64,000 nucleotides of DNA from the human T2T-CHM13v2.0 reference genome, Homo sapiens (GCF_009914755.1 NC_060936.1); one strand, 5' to 3'. Shown: positions 1-64,000, counted from the first letter of the stretch. Notes: generated by a model from the letters alone, not told the origin. A program made the numbers and translations.

Positions 1-203
1 CTCAGATGGTCATCTTCTTTCATGATGTATGTAGCTTCAGAACAAGCAGTGGGAAAGCAGAAAGAAGTCATGACCCCAGCAGACAGATTAGTTCAATCAT
101 CCTGGTCATCAATGGTAGGGAAAGAAGGAGCAGCCAGACTGCTGCATCATTCCATTTATGCTTATCTTAGAAAAAAGGTACAAAGCTTTAAAACTCTAGG
201 GTC

Positions 204-471
<268 letters not shown>

Positions 472-1635
472 CTAGGGTCAACATTCTAGAAGGCCATGCA
501 ATGACTATGCCATTCTCTATACAAACGTCTAGATCTTCTATAGAAAAGCCCTCTATCCCTGTTAACACATACGTGGGTATCTGCTTTTCAGAATAATACT
601 CCTATTTCCTTCTCTGTTCATGTCCCCTTCTTGTTCTCTCTTTTTCCCAGTGACAGACATTAATATATACCTATAGAATATGTATATGTGTGTATATTTA
701 TTTATATACTATATATATACAAATAGAGAAGACAATTATATAGTATGTATTAGTAACATTACTTTTTAAATATAAAATTACATGTCACCCAAAATCATGC
801 GTAGTAAAAAGAAATCAATGTGGGATAAAAACAATGGATTTAAGTTGTTGTGATTAATGTCTATGTAATCTTGGACAAACCTCATGCTCAGTTTCCTAAA
901 CTGCATAATAGAAATAATAAACATTTCTATTTCAGTCTTTTAATCAGGATCAAGTTTGAAAAATGTTTGTAAGTGTGTGAATTGTAAAGTACTGTGCTAT
1001 TTATTTTTAATTTTCAAGAGGATGTGTAATACCTAAAATTTTACACTAAGAAAACCCCCATATTAATCAAATACTTTTTTGCTTGCTTAAGTTATACTTT
1101 TCAATGGAATAATAACCTTTCCAGAAAACATTTGTTTGGCATTCCAGGAAACCTCACCGAAAGCGCACAATTATCTATGGCTAACTTCCTAATATAAATA
1201 CAATACCCCTCTGAAAAAGCAATATTGAAGGGATTATTGTAAAATAAATTTGGTGTTTCTGTGTATATGTGGACTAGTATAACTGTCTTTATGTATTACG
1301 CTGAATTCAGTGAGGAACAAACAAAGATCTATATTTAGTCTATGACATAGACATTCCTCTATTTAAGAATCTGCGCTTTATCAAATGTGGCTAGGTCTAT
1401 TTAAGGGATTATTGGTTATGTTAAATTTAAGGGAAATAAACAAAACTTTACTGGCTTAGAAAAAAAGTCTACAAATTTCACTACTTTTAGTTACCAAACG
1501 TCATAAACATAAATGTTTTAAAAATTCCTTCTATTGACATCACATGTCTATTTTACTCACTTCAATTTAGACTTTGATATTTCCGTTTATAATTTTCTCA
1601 CAAAGTATATTGATACTTTATTGGTGAACATTTCT

Positions 1636-1966
<331 letters not shown>

Positions 1967-2169
1967 TGATCCAGTCCCAGAAAGATATATTTGTCTACAT
2001 TTGGAATCTAAGAGATACCTATTAAATTATTTATCTCCAATATGGTAGCATATATCTATGTAAATGTACTGAAGCAATATTTTTAGCACAAGGAAAAGAA
2101 TTTCAACTAAATGTAAAAGGCTAATAAATCAAACTATTTATGTTTGATTTTAATAAATATTTTGCATCT

Positions 2170-2330
2170 TGTATTGAGGTGAAACTGATATAACATAAAA
2201 TTAACCATCATTAAACGAACAGTTCAATGGCATTTAGTATATTCACGATGACGTACAACCATCACCTCTATCTAGTTCCAAAACCTGTTCACCCCAGAAG
2301 GAAACCTTGTACTCATTAAGCAGTTGTTCC
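2170..2330 (-). mobile_element. Old L1M (L1MB-like) 3' end fragment
   Basis: Resembles L1M 3' UTR reverse complement (cataaaattaaccat...ggcatttagtatattcac...caaccatcacctctatctagttcc). Confidence 0.7.
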
Positions 2331-3165
2331 CCTTACATTTGGCTTTATAGTTCCAAATGCAATTCCTGAGATAGGCTGTTCATTATAGATTCAGATTGCC
2401 AGTTACATAAGTTAATTATTTGAGTCAATATTTCACATCTTATTAATGTACAGCAGATGCTTTCTCAATATCAGCTCTGCACCATTACCTACCTACTCCA
2501 GCTTGGTGAATTATAGATAACTCGCTATTAAGATATTTCACAGGCAGAAGGAAAAGGTTTTTAAAGCATCATTTTCATGTTTGTGTCTAAAGTGAAATTC
2601 TTTAAGCCTGAAAGCTAATTTCTAAAAATAAATAACATAAATTAAGTTTATACTTTAGAAATAGCTAACAGACAATATACTGTGACTACATTCATTAACA
2701 CATAAAAATGTGAAACCACAGTTCTTTTTCTGACTTTTTTAAATACAAGAGCTTTTACAAAACTGTATTTAAATACTTTAGCTACATAGTAAAAAAAAAT
2801 TAAGAAAATTATTTAAAACATTTAACCCCAAAGAATTCTATAATTAATATTAGACAAAATGATAGAAGAGAATTTTATTCTAAATACACATGCAACTAAT
2901 TGAATATAATTTCTGGTTATCTAAAATACACGAGAAAAAAACTGAAAACAAATTATTGTTCAGAATTTCATTAAGTTTTTTTTTTTTAAGTAATACATTT
3001 TTGAGTGCTTAAGAACATATGTATAGGGAGCGCTAAGCTCAGTATGAAATGAAATTGCATGCTTGCTAAAGGGACTCCTGTTTTCCAAGAATTCACATCA
3101 ACTACAGACTTCCATGAAATTGCACATAAGCCACATACTGGCTGTTGTTTACGAGAAATGTTTAC

Positions 3166-3258
3166 CAAGGTAACTGTCATCTGGTTGTCCAGAATAGCTG
3201 TACTGACGAATGTCAACGTTTGTTGCTCCTGCGGGAATCTTTACAACAACATTATAAC
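3166..3258 (-). CDS. ADAMTS20: ADAMTS20 exon (probably 16), spacer domain
   Basis: 93 nt; (G)[30 protein letters not shown]; cag acceptor, G|gtaaac donor; phase 1/1. Confidence 0.95.
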
Positions 3259-4506
3259 CTGCAATATAATTTTACATATGTTAAATTTCACAAAAAGCAG
3301 ATGGCCCAGAGGTTATTACTGCTGAATGGATGAAAAATTCGAATAGCATAGTCAGACTTAATTTTGTTGTGTCTTTACAAAATTACACAGTGGTTATTCT
3401 TTTTGAGTCAGTACCTTACACAAATTACTGAGGATTGAGAAAAAGTGGTTGTTGTCAAGAAACAGAGTTTAAGATTCTTAACTTTTCCTAATCTTTTCCT
3501 ACTTCTAATATTCTTAATATAGAATGGAATGAAGCTAGTATTTTAGCTCCTGAGACCCTTAGTACACATACCCATTTTTAAGCTTTGTTAATGCTTTTAT
3601 ATTTTATACTGGGAAAAAAATAGAAGATTTCAAATACAATTCACAAGTCCAGGAGATATTAAAATAATTGGTCATTGCTATGATATATTCACACAGACTC
3701 AGTAAACAGCAAAATAATGAAATTTTTCAATTTCATTATTGAAAAATCATAAAAAAAGAAAAAGTTTAAAGCTCAAGTTTTAGTTTGTAGTATAAGCAGG
3801 AATCTCTTCATCTATTCCCCAAATTTTACATTATTTTTACAAGAATACTAATAAACTTGTTATGAGAAAAGTAAAAAGTTTACTCAAGTGAAATGAATGT
3901 AATATTTCCATTTTATGAAGCCAAATTCAGCGACATTGGCACTGCTCAAAAGAGGAAACATTTTATCTAACATATATTAAGAAAAAACATTTTCATGAAA
4001 ACTAAAAACACTCACATTACATAGTTGTCCAAATACGCAGGTTTTTAAATATACAATTAGTTATACTCTAAGGATATTATTCTAAGTTTTTCCTTTTCCT
4101 TATTTATTAGGATTTCCTCCTAGTTAACTGCACCATGAGTAAAAAGTAATTTTTCTCATACACTACCTTTGATAAATATGGAATTAACTTAAGAAGACAG
4201 TTCAAAAAGAGCTTAAATTTACAACCCTAATGTCAGACTATCTTGCATGTGTTTTAGAGCAGACTTATTTATATCTAAGGCATCACATTTTTAGTGTAAG
4301 ACGATAAGAAATAGTTTCATGATTCGGTATACACTATATGCCTACTGGTTGTAGGTTATTGACCTACAAGAATAATTTTAATTAACCTCCTTTTCACTAT
4401 AAAATATTCTTACCCACTACTTTTACTATTTATATCTTTACTATTTATTATATTTTTTTCAAGAAAGCAAGCCTAAGGCATTGCAAAGGTGACAAGATGA
4501 AGGCTA

Positions 4507-4520
4507 CCACCAGGGGGCAG
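4507..4520 (+). promoter_or_regulatory. Candidate CTCF site
   Basis: CCACCAGGGGGCAG matches the CTCF core consensus, in apparently non-repeat DNA; binding not shown. Confidence 0.55.
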
Positions 4521-4937
4521 AAATGTGACAAATGCTAATCAGACCTTGCAAATGAGTTTAACGCATTGTTCTATTTGCAAACTGATTAATGCACAGTACA
4601 ATTTTCACAAGATTACATATTTGATCTTAATTTGGTTCATGTGGCTTTATCCTGGAAAAAATATTTTTCAGTAAATACAGACTGTAATAAGTATGTGCCA
4701 TGCATTATAGAAGGGAATCAAATGTGTGTAGCTCCCAAGAAATAACTAGAAAAATCATATATCAAATCATCTAGTAACCGAGATTTGTAAATATCAGAGT
4801 ATAAAATGTACTATGTTTTTCACATACATAAAAACATAAATATTAAGTTTTAAATTATACTGTTTTAATGGAAGTAAGTAACAATTTGAACACACATGAA
4901 CACAATTTAAAGCTGAACAGTCAGACTGTAAAAAATA

Positions 4938-5048
4938 GGCTAGGTGTGGTGGTTCATGCTTGTAATTTCAGGACTTTGGGAGGCTGAGATGGAAGGATCC
5001 CTTGAGGCTAGGAGTTTGAGACCAACCTAGCAATACATTGAGACCCAT

Positions 5049-5079
<31 letters not shown>

Positions 5080-5252
5080 AATTAGATGGGCATGGTGGTA
5101 AACACCTGTAGTTCTAGGTACTGGGGATGAGGAGGTGGAAAGATTGCTGGAGCTCAAGAGTTCACAGCTGCAATGAGCTATGATTGTGCCACTGTACTAC
5201 AGCCTGGGCAACAGAGTAGCACCCTGTCTCTAAATAAATAAATGAATAAATA
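4938..5252 (+). mobile_element. AluJ with (CA)n linker
   Basis: Diverged dimeric Alu; middle A-rich linker replaced by ~13 CA units; (TAAA)n tail. Confidence 0.88.
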
Positions 5253-5973
5253 AGGTTGTAAGAAATAAATTTAATTTGCAAAGAAAGTTTTAAAGATCTG
5301 CTTTAATTATCATAAAAACAAAAAAAAATTGCCCAGAAAACATTACAATGGAAAATACTTTACATAGTCTCATGATATTTTGGAGAAAAATTAAATTATG
5401 GCCAATATGTGATCCAGATACTGCCTGGAAAATCAAATGTGACAATAATTCTGAAACATTTAATTCAGAAAATATATAAGATAATGGTTTCACCCTTCAC
5501 CTTCAATCAACATTTTCTATGTACTATTAATAAGAAATGTAACAGATAGGTCAAGTCATACCAAAAAAAGAAAGTGATTCAAGTAATGAAAATATTTGAA
5601 AGCAAGTTTCCTGGGAAAAATCACAAATATATACATTTTAGGTTATAGGGAAAAAACCATTTCATTAATGGGAGGATTATTCACATATCACACATCACAG
5701 TCAAATAGCACTGAATTTACTCTAAGAAATGCACCTAATACATTTTTAAGAATCAGATTTGCCTGGGGCAGGTGAATTCATTAATCAAGGATACATCTGA
5801 TCTAATACAGTATTTAATTTTTTTATATTTAGGAAATTTTTCCTTAACAATCATTTTGGACTAAGGGTATAGAGTAGACAAAACAGTAACAAAGAATTAC
5901 TGTTACACCTTCTTTACAGACTCCATTATTATACTAAATAAAAGCGAAATCTAGAAACAAATACACAACTTAC

Positions 5974-6091
5974 CATAATGAGAACTGTTGAAGACACCTG
6001 TTATTGTCTTGCATGAAGAGTTGTCCCCACCACACACTCCACATTTGTCTATCTTGGCACTGGAGTTTAACACGTGATCACAACCAGCTGC
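5974..6091 (-). CDS. ADAMTS20: ADAMTS20 exon (probably 15), Cys-rich/spacer junction
   Basis: 118 nt; [39 protein letters not shown](G); G|gtaagt donor; phase 0/1. Confidence 0.95.
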
Positions 6092-6136
6092 CTTCAAGAC
6101 ACAATTACAATCAATATTATAAGAATGACTAATTAT

Positions 6137-9031
6137 GAAGAAAAGAGAGAAGATCCAAATACATACAATCAGATATGACAAAGGGGATTTACCACTGACC
6201 CCACAGAAATATAGATAACTCTCAGAGGCTACTATGAACACCTCTATGCACATGAACTAGAAAACCTAGAAGAAATGGATAAACTCCTGGACACAAACAC
6301 CCTCCCAAGACTGAAGGTGGAAGAAAGAGAATCCCTGGACAGACCAATAATGAGCTCTGAAATGGAATCAGTAATAAGTAGGCTACCATCCAAAAAAAGC
6401 CCAGGATCACACGATTCCCAGCTGAATTCTACTAGATGTACAAATAAGAGCTGGTACCATTCCTACTAAAACTATTTAAAAAATTGAGGAGGAGGGACTC
6501 CTCCCTAACTCCTTCTATGAGGTCAGCATCATCCTGATACCAAAACCTGGCAGAGACACGACAAAAAAAAAAAGAAAATTTTAGGCCAATATCCTTGATG
6601 AATACTGATACAAAAATCCTCAACAAAATACTTGCAAACCAAATCCAGCAGCAAATCAAAAAGCTTATCCACCGCAATCAAGTAGACTTCATCCCCGGGG
6701 TGCAAATTTGGTTCAACATATGCAAATCAACAAATGCAATTCATCACATAAACAGAACAAAATACAAAAATCACATGATTATCTCAACAGATGCAGAAAA
6801 TGCTTTCAATAAAATTCAACACTCCTTCATGTTAAGAGCTCTTCATAAACTAGGCATTGAAGGAACATACCTCAAAATAATCAGAGCGATCTATGACAAA
6901 CCCACAACAGCTATTATACTGAATGGGGAAAAGCAGGAAGAATTTCCCTTGAAAACTGGCAGAAGACAAGGATGCCCTCTCACCACTCCTATTTAACATA
7001 GTACTGAAAGTCCTGGCCAGAACAATCAGGAAAAAGAAAAAAAGAAAGGGCATCCAAATAGAAAAAGAGGAAGTCAAACAATCCCTGCTGGCTGATGACA
7101 TGATTATATATCTAGAAAACTCCATAGTCTCGGCCCAAAAGCTCCTTAACCTGACAAACAACTTCAGCAAATTTGCAAGATACAAAATCAATGTACAAAA
7201 CTTACTACCATTCCTACACACCAATATTAACAAACTTGAGACCCAAATAAGGAACACAATCCCCTTCACAATGGCCACCAAACGAATAAGATACCTAGGA
7301 ATACAGCTAACCAGGGAGGTGAAAGATCTCTACAATGAGAATTATAAAACACTGCTCAAAGCAATAGAGATGACACAAACAAATGAAAAATACTCTATGC
7401 TTATGGATAGGAAGAATCAATATCATTAAAATGGCCATATTTCCCAAAGCAATGTACACATCCAATGCCATTTCTATAAAACTACCATTAATATTCTTTA
7501 TAGAACTAGAGAAAACTATTTTAAAATTCACATGGAACCAAAAAAAAGAGCCTGAATAGCCAAAGCAATCCTAACCAAAAAGAACAAAGCTGAAGGTGTC
7601 ATGCTACCCAACTTCAAACTATACTACAGGGCTACAGTAACCAAAACAGCATGGAACTGGTACAAAAACAGACACACAGACCAATGGAACAGAATAGAAA
7701 GACCAGAAATAAGTCCATACAGCTACAACCATCTGATCTTCAACAAAGCTGATCAAAACAAGCAATGGAAAAAGGACTCCCTATTCAATAAATGGTGCTG
7801 GGATAAATGGCTAACCATATGCAGAAGACTGAAACCGGAACCCTTCCTTACATCTTATAAAAAAATCAACTCATGATGGATTAAAGACTTCAATGTAAAA
7901 CCCCAAACTATAAAAACCCTGGAAGACAACCTAGGCCATACCATTCTGGACACAAGAACTGGCAAAGATTTCATGATGAAGACACCGAAAGCAATTGCAA
8001 CAGCAAAAACTGGAAAATGAGATCTAGCTAAATTTAAGAGCTTCTGAACAGCAAAAGAAATTATCAACAGAGTAAATAGACAATCTACAGAATGGGGGAA
8101 AATATCTGCAAACTATACATCTGACAAAGGTCTATTATCCAGCATCTATAAGGAACTTAAATAAATTTACAAGAAAAAAAAACAATCCCATTAAAAAGTG
8201 AGCAAAGAACATGAACAAACACCTTTTAAGAGAAGACATACATGCAGCCAACAAGCCTACAAAAAAAGCGCAATATCACTGATCATTAGAGAAATGCAAA
8301 TCAAAACCAAAATAAGATAGCATCTCACACCAGTCAGAATGACTATTATTAAAAAGTCAAAAAATAAAAGATGCTGGAAAGGTTGCAGAAAAGAGAACGG
8401 TTATACACCGTTGGTGGGAGTGTAAATTGGTTCAACCACTGTGGAAAGCAGTGTGGCGATTCCCTAAAGAGCTAAAAACTGAACTACCATTCAACTCAGC
8501 AATCCCATTACTGGATATATACCCAAAGGTATATAAGTTGTTCTACCATAAAGACACATGCAGGTGTATGTTCATTGCAGCACTATTTACAATAGCAAAG
8601 ACATGAAATGAACCTAAGTGTCCATTAATGGTAGACTGGATAAAGAAAATGTGATACATATACACAAAGGAATACTATGCAGCCATAGAAAAGAATAAAA
8701 TGACGTCTTTTACAGGAACATGGATGGAGCTGGAGGTCATCATCCTTAGCAAACCAACACAGGAACAGAAAGCCAAATATTACACGTTCTCACTTGTAAG
8801 TGTGAGCTAAATGATGAGAACATATGGGCACAAAGAGGGGAACAACACACACTGGGGCCTGCTGAGGGTGGAGGGTGGGAGGCGCGAGAGGATCAGAAAA
8901 AGTAACTATTGGATACTAGGCTTAGTATCTGGATGATGAAATAATCTGTACAACAAAACCCTGTTACACGAGTTTACCTGTATAAAAAACTTGCATATAT
9001 ACCCCTGAACCTAAAATAAAAGTTAAAAAAA
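6137..9031 (+). mobile_element. 5'-truncated older primate L1 (L1PA13-16/L1PB-like)
   Basis: Broken ORF2 RT homology (ORFs 6595-6996, 7100-7429, 7601-7876), 3'UTR, A-tail; TSD aagaatgac(t/c)aa(t/c)tat at 6121-6136 and 9032-9047. Confidence 0.93.
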
Positions 9032-10094
9032 AAGAATGACCAACTATAAGCATGGTGCTTTAAAGTTTACAAAGTTCTTTTCACAAATATCCTTTCAATT
9101 AACAGGAGATTCAGTACAACAGAATTGTTTCAAAATATATACTCATCTAGTTGTATGTAACATTTTCACATATTCATTTAAAAAGCCAAGTTTATTAAAG
9201 GGTCATCCACAGACCTCCTGCATCAACATCACATGGGGTGGTATTTAAAAAGACAGTATCCCAGATCTTCTGAATTATAATACTTGGAAATAAAACCTAG
9301 GAATCTGCATTGTAACACTGACATTGATTCCAATACCCACTGTCATTTGAAAACCACTCTTAAAAGAAATGTAATTCAAAGAGACTAAAGTATGAGTATG
9401 TAAGTAACACATTAGAATACTCCAAAAAGATGACTTCCATGGTTATTATTTTAACTCATGACCTTAGAACTCTGCAAATAGTCTTAGCTTCAAATAAGTA
9501 TTTAAAAGTAACGTTTTCTCTAAAACTAATACCCAGCATAACAGTGCTTATTTTTAAAAATGAATGAATAAATGAATGAATATACAAGTAGATGGCTTGT
9601 TCCAGAAATTTCAAAAAAACAAATGCAGCTCCTCTCCATGAAGAAGCTGTCCTCTGCATACATTGCAATAACTCTTTCCATTGTTTGGAATGGCCTTCTA
9701 AATTTAGTGATCAGCAAAGAAAATTTCTTAAGCCTAGTGAATTTTTTTATACACAAGGCAGATATTTTCAAAATCAAAATGTTAAGCATATATTTTCTGA
9801 AAGTAGTATGCCTCTATATGTTCAGATAATCTTCATCATAACTTTTGCATTGTCATATGACTTTATGCTGCTAATTTAAAGCACAACTTTTTTCAGGCCA
9901 CTGAATAACCTTTTCAGTATTTAAACTGTTTCCGACTTAAATTATTTTAATTCTCTTTGAACATCTCATTAGCTCTTTGGGTGAACAGCCTTTATCACTG
10001 AGATAAGGTAAAAGGTATTTGTTCATGGGGAGATGAAGTTGGCCCTATAGAGCTCCACTTTAACTGAAGGAATAAGTTCATAACTTATACTTAT

Positions 10095-10625
10095 ATTTTT
10101 AATTATTTTTTATCTTTTATTTTCAAATTGACAGATAACATTGTATGTTTTTATCATGTACAACATAATGTTTTGAAGAATATCAATACATTAAGGAATG
10201 GTTAAATCTAGCTAATTAACAAATGCATAACCTCACATAGTTATCATTTTTGTGGTGACAGCACATAACATCCACTAAAAATAGAACTACCATATGATCC
10301 AGCAACCTCACTACTTCCAAAGGAAATGAATTTAGTATATCAAAGAGATATCTACACTCCCATGTTTATCACAGCTCTATTCACAATAGCCAAAATATGA
10401 AATCAAACTAAGTGTCCATCAGTGGATGCATGGATTTAAACAATCTGGTTTATATACAAAATGGTATATTATTCAGCCATAAAGAAGAGGAAACCTTGCC
10501 ATTTGTGACAACATGGATGAACCTGGAGGACACTGGGTTAAATGAAATAAGCCAGACACCAAAAATCAAATACTATATGATCCCATTCATATGTGGAATC
10601 TAAAAAAGTTGATCTCATAGAAGTA
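10095..10625. mobile_element. L1MA fragment with internal inversion
   Basis: 3' terminus on the minus strand (~10095-10277) abuts an ORF2-end/3'UTR piece on the plus strand (~10278-10625). Confidence 0.7.
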
Positions 10626-11084
10626 CACTTACTATATTCTTTAGACCACATTCACTATCTTAGTTCTCAAACTCGCCATCCATTCTCAAGACTGCCATTG
10701 CAATGTTTGTGCTTTAACTCAGCATCTCATCTGCTCTGACCTACAACCCTGTTAAATGGACCACCTGCCTCCAATCTTCTAAACCCAGTATTTTGAAGAT
10801 TCCAATATGCAAATCGAATCACATCTCTCCCTTGACTTCAAATGCTTCTATGTGTTTCCAAGGAGTTAAGAAAAAAAAAAGTGCATTTGACAACCATCTG
10901 CTAGTCCCTAACTCCAACTCTGCTCCCATACTTCCTCATCTTCCTAAAACCTACTCATTTCAATACTTAGCACAAGTCTTATGCGCTCCATAAAAGGTTC
11001 TCTGAATCCTTTACCCACCTCCCCATAAAATAAGAAACTCCTTTCAATATCTCCATGCTACCTTGCAGATGACCCATAGCAGTG

Positions 11085-11225
11085 CATTCTAATTGTTTAC
11101 ATGCCTATTTCCCCCACAAATCTGTGACCATCTTGGAAGTGGGGTTCTCTGCTCCAGTCTTTTATCCTGGTGACTTGAACAGTATCTGACATCTAGTAGC
11201 TACTCAATCAATGTTTGTTGAATGT
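11085..11225 (+). mobile_element. L2 3' end fragment
   Basis: Ends in ctcaatcaatgtttgttgaatg, the typical L2 terminus. Confidence 0.6.
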
Positions 11226-11653
11226 ACATAAAAAATAAGTGACAGAGAGCTGGAAAGAGGAAGGGAGAATATCAATGGTTTCAACGGACAAGGAAAACAT
11301 TACTGTAGAAGCTTACACTTAAAGTAGCAAAATCTCCTTACAATCCTTTTATCTTATTATTTTCTATCTTTTTAGGAAGCTGACCTCATTCCTATTTTGA
11401 TTATGAGTACAATAGACCACAGAAAGTCATCAAATTTATCTTAATGCTTTGTTGAGGCATTCTTGATGACAGAGAATTCCCAGTAACCAGGCTAACCATA
11501 CTTCTATAGATAGCATGATAACAAAGGTTGCTTTGTTGGAATGCATAAGAACATATGCTGAAATAGTAAAAGTAATATTTGGTTATATAAATCGAAAAAA
11601 AACATTATTCTTAAAGTCACTTTAAATCTAATAGAAACTTATAGTTTACTTAC

Positions 11654-11790
11654 CATACACTGGCCTTGAACACAGATGTCATGAGTTTCAGTTCCACAAG
11701 GAGTACCATCTTCAACCATATCCTTCAATAGGTAGAAATAATTGGTTCCAGCAACCTGACAATAGAGTTTACAACGATCCTTTGTGCCAA
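11654..11790 (-). CDS. ADAMTS20: ADAMTS20 exon (probably 14), Cys-rich domain
   Basis: 137 nt after a 103-nt intron; (I)[45 protein letters not shown]; phase 1/0. Confidence 0.96.
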
Positions 11791-11893
11791 CTGTAAAAAA
11801 GAAAAAGGTCAAATTTTTAATGTATAATAATAAAGCTATGTGTTCTTATGTCTCAGAAAAATTTACATCAAAGAACCAGCATAATTTACTTAC

Positions 11894-12075
11894 TGCCACT
11901 GTATCTTGGAAGCCACCTCACATTAGAGGGAATGCCACTGATGTCCAAATGTTTACCATTAAAATCAGAGCACTGCTTCTCTCGAAAGTCTTGTGTGCCT
12001 TTTGGACATGAATCAGTATTACATGATCGAAATTTCATCCTGCGGCCCACACAGTAATTTCCTCCGTTTCTTGGC
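11894..12075 (-). CDS. ADAMTS20: ADAMTS20 exon (probably 13), end of TSP1 and start of Cys-rich domain
   Basis: 182 nt; [60 protein letters not shown]; phase 2/1. Confidence 0.96.
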
Positions 12076-13286
12076 CTAGTCAAATTCATTACATTTTAAA
12101 GCACATCAGTACAACATTATTTGTGCCACTTACTTCTAAAAGTTCCATTCTTTTCCAGGATCTAGAAAACCAGTGAAGTCCCACTAACACTTTTTAACAG
12201 AAGTATGTAACATGAGTTTTACGCAATTCTATGCATAATGAACCACAAAAATATCCACCTTAACGTGGACAGTGAGCCTAGAGGGCAGAAACGATACCTT
12301 ATTCTTGACTAGGTTAACTAGCAAGAAACCAACAATGGAAGTTTTTTCTTAAACTTCCAAAAAAGGGTTTGCTCACTTTCTGGAAAGAAGAAAAGACATG
12401 TGGTGAGCCAAAGACAATAACAAAGGCAGGTGCCATGTTAAATAAAAAGGAAATGTATACACATCTGTCATGTATATCTTATTTATCACTCAATTCAAGG
12501 AGTTTTATGGTATCAATCTATATCCATGTTATTTTGACTTATGCTGGAAAATAAAATTTTTTGCAGAATTTTTGGAATATAAAGACTTCTAGTATAATTT
12601 ATCCTAAAATTTAAATGAGCCAAGATTTTATTCAGAGTAAGTCACATTTCTGCATTAAAAATGCTTATTAATAATACTTTAAGTAAAGAGTATCATATTG
12701 CTTACCAACTTATATATCATATATACAACAAAAACATTAATTTAAAATCTTAATGCAATATCTAAGCCCTTTTAAATAGTTTGATGAGGGGGAGATATGC
12801 TTTAGTACTTATTCAGCTAAAGACAATGATGCGTCTATAACACAAGAAGCAGAGAAAATAAAGTATCACATGTCACAATGCACAAAACGGTAAAAAATTG
12901 GTAACCAAACTATATATGTTATCCAGAAGATCCGAAACATAAGTGAAAGTAGCCAGGATGTTTCATTAGGCATACAGTAAATGTGAAAATGACATTATAT
13001 AACTGTGATTCATATTTATATCTCAAAATTTATACTAAATTAAAAAACAAAAAAATGAAGAAAATGGATCTCAGTTCAGATTATAAAATTTAATCTATTT
13101 AGGTTTTTTTTTTTAAATGTCTGAATCTACCAAAATATAAATCAATGTGACTTAAAGTGCTCCAGAAATTTTCTGAATCTCAGAAACTTACGGACTGACC
13201 TCCAGTTTTAGAAGTGAGTGAAACTGATGTTTACTTTCTGGTGCCTTGAGATAATCTTAATTTATAGTGACATAAAAAAGACATAC

Positions 13287-13432
13287 TCAGGACGATTACA
13301 GCGCCTGGTTGCACTTTCGATTCCGCCTCCACATGTTCTTGAACAAGAACTGTAAGGTTCCCATGGTCCCCATTCACCATTTACAGGACGTGTTTCCGTT
13401 TCTTTGTTTACACATAGCCCATGACGGCAATG
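13287..13432 (-). CDS. ADAMTS20: ADAMTS20 exon (probably 12), TSP1 repeat 1
   Basis: 146 nt; HCRHGLCVNKETETRPVNGEWGPWEPYSSCSRTCGGGIESATRRCNRP(E), with the WxxW and CSRTCGGG TSR motifs; phase 0/2. Confidence 0.96.
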
Positions 13433-14633
13433 CTATAAAAATAATAAGCACAAAAAGAAATGATGTGTGTCTCTAATTAGAACATCACAAAAATTATAAT
13501 AGCAGCATAAAGATCAATAGAAGAACAAACTAAACAATTTGAAGCTAGCTGTTATTAATTCAGATTACATTTGAAATGATTTTATGAATATTTCCTACCT
13601 ACTAAGATCTGTGGAATAGAAAAGGAGTGTAATATTTCTTCTGGCTTTAAGATTTAGAGTGTCATTGGGGAGGAAGGAAAAATTAAATAGTAAAATGGAA
13701 TATGGCGGGTATTTTTTGAATAGAAGAAACCAAATACCAGGTTAATATGGTATATTTCCATCCTTCCATTTTTTTACTCAAAGTATCTATACACTCTTCC
13801 ACTCTTATAAAAAGCTTTCTACTTTATTCTATCCGAAGTCTCAAATGACAACCTTGTTCCTTTACTTTCATCAGGAAAATGGAAACTTACAGAAGAATCT
13901 ACCCACAGTCTCTCACCACCTGTTCTACCCATTCAACAGCATCTGCACTCACATTCAGCCTTGCTACCTGTTAGCACACATGGAAAATTCACTATCCCAG
14001 ACAAAGTCAATCCCCCTGCTTGTGTACTTAATCCATCCCTTCTCACTACACCAAACATCACTCCAGCAATTCTCTCATCTCTTCTATATCATCATTTCAG
14101 TGATAGCTAATCAAAGTATGACCATGCACTCATGCCAGTCTATGAATTAGTTTCCAGACTGAGAGACAATAACACAACTTGAGAGTAAGCATTAAGAAAT
14201 TTTTGTAAGATTTTTACAGAGAAATTTTATGTCTAAGTAAATAATTTAAAAATTGGCTTATGTTTATTTTTAATTGTGGCAAAACATGCATAACATAAAA
14301 TTTACCATCTTAGCCATATTTAAGCATATAGTTCAATAGTGTTAGGTATACTCATTGTTGTGCAACCAATCTCCAGAACTTTTCCATCTTGCAAAACTGA
14401 AGCCCTATACCCATTAAATGACAACTCCCATTTTGTCCTCCCTGCTACCTCCTGGTAACCACCATTCTACTTTCTGTTTCTATGAATTTGACTACTCCAG
14501 ATAGTTCATACAATTGGAATCATATAGTACTAGTCTTCATGTGACTGGCTTATTTCACTTAGCATAATATGCCCAAGCTTCATCCATGTGTCAGAATTTT
14601 CTTATTAAAAATGAATAATATTCCATTGTATGT

Positions 14634-15029
14634 TGTCTTAGTCCATTTTGTGCTGCTATATAAGAATACCCAAGATTGGATAATTTATAAATAACAGAAA
14701 TTCATTTCCCACAGGTCTGAGATCTGGGAAATCTAAGGTCAAGGTACCGGCAGGTTTGGTGTCTGATGAGGCCTTTCTCTTCTTCCAAGATAGCACCTTG
14801 CACACTGCATCCTCTGTAGGGAGAGAATGCTGGATCCTCACAGAGCACAATGTAGAAGGACCGAGACAGCTCAATCCTGAAGGCCCTTTTATAAGGCATT
14901 AAACCCACCGGTGAGGGAAGAGCCATTATGCCCTAGTCTTATCAAACAGGCCCCATCTCCCAATACTGTTACACTGGCAATTAAATTTCAATATGAGTTT
15001 GGGAGGGGGCAAACATTCAAACCATAACA
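14634..15029 (-). mobile_element. MaLR solo LTR (MST family)
   Basis: tgtcttagtccattttgtgctgctata...aaacattcaaaccataaca, ~396 bp, TG...CA ends. Confidence 0.85.
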
Positions 15030-15091
15030 TACGCATTTACCACACTTTATTTATCCTTTCATCCATCAATGGACACTGGGTTGCTTTCATC

Positions 15092-15316
15092 TTTTTTTTT
15101 TTTTTGAGATGGAGTCTCGCTCCGTCACCCAGGCTAGAGTGCAGTGGCGTGATCACAGCTTACCGCAACCTCCGCCTCCCACATTCATGTGATTATCCTA
15201 CCTCAGCCTCCTGAGTAGCTGGGACTACAGGTGCACGCCACCACACCCCGCTAATTTTTGTATTTTTAGTAGAGACAGGGTTTCACCATGTTGGCCAGGA
15301 TGGTCTCAAACTCCTG
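15092..15316 (-). mobile_element. 5'-truncated AluS
   Basis: Poly-T, right arm and partial left arm. Confidence 0.88.
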
Positions 15317-15616
15317 CTTTCACCTTTAGATATTGTGAAAAATGCTGCTATGAGTATGAGTGTACAAATATATCTTTGAAATCTTGCTTTCAATTCTTTG
15401 GGTATATATCCAGAAGTAGAATAGCTGGAGAATATGATAATTCGATTAATAATTTTGTGAGGAATGGCCACACTGTTTCCCATAGAAAAATATGGCTTAT
15501 ATTTTGGATGTCTTTTTTGCATTTCATTTTCCTAGTCAATAATTTTTATTACTTTGTACAAAAGTATCAGTTTATAAATAATCAGAAATTTTAAAAAAGA
15601 ACAAAGACAATATTTT

Positions 15617-15689
15617 ACTACAGATAATTTGCAAAGTGGTTTCCTAGATTATCACTACAGATAATTCACAAAGTAGTTGCCTAGATTAT
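15617..15689. repeat. Two-copy 37-bp tandem duplication
   Basis: actacagataatttgcaaagtggtttcctagattat / actacagataattcacaaagtagttgcctagattat. Confidence 0.8.
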
Positions 15690-15902
15690 TCTCATTAACA
15701 TACAAACACAGCTGTTATTTCTCTCACTTTAAGAAAACAATAGCAACAACAAAACCTTTCTTAGATCTCACTGCCCTTACCAGCTACTGCTCTGCTTCTC
15801 CTTGAAAGAGTCGGCCATGTACATTCTTTAACTCCCTGTCTATTCTCTCATAACCCCGCCCCATGAGGAATATATCCTATTCCTCCATGAATCTGCTCAA
15901 AT

Positions 15903-16444
15903 TGTTAGAAATGCAAAATGCTTGTTCCTCGGTGCTGCAAAGAAATAGCACTCGAACATAAATTTAAGTTTCTCAGCAAGGCAATTTTTCCTTTCTGCAA
16001 AAAGGGTGCTCCTCACAGATGGAACAATGGCAAGAGCACACCTGGACAGGGCAGGGGCAGGAGTTCTTACTCCTGACACAGATAGACCCTACTGCTGTGT
16101 CATTCCCTACTGGCTAGGGTTGGACTGCATAGTCTAAGCTAATTCCGATTGGCTCTTTTAAAAAGAGCAGGAGTACAAGCCAGAGTGGCGGGGTGAGTAG
16201 TTTGGTGGGAAGGATGGGTAGGAACAGGTAACTAAAGATGACTTAGGTCAGAGCAGGTAACCAGGGGAACAGATATGAATTACTGATTAGGAATGGCAGG
16301 AAAGTTGTTTACTGAAACTAGAGACAAGGAGGCAAAAAGAACCAGGAAGTTAAACTTTAAAATGGAGAATCAAAGAATAAGAGAGCTGAACATACTGACA
16401 TACTGATTCTTTGAAGAGAAACCTGGGGTTCACTATATTTAACA
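15903..16444 (-). mobile_element. ERV1 solo LTR, LTR10 family (HERV-I related)
   Basis: Minus strand starts tgttaaat...tttctcttcaaagaatcagtatgtcagtatgttc, matching the LTR10 5' end as I recall it; TG...CA ends, CCAAT box. Confidence 0.8.
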
Positions 16445-16626
16445 ATGTGTAGGACACCAATAGCCAGTTCTTATTCTCTGTCTTCCTTGACTTATCAGCA
16501 ATGTGTGCACAATTAATCATGCTTCTTCTTTGACATAATTTTTTTCTCTTCATTTCCAGGGCTCTACACACTTGGTTTTCTTCCTTTCTTCAAAACTAAT
16601 TGTTCTCATTTTCTTCTGTTGTTTTT

Positions 16627-16848
16627 TCTTTTTCTTTGTGACAACTTAGTGTTGGAATGTTTCTCCAGGCTCACATCTAGTTTTTTTATTCTTTTCTGTT
16701 AACAGTCACTTCTAGTCCAGATCTCTCTCTTAAATTATCTTCTTCTCTGTGACAACTTAATGTTGGAATGTCTCTCCAGGCTCATATCTTGGTTTTTTAA
16801 TTCTTTACTATTAAGAGTTACTTCTAGTCCAGATCTCTCTCCTAAACT
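16627..16848. repeat. Two-copy ~111-bp tandem duplication inside L2
   Basis: tgtgacaactta.tgttggaatgt...cttctagtccagatctctctc.taaa starting at 16637 and 16748. Confidence 0.85.
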
Positions 16849-17321
16849 CCAGACTCATATATATGCCTGCTTACTTATGACTATTTACTAGAATGTCTAA
16901 TAAACATTTCAAGCATAGCATATCCAAAACTGAATTCCTGCCTTCCCAACTCAAAACCTGCTTTTACCAAGTTGATCTAAGTTGTTCAGCCAAAAGCCTA
17001 GTCATCATTTCTCTTCTTCCTCTTTGAACACTCCACATCTGATACATTAGCTAGAATAAATGTTCTAGTTCCTTTTAAAATATATCAAAAATTGACCTTT
17101 CATTATCTCACTACTACTACTCTGGTTTGAGCACTAGCATCCCTTACTTCTATCACTGAAATAGCTAAGTAGATGTCTGTTTCCACTCTTGTCCCCGACA
17201 GTTTAGCCTTAACACAGTTGCCAGAATGATCTCTTTTTAAACTAAGTCAAATCAGGTATGAATCCATTCAAATCTTTCATTATTTTACTTTGAGTAAATA
17301 TGCAGTTCTCACAATGGCCTG

Positions 17322-17759
17322 TGTGAACCCCAAAAATTTATGACAGGTCTCAGTTAATTTAGAAAGTTTATTTTGCCAAGGTTGAGGGCATGCCCATGAC
17401 ATAGCCTCAGGAAGTCCTGATGACATGTGCCAAAGGTGGTGGGGGCACAGCTTGTTTTTATACATTTTAGGGAGACATGAGACATCAGTCAATACATAAG
17501 AAGTACATTAGTTCTCTCCAGAAAGGTGGAGACAGCTCAAAGCAAGCCCCTCCCCACCCCCCAATGGGGACTTCTAGGTCACAGGTAGGTGACAGACAGA
17601 TGGTTGCATTCTTTTGAGTTTCTGATAAGTATTTCCAAAGGAGGCAATCAGAATATCCATCTATCTCTGTGAGCAAAGTGATGACTTGAATAGACTAGGA
17701 AGCAGGTTTGTCCTGAGACGTTCCCAGCTTGAAGGGTCCCAAGATATTTTTCTTTCACA
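17322..17759 (-). mobile_element. MER4-family ERV1 solo LTR
   Basis: Minus strand starts tgtgaaagaaaaatatcttgggaccc; 4-bp TSD cctg at 17318-17321 and 17760-17763. Confidence 0.85.
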
Positions 17760-18172
17760 CCTGCAATGCCCTACGAAATCTTCCTTCAGTTACTTCTTAT
17801 AAGTCTCTTTCTCTCTTCACTTCACTCCAGCTAAAATGTCCTCCTTGCTCTTCTTTGAATACTCCAGGCATACTCCAGACTTAGGAGCTCAGCTGTTCCC
17901 TTTGTTGGAAACTCATTTACCCCAGATATCCTCATAGCTAACCCTCTCATCTCCTTTAAGGCAGCTAATTTGGTAACTTCATATAATGTCTGTCCTGACC
18001 ATCATATTTTAAATTGCAATCTGCCCTCTCCTACTATAAAACTTCTAATCAGCTTCCTGCTCTATTTTTCTGGTGTGTGGCACCAATCAGTTTGATGGTA
18101 CTATTATATTAATTATTTGTAATATTCTAGTCTCCCTCTAGAACTTGAGCTACATAAGGGCAGAGATCTTGT

Positions 18173-18952
<780 letters not shown>

Positions 18953-20339
18953 TTGTCTGTTTTGTTAACTCATGTATCCTACAGCAACAGAAGAAAATGA
19001 GAAATAGTGTACCTAAAATAGTGCCTGACATAATAGGCCCTTGTTAAATCTTTGCTGATTGAATGAAACCTACAGCCAAGCTTATAGCAGTAAAAATGCT
19101 TTGTGCTCTCCATTAGAAAAAGTCATTCAATATAAGAAAGCCATATTAGAAGTGAAAAAAAAATCATAATGTACTATGTGCGTGTGCATTTTGTTAGCAT
19201 CTTGCACAAAAAATTTAAGTAATCCTTACTCTTTTTAAAAAATAATTTGATAGACTAGAGCATGAAAAAGTTATAACGTTATACTATTCACCATGTAGTA
19301 AAATTAACTCATTATCAGAAGGGTTCACCATGGCTTCACACAAATTGATTTACTACCAAAAGTGTTCAGCACACACACTCATTAGATAGTCACAAGATAA
19401 ACAGAATAAAGAAGAATGTTAAGGCAAAATTATAGAATATTTGTTTCAAATGTCCCTTCAATAAAAGGTTTATTTAATACTGAATACAGCTAAATATATA
19501 GGGGTTCACTGTGTTTTATTAATTTTAAAAAGATAATTTATACCTATTATAATCCACATGATGCTACCCCAAATACCACCTTTGCTTTCAATCTGCATTG
19601 GCTCTAAAGTAAATCTTAGCATCTCATCACATTTACCTTGAATCTCAATAAATCCATGCCTATCCTACCATCTCATTGGGAAAATATTCAAATGGCTAAT
19701 AAGCATATGAAAAAATGCATAAGATTGATAATAATCATGGAAATACAAGTTAAAACCACAATGAGATTCCATTTTATACCTAGTAGAATGGCCAAATTTT
19801 TTTTAAAGACTAACAGTATCAAAAGTCGGCAAGAAATACAGAGTAATTGGAACTTTACTCCATTGCTGGGGGGAGTCTAAAATGGTGCACATACTTCAGA
19901 AAACTGTTTGGCACTGTCTTATGATGTTAAACATACACTCACCCTATAATCCAGCAATTCTACACCAAGAGAAACACAAACGTATGTCTACAAGAAGACT
20001 TGTACAGGGATGTTCATGGCAGCTTTATTCATAATAACCAAACACAAGAAATGATTCAAATATCTATTGACAGGAGAATTGATAAATTATAGTACATCTG
20101 TATAGCTGAATTATACTGTGGTATAAAGGAATGAACTGCTAATGCACACAATAATATGGATGAAGCTTAAAAATATTATGTTGAACAAAAGACGCCTGTC
20201 CCATTCCACTCCTTCAAAAAAGATGACGCTGTATAGTTCTACTTACAAGAACAAGAAAAAAACGAATCTCTGGAAATAAAAATCAGAATAGGAGTTTTCT
20301 CTGGAAGGAAGGAGAGTTGCCTAGATAAGAGGCACAACT

Positions 20340-20343
<4 letters not shown>

Positions 20344-20381
<38 letters not shown>
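20344..20381. repeat. (TA)n microsatellite, ~19 units, at an Alu tail
   Basis: Directly visible. Confidence 0.95.
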
Positions 20382-20711
<330 letters not shown>

Positions 20712-22296
20712 TGATAGAAATGTTCTCATTTTTATTGGGATGTTGGCTGTATGTGCATCCACATTTGTTAAAATCCATCAAATTGTATACCTAAGATCTA
20801 TGCATTATACTCATATATACCTTAATTTCAAAAAATCATGTTTATGCCCTAACTGGATTTAGAATATTAATAAATTAGCTATAAATAGTATATCTCTTAA
20901 TATTTGTAAATATATCAATCACACTTTTGCCACGAGCAATCAATCCTGAAGGTTCATGGCATACAGTAACTTGAAAAGTTGCTAAGGAACAGAGGAAGGT
21001 GCCAGTCCCGGATTTTAATCAGGTGAACATCTTGGAGCCCATCTTCAAATGTGCCAATATCAGCAGCCCAGCATTCATACTTCAAAAAGATTTTTTTTCC
21101 TCTGCTGAGCCTCAGGTAGTCACTCTCACAAATACCACCTCTTACTCAAAAAGCTATTTACTAATACTAGTCACAGGAACCGAGAAAAAAATAAAGTCCT
21201 TTAAATAACTCTTATCCACCAAACAGAAACATTATATAAAGATTGAATTTTAAAATTCAAAGCCAGCTGAACTGAAAAAGCCCACTAGAACTTTCGTCCT
21301 AAAATTACAAAAAGGTTATTAGTGTGTTAGATGATTTCAATGAGTACTTCAGCTGCTACAAAACTTGAAGTTCCAAATAATATATTAGTAACCAATTAAT
21401 TTGTGATGTGAGCAATATTCACAGGAAACACACACCTTTTGATGCAAGTGATTCAAGAGAAAAGCAATAGCTATTATAAATATTTCAAGGAAGCAAGAAG
21501 TGGTAAAGGCAAAGTTCAGCTACTGAACTGACCTTATTTTTAAGCAGTTTATCTTTTTTGGCTAATGTGAAGGTAACAAAGAGGCACAATTAGCCAATCC
21601 ATTGCCAAGGAAGTGTTCCTTTTACACTGAGGGAGCTCAGAGATGCTGACAGACTAAACACTTAATGTAGTCAACACTGGCCACTGAGGCCATCCTGGAG
21701 CACAAAGTACACTCTGACTTCATCCTCTCACAAGACACTTTTCATTATCATGGTGAGCGTTATTCAACATCATGTTGACAGCTTTAGATAAGTTCATGAC
21801 TGTTGGAATAATAAAGACCTAGCATGGTAGGTGGTTGATTTTAGCGGTATAATGTATCTTGATACACTTAGAAACAATAAAGGTCTAAAGAAGCCACTTA
21901 AAACTTTCAATTGTATTAACGGAATTTTAAGGGAGAAAACGTATGAAATGAAAACATCCCTGAATTTGGAGAATTTGCCAAAATATTAGGACTGTTATAT
22001 CTGTCCTCAATTTTAATAATAATGTTATAATATACATAGATAACTATATATCCATGTAATTATTTATATGCTAACTATACAAAACTTTAATATTCATCTG
22101 CCATAGCTTAGAAATAGGGTAAAATTAAAGATTTAATTCATTGACAATGTACTATATCAAACAAACATGGCAATAACATTAATTCGACTAGCTGAAGAAA
22201 AGTTGACAGCAAATAACAAACAGAGTGCTAAAATGCAGAGCAATCACATCCTTGGATAATATCTTCATACAAGACTCACCCTTCAAGAAAACCTAC

Positions 22297-22404
22297 CATT
22301 CCAGGACCGCAGTCTGTTCCATCTGCTGGTGGCACGTGTTGAGTGAAACAGCCTTTGTGAAGCTTTTCTGTGCTTGTGCACCACAGATGCATGCATATAT
22401 TCTC
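22297..22404 (-). CDS. ADAMTS20: ADAMTS20 exon (probably 11), disintegrin-like domain; acceptor at 22404 or 22401 (NAGNAG)
   Basis: 108 or 105 nt; (E)NICMHLWCTSTEKLHKGCFTQHVPPADGTDCGPGM; ATG|gtaggt donor; phase 0/0. Confidence 0.93.
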
Positions 22405-23992
22405 CTGAGTAACAAAAGGCAGGCAAGCCAGTGTAAAGATAACACCACAACACTGGTTCAATTCAGTATTACACATTGATTTATAAATTGATCTGTTACC
22501 TAGTTCCATGGTATAAGCTGAAACTAATCAGCAAATTTTTTTACTAAGTTCTAGTCATTAATTTTCTTCTAAATACATAAAATTGTGACATTTTCTTTAA
22601 AACTTTTTAAAAAAATTTTATTCATACATTGAATAGGAGTTATGAATTGGAGTGGAAATTTTCAAAATTATTTGAGATAGTTTTCTCTCTTTACAAGATA
22701 TCTTTCTAAAGAACTTTTTATTGTTAAATATTATTCATAAGAATTTGCCAAAAGCCGCTTTTGATACAATAGTGGAATGTATGAATAATCTGCATTGAAA
22801 TAATGTATAATGTATACTGAAGTTTCCTATTTTGTGAATATAATGCATACTTTCAACTTTTGAACAAAGGGCTCTGAAGGTTTCGAAAGAAACAAAAGTC
22901 CACAGAGAGTCATACGAGCTATACCCAATATAATTCCTTTCTTTTTCTGAATTTAAATTCAAAGTTTATTTAGTGTCTAAATCAGATTGGAAAGAAATGT
23001 ATCTTTTACAATGATATTTTAAGGTAAATCTTCCCCATTTCACAGTAAATGTTTAAAGGCTTATTGAAATTTAAGGTTTTAGGAAGAATAGTCGCTATAT
23101 GAAATAAGTTTTGCCTGTCCTACATTCTCTAATTAATTAATTCTTTCAACATTCAATAAGCATTTATTTTGTGGCATGTACTGTGCAACAAATCCTAAAC
23201 TGGACCCTAGGAATAGATATAGATATTTATTTTAATGACTGAATAAGTCTACATTCCGGAATTGGTCCAATGATCCTCACAACCTAGTAGGGAGGGAAGC
23301 AATTAGGCAAAAATATATAGGGAATAAGGAAAACTGAATGAGTACTCTACATGGAAAAGTAAAGCATGGATTCACCAAAGCAGTGACATTTATTCTAAAC
23401 TAAATCCTAAATTTACCCCCATATAAAAGAAAATCATAATTATAGATCTAATAAAAGTGTTAGGATCAACTATTTCAATGACAAAGGTATCTCATCTATG
23501 AAAAATCCTCAAAATATTATAAAATAATAGCTCAATGAAAAACTAAACAATATGCCCCAAATTTAATTCTTTTGAATTCAAATATATGTAAAGGAAAATG
23601 TACTCTATTAGTTAGATTCCTGGTGCCTTTAAAACAATTCAGATTCAACACACCTATATTTTCTCCTTAACCTCAAAATAATATCATTTGAAAATAAATA
23701 TTTCAATGATTTTATTTTCAAATTATATAACTTCCCTATTTTCTAAATGAGAATACTTCATAGGAATTTGAGAGTTAACAAAGATAATTTTTAAGTACCC
23801 AAAACAGTACCTGACACATAATAAGTAGTCAATAAGTTTTAATTTTCCTTTTCTTAACCTCTTTTTGATAAATACTAAATTATCAGACTTAAAAGCTATA
23901 TTTAGTTCAAGAGAATAAACACATTTTGAAATATATTCTAAGATAACTTTATGGCAGTTTTCGAACAAAATAAAGGAATTTTCTTTTCTTAC

Positions 23993-24134
23993 TATATGGG
24001 GACACATTTGTGACCCAGGACCAAACGCAAGCTCACACTGCTTGTTTCCATCATATCGTGATCCAGGAAGTTCTGAAGGCAGATTATATATTTCTTCATC
24101 TGGTTTGTCAAGAAGACATTCCCCGTAACCAGTA
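23993..24134 (-). CDS. ADAMTS20: ADAMTS20 exon (probably 10), end of catalytic domain and start of disintegrin-like domain
   Basis: 142 nt; [47 protein letters not shown]; ATA|gtaaga donor; phase 2/0. Confidence 0.96.
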
Positions 24135-24639
24135 CTGTAACAGTGACAGAAAATAAAATATTGTGAATACACATGGATGCATTCCAGTATGATTCTTTAT
24201 CACATTTTTTGTAGTTCTTTACTTTCAAAGAGAATATCAGTATTTATTCATAACTTTAAAAACCAACTCACATCAATATCAGTATAGCAATGTTCGTACA
24301 CATGAGGATGACCTCACAGTTTACAAAGGATCTTTAATATGCATGTTTGCACTTAATCCCCACAACCATCTTGAAGGTGGCAATTTTAAAAAATGATAAG
24401 CAATAAACACAAATTCATCAGAACATTATTTATGAAACATACATCCATATCACACTTTTGGTCTACTTTGCTATCCAATAGTAATGCCTCAAGTGTAATG
24501 ACTAACTGTTAAAATGTTGGAAAAATAAGTTTTAAAATCACTTGAGAAAGTATATTTCTAGTCCTAAACAACAACAACAACAACAAAGAAGCTTCAAAAA
24601 GTTTTATGCTGTCTCCACCTCAAGAGGTCTTTCAAGGTG

Positions 24640-24900
24640 GGAGTATAGCAGAGTCAAGATCACTGGCTTTGGGAGCTTACATTTTGGTTCCCATCAATTC
24701 CTAAGATGCATGGCCATGGAAAAATTTTTTAATCTCCCTCTCTCCCTGAACCACAGTCTCCTCATCTGTAAATTGAGAGTGGTAATATCTTTTAACATGC
24801 TATCAGAATACATGATATGTTTGAATGACTTAGGAAAAACATGAGAAATATACATATTACTCCTAATTTACCATGCAATGTCCGGTATGCAGAAAGCTCT
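24640..24900 (+). mobile_element. MIR
   Basis: Core cagtctcctcatctgtaaattgagagtggtaata. Confidence 0.6.
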
Positions 24901-26053
24901 GTGGAAATATACAGCTATTCCAATTGGGCTAAGAGCAACAATTTGTCCCACTGCAATAATTAAAATAAATCTTTTTTGAAAAATTTTACTGGCTAAAAGG
25001 AAAAATATAAATTTTCCAATTAAATGAACATGTAAGCTTAAAAATTTCCTTTGAAGAAAATCAAAATATTACTCCCTTCTAAAAAGAAAAGTGCACCATT
25101 GGTATTTTTACATGTCACATCAGTATTTTTAACCATTGAACAAAGCTATATACAATTCTGTACAGATCAGCAAGTATTAAGTTGTGCTTTTAAGTCAAGC
25201 TCCTATAGAAGTATGTACTATCACTGTTGGTTATAATTTGAGGATATATTTATAAATATATGTTCCAAAGCATGATTTTATTTTTCCCCATAGGTTTCAT
25301 AAAGAGGGAATTAGAAAATAACTGATGATAATTGATGATTTAGAATACATCCATAGAAGAAGTGAAGTAGTGTTACATTTATACAAAAAGATTATTGGGA
25401 AGGAGCTCAGGCTTGCCTTTTGGAAAAGTTTCAGTGACTGAGAAAGAAACACCATTTGGATAAAAGAAATTGGGAAGCAGAGAAACCTGAAGGAAGGTGG
25501 AGAAATGAGGCAAGAAAAACCTGGATCTACTACCTCTCTGCAGAGCTAGAAAGAGCTCCTGAAAGAATATGTAAAGTTAGAGACTTGGCATCTCTGTGGC
25601 TTTAGAGAACTAACAGAATAATTCGTAGTTTGACTTTAGCTATTCTCTGTCCTTCAGGGGCACCTCAAACTTGAGCCACTCAAATTTCTCTCAAAATATT
25701 ACCTAGTCACTTCGAAAAAATTCAAAAACACATAAGGAAACTGGAATTCCCATTAAGTCTCCCATCAAACATAGTTTTCATCACAAGAAAGAATCCAGAA
25801 TAAAAAAATAATAGCTAGGTCTAAACTACAATAAAAATATTTATTTTAAAGAGTGAAATTATATACATGTATATATATATATATGTACACATGCACACAA
25901 CTCTTCTTGTTCTTAAACATCCATTTGTACAGTGAAAGTAAACATAAATTTAAACAAGAAAAAGCTAAACAGAAATTGAACCACCTTTAAAAATATCAAT
26001 TTCAAATCTTATAATCGAATACATGTTCAATTATTTAACATAAATTTACTTAC

Positions 26054-26197
26054 TCTAGGAATTCAGTAACATATTTCCGACTACAGTTTGACCAGCTCCA
26101 AGGACTCATGTGAAAACTTAAAGCGGGGGCCATTACATGATACTTTGTAACTTTCATTTCTTTACATCTAGGATTATCATCATGTTGAACACCAAGT
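26054..26197 (-). CDS. ADAMTS20: ADAMTS20 exon (probably 9), third zinc His and Met-turn
   Basis: 144 nt; LGVQHDDNPRCKEMKVTKYHVMAPALSFHMSPWSWSNCSRKYVTEFL(D); phase 2/2. Confidence 0.96.
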
Positions 26198-28000
26198 CTA
26201 AAAATAAAAATAAACACTTAAAAGGAATATCAAAAGATGCTTACGATATTAGTAATAGATCCTTTATAGTCACATTATAATACAATATAAAATATAGATA
26301 AATCTGGTTATATCATAATTTGAACTCCATCTATCCATAAGGCCTTAACAGTGTTCATGTTTAGAAGTACCTGATGACTGAGAAATATTATAGGCTGGTG
26401 ATCTGGCATCTAATCTACACAATCAAAATATTTGGACTCTGTTGCACCTCATCACAATATGGACCACAGCATTGACATAAAAGTGCCTGCAGGTTCAACA
26501 TGGATATCCCATGTTGTGGATAGAGAAGTGTGTGGATAGAGATTAGGTAAAGGTAATACCACACTAAATTCTAGACCATTGACTATGGCTACAATATCAC
26601 AAGAACTTCGTGAATCCCCAATTCTCACCATTCTACAGTATCCATCTATTTTATATGAAAGACCCTAAATACTATTTTAGGTCCATACTTCCTAAGTGAT
26701 GCCCAACAGAACTAGAATAATAAAAACATTCCTAAAGGGCAGTCACATCTTCATGACTTAATTATTAAGTAATTAGCAGGTTGGCAGCAGATCCTATACA
26801 ATTTGGGGGGAACTCAAGTATAAGCTCAAGTTTAGAAGGAACACTGAAACCACTTAATTCAGATCCTTGCCTGCTAAAATTTGTATTTAAACAATCTTTT
26901 AAATTAAACAACTTACCCATATACTAGAGACACCTAAAGAGTTTCTCAGGAAGAAAACAAATATCTAAGATAGTACTCTCTGCAAAAATCGTCTTCTACT
27001 GGTTAGTAGCCTTGAAAACCAGCACATAGTGCCACCCAGATGTTGCCGCAATACTTCTACTGTCCTCAGATATTCTGTTCTTCCTATCCCCCGACTTCAT
27101 AAACTACTTACAAAATAAAGTGTGTAGCTTGTTGATGATTATGAGATATAACCATGCAAAAAGGGAACTGAAGAGATGATCGTTTACTAAAAATTATCTC
27201 CATTTGAAATTATTATTCCCCTTGAATGTTCTAATGATTTCTCAAGGCATGACTAGGAAATTAAATGTGGTCAAACTAACAGAGGCAACTCTAGACTCAG
27301 GTCCTTATTAGCAGATAACAAAGAAACACCAGGAGTTCTGAGGGGTACATTTAGAATCTTTTTTCAGAGGATACATTTGTAGGGGTTTCTGATTTTCCAT
27401 GGGAGCTCCAAGGGTATCATGAGAAATCACGGCCTCTATTCTTACAACACAGAACCCCAGCATATTTTTCAGTAATACAGGAAAAGGTAAGAGAATCCCA
27501 AATTTTTATGAGCAACTATGGAAAAAGTGAATACTTTAAAAAAAATCTTTTAGTAACTAAGAAATTCCCATGGGCAATATCCTCTGTTGGGGCACATTAC
27601 TGAGAGCAAGAAATGAGTTGGTATTACAAATATTTGGGGGAGTCCCCCAGAACCAGGAGCCCATGCAGGCCCTCCCATAAAATGGTAGAGGACAGTACCT
27701 GGTCATATATAGGATAACAAGAGACAGAGGCCAGAAGTGCTTGTCATGTATCCAATACAGTAAAGGAAATAAAAGAACTCCCAAGTTCTAGTTCTTTGCT
27801 TAGTCTGTTGATCTGTGCAGCCTGTCTGACCTAACATAGATCACAAAAGAGCCAGAGTTAGCATTTCAGGGAAGAAAATTACACTAATAACATTTTATGA
27901 AGAAACAAAGGTACTAATTACTCAACTGAAGATAGAATTTCAGGCATTCTGTGCAAAGATAAATAGAATGCACATTAAGGAGGTGACAGAAGGTACTTAC

Positions 28001-28106
28001 GTGTGCCCAAGCTCATGGGCTATAGTAAAAGCAGAAATGAGTCCTTTTTCTTCATTAATAAAGCAGCTTTGTAAAGGATCACATATGGTACCTAAATATG
28101 ATAAAC
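28001..28106 (-). CDS. ADAMTS20: ADAMTS20 exon (probably 8), first part of the zinc-binding motif
   Basis: 106 nt; (G)[34 protein letters not shown](T); ttttcag acceptor, AC|gtaagt donor; phase 1/2. Confidence 0.96.
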
Positions 28107-30608
28107 CTGAAAAATTTCACATTTGTATTTCATCAAAATGGAAAACACTACCAAAATCATAAAGAACTTAATTTTGAAGCATTTAACCATTGATGTTATT
28201 ACTTAGAAAAGAATGCAGAATTGGCTGTTAATATTGAATAAACGTTTTAAAAGGTGAAAAAGAGAATGGAATGATTTATTTGCAGTTGAAATCATCTTTG
28301 CAAATTTTGGGAATCTACTGAAGTAAATAATCCAAAATGTAGAGTGAGCAAACAACTTTTTAAATATTTTTAAAAAATTTTTAAAAAGAAAAGAATATTT
28401 GCAGGAAGTATGAAGTGTTTTAACACATTAGCATGGGTAGCAGGAAAGAGATTAAATGTGTTGATTGGTAATAGAAAAGCTAATAAGAGAAAAAAATGGC
28501 ACAGAACTCTACAAATCTATGAAGTTTCTTTACTTTTTTAAGGTTTAAAGCAGTATACAAATATTCAATTATCACATGACATGAGTAAAAAATAAGTGGT
28601 CAGAATAATGTCTGGCATTTAATATATGTTAAATAAAATAAAACGAGTTTATAATATAAGAATTACTGCCGTCACTGAATAATTTTGTAACATTTCCGCA
28701 ATAGGAAATGTATTGCAAATCAGGATATATTTAGTTCTATGTAAAGAATAACATGCAACTCAAATGTGCTGTTGAAAGATGAAGGTATGAACTGGCTGGA
28801 CACCAAAGACAGCAATAATTATCATATATGCAGTCCTCTAAAAATAATATAGGATAAGAAACTCAAAATAAATATTCATTACAACAATCCATACTTCACC
28901 ACCAATCATGTTAGTTTTTCATTTACTTATTTTTTAGCTTAACATAATCCCATGATTTTGCTATTATTACCCTTCAATTTGGTTGTAAATTTATCTGCTT
29001 TCCTAGAACTCTTCCTTTCACAAAAAAAAGATTTTTTCATAGATAATCAGTTTCTTACTGTAAAGCTTTTGCATTTAGAAATGTCTTAATATAGAATAAA
29101 CAGACTTCATTAGCTCCTAGTTTAGCTCTTCCCTGCTATGTCATCTTTTATTCTTAGGAGTTAAAAACTTGAACATCTTCTTAGCATTTAAGGTAGATGT
29201 CCTAACAACTAGAATGTTTTTGTTGTGCTTTAAGAGAAATGGAAGTTAAACTGAGGAATCCAAATAAGCTGGGGAAAAGCCAAAAGATGAAGAAGTTCAT
29301 TAGCCAATACTTTTTAATAAAAAGGAAAGATTTGCTCTCTTTCTGACCACACCATCAAAAGGTCTTGCTTCGGCAAGGTCCCTCCAGAAAACGAGCTTTT
29401 TCCTTACAATGAAGACTAAAATCAAGCAAGGAAAAAAATTAAAAAGAACAAAAAAATTATTTCTCTGTAGAGAAATTATTTCCTCTGTAGAGTGTGAGGG
29501 AATTACTGGTTTCCTTAAGATTCTACAATTCATGCTTGCATGTTCAGTTTTTTAGTGGATCATCATCTTATTATATGTTTCTCTTTTGTCAGGATAAGTT
29601 TAAGGGAAACGCATTTCTTTCATGGACATCCTACAGTAGGATTTATTAGTATTTTCAATTTGCCAAATTACACAATTCCAATATTTTCATTTTTAGCACT
29701 ATGCAGATATTTGGAACACATTATTGAGTCCATTACCAACCAAACTTTATGTTTCATGCTTAAAGGTATATACATTTTAAACTGAACATTTTAGTCACAT
29801 AAGAGATTTGTAAAAATATGTATCAAATATGATTAGAGACCAAGCTCAAATATTCCCGTAAGCAGGCAACACCTACAAAACTCAAAGTAAATGGTTAATA
29901 TTATGGAAACATGCTGCTGGTTGATGGTTTGTGTCTAGACTCATTCAAGCTAATTCTGGGTTCTCTAAAAGTTTAAAGATAGAATAAGGCAGCATGGGCC
30001 CAAGCTTGATACAGGTTCCCTGTGTTTGGAAATACAAGAAGCTGCATACAGCCACCCAATCTAGCCATCCTGAAGAATGAAAATCATTCTGCAACATATT
30101 TTGCAAAACATGGTCAGGGACTGAGGCAACAATAAACGTAAATGGAGATATAACAGAAAATCTAGTAATTACTACCAACATTTTGTGTTTATTATTAAGA
30201 ACTCTCCTTAGTTTGTTATTTTCACATATTTCAGATGAGAAAATAAAATACTAACATTTGCATTAATATAAGCTGTGTGGTCTTCTGCAAATTATTCATC
30301 CTCATCTATAAAATTAGAATAAGAGTTGTTCAGATATAGTATCTCATAGGAAGCATTCAAATACCTTAACTATCGGGGAGGAGCCAAGATGGCCGAATAG
30401 GAACAGCTCCGGTCTACAGCTCCCAGCGTGAGCGACGCAGAAGACGGGTGATTTCTGCATTTCCATCTGAGGTACTGGGTTCATCTCACTAGGGAGTGCC
30501 AGACAGTGGGCGCAGGCCAGTGGGTGCACGCACCCTGCGAGAGCCGAAGCAGGGCGAGGCATTGCCTCACCTGGGAAGCGCAAGGGGTCAGGGAGTTCCC
30601 TTTCCGAG

Positions 30609-30824
30609 TCAAAGAAAGGGGTGACGGACGCACCTGGAAAATCGGGTCGCTCCCACCCGAATATTGCGCTTTTCAGACCGGCTTAAAACACGGCGCACCA
30701 CGGGACTATATCCCACACCTGGCTCGGAGGGTCCTACGCCCACGGAGTCTCGCTGATTGCTAGCACAGCAGTCTGAGATCAAACTGCAAGGCGGCAGCGA
30801 GGCTGGGGGAGGGGCGCCCGCCAT
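30609..30824 (-). CDS. L1 ORF0 (antisense, 71 aa), intact
   Basis: MAGAPPPASLPPCSLISDCCASNQRDSVGVGPSEPGVGYSPVVRRVLSRSEKRNIRVGATRFSRCVRHPFL*; internal donors after nt 106 (30719) and nt 191 (30634). Confidence 0.85.
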   Translation of the reverse strand: MAGAPPPASLPPCSLISDCCASNQRDSVGVGPSEPGVGYSPVVRRVLSRSEKRNIRVGATRFSRCVRHPFL

Positions 30825-31279
30825 TGCCCAGGCTTGCTTAGGTAAACGAAGCAGCCAGGAAGCTCGAACTGGGTGGAGCCCACCACAGCTCAAGGAGGCC
30901 TGCCTGCCTCTGTAGGCTCCACCTCTGGGGGCAGGGCACAGACAAACAAAAAGACAGCAGTAACCTCTGCAGACTTAAATGTCCCTGTCTGACAGCTTTG
31001 AAGAGAGCAGTGGTTCTCCCAGCACGCAGCTGGAGATCTGAGAACAGGCAGACTGCCTCCTCAAGTGGGTCCCTGACCCCTGACCCCCGAGCAGCCTAAC
31101 TGGGAGGCACCCCCCAGCAGGGGCACACTGACACCTCACATGGCAGGGTATTCCAACAGACCTGCAGCTGAGGGTCCTGTCTGTTAGAAGGAAAACTAAC
31201 AAACAGAAAGGACATCCACACCGAAAACCCATCTGTACATCACCATCATCAAAGACCAAAAGTAGATAAAACCACAAAG

Positions 31280-32296
31280 ATGGGGAAAAAACAGAACAGA
31301 AAAACTGGAAACTCTAAAACGCAGAGCGCCTCTCCTCCTCCAAAGGAACGCAGTTCCTCACCAGCAACGGAACAAAGCTGGATGGAGAATGACTTTGACG
31401 AGCTGAGAGAAGAAGGCTTCAGAAAATCAAATTACTCTGAGCTACGGGAGGACATTCAAACCAAAGGCAGAGAAGTTGAAAACTTTGAAAAAAATTTAGA
31501 AGAACGTATAACTAGAATAACCAATACAGAGAAGTGCTTAAAGGAGCTGATGGAGCTGAAAACCAAGGCTCGAGAACTACGTGAAGAATGCAGAAGCCTC
31601 AGGAGCCGATGCGATCAACTGGAAGAAAGGGTATCAGTGATGGAAGATGAAATGAATGAAATGAAGTGAGAAGGGAAGTTTACAGAAAAAAGAATGAAAA
31701 GAAATGAGCAAAGCCTCCAAGAAATATGGGACTATGTGAAAAGACCAAATCTACGTCTGATTGGTGTACCTGAAAGTGATGCGGAGAATGGAACCAAGTT
31801 GGAAAACACTCTGCAGGATATTATCCAGGAGAACTTCCCCAATCTAGCAAGGCAGGCCAACGTTCAGATTCAGGAAATACAGAGAACGCCACAAAGATAC
31901 TCCTCGAGAAGAGCAACTCCAAGACACATAATTGTCAGATTCACCAAAGTTGAAATGAAGGAAAAAATGTGAAGGGCAGCCAGAGAGAAAGGTCGGGTTA
32001 CCCTCAAAGGGAAGCCCATCAGACTAACAGCGGATCTCTCGGCAGAAACCCTACAAGCCAGAAGAGAGTGGGGGCCAATATTCAACATTCTTAAAGAAAA
32101 GAATTTTCAAGCCAGAATTTCATATCCAGCCAAACTAAGCTTCATAAGTGAAGGAGAAATAAAATACTTTACAAACAAGCAAATGCTGAGAGATTTTGTC
32201 ACCACCAAGCCTGCCCTAAAAGAGCTCCTGAAGGAAGCGCTAAACATGGAAAGGAACAACCGGTACCAGCCACTGCAAAATCATGCCAAAATGTAA
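31280..32296 (+). pseudogene. L1 ORF1p, disrupted
   Basis: MGKKQNRKTGNSK start, 1017 nt; premature TGA at 31667-31669 and 31970-31972. Confidence 0.93.
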
Positions 32297-32335
32297 AGAC
32301 CATCGAGACTAGGAAGAAACTGCATCAACTAATGA

Positions 32336-36191
<3,856 letters not shown>

Positions 36192-36409
36192 ACAATGAGA
36201 TCAGCTGGACACATGAAGGGGAATACCACACTCTGGGGACTGTGGTGGGGTGGGTGGAGGGGGGAGGGATAGCATTGGGAGATATACCTAAGGCTAGATG
36301 ACGAGTTAGTGGGTGCAGCACACCAGCATGGCACATGTATACATATGTAACTAACCTGCACAATGTGCACATGTACCCTAAAACTTAAAGTATAAAAAAA
36401 AAAAAAAAA

Positions 36410-36470
36410 GTGTCAGACATGATACAAGATGATTTAAATAAAAGACCTCTAAATAAAAAAAAAAAAAAAA
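36410..36470 (+). other. L1 3' transduction (45 bp plus second poly-A)
   Basis: Non-L1 sequence between two poly-A tracts, AATAAA at 36437-36442, inside the TSD pair. Confidence 0.88.
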
Positions 36471-38249
36471 CAATTACCTTAACTATCGTTATAATCATTA
36501 CTCTTGACTTAAGGGATAATAATGCTTTCATCATCACATTATACGTTTCTAAATGTCATTATAATTTATGTACACAGGAGTGGCAGAAAGCTATAAAACC
36601 ATAATTGGGGACTAGAAGACCAACAATTTCTATAGGAATAGTCCAGAATGTCTAGCATTCAAGCACTAAAAAAATAGTAAGAAATGACAGATACTCAGTA
36701 AAAGTTCATACTACTTAAGTTTAAAGATGGGACAACAGGGTATAGATAATGCAAGAAATATATTCAGTAGATTCTTATTAAGTGATCTCATAAAATACTC
36801 TTAACAAACCCAGAGAATAGTTTGTAGGGAGGAAGAAATTCAGTCTGTTGTAAAAATTAGAGCAACAAGTGCCTATTTCTACAAGTGTGGAAGACTGGCA
36901 TTTCCAAAGAACCCCTTAACATAAAGAAACTAGATATTTAATAAAAACTAGGTTTTAATGAAAGCCTAGCTCACATGACTAGTGAGGACTATCAAGTCCA
37001 AACCTCAGTGATTTAGCACACATATGCACTCTCTCTCTCTTCTTTGTCTCTTTCTTTCTCTCTCTCTCTCTCAATACACAAGCATGCAGGCATATGTACA
37101 CACATATACACACATTCATACTTTTCAAATTCTAGGCGGTAAGCAATGAATAATAAGGATAGATGCTATTCTGAGGGCAAATACTGATAAAAGTAATATG
37201 GTCCAAAGAGTAAGAGCTTGCTAGAGGAAGCTTCAAGGTGCATGTGGATGTTGAGTTTTCTTCATTAAGCCAGGGACTCAAGTTATGAACACCCTTTGGA
37301 CTCCAACAAGAAATAAAAATCTCTAGAAGAAAGCACACACTTTTTGAGCCAGCAATTTTTCAACCCCATGGCTTAATATTAAATAAATATAAGCTCAAAA
37401 TCAAAGACCATCAAACAAACAAATAAATAAGAGAACATACGTAAAAGAAGAAATAAGATGTATGGCTATCATGTATTTCAGATATGTGAATTTTCAGATA
37501 CGTAATATAAAATTATTCCACATAAGATGTTTAAGAAAATGAAATTCAATTAAAAACATGCACAAATATTTTTTAAATGTAAACAAAACGAACAGGTAGA
37601 TTTTTAATAAGAACTAAGTAGTATCTTTTACATTGAAAAATATATATATTTTAAAATGTAAAATGTGAAGGATGGGTGAAATACCAGATTAGACATAGCT
37701 AAAGAGAGAGCCAAATATACTAATTTATATTAGTAAAATGGAAATTAGAGCTGCTTGAATGAAGCACGAAGAGAAAAAAAATGAAAGCACAGACAGCAGA
37801 ATGAGAAGATCTAATACAGATGTAGTAGAATCCCACGGTGAAAACAGATAAAATAATAGGATAAAATTTGAAAGAAAAAAATGAAAATTTTCCAAAATTG
37901 CTGGAAGATAAACAGTAGATATAGGACTCATGACATAGCCCAAGCAGGATAAATAAAAAGAAACATACCTATATTAGGATGAAGTTTTAATGAAACTGCT
38001 TTATATTCAAGACAAAGAGAGGATCTTATAAAAGACAGATCACCAAAAAATCTACAACTAAACCCACTACAGATTTCTCAATAGCAAAAGGCAGGCACAA
38101 CACAATCATATATTCAAGATATTGAGAGAAAATAACTGTCAACCTAGAATCGGTAACTAGAAAAATATATTTTGAAAATAAGAGTATTTGCCTGTTAAAT
38201 CAGGAAAAAACTGAAACCTATGAGTTATTTTAGTAAATTACTGAATTAG

Positions 38250-38495
38250 AAAGAGTGGGTTGTGAGAATCCCTGACTTTGCAGCTAACTCAGACAGATGT
38301 GTAGGTACCCTGGGCACCTCATACTTGCAACTGGTGCCTGAAGTAAGGACGGTTTTATAGGACTGAGCACTTAAACCTGCGGAGTCTGGCACAAACTCAG
38401 GGTAGTTAAGTATCAGAAATGAACTGAATTGTAGAGTATTTAGTGTCTGGAGAGTTGAAGAACTGGTTGTTGATGTGGAAAGAACCCATACATTT
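38250..38495 (+). mobile_element. LTR fragment, MER21-like, in an old L1M
   Basis: cttgcaactggtgcctgaagt...actgagcacttaaacctgcggagtctg...gaactgaattgtag resembles MER21 3' part. Confidence 0.55.
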
Positions 38496-39778
38496 ATTAT
38501 GAGTGACAACAGCTCAGACACACCAACTCTATTTTTTCTTTAAAAAGCATTATCAGAGATAAAGAGAGTCACTACACAGTTGTAAAAGGTTCTATTCACT
38601 AAACTATGTATCTAATAAGTTAGCCTTAAGCTAGACGAGGTAACTAATTGTAAAATTATATGAAGAAAGTGATAGAGATATACTTCATGTTTCAATTAGT
38701 AATGTAGTTAGTAAATAAATAGTTGATTTGAACTACACAATTAGCAAATTTGATTTAATAGACAAATACAGAACTCAAAGAATATACATTCTTTTAAAGT
38801 ATACATGGAGTATTTTCTTAAATTGGCTACATAATAGATCATAAAGGAAATATCAAGATTGCAAAGAATATCAATAGATCACATTCTCTAACTGCAATAA
38901 AATTAAGTTGTAAGTCAATAAATAAAAATAACAAGTCTCCACACATTCATAAATATTTAAATGCATTTTTATGTAATTCATGAAGCAGCAAATAAATCAT
39001 GATGGAATTTAAATATGATTTACATACATTTAGAATTTTTAATGACATGGAAAATACCAATAAAAACTTATGGGACACAAAAAAGTGATACCTTAAAGTA
39101 AATTGATAGTCTCAAATAATAAAATTAGAAAAGAAGAAATCCTGGACATTAATCAGTTAAGCAATCAACTTACAAATAGAACAGCAGGAGTAAATTGAAA
39201 AACAAAGCTACAAGAAAGACAACAAAGAGCAGACATTCATGAAATAAAAATAAGACACAAAAAGCAAATAGTTGGTTCATTAAAAAGACAAATAAACAAT
39301 ATTTCAGTGAATTGACCTATTAAAAAAGAGAGGCACAAACAATATCAGAAATAAATTGAGACACAACTAGAGTGAGAAAGCTTAAAACAATAAGAAAATG
39401 CTATGAAAATCATTTAAGCTAATAAATGTTACTAGTAAAAGAAATAGTCAAATATCTAGAAAGAATAACTTTTCAAATATATTTAAGAAGACATAAATAA
39501 AATCTGATTTCCACTGGAGAAACTCCATAAATGGTTAACCTTCCGCAAAGTAAATCTTCTAGACTTGGGGAAAAAATAATACACCTTAACTCATTTTATA
39601 AGGTGAATGAAACCTTATAATCAAAATTAGAAAACTACACTAAAAGAGAGGAAAATTACAGGCCATCTTCACTCCTGAAAATATATGCATGAAATTAGCA
39701 AGTAGAATCTAGCAGTGTGTGGGGGGTAAAGAAGGAAGAGTCTTGTTCAAGGCTGGTTTACTGTTAGAAAAATCTATG

Positions 39779-40510
39779 CTGCAATAAACATGGAAGTGCA
39801 ACTGTTTCTTCATCATACTGATTTCAGTTCCTTTCGATATATACCCAGGAGTGGGATTGCTATATCATATGGTAGTTCTATTTTCAGCTTTTTGAGAAAT
39901 CTTCATACTATTTTCCATAATGGCTGTAGTAATTTACTTTACAGTATACAACATAAGTATACATCAATGCATAAGTAGATAAAGAAAATGTGGTATATAT
40001 ACATAATGGAACACAATTCAGCCTTTAAAGAAGAAGAACATTCTGTCATTTGCAACAGCATGGATGAATCTGTAGGACATTACGCTCAGTGAAATAAGCC
40101 AGGCATAGAAAGACAAATATCACATGATCTCATTTACATGGAATCTAAAAAAGTCGAACTCTGATAAGTAGAGAGAAGAATGGTGGTTTCCACATGCTGA
40201 GGGAGTGTGGGCAGATATTAGAGGTAGGGAATGGGGAAGTTCTTAGTCAAAGGGTACATAGTTTCAGTTAGACAGGAGAAATACGTTTTTGAGATCTATT
40301 GCACAGGAGGGTGACTATAGTTATAATAATGTATTATAATAACTAAGAAAGTATGTTTCAGATGTCTCACCAAAAAAAAGAATAAGATAATAGGTTTGTT
40401 AATTAGCTTGATTTAATCATTCCACATTGCCTACGTATATCAAAACACTACATTTTACCCCCAAAAATGTATATAATTATGATTTGTCAACTAAAAATAA
40501 TATTAATTTT
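39779..40510. mobile_element. L1MA with 5' inversion (twin priming)
   Basis: Inverted piece ~39779-39940, sense 3' piece ~39945-40510; perfect 11-bp TSD aaaaatctatg at 39768-39778 and 40511-40521. Confidence 0.85.
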
Positions 40511-40537
40511 AAAAATCTATGGAATTCACCAGATTAA

Positions 40538-40668
40538 CCCATTTATACAGGAGGTTGCACATTTTTTGTGTGTGAAAAATCAGACCTTGGTGATGACCTT
40601 GAGCAGTAGGATATAAATAACTTCCACAAGCTTAGCGTTCCAATAATGGAACACTAGGCCTAAATGGG
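40538..40668 (-). mobile_element. MER85 (non-autonomous piggyBac/PGBD3 element)
   Basis: TTAA TSDs at 40534 and 40669; CCCATTTA...TAAATGGG terminal inverted repeats; palindrome GTTCCAATAATGGAAC at 40637-40652. Confidence 0.92.
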
Positions 40669-41140
40669 TTAAGATGAAATAATCATATGATCATTTCACT
40701 ATCTGCAGAAAAAACACTTAAGAAAATAAAACATGTATCATTTTTTAAAAGACTCAGAAAACAAGGATAATAAATTTATCTGCTAAGAACCTACAGCAAA
40801 TATTTTTCTTAATGGTGCAACCTTAAAGTATTCCTTTTAAAATCCAGAAACGTCTCTTCATCATTCTATAAGAGATTTTTATCTTGCAGTAAGACAAGAA
40901 AAGAGTTATAAGGATTAAAGAAGAGGAAATATATTGCCATAATTCACAAATATAATTATTCACATAACAATCAAAAAGAATCTACAAGTGAAACTATGAG
41001 AATTAATTAAAGTGATGAATCAGGTGGCTGCATTTAAAAATCAACAAGCCAAATAATCTGTTGCATTTCTATGGACCGGCATCATAAAACATTTACTTTA
41101 ACAATAGAAAATAAAAGTCATTTTTTTGTTTTATTTTTTT

Positions 41141-44100
41141 TCTCCAAGATGGCTAACTGGAGGTATTTTTGGCATGCCTCTCCCACCCGGAAAGACAAAA
41201 TAGCGTGTGGAACTCACACTGTGAACTTTTTTCCAAGAAGCAACACAGGAACTTAACCGAAAAATGGAAAGAAACCACAGACCCTTTGAAGGAAGCAATG
41301 GGCAACAGCCTACATCATGAACCAGACGGAAAATGGAGCCTCCCAAGGGTGAATTGGGGAGAGCCTGCCACGGTGACACACACTCCCACTGGGAAGCCAG
41401 GAAATCCAGGCCATGGGGAGAAGGCGTTAACCCTACCCAGTGCTGCAGCTGATTTAGTGAGCAGCGGGGAATATATGAGAAGGAACGGCATCAGTGTGTA
41501 CTCCCAGTCTCCAGCAGGGATGGAAGAAAGCCATTTCTGATCCATTCTCACAACGAACCTCGCAAAAGTTGGCCAGCTAATTCAGGCAGTGGTCACAGGT
41601 TGAGAGAAGCTCCCAAATGAGGTTTGCAATATAATCTCAAGTGGGAACGAACCTCGTTGGCCAGACCAGAGGAGCGAGCCTGAAGTGTGTTGTCACCACG
41701 GGGGCAGGAGCTGGACACCTTTGCTTCATGGGCAGACAGGAAAGGGTGTGGCGTGAAAGTCACTCCATCTCCATAGGGAAGGCTTATAGTCTGGGGAAGT
41801 TTCGAGTTCTGAAACAAGCTGCCTGAAACCCAGTTAGCTGCTGTTAGCAGATCACTGTGGGTGTAAGACTTGCCTTGCAAGAGTGTGGGAGCTGAGTGGG
41901 GCTTACTGCCACCTCCCAGTGTAGATTCTTTTGTGTAGCAGAGGCAGCTGTGCTCCTCCCCGGAACATTACTCCAGCAGCCAGGGAGCTGCCTTCTGCTT
42001 CCCACTGGGGCTGCTGCTTGTGCCTACATGTGGAGAGCCAGAGCACAGACTTGCCTGACCCATCCCCAACCTAGCTTTACCCCTCCACCTGCCCTGGTAG
42101 CATAACACAAAAGACAAGGACACTTGGGAGTTCCATGGCTCCACCCATTGCCTGAGACATCAGAGTACCTCCCCTGGGTAACATAAGGCAAGCACAAATT
42201 CCACTGCTACCACCATAACTGCTGTACTTTTGAAAGCACCATCTCCTGGCTGGTGTGCAACTGAACAGCCAGTTACAACATCTGTAGGTCAGATAACAGA
42301 TTGTATCTCCTTCCTGGCTCAGGAAGGAGAAAACCTTTGCACAACCTCAGCTGTCACCACTGCCTGCATCAGCCTGGCTAACCAGGAGATCTTGAGTCTG
42401 TCCATGAGCCAGTATATCACTAGTACAGCTGACATTTGAGAAAGCCAACACACTAAGGCTACTTATAATGAAAGAAATCTCAGAGTCTACGTCACTCCTC
42501 TTCCACCTCCATCAGAGCTGGTACTGGTACCTGCTACTGGGAAACTAGAGGACAGGTCACATCTCTGGATTCCTTGCAGACATTCCCCAGCACCAACCTG
42601 GGGTGTGGCAGCCTCACTGGGCAGCTAGACCCAAAGAAGCAGCAAGATTCACGGTAGCCTGGCTCTCAGGGACTGCTAATTCTAGGGGGAAGGGGAGTGT
42701 TCCATATTAAGGAAGCACCCTGTGGGACAAAAGAAACCAGACTGGAGGCCATGAGCCCCTGAATTTTCCACCTGTGGGGAGTTTCAGCAGAGGCATAGGT
42801 ACAGTACTGAGCTCAAGAGTCAGGCAGCCCTGGTGCTCATGAAGGGTCTTAGAGAAGGGTACTTCTCCCCCTCACCATCTGTGGACAGCCTTACTGGAGT
42901 ACTTCAGGGTGACAACATCCCCACAGGAGGAGCACCCTCCAGGTCCAGGCTTGCACAAGAGGTAGAGTCACAACCCCTCTCTAAATGGAACATCAGCATT
43001 CCTAAAAATGAAATGAGGTGTTTGTCTGATCTGAATAACCAGAACATTGGGTTGGGAATGTGACTGGGTGGTGGATCGCTTTCCTGCTGGCTTGGAAGGA
43101 GAGTCACGGTGGCTCCTTCTCTTCCCCTTGAAAAGTCCTCAGTGCAGCTTCCCCAGCCTGCTCTGTCAAGGCTGAGATGTCTGCCCAACACTGGGGTATT
43201 GCATTTACTCACCTGCTTTAGCCGCAGCCAGTTTTTACCCATGGGTACCGCTTACTGGCCTGAAGCATGAACTATTCAATCCAGTGAATAAAGTAATTGG
43301 GATAAAACACTTTTTAAAGTGCACACCATGGGGCAACAAGATAAGTGTCATGAGACCTCTTCCATTCCAGCCACACAGGAGACAGTGAACCCATAGACCC
43401 ACCACATCACTACGACTACCAGCATCTGAGAAACCCATTGCATGAAGATTTTCTATAATCAAGGAACTCATACTGAGTCCACCACTGAAAGCAGCCAGAA
43501 CCAAAGCTAGGTGACAATAAACTATAAACATTAAAAGCACATCCTCAAGGGGGAAAAATGAAATTCTTAAAAAAACCCAGTTGAATCAAAAATAAATACA
43601 AAAATAATTAGAAGACATAGTCTACCCAAATGAGAAGGAACCAGAAAAATAATTCTGGCAATATTAAAAACAGGGTTCTGTGACATCCCCAAAAGATTAT
43701 ACTAACTCTCCAGAAGTGGGTGTAAGCCAAAATGAAATCTTTGAAATACCAGATAAAGAATCCAAAAGGTTGATTATTAAGTAACTCAAGGAGATACAAT
43801 AGAGAGGTGAAAAACAAATAGGATTTTTAAAGAATTCAGGATATAAATTAAAAATGTTCTAAAGAGATATTTTAAATAAAAAAACAATCAGAACTTCTGG
43901 AAATGAAAGACACATTTACGAAACTAGAAAATGCAGTGCAAATTTTAACAATAGACTAGAAGGAGTCTAACAACAGACTAGAAGAGATAATTTCAGAGCT
44001 CAAAGACAAGACTTTCAAATTAACCCAATCAGACAATTTTTTTAAAAAAGAATGAAAAGAAATGAACAAAGTCTCCAAGAAATATGAGATTATGTAAAAT

Positions 44101-47005
44101 GGCCAAACCTAGGAATTATAGGTGTTCCTAAGAGAGAAGAAAAATCAAAAAGTTTGTAAAATCTATTTGAGGGAATAACTGAGGAAAACTTCTCTGGCCT
44201 TGCTAGAGATTTAGACATTCAGATACATTCAGACATTCAGAAGCTCAAAGAACTCCTGAGAAAATCATTGCAAAAAGGATATCACCAAGGCTTACAGTCA
44301 TCAGGCTATCTAAAGTCAACATGTAGGAAAGAACCTCAGGGCCAGACGGATTCACTACTGAATTCGATCAGACATTCAAACAAGAATTAGTATCAATTCT
44401 ACTAAAACTGTTCCAAAAGATGGAGGAGGGAATCCTCCTTAACTAATTTTATAAAGCCAGTATTTCCCTGATACCAGTCAAGAAAGGACATAGCCAAAAA
44501 AAAAAAAAAAAGCAACAACAACAACAACAACAAAACCACTACTGAACAATATCCCTGATGAATATAGGTAGAAAAATCCTCAACAAAATACTAGCAAACT
44601 GAAGAGTGCATCGAAAACATAATTCACCATGATCAAAGAAGTTTAATTCTAAGAATGCAGGGATGGTTCAACATAAACAAGTCAATAAATGTGATTCATC
44701 ACATAAACAATTAAAAACAAGAACTATATGATCATATCAATAGATTCAGAAAAAGAACTTGATAAAATCCAACATCCCTTTATGATAAAAATCCTCAAAC
44801 TAGGCATAGAAAGAACATATCTCAAAATAATAAAAGCCATATATGACAAACCCACAGCCACTATCATATTGAACAGGGAAAAGCTGAAAGCATTCTCCCT
44901 GAGAAGTGGAACAAGACAAAGATGCCCACTTTCACTACTTCTATTCAACATATTACTAGAAGTCTTAGCCAGAGCAATCAGGCAAGAGAAAGAAATAAAG
45001 GGCATCCAAATTGGAAAAGTGGAAGTCAAACTATCTCTGTTCACTGATTATATGATTGTATACCTAGACTATCTTACAGACTCCTCCAAAAGACTCCTAG
45101 ATCTGATAAATGAATTCAGTAAAGTCTTAGGTTCCCAAATCAACATACACAAATCAGTATCACTGCTATACACCAAAAACAATCAAGCAGAGAATCAAAT
45201 CAAGAACTCAATCCCTTTTACAACAGCTGCAAAAAATAAAATAAAATACCTAGGAATACACTTAACCAAGGAGGTGGAAAATCGCAACAAGGAGAACTAT
45301 AAAACACTGCTGAAAGAAAACATAGATGAATAATAAATGAAACAAACAGAAATACATCCCATGCTTGTGGACTGGAAAAATCAATATCATTGAAAATGAC
45401 CATATTGCCAAAAAATCTACACATTCAATGCATTTCTATCAAAATATCAATATCATTTTTCAAAGAATTATAAAACAACAATTATAAAATTCATATAGAA
45501 CCAAACAGGAACCCAGTAGCTAAGGCAATCCTAAGCAAAAAGAATAAACCTGGAAGCAACACATACCCAACTTCAAACTATACTACAAGGCTATAGTAAC
45601 CAAAACGGTATGGTACTGGTATAAAAGCAGACACATAGATCAATGGAACAGAATAGAAGACCCACAAATAAAGCCAAATACTTACAACTAACTGATTTTT
45701 GACAAAGCATACAAAAATATAAATTGGGGAAAGAATACCCTATTTAATAAATGGTGGTGGGAAAGTTGGATAGCCACATGTAGAAGAATGAAACTGTATC
45801 CCTATATTTCACCTTATACAAAAATCAACTCAAGATGGATTAAATACTTAAATCTAAGACTTGAAACCATAAAAATTCTAGAAGAAAACCTAGGAAAAAC
45901 TCTTCTGGACATTGGCCTAGGCAAAGAATTTATGACTAAGACCCCAAAAGCAAATGCAACAAAAACAAAAATAAATAAATGGAATCTGATTAAATTCAAA
46001 AGCTTCTGCACAGCAAAAGAAATAATCATCAGAGTAAAAAGACAATGCAGAGTGGGAGAAAATATTTGCAAACGATGCATGTGACAAAGGACTAATATCC
46101 AGAATCTACAAGATACTCAAACAAATCGGCAAGAAAACAAATAATCCCATTAAAAAGTGAGCAAAGGACATGAACAGACATTTCTCAAAGGAGATGTACA
46201 ATTGGCCAACAAACATATGAAAAAATGCTCAGCATTACTAATCATCAGGAAAATGCAAATTAAAACTACAATGAGATACCATCTTACCACAACCAGAAAG
46301 GCCATTATTATAAAGTCAAACAACAACAGATATTGGCATAGATGTGGTAAAAAAGAAATGCAAGTACACTGCTGATAACAATGTAAGTTAGTATAACCTC
46401 TGTGGAAAATAGTATGCAGATTTCTCAAAGAACTAAAAATAGATCTACCATTTGATCCAGTAATCCCACTACTGGGTATTTACCCAAAGGAACAGAAGTC
46501 ACTATATCAAAAAGACACCTGCACACATATGCTATCTCAGCACAATTCACAACTGCAAAAATACCTAAGTATCCATCAACTGATGAGTGGGCAAAGAAAA
46601 TGTGGTATGTATACACCATGGATTACTACTCAGACACACACACAAAAACAATGAAATAATGTCCTTTGTAGCAATTTGGATGGAACTGGAGGCATTACTC
46701 TAAGTGAAGTTACTCAAGAATCAAAAACCAAATACTGCATGTTCTCACTTATAAGTGAAAACTAAGCTATGGGTATGCAAAGGCATACAGAGTGGCACAA
46801 TGGACACTGGAAGCTCGGAAGAGGGAAGAGTGGGAGGGTGGGAGGGGGGTGAGGAGTGAAAAACTACCTATTAGGTACAATGTACACTACTCAAGTGATG
46901 GGTGCACGAAAATCTTAAGACTTCACCACTATATAATTAATCCATGTAACCAAAAACCACTTGTATCCATGAAACTATTGAAATAAAAAATTAATAAATT
47001 AAAAA
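41141..47005 (+). mobile_element. L1PB-type element with 5'UTR and internal deletion
   Basis: ccaagatggc 5' end, long GC-richer UTR, ORF1 remnant ~43630-44335 joined directly to ORF2 PGPDGF region, RT remnants (44728-45333), L1PB-like 3'UTR. Confidence 0.85.
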
Positions 47006-47420
47006 ATTAAAGTCTAGCAACAGTTGTACATGACACATTGAAAGAAAATAATTTATTATTGAATGACATTTTAAAAGTCTTACCTAAACAGACAGATAAA
47101 TGTTTTGAGAACTTGACATGCTGATTCTAAAACTTCCACAGATGAACAAAAGTCCAAAAATAGCCAAAATATTCTTGAAGAAAAGAAGCTGGTGGTATAT
47201 ACCCCACTGATTAATATTTATTATAGAACTATAAAAATGAAAATATTATGGAACTGATGCATGGATAAATAGCAAATATGGTCCCATAAAATGGTGGCAT
47301 GATGTTGCAGACTCAAGTGCATACCGAAATTTTATATATGACATTTCAGATTCTAAGAAAAAGAGAGGAATTATTCAATGTATAGTTTGGGGAATTGATT
47401 ATTCAAATAAAAAAGGATTA

Positions 47421-48478
47421 TGAATGTAATTTCACAGTGAACTTCAAAGCAGTTGTTTATTTTGAGGGTTAGAAGAAGAGTTTTTTTGTTTTTGTGTTGT
47501 TGTTTTTAAATCAGGTACAACTGATTTTTTAGAGTGGTTCAATTTGGGGAGTTGAGCGAGGGAAGAAAAGATGTTAAAAAGTAATGTTTAGATGAAAACA
47601 AAAGGTATGGATGTGGTTATAGAGTTCAGGTTTAACAGGGAAAATTTTTGGCTTTTTTTAAACTTATGTGTTATATGGTTAACCATCGAGGGGTATGACA
47701 AGTTATTCCAGCTTTTCCAAATATTAATTATATTGGTTTTAAGAAGTCTCCATAATCACAGGTGGCATTTTCCCTTCATCTGTGGGAGTAGATGATGCAA
47801 CCCACACAGTGACTTCGAACTTCTTTGATAGAATTTCCACTGCCTTGTTGAATTTCTCACTGTATCGCATGTCTTGCCAAGTGTGAAATAATGAGTTTAT
47901 GAAAACTTCAAAACTACACATCATTTTGCATGAATAATACCCATTCGAGCTAAGGAGACTGACATGTTTTGTAGCATTTCCGGGTAAATGAAAATTTTAT
48001 TGGCATTCACCATTTACTAGCTTTATACAATATTATAAAGGTAGAAGCAAAACAGCAGCACATTGTGCTTGGCTTATAAGGATTGCTTTAGCACCATTAT
48101 GTTAAATAAACAATGTGCATAGTGTATTGTAAGTGCCTACTCTTGCAAATTTACAATACTTAAATATACTTAACATTCTAATGTATTAAAAGTATAAAGA
48201 AAAAACTAAACAGACATTTATAGCAATACTATGAAATCTCCAATAATTGTTTTGACTGTTGCCTTTGGCTCTTTAGTGCAACTTTTCTACATTGTAATTA
48301 CTATATTGTGTTGCTTTGTGTTTCCTATTTGTTATACATAACTTCAGAGTTAAGTACCAGTACACCAAGTACTGCAATTACCTTTCAGTTATTGTACGTG
48401 CAATGTAACAGCTTACAGTTTTGGTGCTTAATAATATTCCTTTTTTTCTTTAATAAAGGATATTTATTTGAATTTTTT
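47421..48478 (+). pseudogene. Probable 5'-truncated retrocopy of an unidentified mRNA 3'UTR
   Basis: Sequence not recognised as a repeat, splitting an old L1 ORF2; AATAAA at 48452 near its end; TSD-like aaagga(t/a)ta on both sides; no clear poly-A. Confidence 0.55.
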
Positions 48479-48479
48479 A

Positions 48480-49610
48480 AAGGAATAAAACTAAATGTCT
48501 ACCTAATATGATGTCAAAAAAAATTACCCCAATGGATTAGAGATTTAAATGTTAAAGGACAAATTTTAAAATATTTACAAGAAAACAGGATAATATGTTT
48601 AGACCTTGAGTTACACAATGGTTTCTTAAAGAAGAAACAAAAAAGCTAACTCTAAAAGAATAGGTTTATAAATTCAGCTACATTTTATATTTTCACACAT
48701 AAAAGAATGAAAACAAACCAACAAACTGCTAAAAGATGTTTGTAATATGTATAAACCACAAAGGATTTGGTGTCAGGAAGTTATCAAGAATACCTGAAAA
48801 GCAGTAAGAAAGCAACAAATACCACACCACAAATATGGGCAATGTTTCTTTCATTGATTTCATTCCTTACAGAAAAAGAAATACAAATATATGAAAAGAT
48901 GCTTGAATTCATTAGCAATCAGTGAAAAGAAAATTCTAATGGTAATAAAATATATTACATTTAGACTAAAAAAAAGAAATCTGAAGATACCCAGTATTTA
49001 TAAAGATATAATCAAAAGGAATGTTTATTGATAAATGTAAAAATTGGTATAACCCCTTTAGAAAATAATTTGTTATATCTTATAAATGTGAATATTAGCT
49101 CACTTAATGGCACAGGCATCTTAATCCTAGGGATATACCCTAGCTCTTCCAGTGAAGTTCATGACACAAAAAAGTAGAATCAGCCCAAATACACACTAAT
49201 ATGATATAGATATATAAACTGTAGATGAAATATATAACAGTGAAAATGCATGAACTTTGACTACAGAATTCAAAAATAAGCAAAAGTGATTTTTGTTTAG
49301 GAACACATATATATGTAATAAAAGCAAATAGTTTTTGTTTAGGAACATACATATGTAATAAAACTATTTTTCAAGAGACAGAAGGAATTGGTAAATACAA
49401 AATTCATGCTATTGGCTACCTCATGGGGAAAAGTAGAGTGATGGAAAATGACTGAGCATAGACCAAGCAATAGTAGTGGCAAAGTTCTAACCTAAATCTA
49501 ATGGTGAATTCATGGCTATTCATTTTATTATTTCCCTTTAAATTGGCATATAGGTGATTACGTATTATTTCTCATGCACAGCATTTGATATTTAGTAATT
49601 TGCAAATAAA
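48480..49610 (+). mobile_element. Old L1M(E)-like ORF2/3' remnant, part of the host L1 fragmented from ~37 kb onward
   Basis: Degenerate L1 motifs (aatggattagagatttaaatgt; atatgaaaagatgcttgaattcattagcaatcag). Confidence 0.6.
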
Positions 49611-49796
49611 TGTTAGTTCTTATCATTTTGTAAAATTTACAGCAGCAGAATGAAATAAGTGACAAGTGTAATAATTTATCAAGATAATTAATCAAAATTA
49701 CTAAAATGTAAAATAAATGGAAAATAGCCTAAACATTATTGTAAATAATTCAATAAACAATTACATAAGCTAAACTTAATTGACAAAATAACTTAC

Positions 49797-49837
49797 CTAA
49801 CATGTTACATTTCTCTTTAGATGAACAAATGTCTTCC
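49797..49837 (-). CDS. ADAMTS20: ADAMTS20 small exon (probably 7)
   Basis: 41 nt; (R)EDICSSKEKCNML(G); ttttaag acceptor, G|gtaagt donor; phase 2/1 links the flanking exons in frame. Confidence 0.93.
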
Positions 49838-50467
49838 CTTAAAATAAAAGATTTATTTTGAAGCATTTTTGGAAAATATTTTTGCAACAAGCCAAAATAA
49901 AAATAAAGAAGCTTTAACTATGACATGACTACTACCACAAACTAACTTCTAAAATCTAGTTCACATTAACCTCTCAAAAAGTCTAAACCTAGAGTAATGC
50001 ACCATTTGTCCACATCAATAAGCAATACGTACTATAAAATCAGTGTTGTAAATAGTTGAATCATTAACCAAGTTCAATGAAAAACTTTCTATTTTAAATG
50101 TCTCTTCTTTTACTTACACAGTATATGTAATATAGTTTACCCTCATGATGATTCAATGTCATCATCAGCTTCAGTTATCATTCTCTCATGCAAAATAATG
50201 GTGTTCTCAGATGTTACGAAGTTGATAAATTTTTTTTGCTTCTGCATTACTTAGTCCATGGCCATTCAATTTGACAGTTCTCGTGTCTCCTTTCTTATCA
50301 CCTCTTTCTCATAGCCCTTTCTTCCTCCCATATTTAATCTGCTATCTCCAATCTCTCCTGCTTGGCTTTTAACTACAATCCAAGGAAGAACCATGGACTA
50401 TATATAACATAATACTATGTATAAAATTAAATCAATTCTACTTTAGTTTTGAAAAGAGATTAAAGTA

Positions 50468-50814
50468 CAGTCATGCACTGCATAACATGTTTCAGTCAAC
50501 AATGGACTGCATATATGACATCGGTCCTATAAGATTATAATACCATATTTATACTACACCTTTTCTATGTTTAGATAGGTTTAGATACACAAATGTTTAC
50601 CATTGTGTTACAAATGTCTGTAGCATTCAGTACAGTAACATACTGTACAGGTTTGTAGCCTAGGGCCAGTAGGCTATACCATATTGCCTTGGTGTGTAGT
50701 AGACTACACCATCCAGGTTTGCATAAGTACACTCTATTATGTTTGCATAAAGACTAAATCGCCTAATGATGCATTTCTTGGAATGTGTCCCCGTCATTAA
50801 GCAACACATAATTG
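50468..50814. mobile_element. Tigger3a/MER7-type TcMar DNA transposon
   Basis: TA TSDs; cagtcatgcactgcataac...cattaagcaacacataattg termini; ~347 bp. Confidence 0.85.
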
Positions 50815-51500
50815 TACATGAACTACATGTTAGCTATATTACATTGGCTGAAGTTTTTCATTTCAGGATTCTAGAAAGCTGAGATTTCTTTTGAGTTTGA
50901 TGCCTAAATAAAGGATTTCTTTGGTTAGTCAACCAAATATCAAACCTAGGATTTATATATTCTGGTAGTATCACTGTTGCTGAAAGAAAGGTGTAAATTA
51001 ACAATGTATAGCATTGCTTGTAAAATGAATAATAATTTTATAACAGCAGAAGCTGTTTTTCATATAAATAAGTAGGTTTGAGAACAACCCTAGCAAAGGT
51101 AGCCTGGTAATTAAGGCAGGCATTAAGCATCAAAACGAGGAACAGATAAACAGATTTTTAAAAGGAAAGGGAGTCCAAAAAGTGGACAAACGAAAGAAGA
51201 ACAAAGTTGCTCTTCTTTCCAAGCAACTGAAATACCAAGAAGGGAATGAACAAAACCTGCTCTCAGTTCCATAACTATGTTAATTTCTTAATTCTCTCAT
51301 TCTGTCACTAATATCGTAAGGAAATTGTCTTGTTTAGATCAAACCATTACTCAGCAACCTGACATTGCTAATTTCCTAGAGAACTAACTAGTATTCTGGT
51401 TTGAAAGAATAGAAGAATGCTTTTATTCGATAGTTTCTTTTGTAATACAAATTCTTATAGAACACTTCTGTGTATTATTAACAAAGAATTAAGAAGAAGT

Positions 51501-51850
<350 letters not shown>

Positions 51851-51911
51851 TCAGTCATGCAGGAGGGAAGAGTAAAGGATTGTATGGGAAGGGTTATTTC
51901 TATAATCATAC

Positions 51912-52036
51912 CTAGTGATAAGAACAGCAGTGTCATGGTGGGAAGGGTGAACATCATCAAGGTCATTCTGAGTTTGTTGCCATGAACAAAAGTTCTTTAA
52001 TGTGGTAGCACCATCAAAATTAATGACTGGTCCTTC
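51912..52036 (-). CDS. ADAMTS20: ADAMTS20 exon (probably 6), catalytic domain
   Basis: 125 nt; EGPVINFDGATTLKNFCSWQQTQNDLDDVHPSHHDTAVLIT(R); AG|gtatga donor; phase 0/2. Confidence 0.95.
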
Positions 52037-52576
52037 CTATGCAAAATAAGCAATGCAATACTATGTCAAAATATTAACGTCCTCTTTTCCTTCCAAGTTT
52101 ATCAGCATCTGCACAATTTATCAAATAGCATTCTCACAGGTGAATGAAGGAGTGACAGCATCTCTTCTTCATATATTAACTATAACGTATTTTAGCAATA
52201 TCTAAAACATTATGATCAAAACTGAATCTAATTAGATCTTCTTAATACAACCATCCAATATTTAGGAAAAAAACTTTTAAAAACGACTATATTCTAAATC
52301 CTCTGACATTAGGATTATAAAAATGAATACTAAGGTTTTCAATATTTTATTTTTGAATTGTTTATTCACTTTTGTTACTTCCTTTACTCAGTTAAACACT
52401 GTTGTCATTCTATTTTATTTCCATCACAACAAATAAGGGTAATCTCATTCCTTCTCAAATCAAGTCTTTTAAAATTTTAAAAATATCTCATTTCTAATAA
52501 GAGTTCCATAATCTCTACGTATTGTCACTAAAAACTTACTACAACTAAGGTTACTAATTTTAGACCTGTTTCTTAC

Positions 52577-52660
52577 CTCCTCACGGTGAATCATAACTAA
52601 TTTTACCACTACTATGTGTATCAAATTTCCAATACTTGGATCTTTGTAGATTGTTGCAAC
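52577..52660 (-). CDS. ADAMTS20: ADAMTS20 exon (probably 5), catalytic domain
   Basis: 84 nt; VATIYKDPSIGNLIHIVVVKLVMIHREE; cag acceptor, GAG|gtaaga donor; phase 0/0. Confidence 0.96.
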
Positions 52661-52889
52661 CTGCATGTAAAAAAAATGTAGGATTAGTTGTTTAAAATGA
52701 ATATTTCTTCTCAAAAGTAAGTTGAAATAGTCACAGAGTATCAATTCTCTAATTGCACTGCACGTAGGAATCTTGGAATCTCTTAGAGTGCTTTAACAAA
52801 TCCTCATGTTCAGACCACATCCCTTACCAAATAAATCAGAATCTGCAGGATTGAGACTCAGGCATCTTAAAGATTCTCAAAATTTGAGT

Positions 52890-53058
52890 ATCTTAAACCT
52901 TGCTACTGAGACTGATCCATGGATCAGCAGCATCCACATAACCTAGAGCTGATATGAAACACAGAATCTCAGGCCCCACCCTGGATTAATGATTCAGAGT
53001 CTGCACTTTAACAAGATGTCAAGTGATCTGAACACATGTTAGAGTTTGGAACTGCTGT
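52890..53058. mobile_element. MER5A-like hAT-Charlie element
   Basis: cagcagcatc...cagaatctcaggccccacc...tcagagtctgcactttaacaagat. Confidence 0.65.
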
Positions 53059-55579
53059 TATGGATGATTCAGCAAGAAATTCACTTCATTCTGTGGCATA
53101 ATCCACAATTTACATGACTACAATATTCCATAAAAATATGTAAGTTTTACCTATTCTTTTCTGATAGTTCACCTAATCTTTCGGCCACAGTTGCATATTT
53201 CCAACTCCAAATATGGTTATTATTTTTAAAGTTTAGCATCACCAGAATCCATAGAGGCAGATCCATCTAGAATCATATAAACAGCCCTAGAAGAGGTCAT
53301 GAGTCACAACCTGGTCCTCAATTTTCCAGGATTGGAGAATGTTAGGCACTCTGAATGGGCTCTGCATGGGCTCATTTATGATTCATGATCAAAGTGCCAT
53401 CCCATTCGCTAATTCATATTCTCTTCTTGTAGCCATTATAGAGGTTGCCACTGCAGTAGGGGTGTCTTCCATGGCCAATGCCTCTGCCCGGTACTTAATT
53501 AGAGGCATATCCCACTCTGGATCTGGGCTACCTGTGCAATGAAATCTGCTTCTAAACCCTAGATCACCTTCTTGTTGGCCACTGCCTAAGTCAAGGCAGC
53601 AATTGCTCCAGGGTGTGCTACTTCCCTCAGTTGTTTAATAAAGAAATGTTCAGTATCTACTCATTGCTTTGTTGGCTAGAGAAGCAGATATAGATAAGAG
53701 GACAAAGGCCCTGACCTTATGAAGCTTACAGTTTGTTAGAAGTATCACTACCGGAGCCCTCACTCTATCAAAGCTGCTTCACCACAACATATAACATGAC
53801 TGCTACCAATGTCTCTTGTGCCAAAAGGACTACTACCAGAACTAGAGCCAAAAGCATCTTTAGAGCTGCTGACACTGTAGGGTCAGCATGAGCATAAATA
53901 CATAATCCAGCATCTTTACTACTGTTATAGCTGTGCAGCCTCAAATATTTACAGGTTTGTCATCTGTACCTATAGTGATGACTTTGGCTCTGGTGGTAGC
54001 ATGTTTTGGCAAGAGTGGAGGTAGCCCCAGTGGGGTTGACAGTAAGTTAAGACTGGGATGGTCAGCTGATTGGTGATTTCAAGCAGGTCTGTTAGCAATG
54101 CAGTATTTCTCACTTTAAAATAGGAGCTGTGAATTTACAGTTGAATTTATATATTCATTTTACAGGCAATGTTTTAAAATACATCTACCATGGAGAAAAA
54201 AAAAGCACACCTGTAATTATGATTTTGGAGTTACTTTGATCCTGTGAGTTTAAAAGTGGATGCTTTTCTAAGTCAAATTACAAGGTAAAAGACAAACCTC
54301 AAAGGTATTTATAAAAGCTCTTTTTCCCCTATAAATGAAAAACAGCTGTGAAGACTTCTGTGTCTCAGAATAATATGCATATCCAGTGGTCCACAGAAAA
54401 AAGAGCATATGCACTATGAGGTGTCTACATGGCTAACTACTATATCCATTGTCCCAAGTATTTTGACTATGAATGAAAATCTGGATGTTATAATATCAGC
54501 TATAAAATATATAATCACAAAAATATTTCCAGTTTCGGAAGGAAACAGATGCTGCACCTTTATTTAAAAGTGACAAATCTGCAAGCTAGAATTTGGAAAA
54601 AAAATCCCAATATTCTGATAGTATAATTAAAATATATTACTACAGCAAAATATCCTTGAATGTAACACTAAGGAAAAGATAATGCAAACAATTGTTATGC
54701 AAGGTGGATAGTGGCTATAAAACATAGTTATTTAAGGGAAACAGACACAGGTTCCAATTCTAAGAGCCATTTGATAAAACCTACTTCTAGGCTACTATAA
54801 GGATTAAATGAGATGGTCTGCAAATAGTATTTAGATTAGAGCCAGGATCATAGGGATCAATCACAGTGGCTATTGTTCTTATTGCTACTTATAAAGCTTT
54901 TTCAGAAGAAAAGGCATAATACAGATATAGATATACATAATGCTAGTTCTAGTACATGTGTTTCAAGTTAATTATCACAGTATGTCTAAATTGGAAGCAA
55001 AGTATCCAAAAGCATGATTGCTTTATTATCTCTTTTAGTACTTACTGAATATCTATTGCCCATCAAACCCTGTGTTGCTTACTAAATATACAGAGCCAAA
55101 CAAGGCATAATCTCTGCCCTTAACTCACAGTCCTCTGGGGGTAAAAGATACAAAAACAGATGGTTTGATTTAAATAATTTTTACTTCCCCCAAAGAAAGT
55201 GATATTTTGCTTTTACACTAAAATAGTATATTTCATTAAATAATTAAGGATGTCATCATGCTCATTTTTTCTAATTGTATCTCTTATTGTTTTACTGACC
55301 TTTATAATTTAAGTGCTCATATAGGATATACGTATACCTTTAACTATATTTTGATGTTTAAAGGTGATGTTATTGAACAACTCTATTCAATAAAGCTAAA
55401 TTGTGATTCAAGCAATGAATAGCCACAAGGCCCATTTGGTACTCAGAGAATTTTTGAAGCAGTATGTACAATGCACTTCTCTCCTTCCTAAAACTACCAC
55501 CCCAAATTAGATTGCCTTGATGATAGGATACTACGTTTGCTATAAATAATAAATGAGTAAATATTAAATGATACATAAA

Positions 55580-55800
55580 ATATTTATTCAATGTTTATTG
55601 TGTGCCAGATGTGTTCAAGTTTAAATGTATTAATTCATTTAATTATCACAACAAATCTTATGAGATAGGAACTATTATAGTGTCCATTTTACAGATAAGA
55701 ACAGTAAGATACAGAGAAGTTAACTAAGACACTGAAAGTTAGGCAGCTGGTAGCAAACAGAACCCAATTTTCATTCTGTACAGTCTGGCTTTAGAGCACT
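55580..55800 (-). mobile_element. MIR
   Basis: ccattttacagataagaacagtaagatacagagaagttaac core. Confidence 0.7.
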
Positions 55801-58166
55801 GACTACTTTATCTGATCTTTATTCAGCATTCTGAACCAATTAGTTCTTGGTACAAAACATTTGAAGACATTTCAAAACCCTGCTGCAACACATCCCCCGG
55901 CCACTGGTATTGTCCTGTTATAGTCACTTGCCCGTGGCCTCAGAGAAGCCCTAGGCAGTCAGCAGACCTGGTCTTTAGTTCCAGCTCTAAACAAGTAGCT
56001 ACAAGCTAGTTGTTCAACCCTGGAAAATGAGTTGATTTTTTTTGTCTTAATGTCTTTAATATCCATGTTGAGGCACTGGGTACCCTTGGGTCACAATGTC
56101 CTTGCATATTGGATTAATATTAACCAGGTGCTGTTGGGAAGAGTTGTGAAAGACATTTGTTTTAAAGAACAAAATCATTCCACAGTTTGAGAAATGAGCT
56201 AAAATAATTAGATATCTTCATGGAATCTTGAATAGGCTAACACACATACACACACACACATACACATATTAAATCTATGAGACAGAGATATTATATACAG
56301 CATTTCATGCAACTATATGACCGTAGTCCTTAGCCCCCCGACCATGGAGCGTATCATAGGACTAATATTCCATTCCATAGACTACACTTTAGGAAACACC
56401 AGACCAGATTTCTAACGTATCATCCTATTCTAAAAGCCTTGTAATATTTTCAATATATTACCTTAATCACTACATTTTAGAGTGCTATGTATTCGAATTT
56501 TTATTGATCTACTTAAAATGTATTTAATCTTTCATTCCTTAAATGTTAGTTTCCTTCACTTAAGTAGTTCTGACTTGTTTATAGGTTTCATAAAATAGTA
56601 AATATTATTCTTTCATGGATATTTAATGAAAGGTGAAGAAGAAATGGTATGAATTGTATTGTTGAAATCTTTAAGAAAATTCTAGGCAAAATATACTTCA
56701 TACAAAGCATGAAACAAATTGCTATCACCATTAACTTACCAACCATTTTGAAAATAATTTCTAGATAGAGCTTTAGCAAACATTCACATATGGTATGTTC
56801 ATAGGCCACCTTCATTAAGAAGTACAAAGTCATCTATAAAAAACTGATTTTGACAAACAAATTTTGTTTACAAAGATCATTACTCTTTACTTCTTTGGAA
56901 AGATCTTTTCATTTTTAAATTGAAAATGATGAAATTCTACATACATACAAAGCGAATATGTGCAAATAATTAAGAATATGCAGAGCACTAAATTGAAGGG
57001 AAAAGTAATATAAATGGTTATACCTGAAGTATGAAAGCATATCATTAGTTTTTATTTTAATATAGTTAAAAATCTTCCCCATCCTAATAACGTCAGTAAA
57101 AGCAACTAACAAGATTGAAAGTAATGGTATAAAATCAATGTAATGCAAATGAGGGTTTTTAGTTGATATATGCCTCTAATAATAGTAACCATAATTTAAT
57201 GAAAGGGTTAATTCTTGAGGATTACATGATGCTCCTTAAACTTACATTATTAAATCTGCAACAGGATGAATATTATAGAGTCAAACCCTTACAAACACAA
57301 TGAAGTGTGGAAGTCTTTAATACTTAGTAAATATTTAAGGTCTATTAAATAACAAATTGAGTATCAAAATAAATATACTGAAGAAAAAACTGCTCTAGTT
57401 TACATACATTTTTAGTAGCTTAATAATGCATATATATATGCCATTTTAACCTGGTGTTGTCACCCAAATTCCCTATGAATAAAGGTTTTAGAATAACAGC
57501 TGAGTATCTCTGCTCATTTAACACAAACACTATTTCACTAGATATATTAGTGTGTTCTTCTCCACTAATTTTAATGTTAATTCCAGAAACCTTTAAGTAA
57601 GAAGGGTCTCTAGCCTATTCTAACAACATTAAGTGCAACTAAAAAGTGAATTAAGTCACATTCTTTATTTCAATATCACTGCACTCAGGTATTTCGTTAA
57701 ATTGTTGAAAGCAAAGAAAAAGTTTAAGAAGACAGCACAATTGTTTACTTCGTGCAGGATGAGTAAGGATAGATAATCCAAGTTGTGTATATAATCCATT
57801 TGCTCAATCCTGAAAGCATTCCCCTATTTCCCCCTTTATATTTGGAGCTCAACAGACAAAAATTATTTTTTCATCACTTTGAACTTGTCTTTATCATATA
57901 CCAAGCCTATGTCACATTGTCTTGACCTTTTCCTAAATTACCGTGACAGAATATCACCAATAATCCATGTGTATGTTTGAATAAATGCAGTTAGTGCCTT
58001 CTAAAAACTGGAAAAAGTATGCAAAACCTGAACAGCTCCTTCCTAAACTAGAAATATCTGTGGACACTTATGTGCAAATAGCATTTCTCTTACCCCTTTA
58101 AAGCGGTTTTTGAAATGGTCTTAACAAGTAACAATAAAACAAGTTGGACTGGATTTGATCGCTACA

Positions 58167-58278
58167 CAGTGTGATCAACAGTCCCAGTTTGCTCAGGACT
58201 GAAGGGTTTCCAAGGACATGAGACTCAATACCAAAACTGATCAAGTTCCAGGTAAAACAGGGAGAGTTTGTCACCCTT
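58167..58278. mobile_element. MER81/MER94-like hAT-Blackjack element
   Basis: cagtgtgatcaacagtcccagtttgc...gagtttgtcaccct imperfect terminal inverted repeats. Confidence 0.55.
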
Positions 58279-58893
58279 TCTCTTAAGTTCCCTTTCACCT
58301 TTAATATTTTTGCAACCATAAATATAGTTGTGATCACTGTTTTTTAACCAATAAAACAACAATTTATGTACAGAACCATAGGGTCTACTAATTTTCCTAT
58401 GTCCTCACTTGAACATTCTTTCAGTGAGAGAGAAGAAAAGCACTAAACCCAGGTAGCTTAGAAGTCATCTGAAATTGGGCTTCTTAGGAAGAAAGAAAGC
58501 ATATACAAAAACTCAAAGTATCTCAAAAGGGAGACTTACCCTCCTTAATTTTTCCTCCTACCCCACTTATATTTGGAATGCACACCTTTTCCTCAACTTT
58601 GCTGCATCTATCTCCCTAAGAACAAAAGCTTAACACAAACCAGATGACTGCGTCTATAAAAATTCTGTCTTCAACAGAAACCTGCTCTCTTTCTACTAGG
58701 CCTAAAAATCCAGAAAATGATAAGTACATGCATTGGTCTGTTGTTTCAAGCAATCTCAGATGCAGATTTGCTTTCCATGAAGTCAAAAGGTCTGTCTCCA
58801 TTCCCTTCAATTAACTCTGGCTTTAAACCTTCCATGGAGAACTTTAGTTATCTCAAAGTATGTCACAATATCTTCTAACAGTGATGATACTGA

Positions 58894-59208
58894 TTTTTTT
58901 TTTTTTTTTTTTTTAGATGGAGTCTTGCTCTGTCACCAGGCTGCAGTGCAGTGGCACGATCTCGGCTGGGAACCGAGATTCCCAGTGGCAACCTCTGATT
59001 CCCAGGTTCAAGCAATTCTCCTGCCTCAGCCTCCCGAGTAGCTGGGATTATAGGCACACGCCACCATGCCCAGCTAATTTTTGTGTTTTCAGTAGAGACA
59101 GGGTTTCACCATGTTGGCCAGGATGGTCTCTATCTCTTGACCTCATGATCCACCCACCTTGGCCTCCCAAAGTGCTGGGATTACAGGCGTGAGCCATGGC
59201 GCCTGGCC
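58894..59208 (-). mobile_element. AluS with a short templated insertion
   Basis: Antisense Alu; TSD atactgatttttt. Confidence 0.92.
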
Positions 59209-59353
59209 AATACTGATTTTTATGTAAAATATAGATAACAAAACCTTTCTGAGGGTGGTGATGTCACCAAGAATGCATGAAACTATTCCAAAATTAGTCC
59301 TGTGTTTATTCCTTTATTCCTTCTAGTCAGTATGCCCAAAGCACTGACAATAG

Positions 59354-59743
<390 letters not shown>

Positions 59744-60456
59744 TAATGAATGTCATCTCCTTTAACCATTTTCTATTGCAAAGTATATCCCATTGTTCCA
59801 TATAATTGATACAATCTTGTACGTATCAACTGACATCCTCCACACCATAGTTTTCATTAGAATCCCTTCATAATTTAGAGTTTGCCATACCAACATTTAG
59901 ATAATTATTCATCTAGGTAATATATGTAGGTAATTTTACTTCAAATTCAGAATTTAAAAAAAGTAATTAGGATAAATTTCTATCTATACTTCTGTTGTCA
60001 TTTTAAAAAATTCAATTGAAGTAAACAAAATAAGGGTAAATTTTACACAATTTCAAAAAATCATTTTATATATTTGTTTTTATTTATCACAATGCACTGA
60101 ATTCTGAAAAAATATTACTTTTATTAATACTTTAACCATGTCTCCATTCATTCTTTCAGTAACTATTGAGTACCCACGTTGTATCATATACTGTGTTTAG
60201 GCAACGTAGACTATGGTATAACAATAAGAATTTAAGGTAAAATGTCATATTTTAGAAAAATGATTGTCTCTTATGATCTTCATGTCACAATGAACTGGGA
60301 TCTAGCTAAGGGAAATTTACAATATCCTATAGATATGCCCTTGCTAAGTCTTTTCAACCAAGTGGGCCTGAATTCCCTATATGTGAATAGAAGTACTTCC
60401 AGCAATGAGATATGTTCCAAATACACTGAATCTATAAATAGGTGGCTATGTAATTC

Positions 60457-60766
<310 letters not shown>

Positions 60767-60865
60767 AGTAATTCATCAACTAAACTAGCATGAAAAGGGC
60801 TACCCTTAGTGATTACTCTAAAATAACAGGCCTAATTCAGGAATGTCCCAGGGTGGTGGAGGGGG

Positions 60866-60882
60866 ATGCGCGCGCGCGCGCG

Positions 60883-60937
<55 letters not shown>

Positions 60938-60938
60938 A
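60866..60938. repeat. Compound (CG)11(CA)22 microsatellite
   Basis: 73 bp of uninterrupted purine-pyrimidine alternation. Confidence 0.97.
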
Positions 60939-61294
60939 AGGATGAAGGGTGATGCCACTTACACAGGATTGACACCCTTCACTAGCTCTAGAATTCAGTT
61001 CTGTGGGTACTAGCACTACCACTGCTTGACAAAGATAGTAACATCAGATCAAGGACCCTTAGAGTTATCGTGACCTTATATTCCAAATTTGTTAGGACTG
61101 TTGCATTAGTAATAATCTATCCCTTTAACGCCATAAATACATGTATAACTTAAAATATTAAGCGTCCAAATTTCTGATTTGGAGAATATAGCCATAATAA
61201 AAATAGTATCTTCTCCCCTCTGTGCAGAAATAGGGTAAGGTTTTAAAATTCAGTTTCAAAGAGCAAAAAGATCAATGCAACTAGGATAGTCCTG

Positions 61295-61308
61295 TCACTA
61301 GAGGGCAG
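61295..61308 (+). promoter_or_regulatory. Candidate CTCF site
   Basis: TCACTAGAGGGCAG (one mismatch to the core), with TGCAA 19 bp upstream. Confidence 0.4.
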
Positions 61309-61582
61309 AAGCCATTCATGTGAGAAAGTAAAGAATAATTCAAGCATTTTCTATAAGAGGTTTTGGGGATTTTTAAATGTTTTAGAAAGGTGTCCAAGTA
61401 ACAGAATAGGATACTTGCTATAACTCTATCTAAACTAAACTTCAATGAAATCTTATTTTTGGCTTAAACCTAGATACAAAATTACATCTAAAGAGTTTGG
61501 AAAAAAAATTTAATTCGACATGAAAAAATTTCATTAAGCTAAACATTTTAGGAAATATAAAAGTCATATTAAGTTTACTTAC

Positions 61583-61836
61583 AATTGACATTAGAGTCAG
61601 TATATAGTTTTGCAAATTCGATCCATGAGCAGAAACCACTTTAGCATCAGCTGTAACCATAATTTCAATGTATCTTGGATATGATATAAGACGTTTTTTC
61701 CTGGAATGTCTTCTTTCATCTTTCAATGGTACATTTTTTGATGTGTGTCCTAAAACTCTTTCTTTCATTACATTAAGATCTTCATTCATGTTGCTGTAGG
61801 TATGAAAGGGTAAACTGGTTTCCTTTATTTGACTTT
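61583..61836 (-). CDS. ADAMTS20: ADAMTS20 exon (probably 4): end of prodomain, furin site RKKR, start of catalytic domain
   Basis: 254 nt; ttctccctag acceptor, ATT|gtaagt donor; encodes ESQIKETSLP...RHSRKKRLISYPRYIEIMVTADAKVVSAHGSNLQNYILTLMSI; phase 1 in, phase 0 out. Confidence 0.96.
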
Positions 61837-62984
61837 CTAGGGAGAAAAAAAGAATATAATGCAGAGCCATTAAATTGGATGTGACGAAAAATATCGCAAA
61901 AAATAGAACAGCCAAAAATATTTAATACTTACATATCTGTTCCCAACATGAAAATAAAAGAACAAAGAGAAATTGTTATTTAAAATAGTATTGTACAGCA
62001 TTATCATGAAGATTGCTTTTTATAGTAATAAAAAGTTTGCAAAAGTTCACATTTTCTTAGATTTTACCAACAAGAAATTTTATCTAAGTCATATTTGAAA
62101 AGGAAGGTATGACGATTCAAAAGCATTTATTAACTACCAAGTAGAAAATAAAAATATCCAGGACTTCTTATGTTTTTCTCAGCATGTAAATTAGGTTTTC
62201 AAGTCAACAATGACATTTAATCTCATTACAGAGTAGTACCATTTTGTAGGGTGAAACTTCATAAAATATAGAAAAAAACAAACTTTCTTTATACTACATG
62301 CGAAAAGCACCAAGAACAACAGAAAATTAAGCAAAATAACAATATGTGGGTGAATCTATTGAATCCAGAAAGGCAAATGTTCCTATAAATTTTTTAGTAC
62401 TTGATTATATAAAATACCTGATTTATTATGTTTGCTTATATATAAATACTGCATGAAAAATAATTGAACATTAAAGATTATTACAGTGAAGTAATATGCA
62501 TTTAAGTCCTACGCACTTACAGAAACTTACACATTTATGCCTGTGCGTTTAAATCTTAATTAATTGCCCTAATGGAAAAAAAATTCATAGGCTGCACAGG
62601 TGCTTGTCCTATTTCTCTCCCCTTCATTTTGTTCCTCTCCTTTCCTCTTTACTTCTTCCTTTTTTCTTGGCTAATTTTTCTGACAATTGTTTGGTGGTGG
62701 TATTTTCAATAGAAAAGCGGACCAAAGGAGTCAAGTGAGAAGAAATAAAGGTCCTGGATAGTTTAGAAACCAAGTAATCAATACCAAAATAATCAATAAC
62801 CAAGACATGGCTGTATTATAAGAATTAGATATAAATATAAAAACATATTTCATTATTATTAAAATAATTCATTTTAAGTACGAATGTAATCCTATGGCTG
62901 TAAGAAAGAAACAGAACACTTTAGACATTAAGTTTCCACAGATGAATTTTTTTTAATTAATATAAAAAATTTTATTCGTCTTAT

Positions 62985-63807
62985 TCTTTTTTTTCTATTT
63001 AATTTTTATTTTAGGTTCAGGCGTACATGTGCAGGTTTGTTCTGCAGGTAAACTCGTGTCATGGGAGTTTGGTGCACAGATTATTTCGTTACCCAGGTAC
63101 TAAGTATGTTACCCCATATTTGTTTTTTTCTGATCCTCTCCCTCCTCCCACCATCCACCCTCAAGTAGGCCCAGGTGTCTTTTACTTGGTGTGTCTATGT
63201 ATTCTTGTTATCTAGCTCCCACATACAAGTGAGAACATGCAGTATTTGGTTTTCTGTTCCTGCATTAGTTTGCTAAGGATAATGGCCTCTAGCTCCATTC
63301 ATGTTGTTGAAAGAACATGATCTTATTCTTTTTATGACTACATAATATTCCATAGTATATATGTACCACCATTTTCTTTATCTAGTCTGTCACTGATGGG
63401 CATTTAGGTTGGTTCCATGTCTTTGTTACTTTAAATAGTGCTGCAGTGAACATACACATGCATGTGTCTTTATAGAACAATTTATATTCCTTTGGGTATA
63501 TGCCCAATAATGGGGTTGCTGGGATGAATGCCAATTCTGTTTTTAGTTCTTTGAGGAATTGCCACACTGCTTTCCACAGTGGCTGAGCTAATTTACACTC
63601 CCACCAGCAGTGTGTAAACATTCCCCTTTCTCCACAACCTCATCAGCATCTATTATTTTTTTTATTTTTTAGCAATAGCCATTCTGACTGATGTGAGATG
63701 GTATCTCATCATGGTTCTGATGTGCATTTCTCTAACGATTAGTGATGTTGGGCATTTCTTCATATGTTTGTTGGCTACCTGTATGTCTTCTTTTGAAAAG
63801 TGTCTAT
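62985..63807 (-). mobile_element. 5'-truncated older primate L1 3' end
   Basis: ORF2 C-terminal homology (HCWWECKLAQPLWKAVW...KTWNQPKCP), 3'UTR and T-rich tail. Confidence 0.9.
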
Positions 63808-64000
63808 GAACTTCTTTTTCTAATTCCTAAAAACATCTAGCTTTTAATATTGTTATGTTCCTAGGTTTTAAAATTTATCTCAGTGGAAAATTCTGGAAAT
63901 TTGACAAATTGTGCAGTCCTAAAACTTTTTCTTGCCATTTTCTCCTGAAGTGACTTGGTCACTAAAATATCCATGACCAATTACTGGACCCTAGAGGAGA

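What the first reader, a model, noticed from the sequence alone, without database searches (positions are those of the whole stretch)
28001..30824. L1 ORF0 splice donor is in frame with the zinc-motif exon: predicted ORF0-ADAMTS20 fusion from the L1 antisense promoter
Seen: the L1PA2-like element lies antisense to ADAMTS20, so its antisense promoter points in the gene's direction, about 2.3 kb upstream of exon 28001-28106. ORF1 and ORF2 are dead, but ORF0 (ATG at 30824) is intact. Donor 1 (CCAG|GTGTGG, last exonic base 30719) is phase 1, and the next host exon also starts in phase 1. Splicing would give MAGAPPPASL...[20 protein letters not shown]...HELGHTLGVQHD, continuing through all downstream domains. 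Donor 2 (30634, phase 2) is in frame with exons 26054-26197 and 23993-24134 instead. Established: the L1 antisense promoter drives chimeric transcripts (L1-MET type), and ORF0 forms fusions with nearby exons via these two donors. Inference: an isoform lacking signal peptide, prodomain and half the catalytic domain, probably non-secreted and protease-dead, could arise when this L1 is demethylated (germline, pluripotent cells, tumours).
Basis: partly seen in the sequence, partly recalled or inferred. Interest (0 to 1): 0.85.

Follow-up and report, generated by a model that had tools for sequence, protein, structure and literature searches.

The report
L1 antisense promoter inside ADAMTS20
A dead but full-length L1PA2 retrotransposon sits backwards in an ADAMTS20 intron, and its small antisense gene ORF0 could splice in frame onto the next ADAMTS20 exon, but this is a common arrangement and no evidence shows that the fusion is made.

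Summary
ORF0 (30824..30609, minus strand) is intact at 71 aa. Donor 1 (last exonic base 30719) is phase 1 and reads in frame into exon 28106..28001 and all eight further window exons. Donor 2 (30634) is in frame with exons 26197 and 24134. L1 ORF1 and ORF2 are broken.

The frame match is not remarkable: two donors in two phases fit two of the three acceptor phases. An intact ORF0 is expected in about 87% of cases, given the lesion density in ORF1 and ORF2.

The hub annotation already holds a RefSeq exon 27699-30865. It reads as a first exon starting in the L1 antisense promoter, 41 nt upstream of the ORF0 ATG. It uses none of the L1 donors and runs through the zinc-motif exon into a stop.

A published table calls this element a full-length L1PA2 in ADAMTS20, nearly unmethylated in two of 12 cell lines. 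Two catalogues of L1 chimeric transcripts do not contain ADAMTS20.

A third donor (30571), the strongest, lies after the ORF0 stop. The host acceptor is weak.

Verdict: an ordinary member of a known class. The fusion is possible but unproven, and the product would probably be non-functional.

The parts
30375..36470 (+). Full-length L1PA2 insertion, antisense to ADAMTS20. The L1 body ends in a 16-A tail at 36394-36409. A transduced tail and a second poly(A) follow.
   Evidence: The 5' end GGGGAGGAGCCAAGATGG starts at 30375. ORF1 and ORF2 remnants are, the poly(A) tails. A published table lists a full-length L1PA2 on the + strand in ADAMTS20.
30358..30374 (.). 5' target-site duplication. It is 17 nt with one mismatch to the 3' copy; 13 nt (30362-30374) match exactly.
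   Evidence: Read by eye.
36471..36487 (.). 3' target-site duplication. It lies after the second poly(A).
   Evidence: compared.
36410..36470 (+). Probable 3' transduction: about 45 nt of non-L1 sequence (36410-36454) followed by a second 16-A tail (36455-36470).
   Evidence: The target-site duplication follows the second tail, not the first.
30375..31279 (+). L1 5'UTR, 905 nt. GC is 0.58. The first 500 nt hold 33 CpG (observed/expected 0.72). It contains the sense and antisense promoters.
   Evidence: The RefSeq functional element 'enhancer 30589-31129' (hub table) lies inside it.
30609..30824 (-). ORF0, 71 aa, intact. The ATG context is gggcaATGg (G at -3 and G at +4). No Pfam family matches.
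30717..30719 (-). Donor 1 (CAG|GTGTGG). Last exonic base 30719, phase 1, in frame with exon 28106.
   Evidence: U1 duplex energy -7.1 kcal/mol.
30632..30634 (-). Donor 2 (CAG|GTGCGT). Last exonic base 30634, phase 2, in frame with exons 26197 and 24134 but not with 28106.
   Evidence: U1 duplex energy -7.8 kcal/mol.
30569..30571 (-). Donor 3 (CAG|GTGAGG). It lies 36 nt after the ORF0 stop, so using it gives no fusion. It is the strongest donor by U1 pairing.
   Evidence: U1 duplex energy -11.6 kcal/mol, stronger than all 13 annotated donors, which range from -4.5 to -10.5.
27699..30865 (-). RefSeq exon of another ADAMTS20 transcript, read here as an alternative first exon of 3167 nt. Its start is at L1 nt 491 in the antisense promoter and its donor is CAG|GTACTG at 27699.
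   Evidence: Hub table. 30865 is preceded by 'tc', not AG. 27699 is followed by GT. The exon holds 73 ATGs, the first being the ORF0 ATG. The ATG at 27706 opens the native frame across the presumed junction to 26197.
28001..28106 (-). ADAMTS20 exon encoding the start of the HELGH zinc motif. Its acceptor is weak: 8 of 17 pyrimidines at -20..-4.
26054..26197 (-). Next ADAMTS20 exon. It holds the rest of the zinc motif and the Met-turn, and starts in phase 2.
31280..32296 (+). L1 ORF1 remnant. There are premature in-frame stops at codons 130 and 231. The natural stop is at codon 339.
32360..36191 (+). L1 ORF2 remnant. One frame change near 33438-33463 splits it into pieces of 367 and 917 aa.

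Best explanation
This is an ordinary full-length, coding-dead L1PA2 inserted antisense in an ADAMTS20 intron, about 2.3 kb upstream of the zinc-motif exon. Its 5'UTR keeps a CpG-rich bidirectional promoter and an intact ORF0 with both internal donors.

When the copy is unmethylated, the antisense promoter probably fires occasionally in the direction of ADAMTS20. The likely main products are non-productive. One is read-through RNA like the RefSeq model (30865..27699, then spliced on). The other is RNA spliced from the strongest donor, 30571, which lies after the ORF0 stop. In both, ORF0 is translated, if at all, as a stand-alone 71-aa peptide acting as an upstream ORF.

The in-frame 30719>28106 fusion is geometrically possible and may exist as a minor isoform. 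Its product would lack the signal peptide, the prodomain and about 55% of the catalytic domain. It would probably be cytosolic, misfolded and without function.

Shown here: the sequence anatomy and frames, the published L1PA2 label and methylation values, and the existence of the RefSeq exon. Inferred: that 30865 is a real start site, which donors are used, and the fate of the protein.
For: Anatomy and frames are.

The RefSeq exon 27699-30865 has no AG at its 5' edge and a GT at its 3' edge. Read-through of the 28001 donor puts a stop right after the exon (sequence).

Donor 30571 pairs best with U1, at -11.6 kcal/mol against -7.1 and -7.8 for the two ORF0 donors.

The host acceptor has 8 of 17 pyrimidines. 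Thirty-one of the 133 AGs between 30688 and 28107 pass the same crude filter. Four AATAAA and two ATTAAA hexamers lie on the path.

The table in Lanciano 2024 lists this L1PA2 with values of 0.015 and 0.13 in two of 12 cell lines and 0.63 to 0.93 in the other ten. Phokaew 2008 reports an 'L1-ADAMTS20' locus that is completely unmethylated in one carcinoma line.

Base rate as told by Criscione 2016: about 3200 genic ORF0 loci, of which 57 have an observed fusion.

Catalogues: ADAMTS20 occurs 0 times in 10 supplementary files of Criscione 2016 and 0 times in 3 files of PMC9396940.

The furin site lies 119 residues before the fusion point. The first 35 ORF0 residues have no stretch with mean 9-residue hydropathy above 1.4.
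Against: No expression data (CAGE, junction reads, long reads) could be consulted, so the relative use of the donors is inferred from sequence alone.

The U1 duplex energy and the pyrimidine count are crude proxies. The native acceptor at 28106 is used constitutively by the host gene despite its weak look.

An EST-based catalogue (Criscione 2016) would miss rare or cell-type-restricted transcripts.

In Lanciano 2024, ADAMTS20 was found only in file 4, which was cut when stored. I could not confirm that the paper's chimeric-transcript table was among the 9 files searched.

The hub table does not say which exon follows 27699-30865, nor what evidence supports it.
Confidence: 0.62

Rival explanations
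1. One reading: when this L1 is demethylated, the antisense promoter yields an appreciable, translated ORF0-ADAMTS20 fusion through donor 1 to exon 28106, or donor 2 to exon 26197.
For: The frame is open through all 9 downstream window exons. The ORF0 ATG is the first ATG after the annotated start at 30865 and has G at -3 and +4. The donor 1 and donor 2 energies fall within the range of the 13 real donors. The copy is almost unmethylated in two of 12 cell lines. ORF0-exon fusions are documented at 57 loci according to Criscione 2016.
Against: The only annotated transcript from this promoter does not use these donors (hub table). ADAMTS20 has 0 hits in two catalogues. There is a stronger donor after the ORF0 stop. 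The acceptor is weak and has many decoys. The observed fusion rate is about 57 of 3200 loci.
Confidence: 0.18
2. The antisense promoter of this copy is effectively silent. The 5' end at 30865 is then a modelling artefact, for example host pre-mRNA coverage that stops where reads cease to map uniquely inside the repeat.
For: The modelled first exon is odd. It is 3167 nt long, holds 73 ATGs, and ignores both three L1 donors and the strong native donor at 28001. The copy is 63-93% methylated in 10 of 12 cell lines. No paper reports such a transcript.
Against: The end lies 491 nt inside the L1, not at its edge. That is within the first 600 bp of the 5'UTR, where Criscione 2016 places antisense start sites. 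A RefSeq 'enhancer' feature covers 30589-31129 (hub table).
Confidence: 0.12
3. The L1 5'UTR matters here mainly as an enhancer or as a source of transcriptional interference for the host gene. The antisense RNA output would be irrelevant.
For: RefSeq annotates 30589-31129 as an enhancer (hub table). The CpG-rich 5'UTR is retained.
Against: Nothing here tests enhancer activity on ADAMTS20, and the class and source of the RefSeq feature are unknown to me.
Confidence: 0.08

Closest known systems
L1 ORF0 loci and ORF0-gene exon fusions (Denli et al. 2015, Cell 163:583). The paper is not held. I know it only through its description in Criscione 2016 and from recall.
   Same: There is an antisense ORF of 71 aa in the 5'UTR of an L1PA2, a strong start context, and two donors inside the ORF. 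The element is antisense in an intron, so the ORF points at host exons.
   Different: No junction or peptide evidence exists for this locus. I could not check whether it is among the 57 reported fusions. That donors 1 and 2 are the published donors is recalled, not tested.
L1 antisense-promoter chimeric transcripts (L1-MET type; catalogue of 988 in Criscione et al. 2016, PMC4908685)
   Same: The start site lies inside the first 600 nt of a young L1 5'UTR, antisense, and sense to the host gene, downstream of the host start site. That is the commonest configuration (2134 of 2316 overlaps are sense to the gene).
   Different: ADAMTS20 is not in that catalogue nor in the supplements of PMC9396940. 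The RefSeq model runs unspliced out of the L1 instead of splicing from an L1 donor.
Locus-specific L1 methylation entries: 'L1-ADAMTS20' (Phokaew et al. 2008, PMC2553567) and chr12 L1PA2 in ADAMTS20 (Lanciano et al. 2024, PMC10879037, supplementary file 4)
   Same: Both describe a full-length intronic L1 in ADAMTS20 whose methylation varies strongly between cell lines.
   Different: Neither passage I saw reports a transcript. Identity of the Phokaew locus with this copy is unproven because its supplementary table could not be read.

Membership tests
Full-length L1PA2 element | About 6 kb with a 5'UTR of about 900 nt, ORF1 and ORF2 in order, a poly(A) tail and target-site duplications | tested here: met
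   The 5'UTR is 905 nt. ORF1 and ORF2 remnants are in order. Poly(A) tails and a 17-nt duplication with one mismatch are present.
Full-length L1PA2 element | Subfamily assignment | tested here: inconclusive
   I ran no subfamily classifier. A published table labels a full-length + strand L1 in ADAMTS20 as L1PA2. The 3'UTR reads GAG where I recall ACA for the youngest human subfamily (the diagnostic is recalled).
L1 ORF0 locus | Intact antisense ORF of about 71 aa in the 5'UTR | tested here: met
   30824..30609 encodes 71 aa. The length of 71 aa is stated in Criscione 2016.
L1 ORF0 locus | Two splice donors inside the ORF | tested here: met
   CAG|GT sites have their last exonic bases at 30719 and 30634. 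That they equal the published donors is recalled.
L1 antisense-promoter chimeric transcript | [quoted passage not shown] | tested here: inconclusive
   The RefSeq exon edge at 30865 lacks an acceptor. This is an inference from an annotation; no CAGE or read data were available.
L1 antisense-promoter chimeric transcript | Transcript joins L1 sequence to host exons | tested here: inconclusive
   The exon 27699-30865 contains host exon 28001-28106 and ends in a donor. The hub table does not name the downstream partner.
L1 antisense-promoter chimeric transcript | Listed in published catalogues | tested here: not met
   ADAMTS20 has 0 occurrences in 10 supplementary files of PMC4908685 and 0 in 3 files of PMC9396940.
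ORF0-host fusion protein | Donor phase compatible with the host exon, giving an open frame | tested here: met
ORF0-host fusion protein | Observed junction reads or peptide | not testable with these tools
   No transcriptome, Ribo-seq or proteome data are on hand.

The most novel reading that the evidence does not exclude
In cells where this hominoid-age L1PA2 is unmethylated, the antisense promoter would act as a lineage-specific alternative ADAMTS20 promoter. Candidate cells are those behind the 0.015 and 0.13 values, and possibly trophoblast, where ADAMTS20 is expressed. The 30719>28106 isoform would be translated into an intracellular ORF0-tagged ADAMTS20 lacking secretion and protease activity. 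That product could be a tumour- or germline-restricted antigen, or a non-canonical intracellular form of the ancillary domains.
Probability: 0.07. Interest if true: 0.55.

Novelty: new member of a known kind. Interest (0 to 1): 0.25.

Why it matters
If the fusion were made, it would be one more case of a young retrotransposon supplying a promoter and a start codon to a host gene. Here the gene is ADAMTS20, a secreted protease linked to clefting and pigmentation. It could also be a source of tumour-restricted junction peptides. As it stands, the locus is a well-formed but typical example. Its practical value is as a candidate for junction look-ups in cell lines where this exact copy is already known to be unmethylated.

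Tried and rejected
Literature. Ten full-text searches found no paper joining ADAMTS20 with ORF0, 'antisense promoter', L1PA2 or chimeric LINE-1 transcripts. These were; one search failed on a term that was too short. The ADAMTS20 plus LINE-1 hits are mostly dog clefting papers and Phokaew 2008 (listing only). The main text of PMC10506190 has no ADAMTS term.

Papers and tools I could not reach. Denli 2015 is not held, so its list of 57 fusions was not checked. The Phokaew 2008 supplementary table could not be read. Paper reading closed. As a result the supplements of PMC12791003 and other candidate papers were not searched, and the column header of the Lanciano table was not seen.

Protein search. 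I searched with ORF0 for longer proteins, hoping to find annotated fusions. It returned 2067 hits, of which 120 were listed. These are 131-289 aa, mostly covering 90-100% of ORF0, with no Pfam domains. I took them to be unspliced ORF calls on genomic DNA and did not inspect them further. They say nothing about spliced fusions.

Target-site duplication. A first scripted search found none because its right-hand window was too short. Reading the sequence found it.

Rejected ideas. I rejected 'ORF0 is kept intact by selection', because intactness is the expected outcome (about 87%). I also rejected 'the frame match is significant', because its prior is about 2/3.

Full report
**What is in the sequence**

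On the minus strand, which is the ADAMTS20 sense strand, an ATG at 30824 opens a 71-aa ORF that ends at 30609. It lies inside the 5'UTR of an L1 on the plus strand.

The L1 starts at 30375 with GGGGAGGAGCCAAGATGG. Its 5'UTR is 905 nt. ORF1 starts at 31280 and has premature in-frame stops at codons 130 and 231. ORF2 starts at 32360 and changes frame once, giving pieces of 367 and 917 aa.

The L1 body ends in a 16-A tail at 36394-36409. About 45 nt of non-L1 sequence and a second 16-A tail (36455-36470) follow. Only then comes the 3' copy of the target-site duplication (36471-36487). It matches 30358-30374 at 16 of 17 positions. The insertion therefore carries a short 3' transduction.

A supplementary table of Lanciano et al. 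2024 lists a full-length, plus-strand L1PA2 in ADAMTS20 on chr12 (PMC10879037, file 4; I saw two passages).

- Donor 1 is CAG|GTGTGG with last exonic base 30719, 106 nt from the ATG, so phase 1.
- Donor 2 is CAG|GTGCGT with last exonic base 30634, 191 nt from the ATG, so phase 2.
- All 13 exons of the selected transcript in the window have AG and GT borders. Their joined native frame is open.
- Exon 28106..28001 begins with one codon base already supplied.

Joining 30719 to 28106 in silico gives 35 ORF0 residues, then a glycine identical to the native one, then the native ADAMTS20 frame. The frame stays open for 426 codons through all 9 downstream window exons. 30634>26197 and 30634>24134 are also open. 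The other three combinations stop early.

**Is it remarkable?**

Not statistically. Two donors in phases 1 and 2 fit two of the three possible acceptor phases. Six of the 9 downstream window exons fit one or the other donor.

ORF1 plus ORF2 carry three disabling lesions in 4845 nt. At that rate the 216-nt ORF0 expects 0.13 lesions, so it stays intact about 87% of the time. This is my arithmetic.

According to Criscione et al. 2016, there are about 3200 genic ORF0 loci, of which 57 showed an ORF0-exon fusion in Denli et al. 2015. The same paper reports that 2134 of 2316 overlaps between L1 antisense ESTs and gene exons are sense to the host gene (PMC4908685, passages). The arrangement here is the common one.

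**Evidence that this copy's antisense promoter is used**

The hub table lists an exon 27699-30865 belonging to another ADAMTS20 transcript. On the minus strand 30865 is preceded by 'tc', not AG. 27699 is followed by GT, in the context CAG|GTACTG. I therefore read it as a 3167-nt first exon.

Its start is at L1 nt 491, which is 41 nt upstream of the ORF0 ATG. That is within the first 600 bp of the 5'UTR, where Criscione 2016 places antisense starts. RefSeq also marks 30589-31129 as an enhancer (hub table).

The Lanciano table gives twelve values for this copy: 0.129, 0.801, 0.816, 0.832, 0.825, 0.629, 0.015, 0.832, 0.908, 0.763, 0.790 and 0.933. They follow a list of twelve cell lines. If the columns follow that list, the two low values belong to 2102Ep and K562. 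I did not see the header.

Phokaew et al. 2008 report an 'L1-ADAMTS20' locus that is completely unmethylated in one carcinoma line (PMC2553567, passages). Its supplementary table could not be read, so identity with this copy is not shown.

**Evidence against the specific fusion being a main product**

- The RefSeq first exon leaves all L1 donors unspliced. It runs through the 2.3-kb intron piece and the zinc-motif exon, and ignores that exon's strong donor. Reading through that donor gives a stop immediately after the exon.
- That exon holds 73 ATGs. The first is the ORF0 ATG. The ATG at 27706, 8 nt before the donor, would open the native frame only if 27699 joins 26197.
- A third donor, CAG|GTGAGG with last exonic base 30571, lies 36 nt after the ORF0 stop. 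It pairs best with the U1 5' end, at -11.6 kcal/mol. Donors 1 and 2 give -7.1 and -7.8, and the 13 annotated donors range from -4.5 to -10.5 (the U1 motif is recalled). Transcripts using this donor would carry ORF0 as a separate upstream ORF.
- The acceptor of exon 28106 has 8 of 17 pyrimidines at -20..-4, joint second-lowest of the 13 annotated acceptors. Thirty-one of the 133 AGs between 30688 and 28107 pass the same crude filter. Four AATAAA and two ATTAAA hexamers lie on the way. These are heuristics, not trained scores.
- ADAMTS20 does not occur in the 10 supplementary files of Criscione 2016 or in the 3 files of PMC9396940. In Lanciano 2024 it occurs only in file 4 of the 9 files searched. 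File 4 holds the locus rows shown. It was cut when stored, and I could not confirm that the chimeric-transcript table was among the 9 files.
- None of the ten searches returned a paper on such a transcript.
- Criscione 2016 puts the primary antisense start at about L1 nt 400. That would be downstream of the ORF0 ATG at nt 450. Part of any antisense output would then lack the ORF0 start codon.

**What the fusion protein would be**

In the window's native translation, the furin-type RKKR site is at residues 45-48. The fusion point is at residue 168, and HELGHTLGVQHD starts at residue 198.

The exon at the fusion point aligns to Reprolysin PF01421 positions 106-141 of 200 (E 0.19). The next exon aligns to positions 143-188 (E 0.013). 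Both are below threshold because the pieces are short. Downstream exons match ADAMTS_CR_2 and TSP_1. The fusion would thus keep roughly the last 45-48% of the catalytic domain plus all the ancillary domains.

The 35 ORF0 residues have no hydrophobic stretch; the highest 9-residue mean hydropathy is 1.39. ORF0 has no Pfam family.

From established knowledge of metzincins and thrombospondin repeats, I infer the following. Without a signal peptide, the disulfide-rich domains would not fold in the cytosol. The half catalytic domain would be inactive.

**Conclusion**

The locus is a textbook full-length L1PA2 with a working-looking antisense unit. It is already catalogued in methylation studies, and its antisense start is apparently already captured by a RefSeq model.

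The in-frame ORF0-ADAMTS20 fusion is a legitimate prediction that I did not find in print in the searches named above. It is one of many such possible fusions. It lacks any direct support. The only annotated transcript from this promoter, and the splice-site context, both argue against it being common.

Denli 2015 and several supplements could not be seen and may bear on this conclusion.

Noticed in passing
window 36394-36487: The L1 carries a probable 3' transduction. After its own 16-A tail come about 45 nt of non-L1 sequence containing AATAAA and a second 16-A tail. Only then comes the target-site duplication. The transduced tag could identify the source element.
   Followed up: partly
window 27699-27706 (minus strand): A cryptic donor, CAG|GTACTG, lies 302 nt inside the intron after the zinc-motif exon and is used in a RefSeq model. 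An ATG 8 nt before it is in frame with exon 26197. This would give an N-terminally truncated ADAMTS20 lacking the HELGH histidines. With 72 upstream ATGs in that first exon, translation from it seems unlikely.
   Followed up: partly
window 22401-22404 (minus strand): There is a tandem acceptor (CAG then GAG) at the exon 22297-22401/22404. It explains the alternative exon in the hub table and adds or removes one codon.
   Followed up: no
window 30817-30824: The ORF0 start codon sits inside an ATGGCGG motif. Criscione 2016 places a second YY1 ChIP peak and a predicted YY1 site at L1 nt 448-453, which is the same place in this copy (nt 450 is the A of the ATG).
   Followed up: no
proteins P0001-P0120: The large protein database holds over 2000 ORF calls containing ORF0-like sequence. 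The 120 listed are 131-289 aa. They come from very long chromosome-sized records and from short metagenome contigs. These look like unspliced ORF predictions over primate L1 5'UTRs, including probable host DNA in metagenomes.
   Followed up: no
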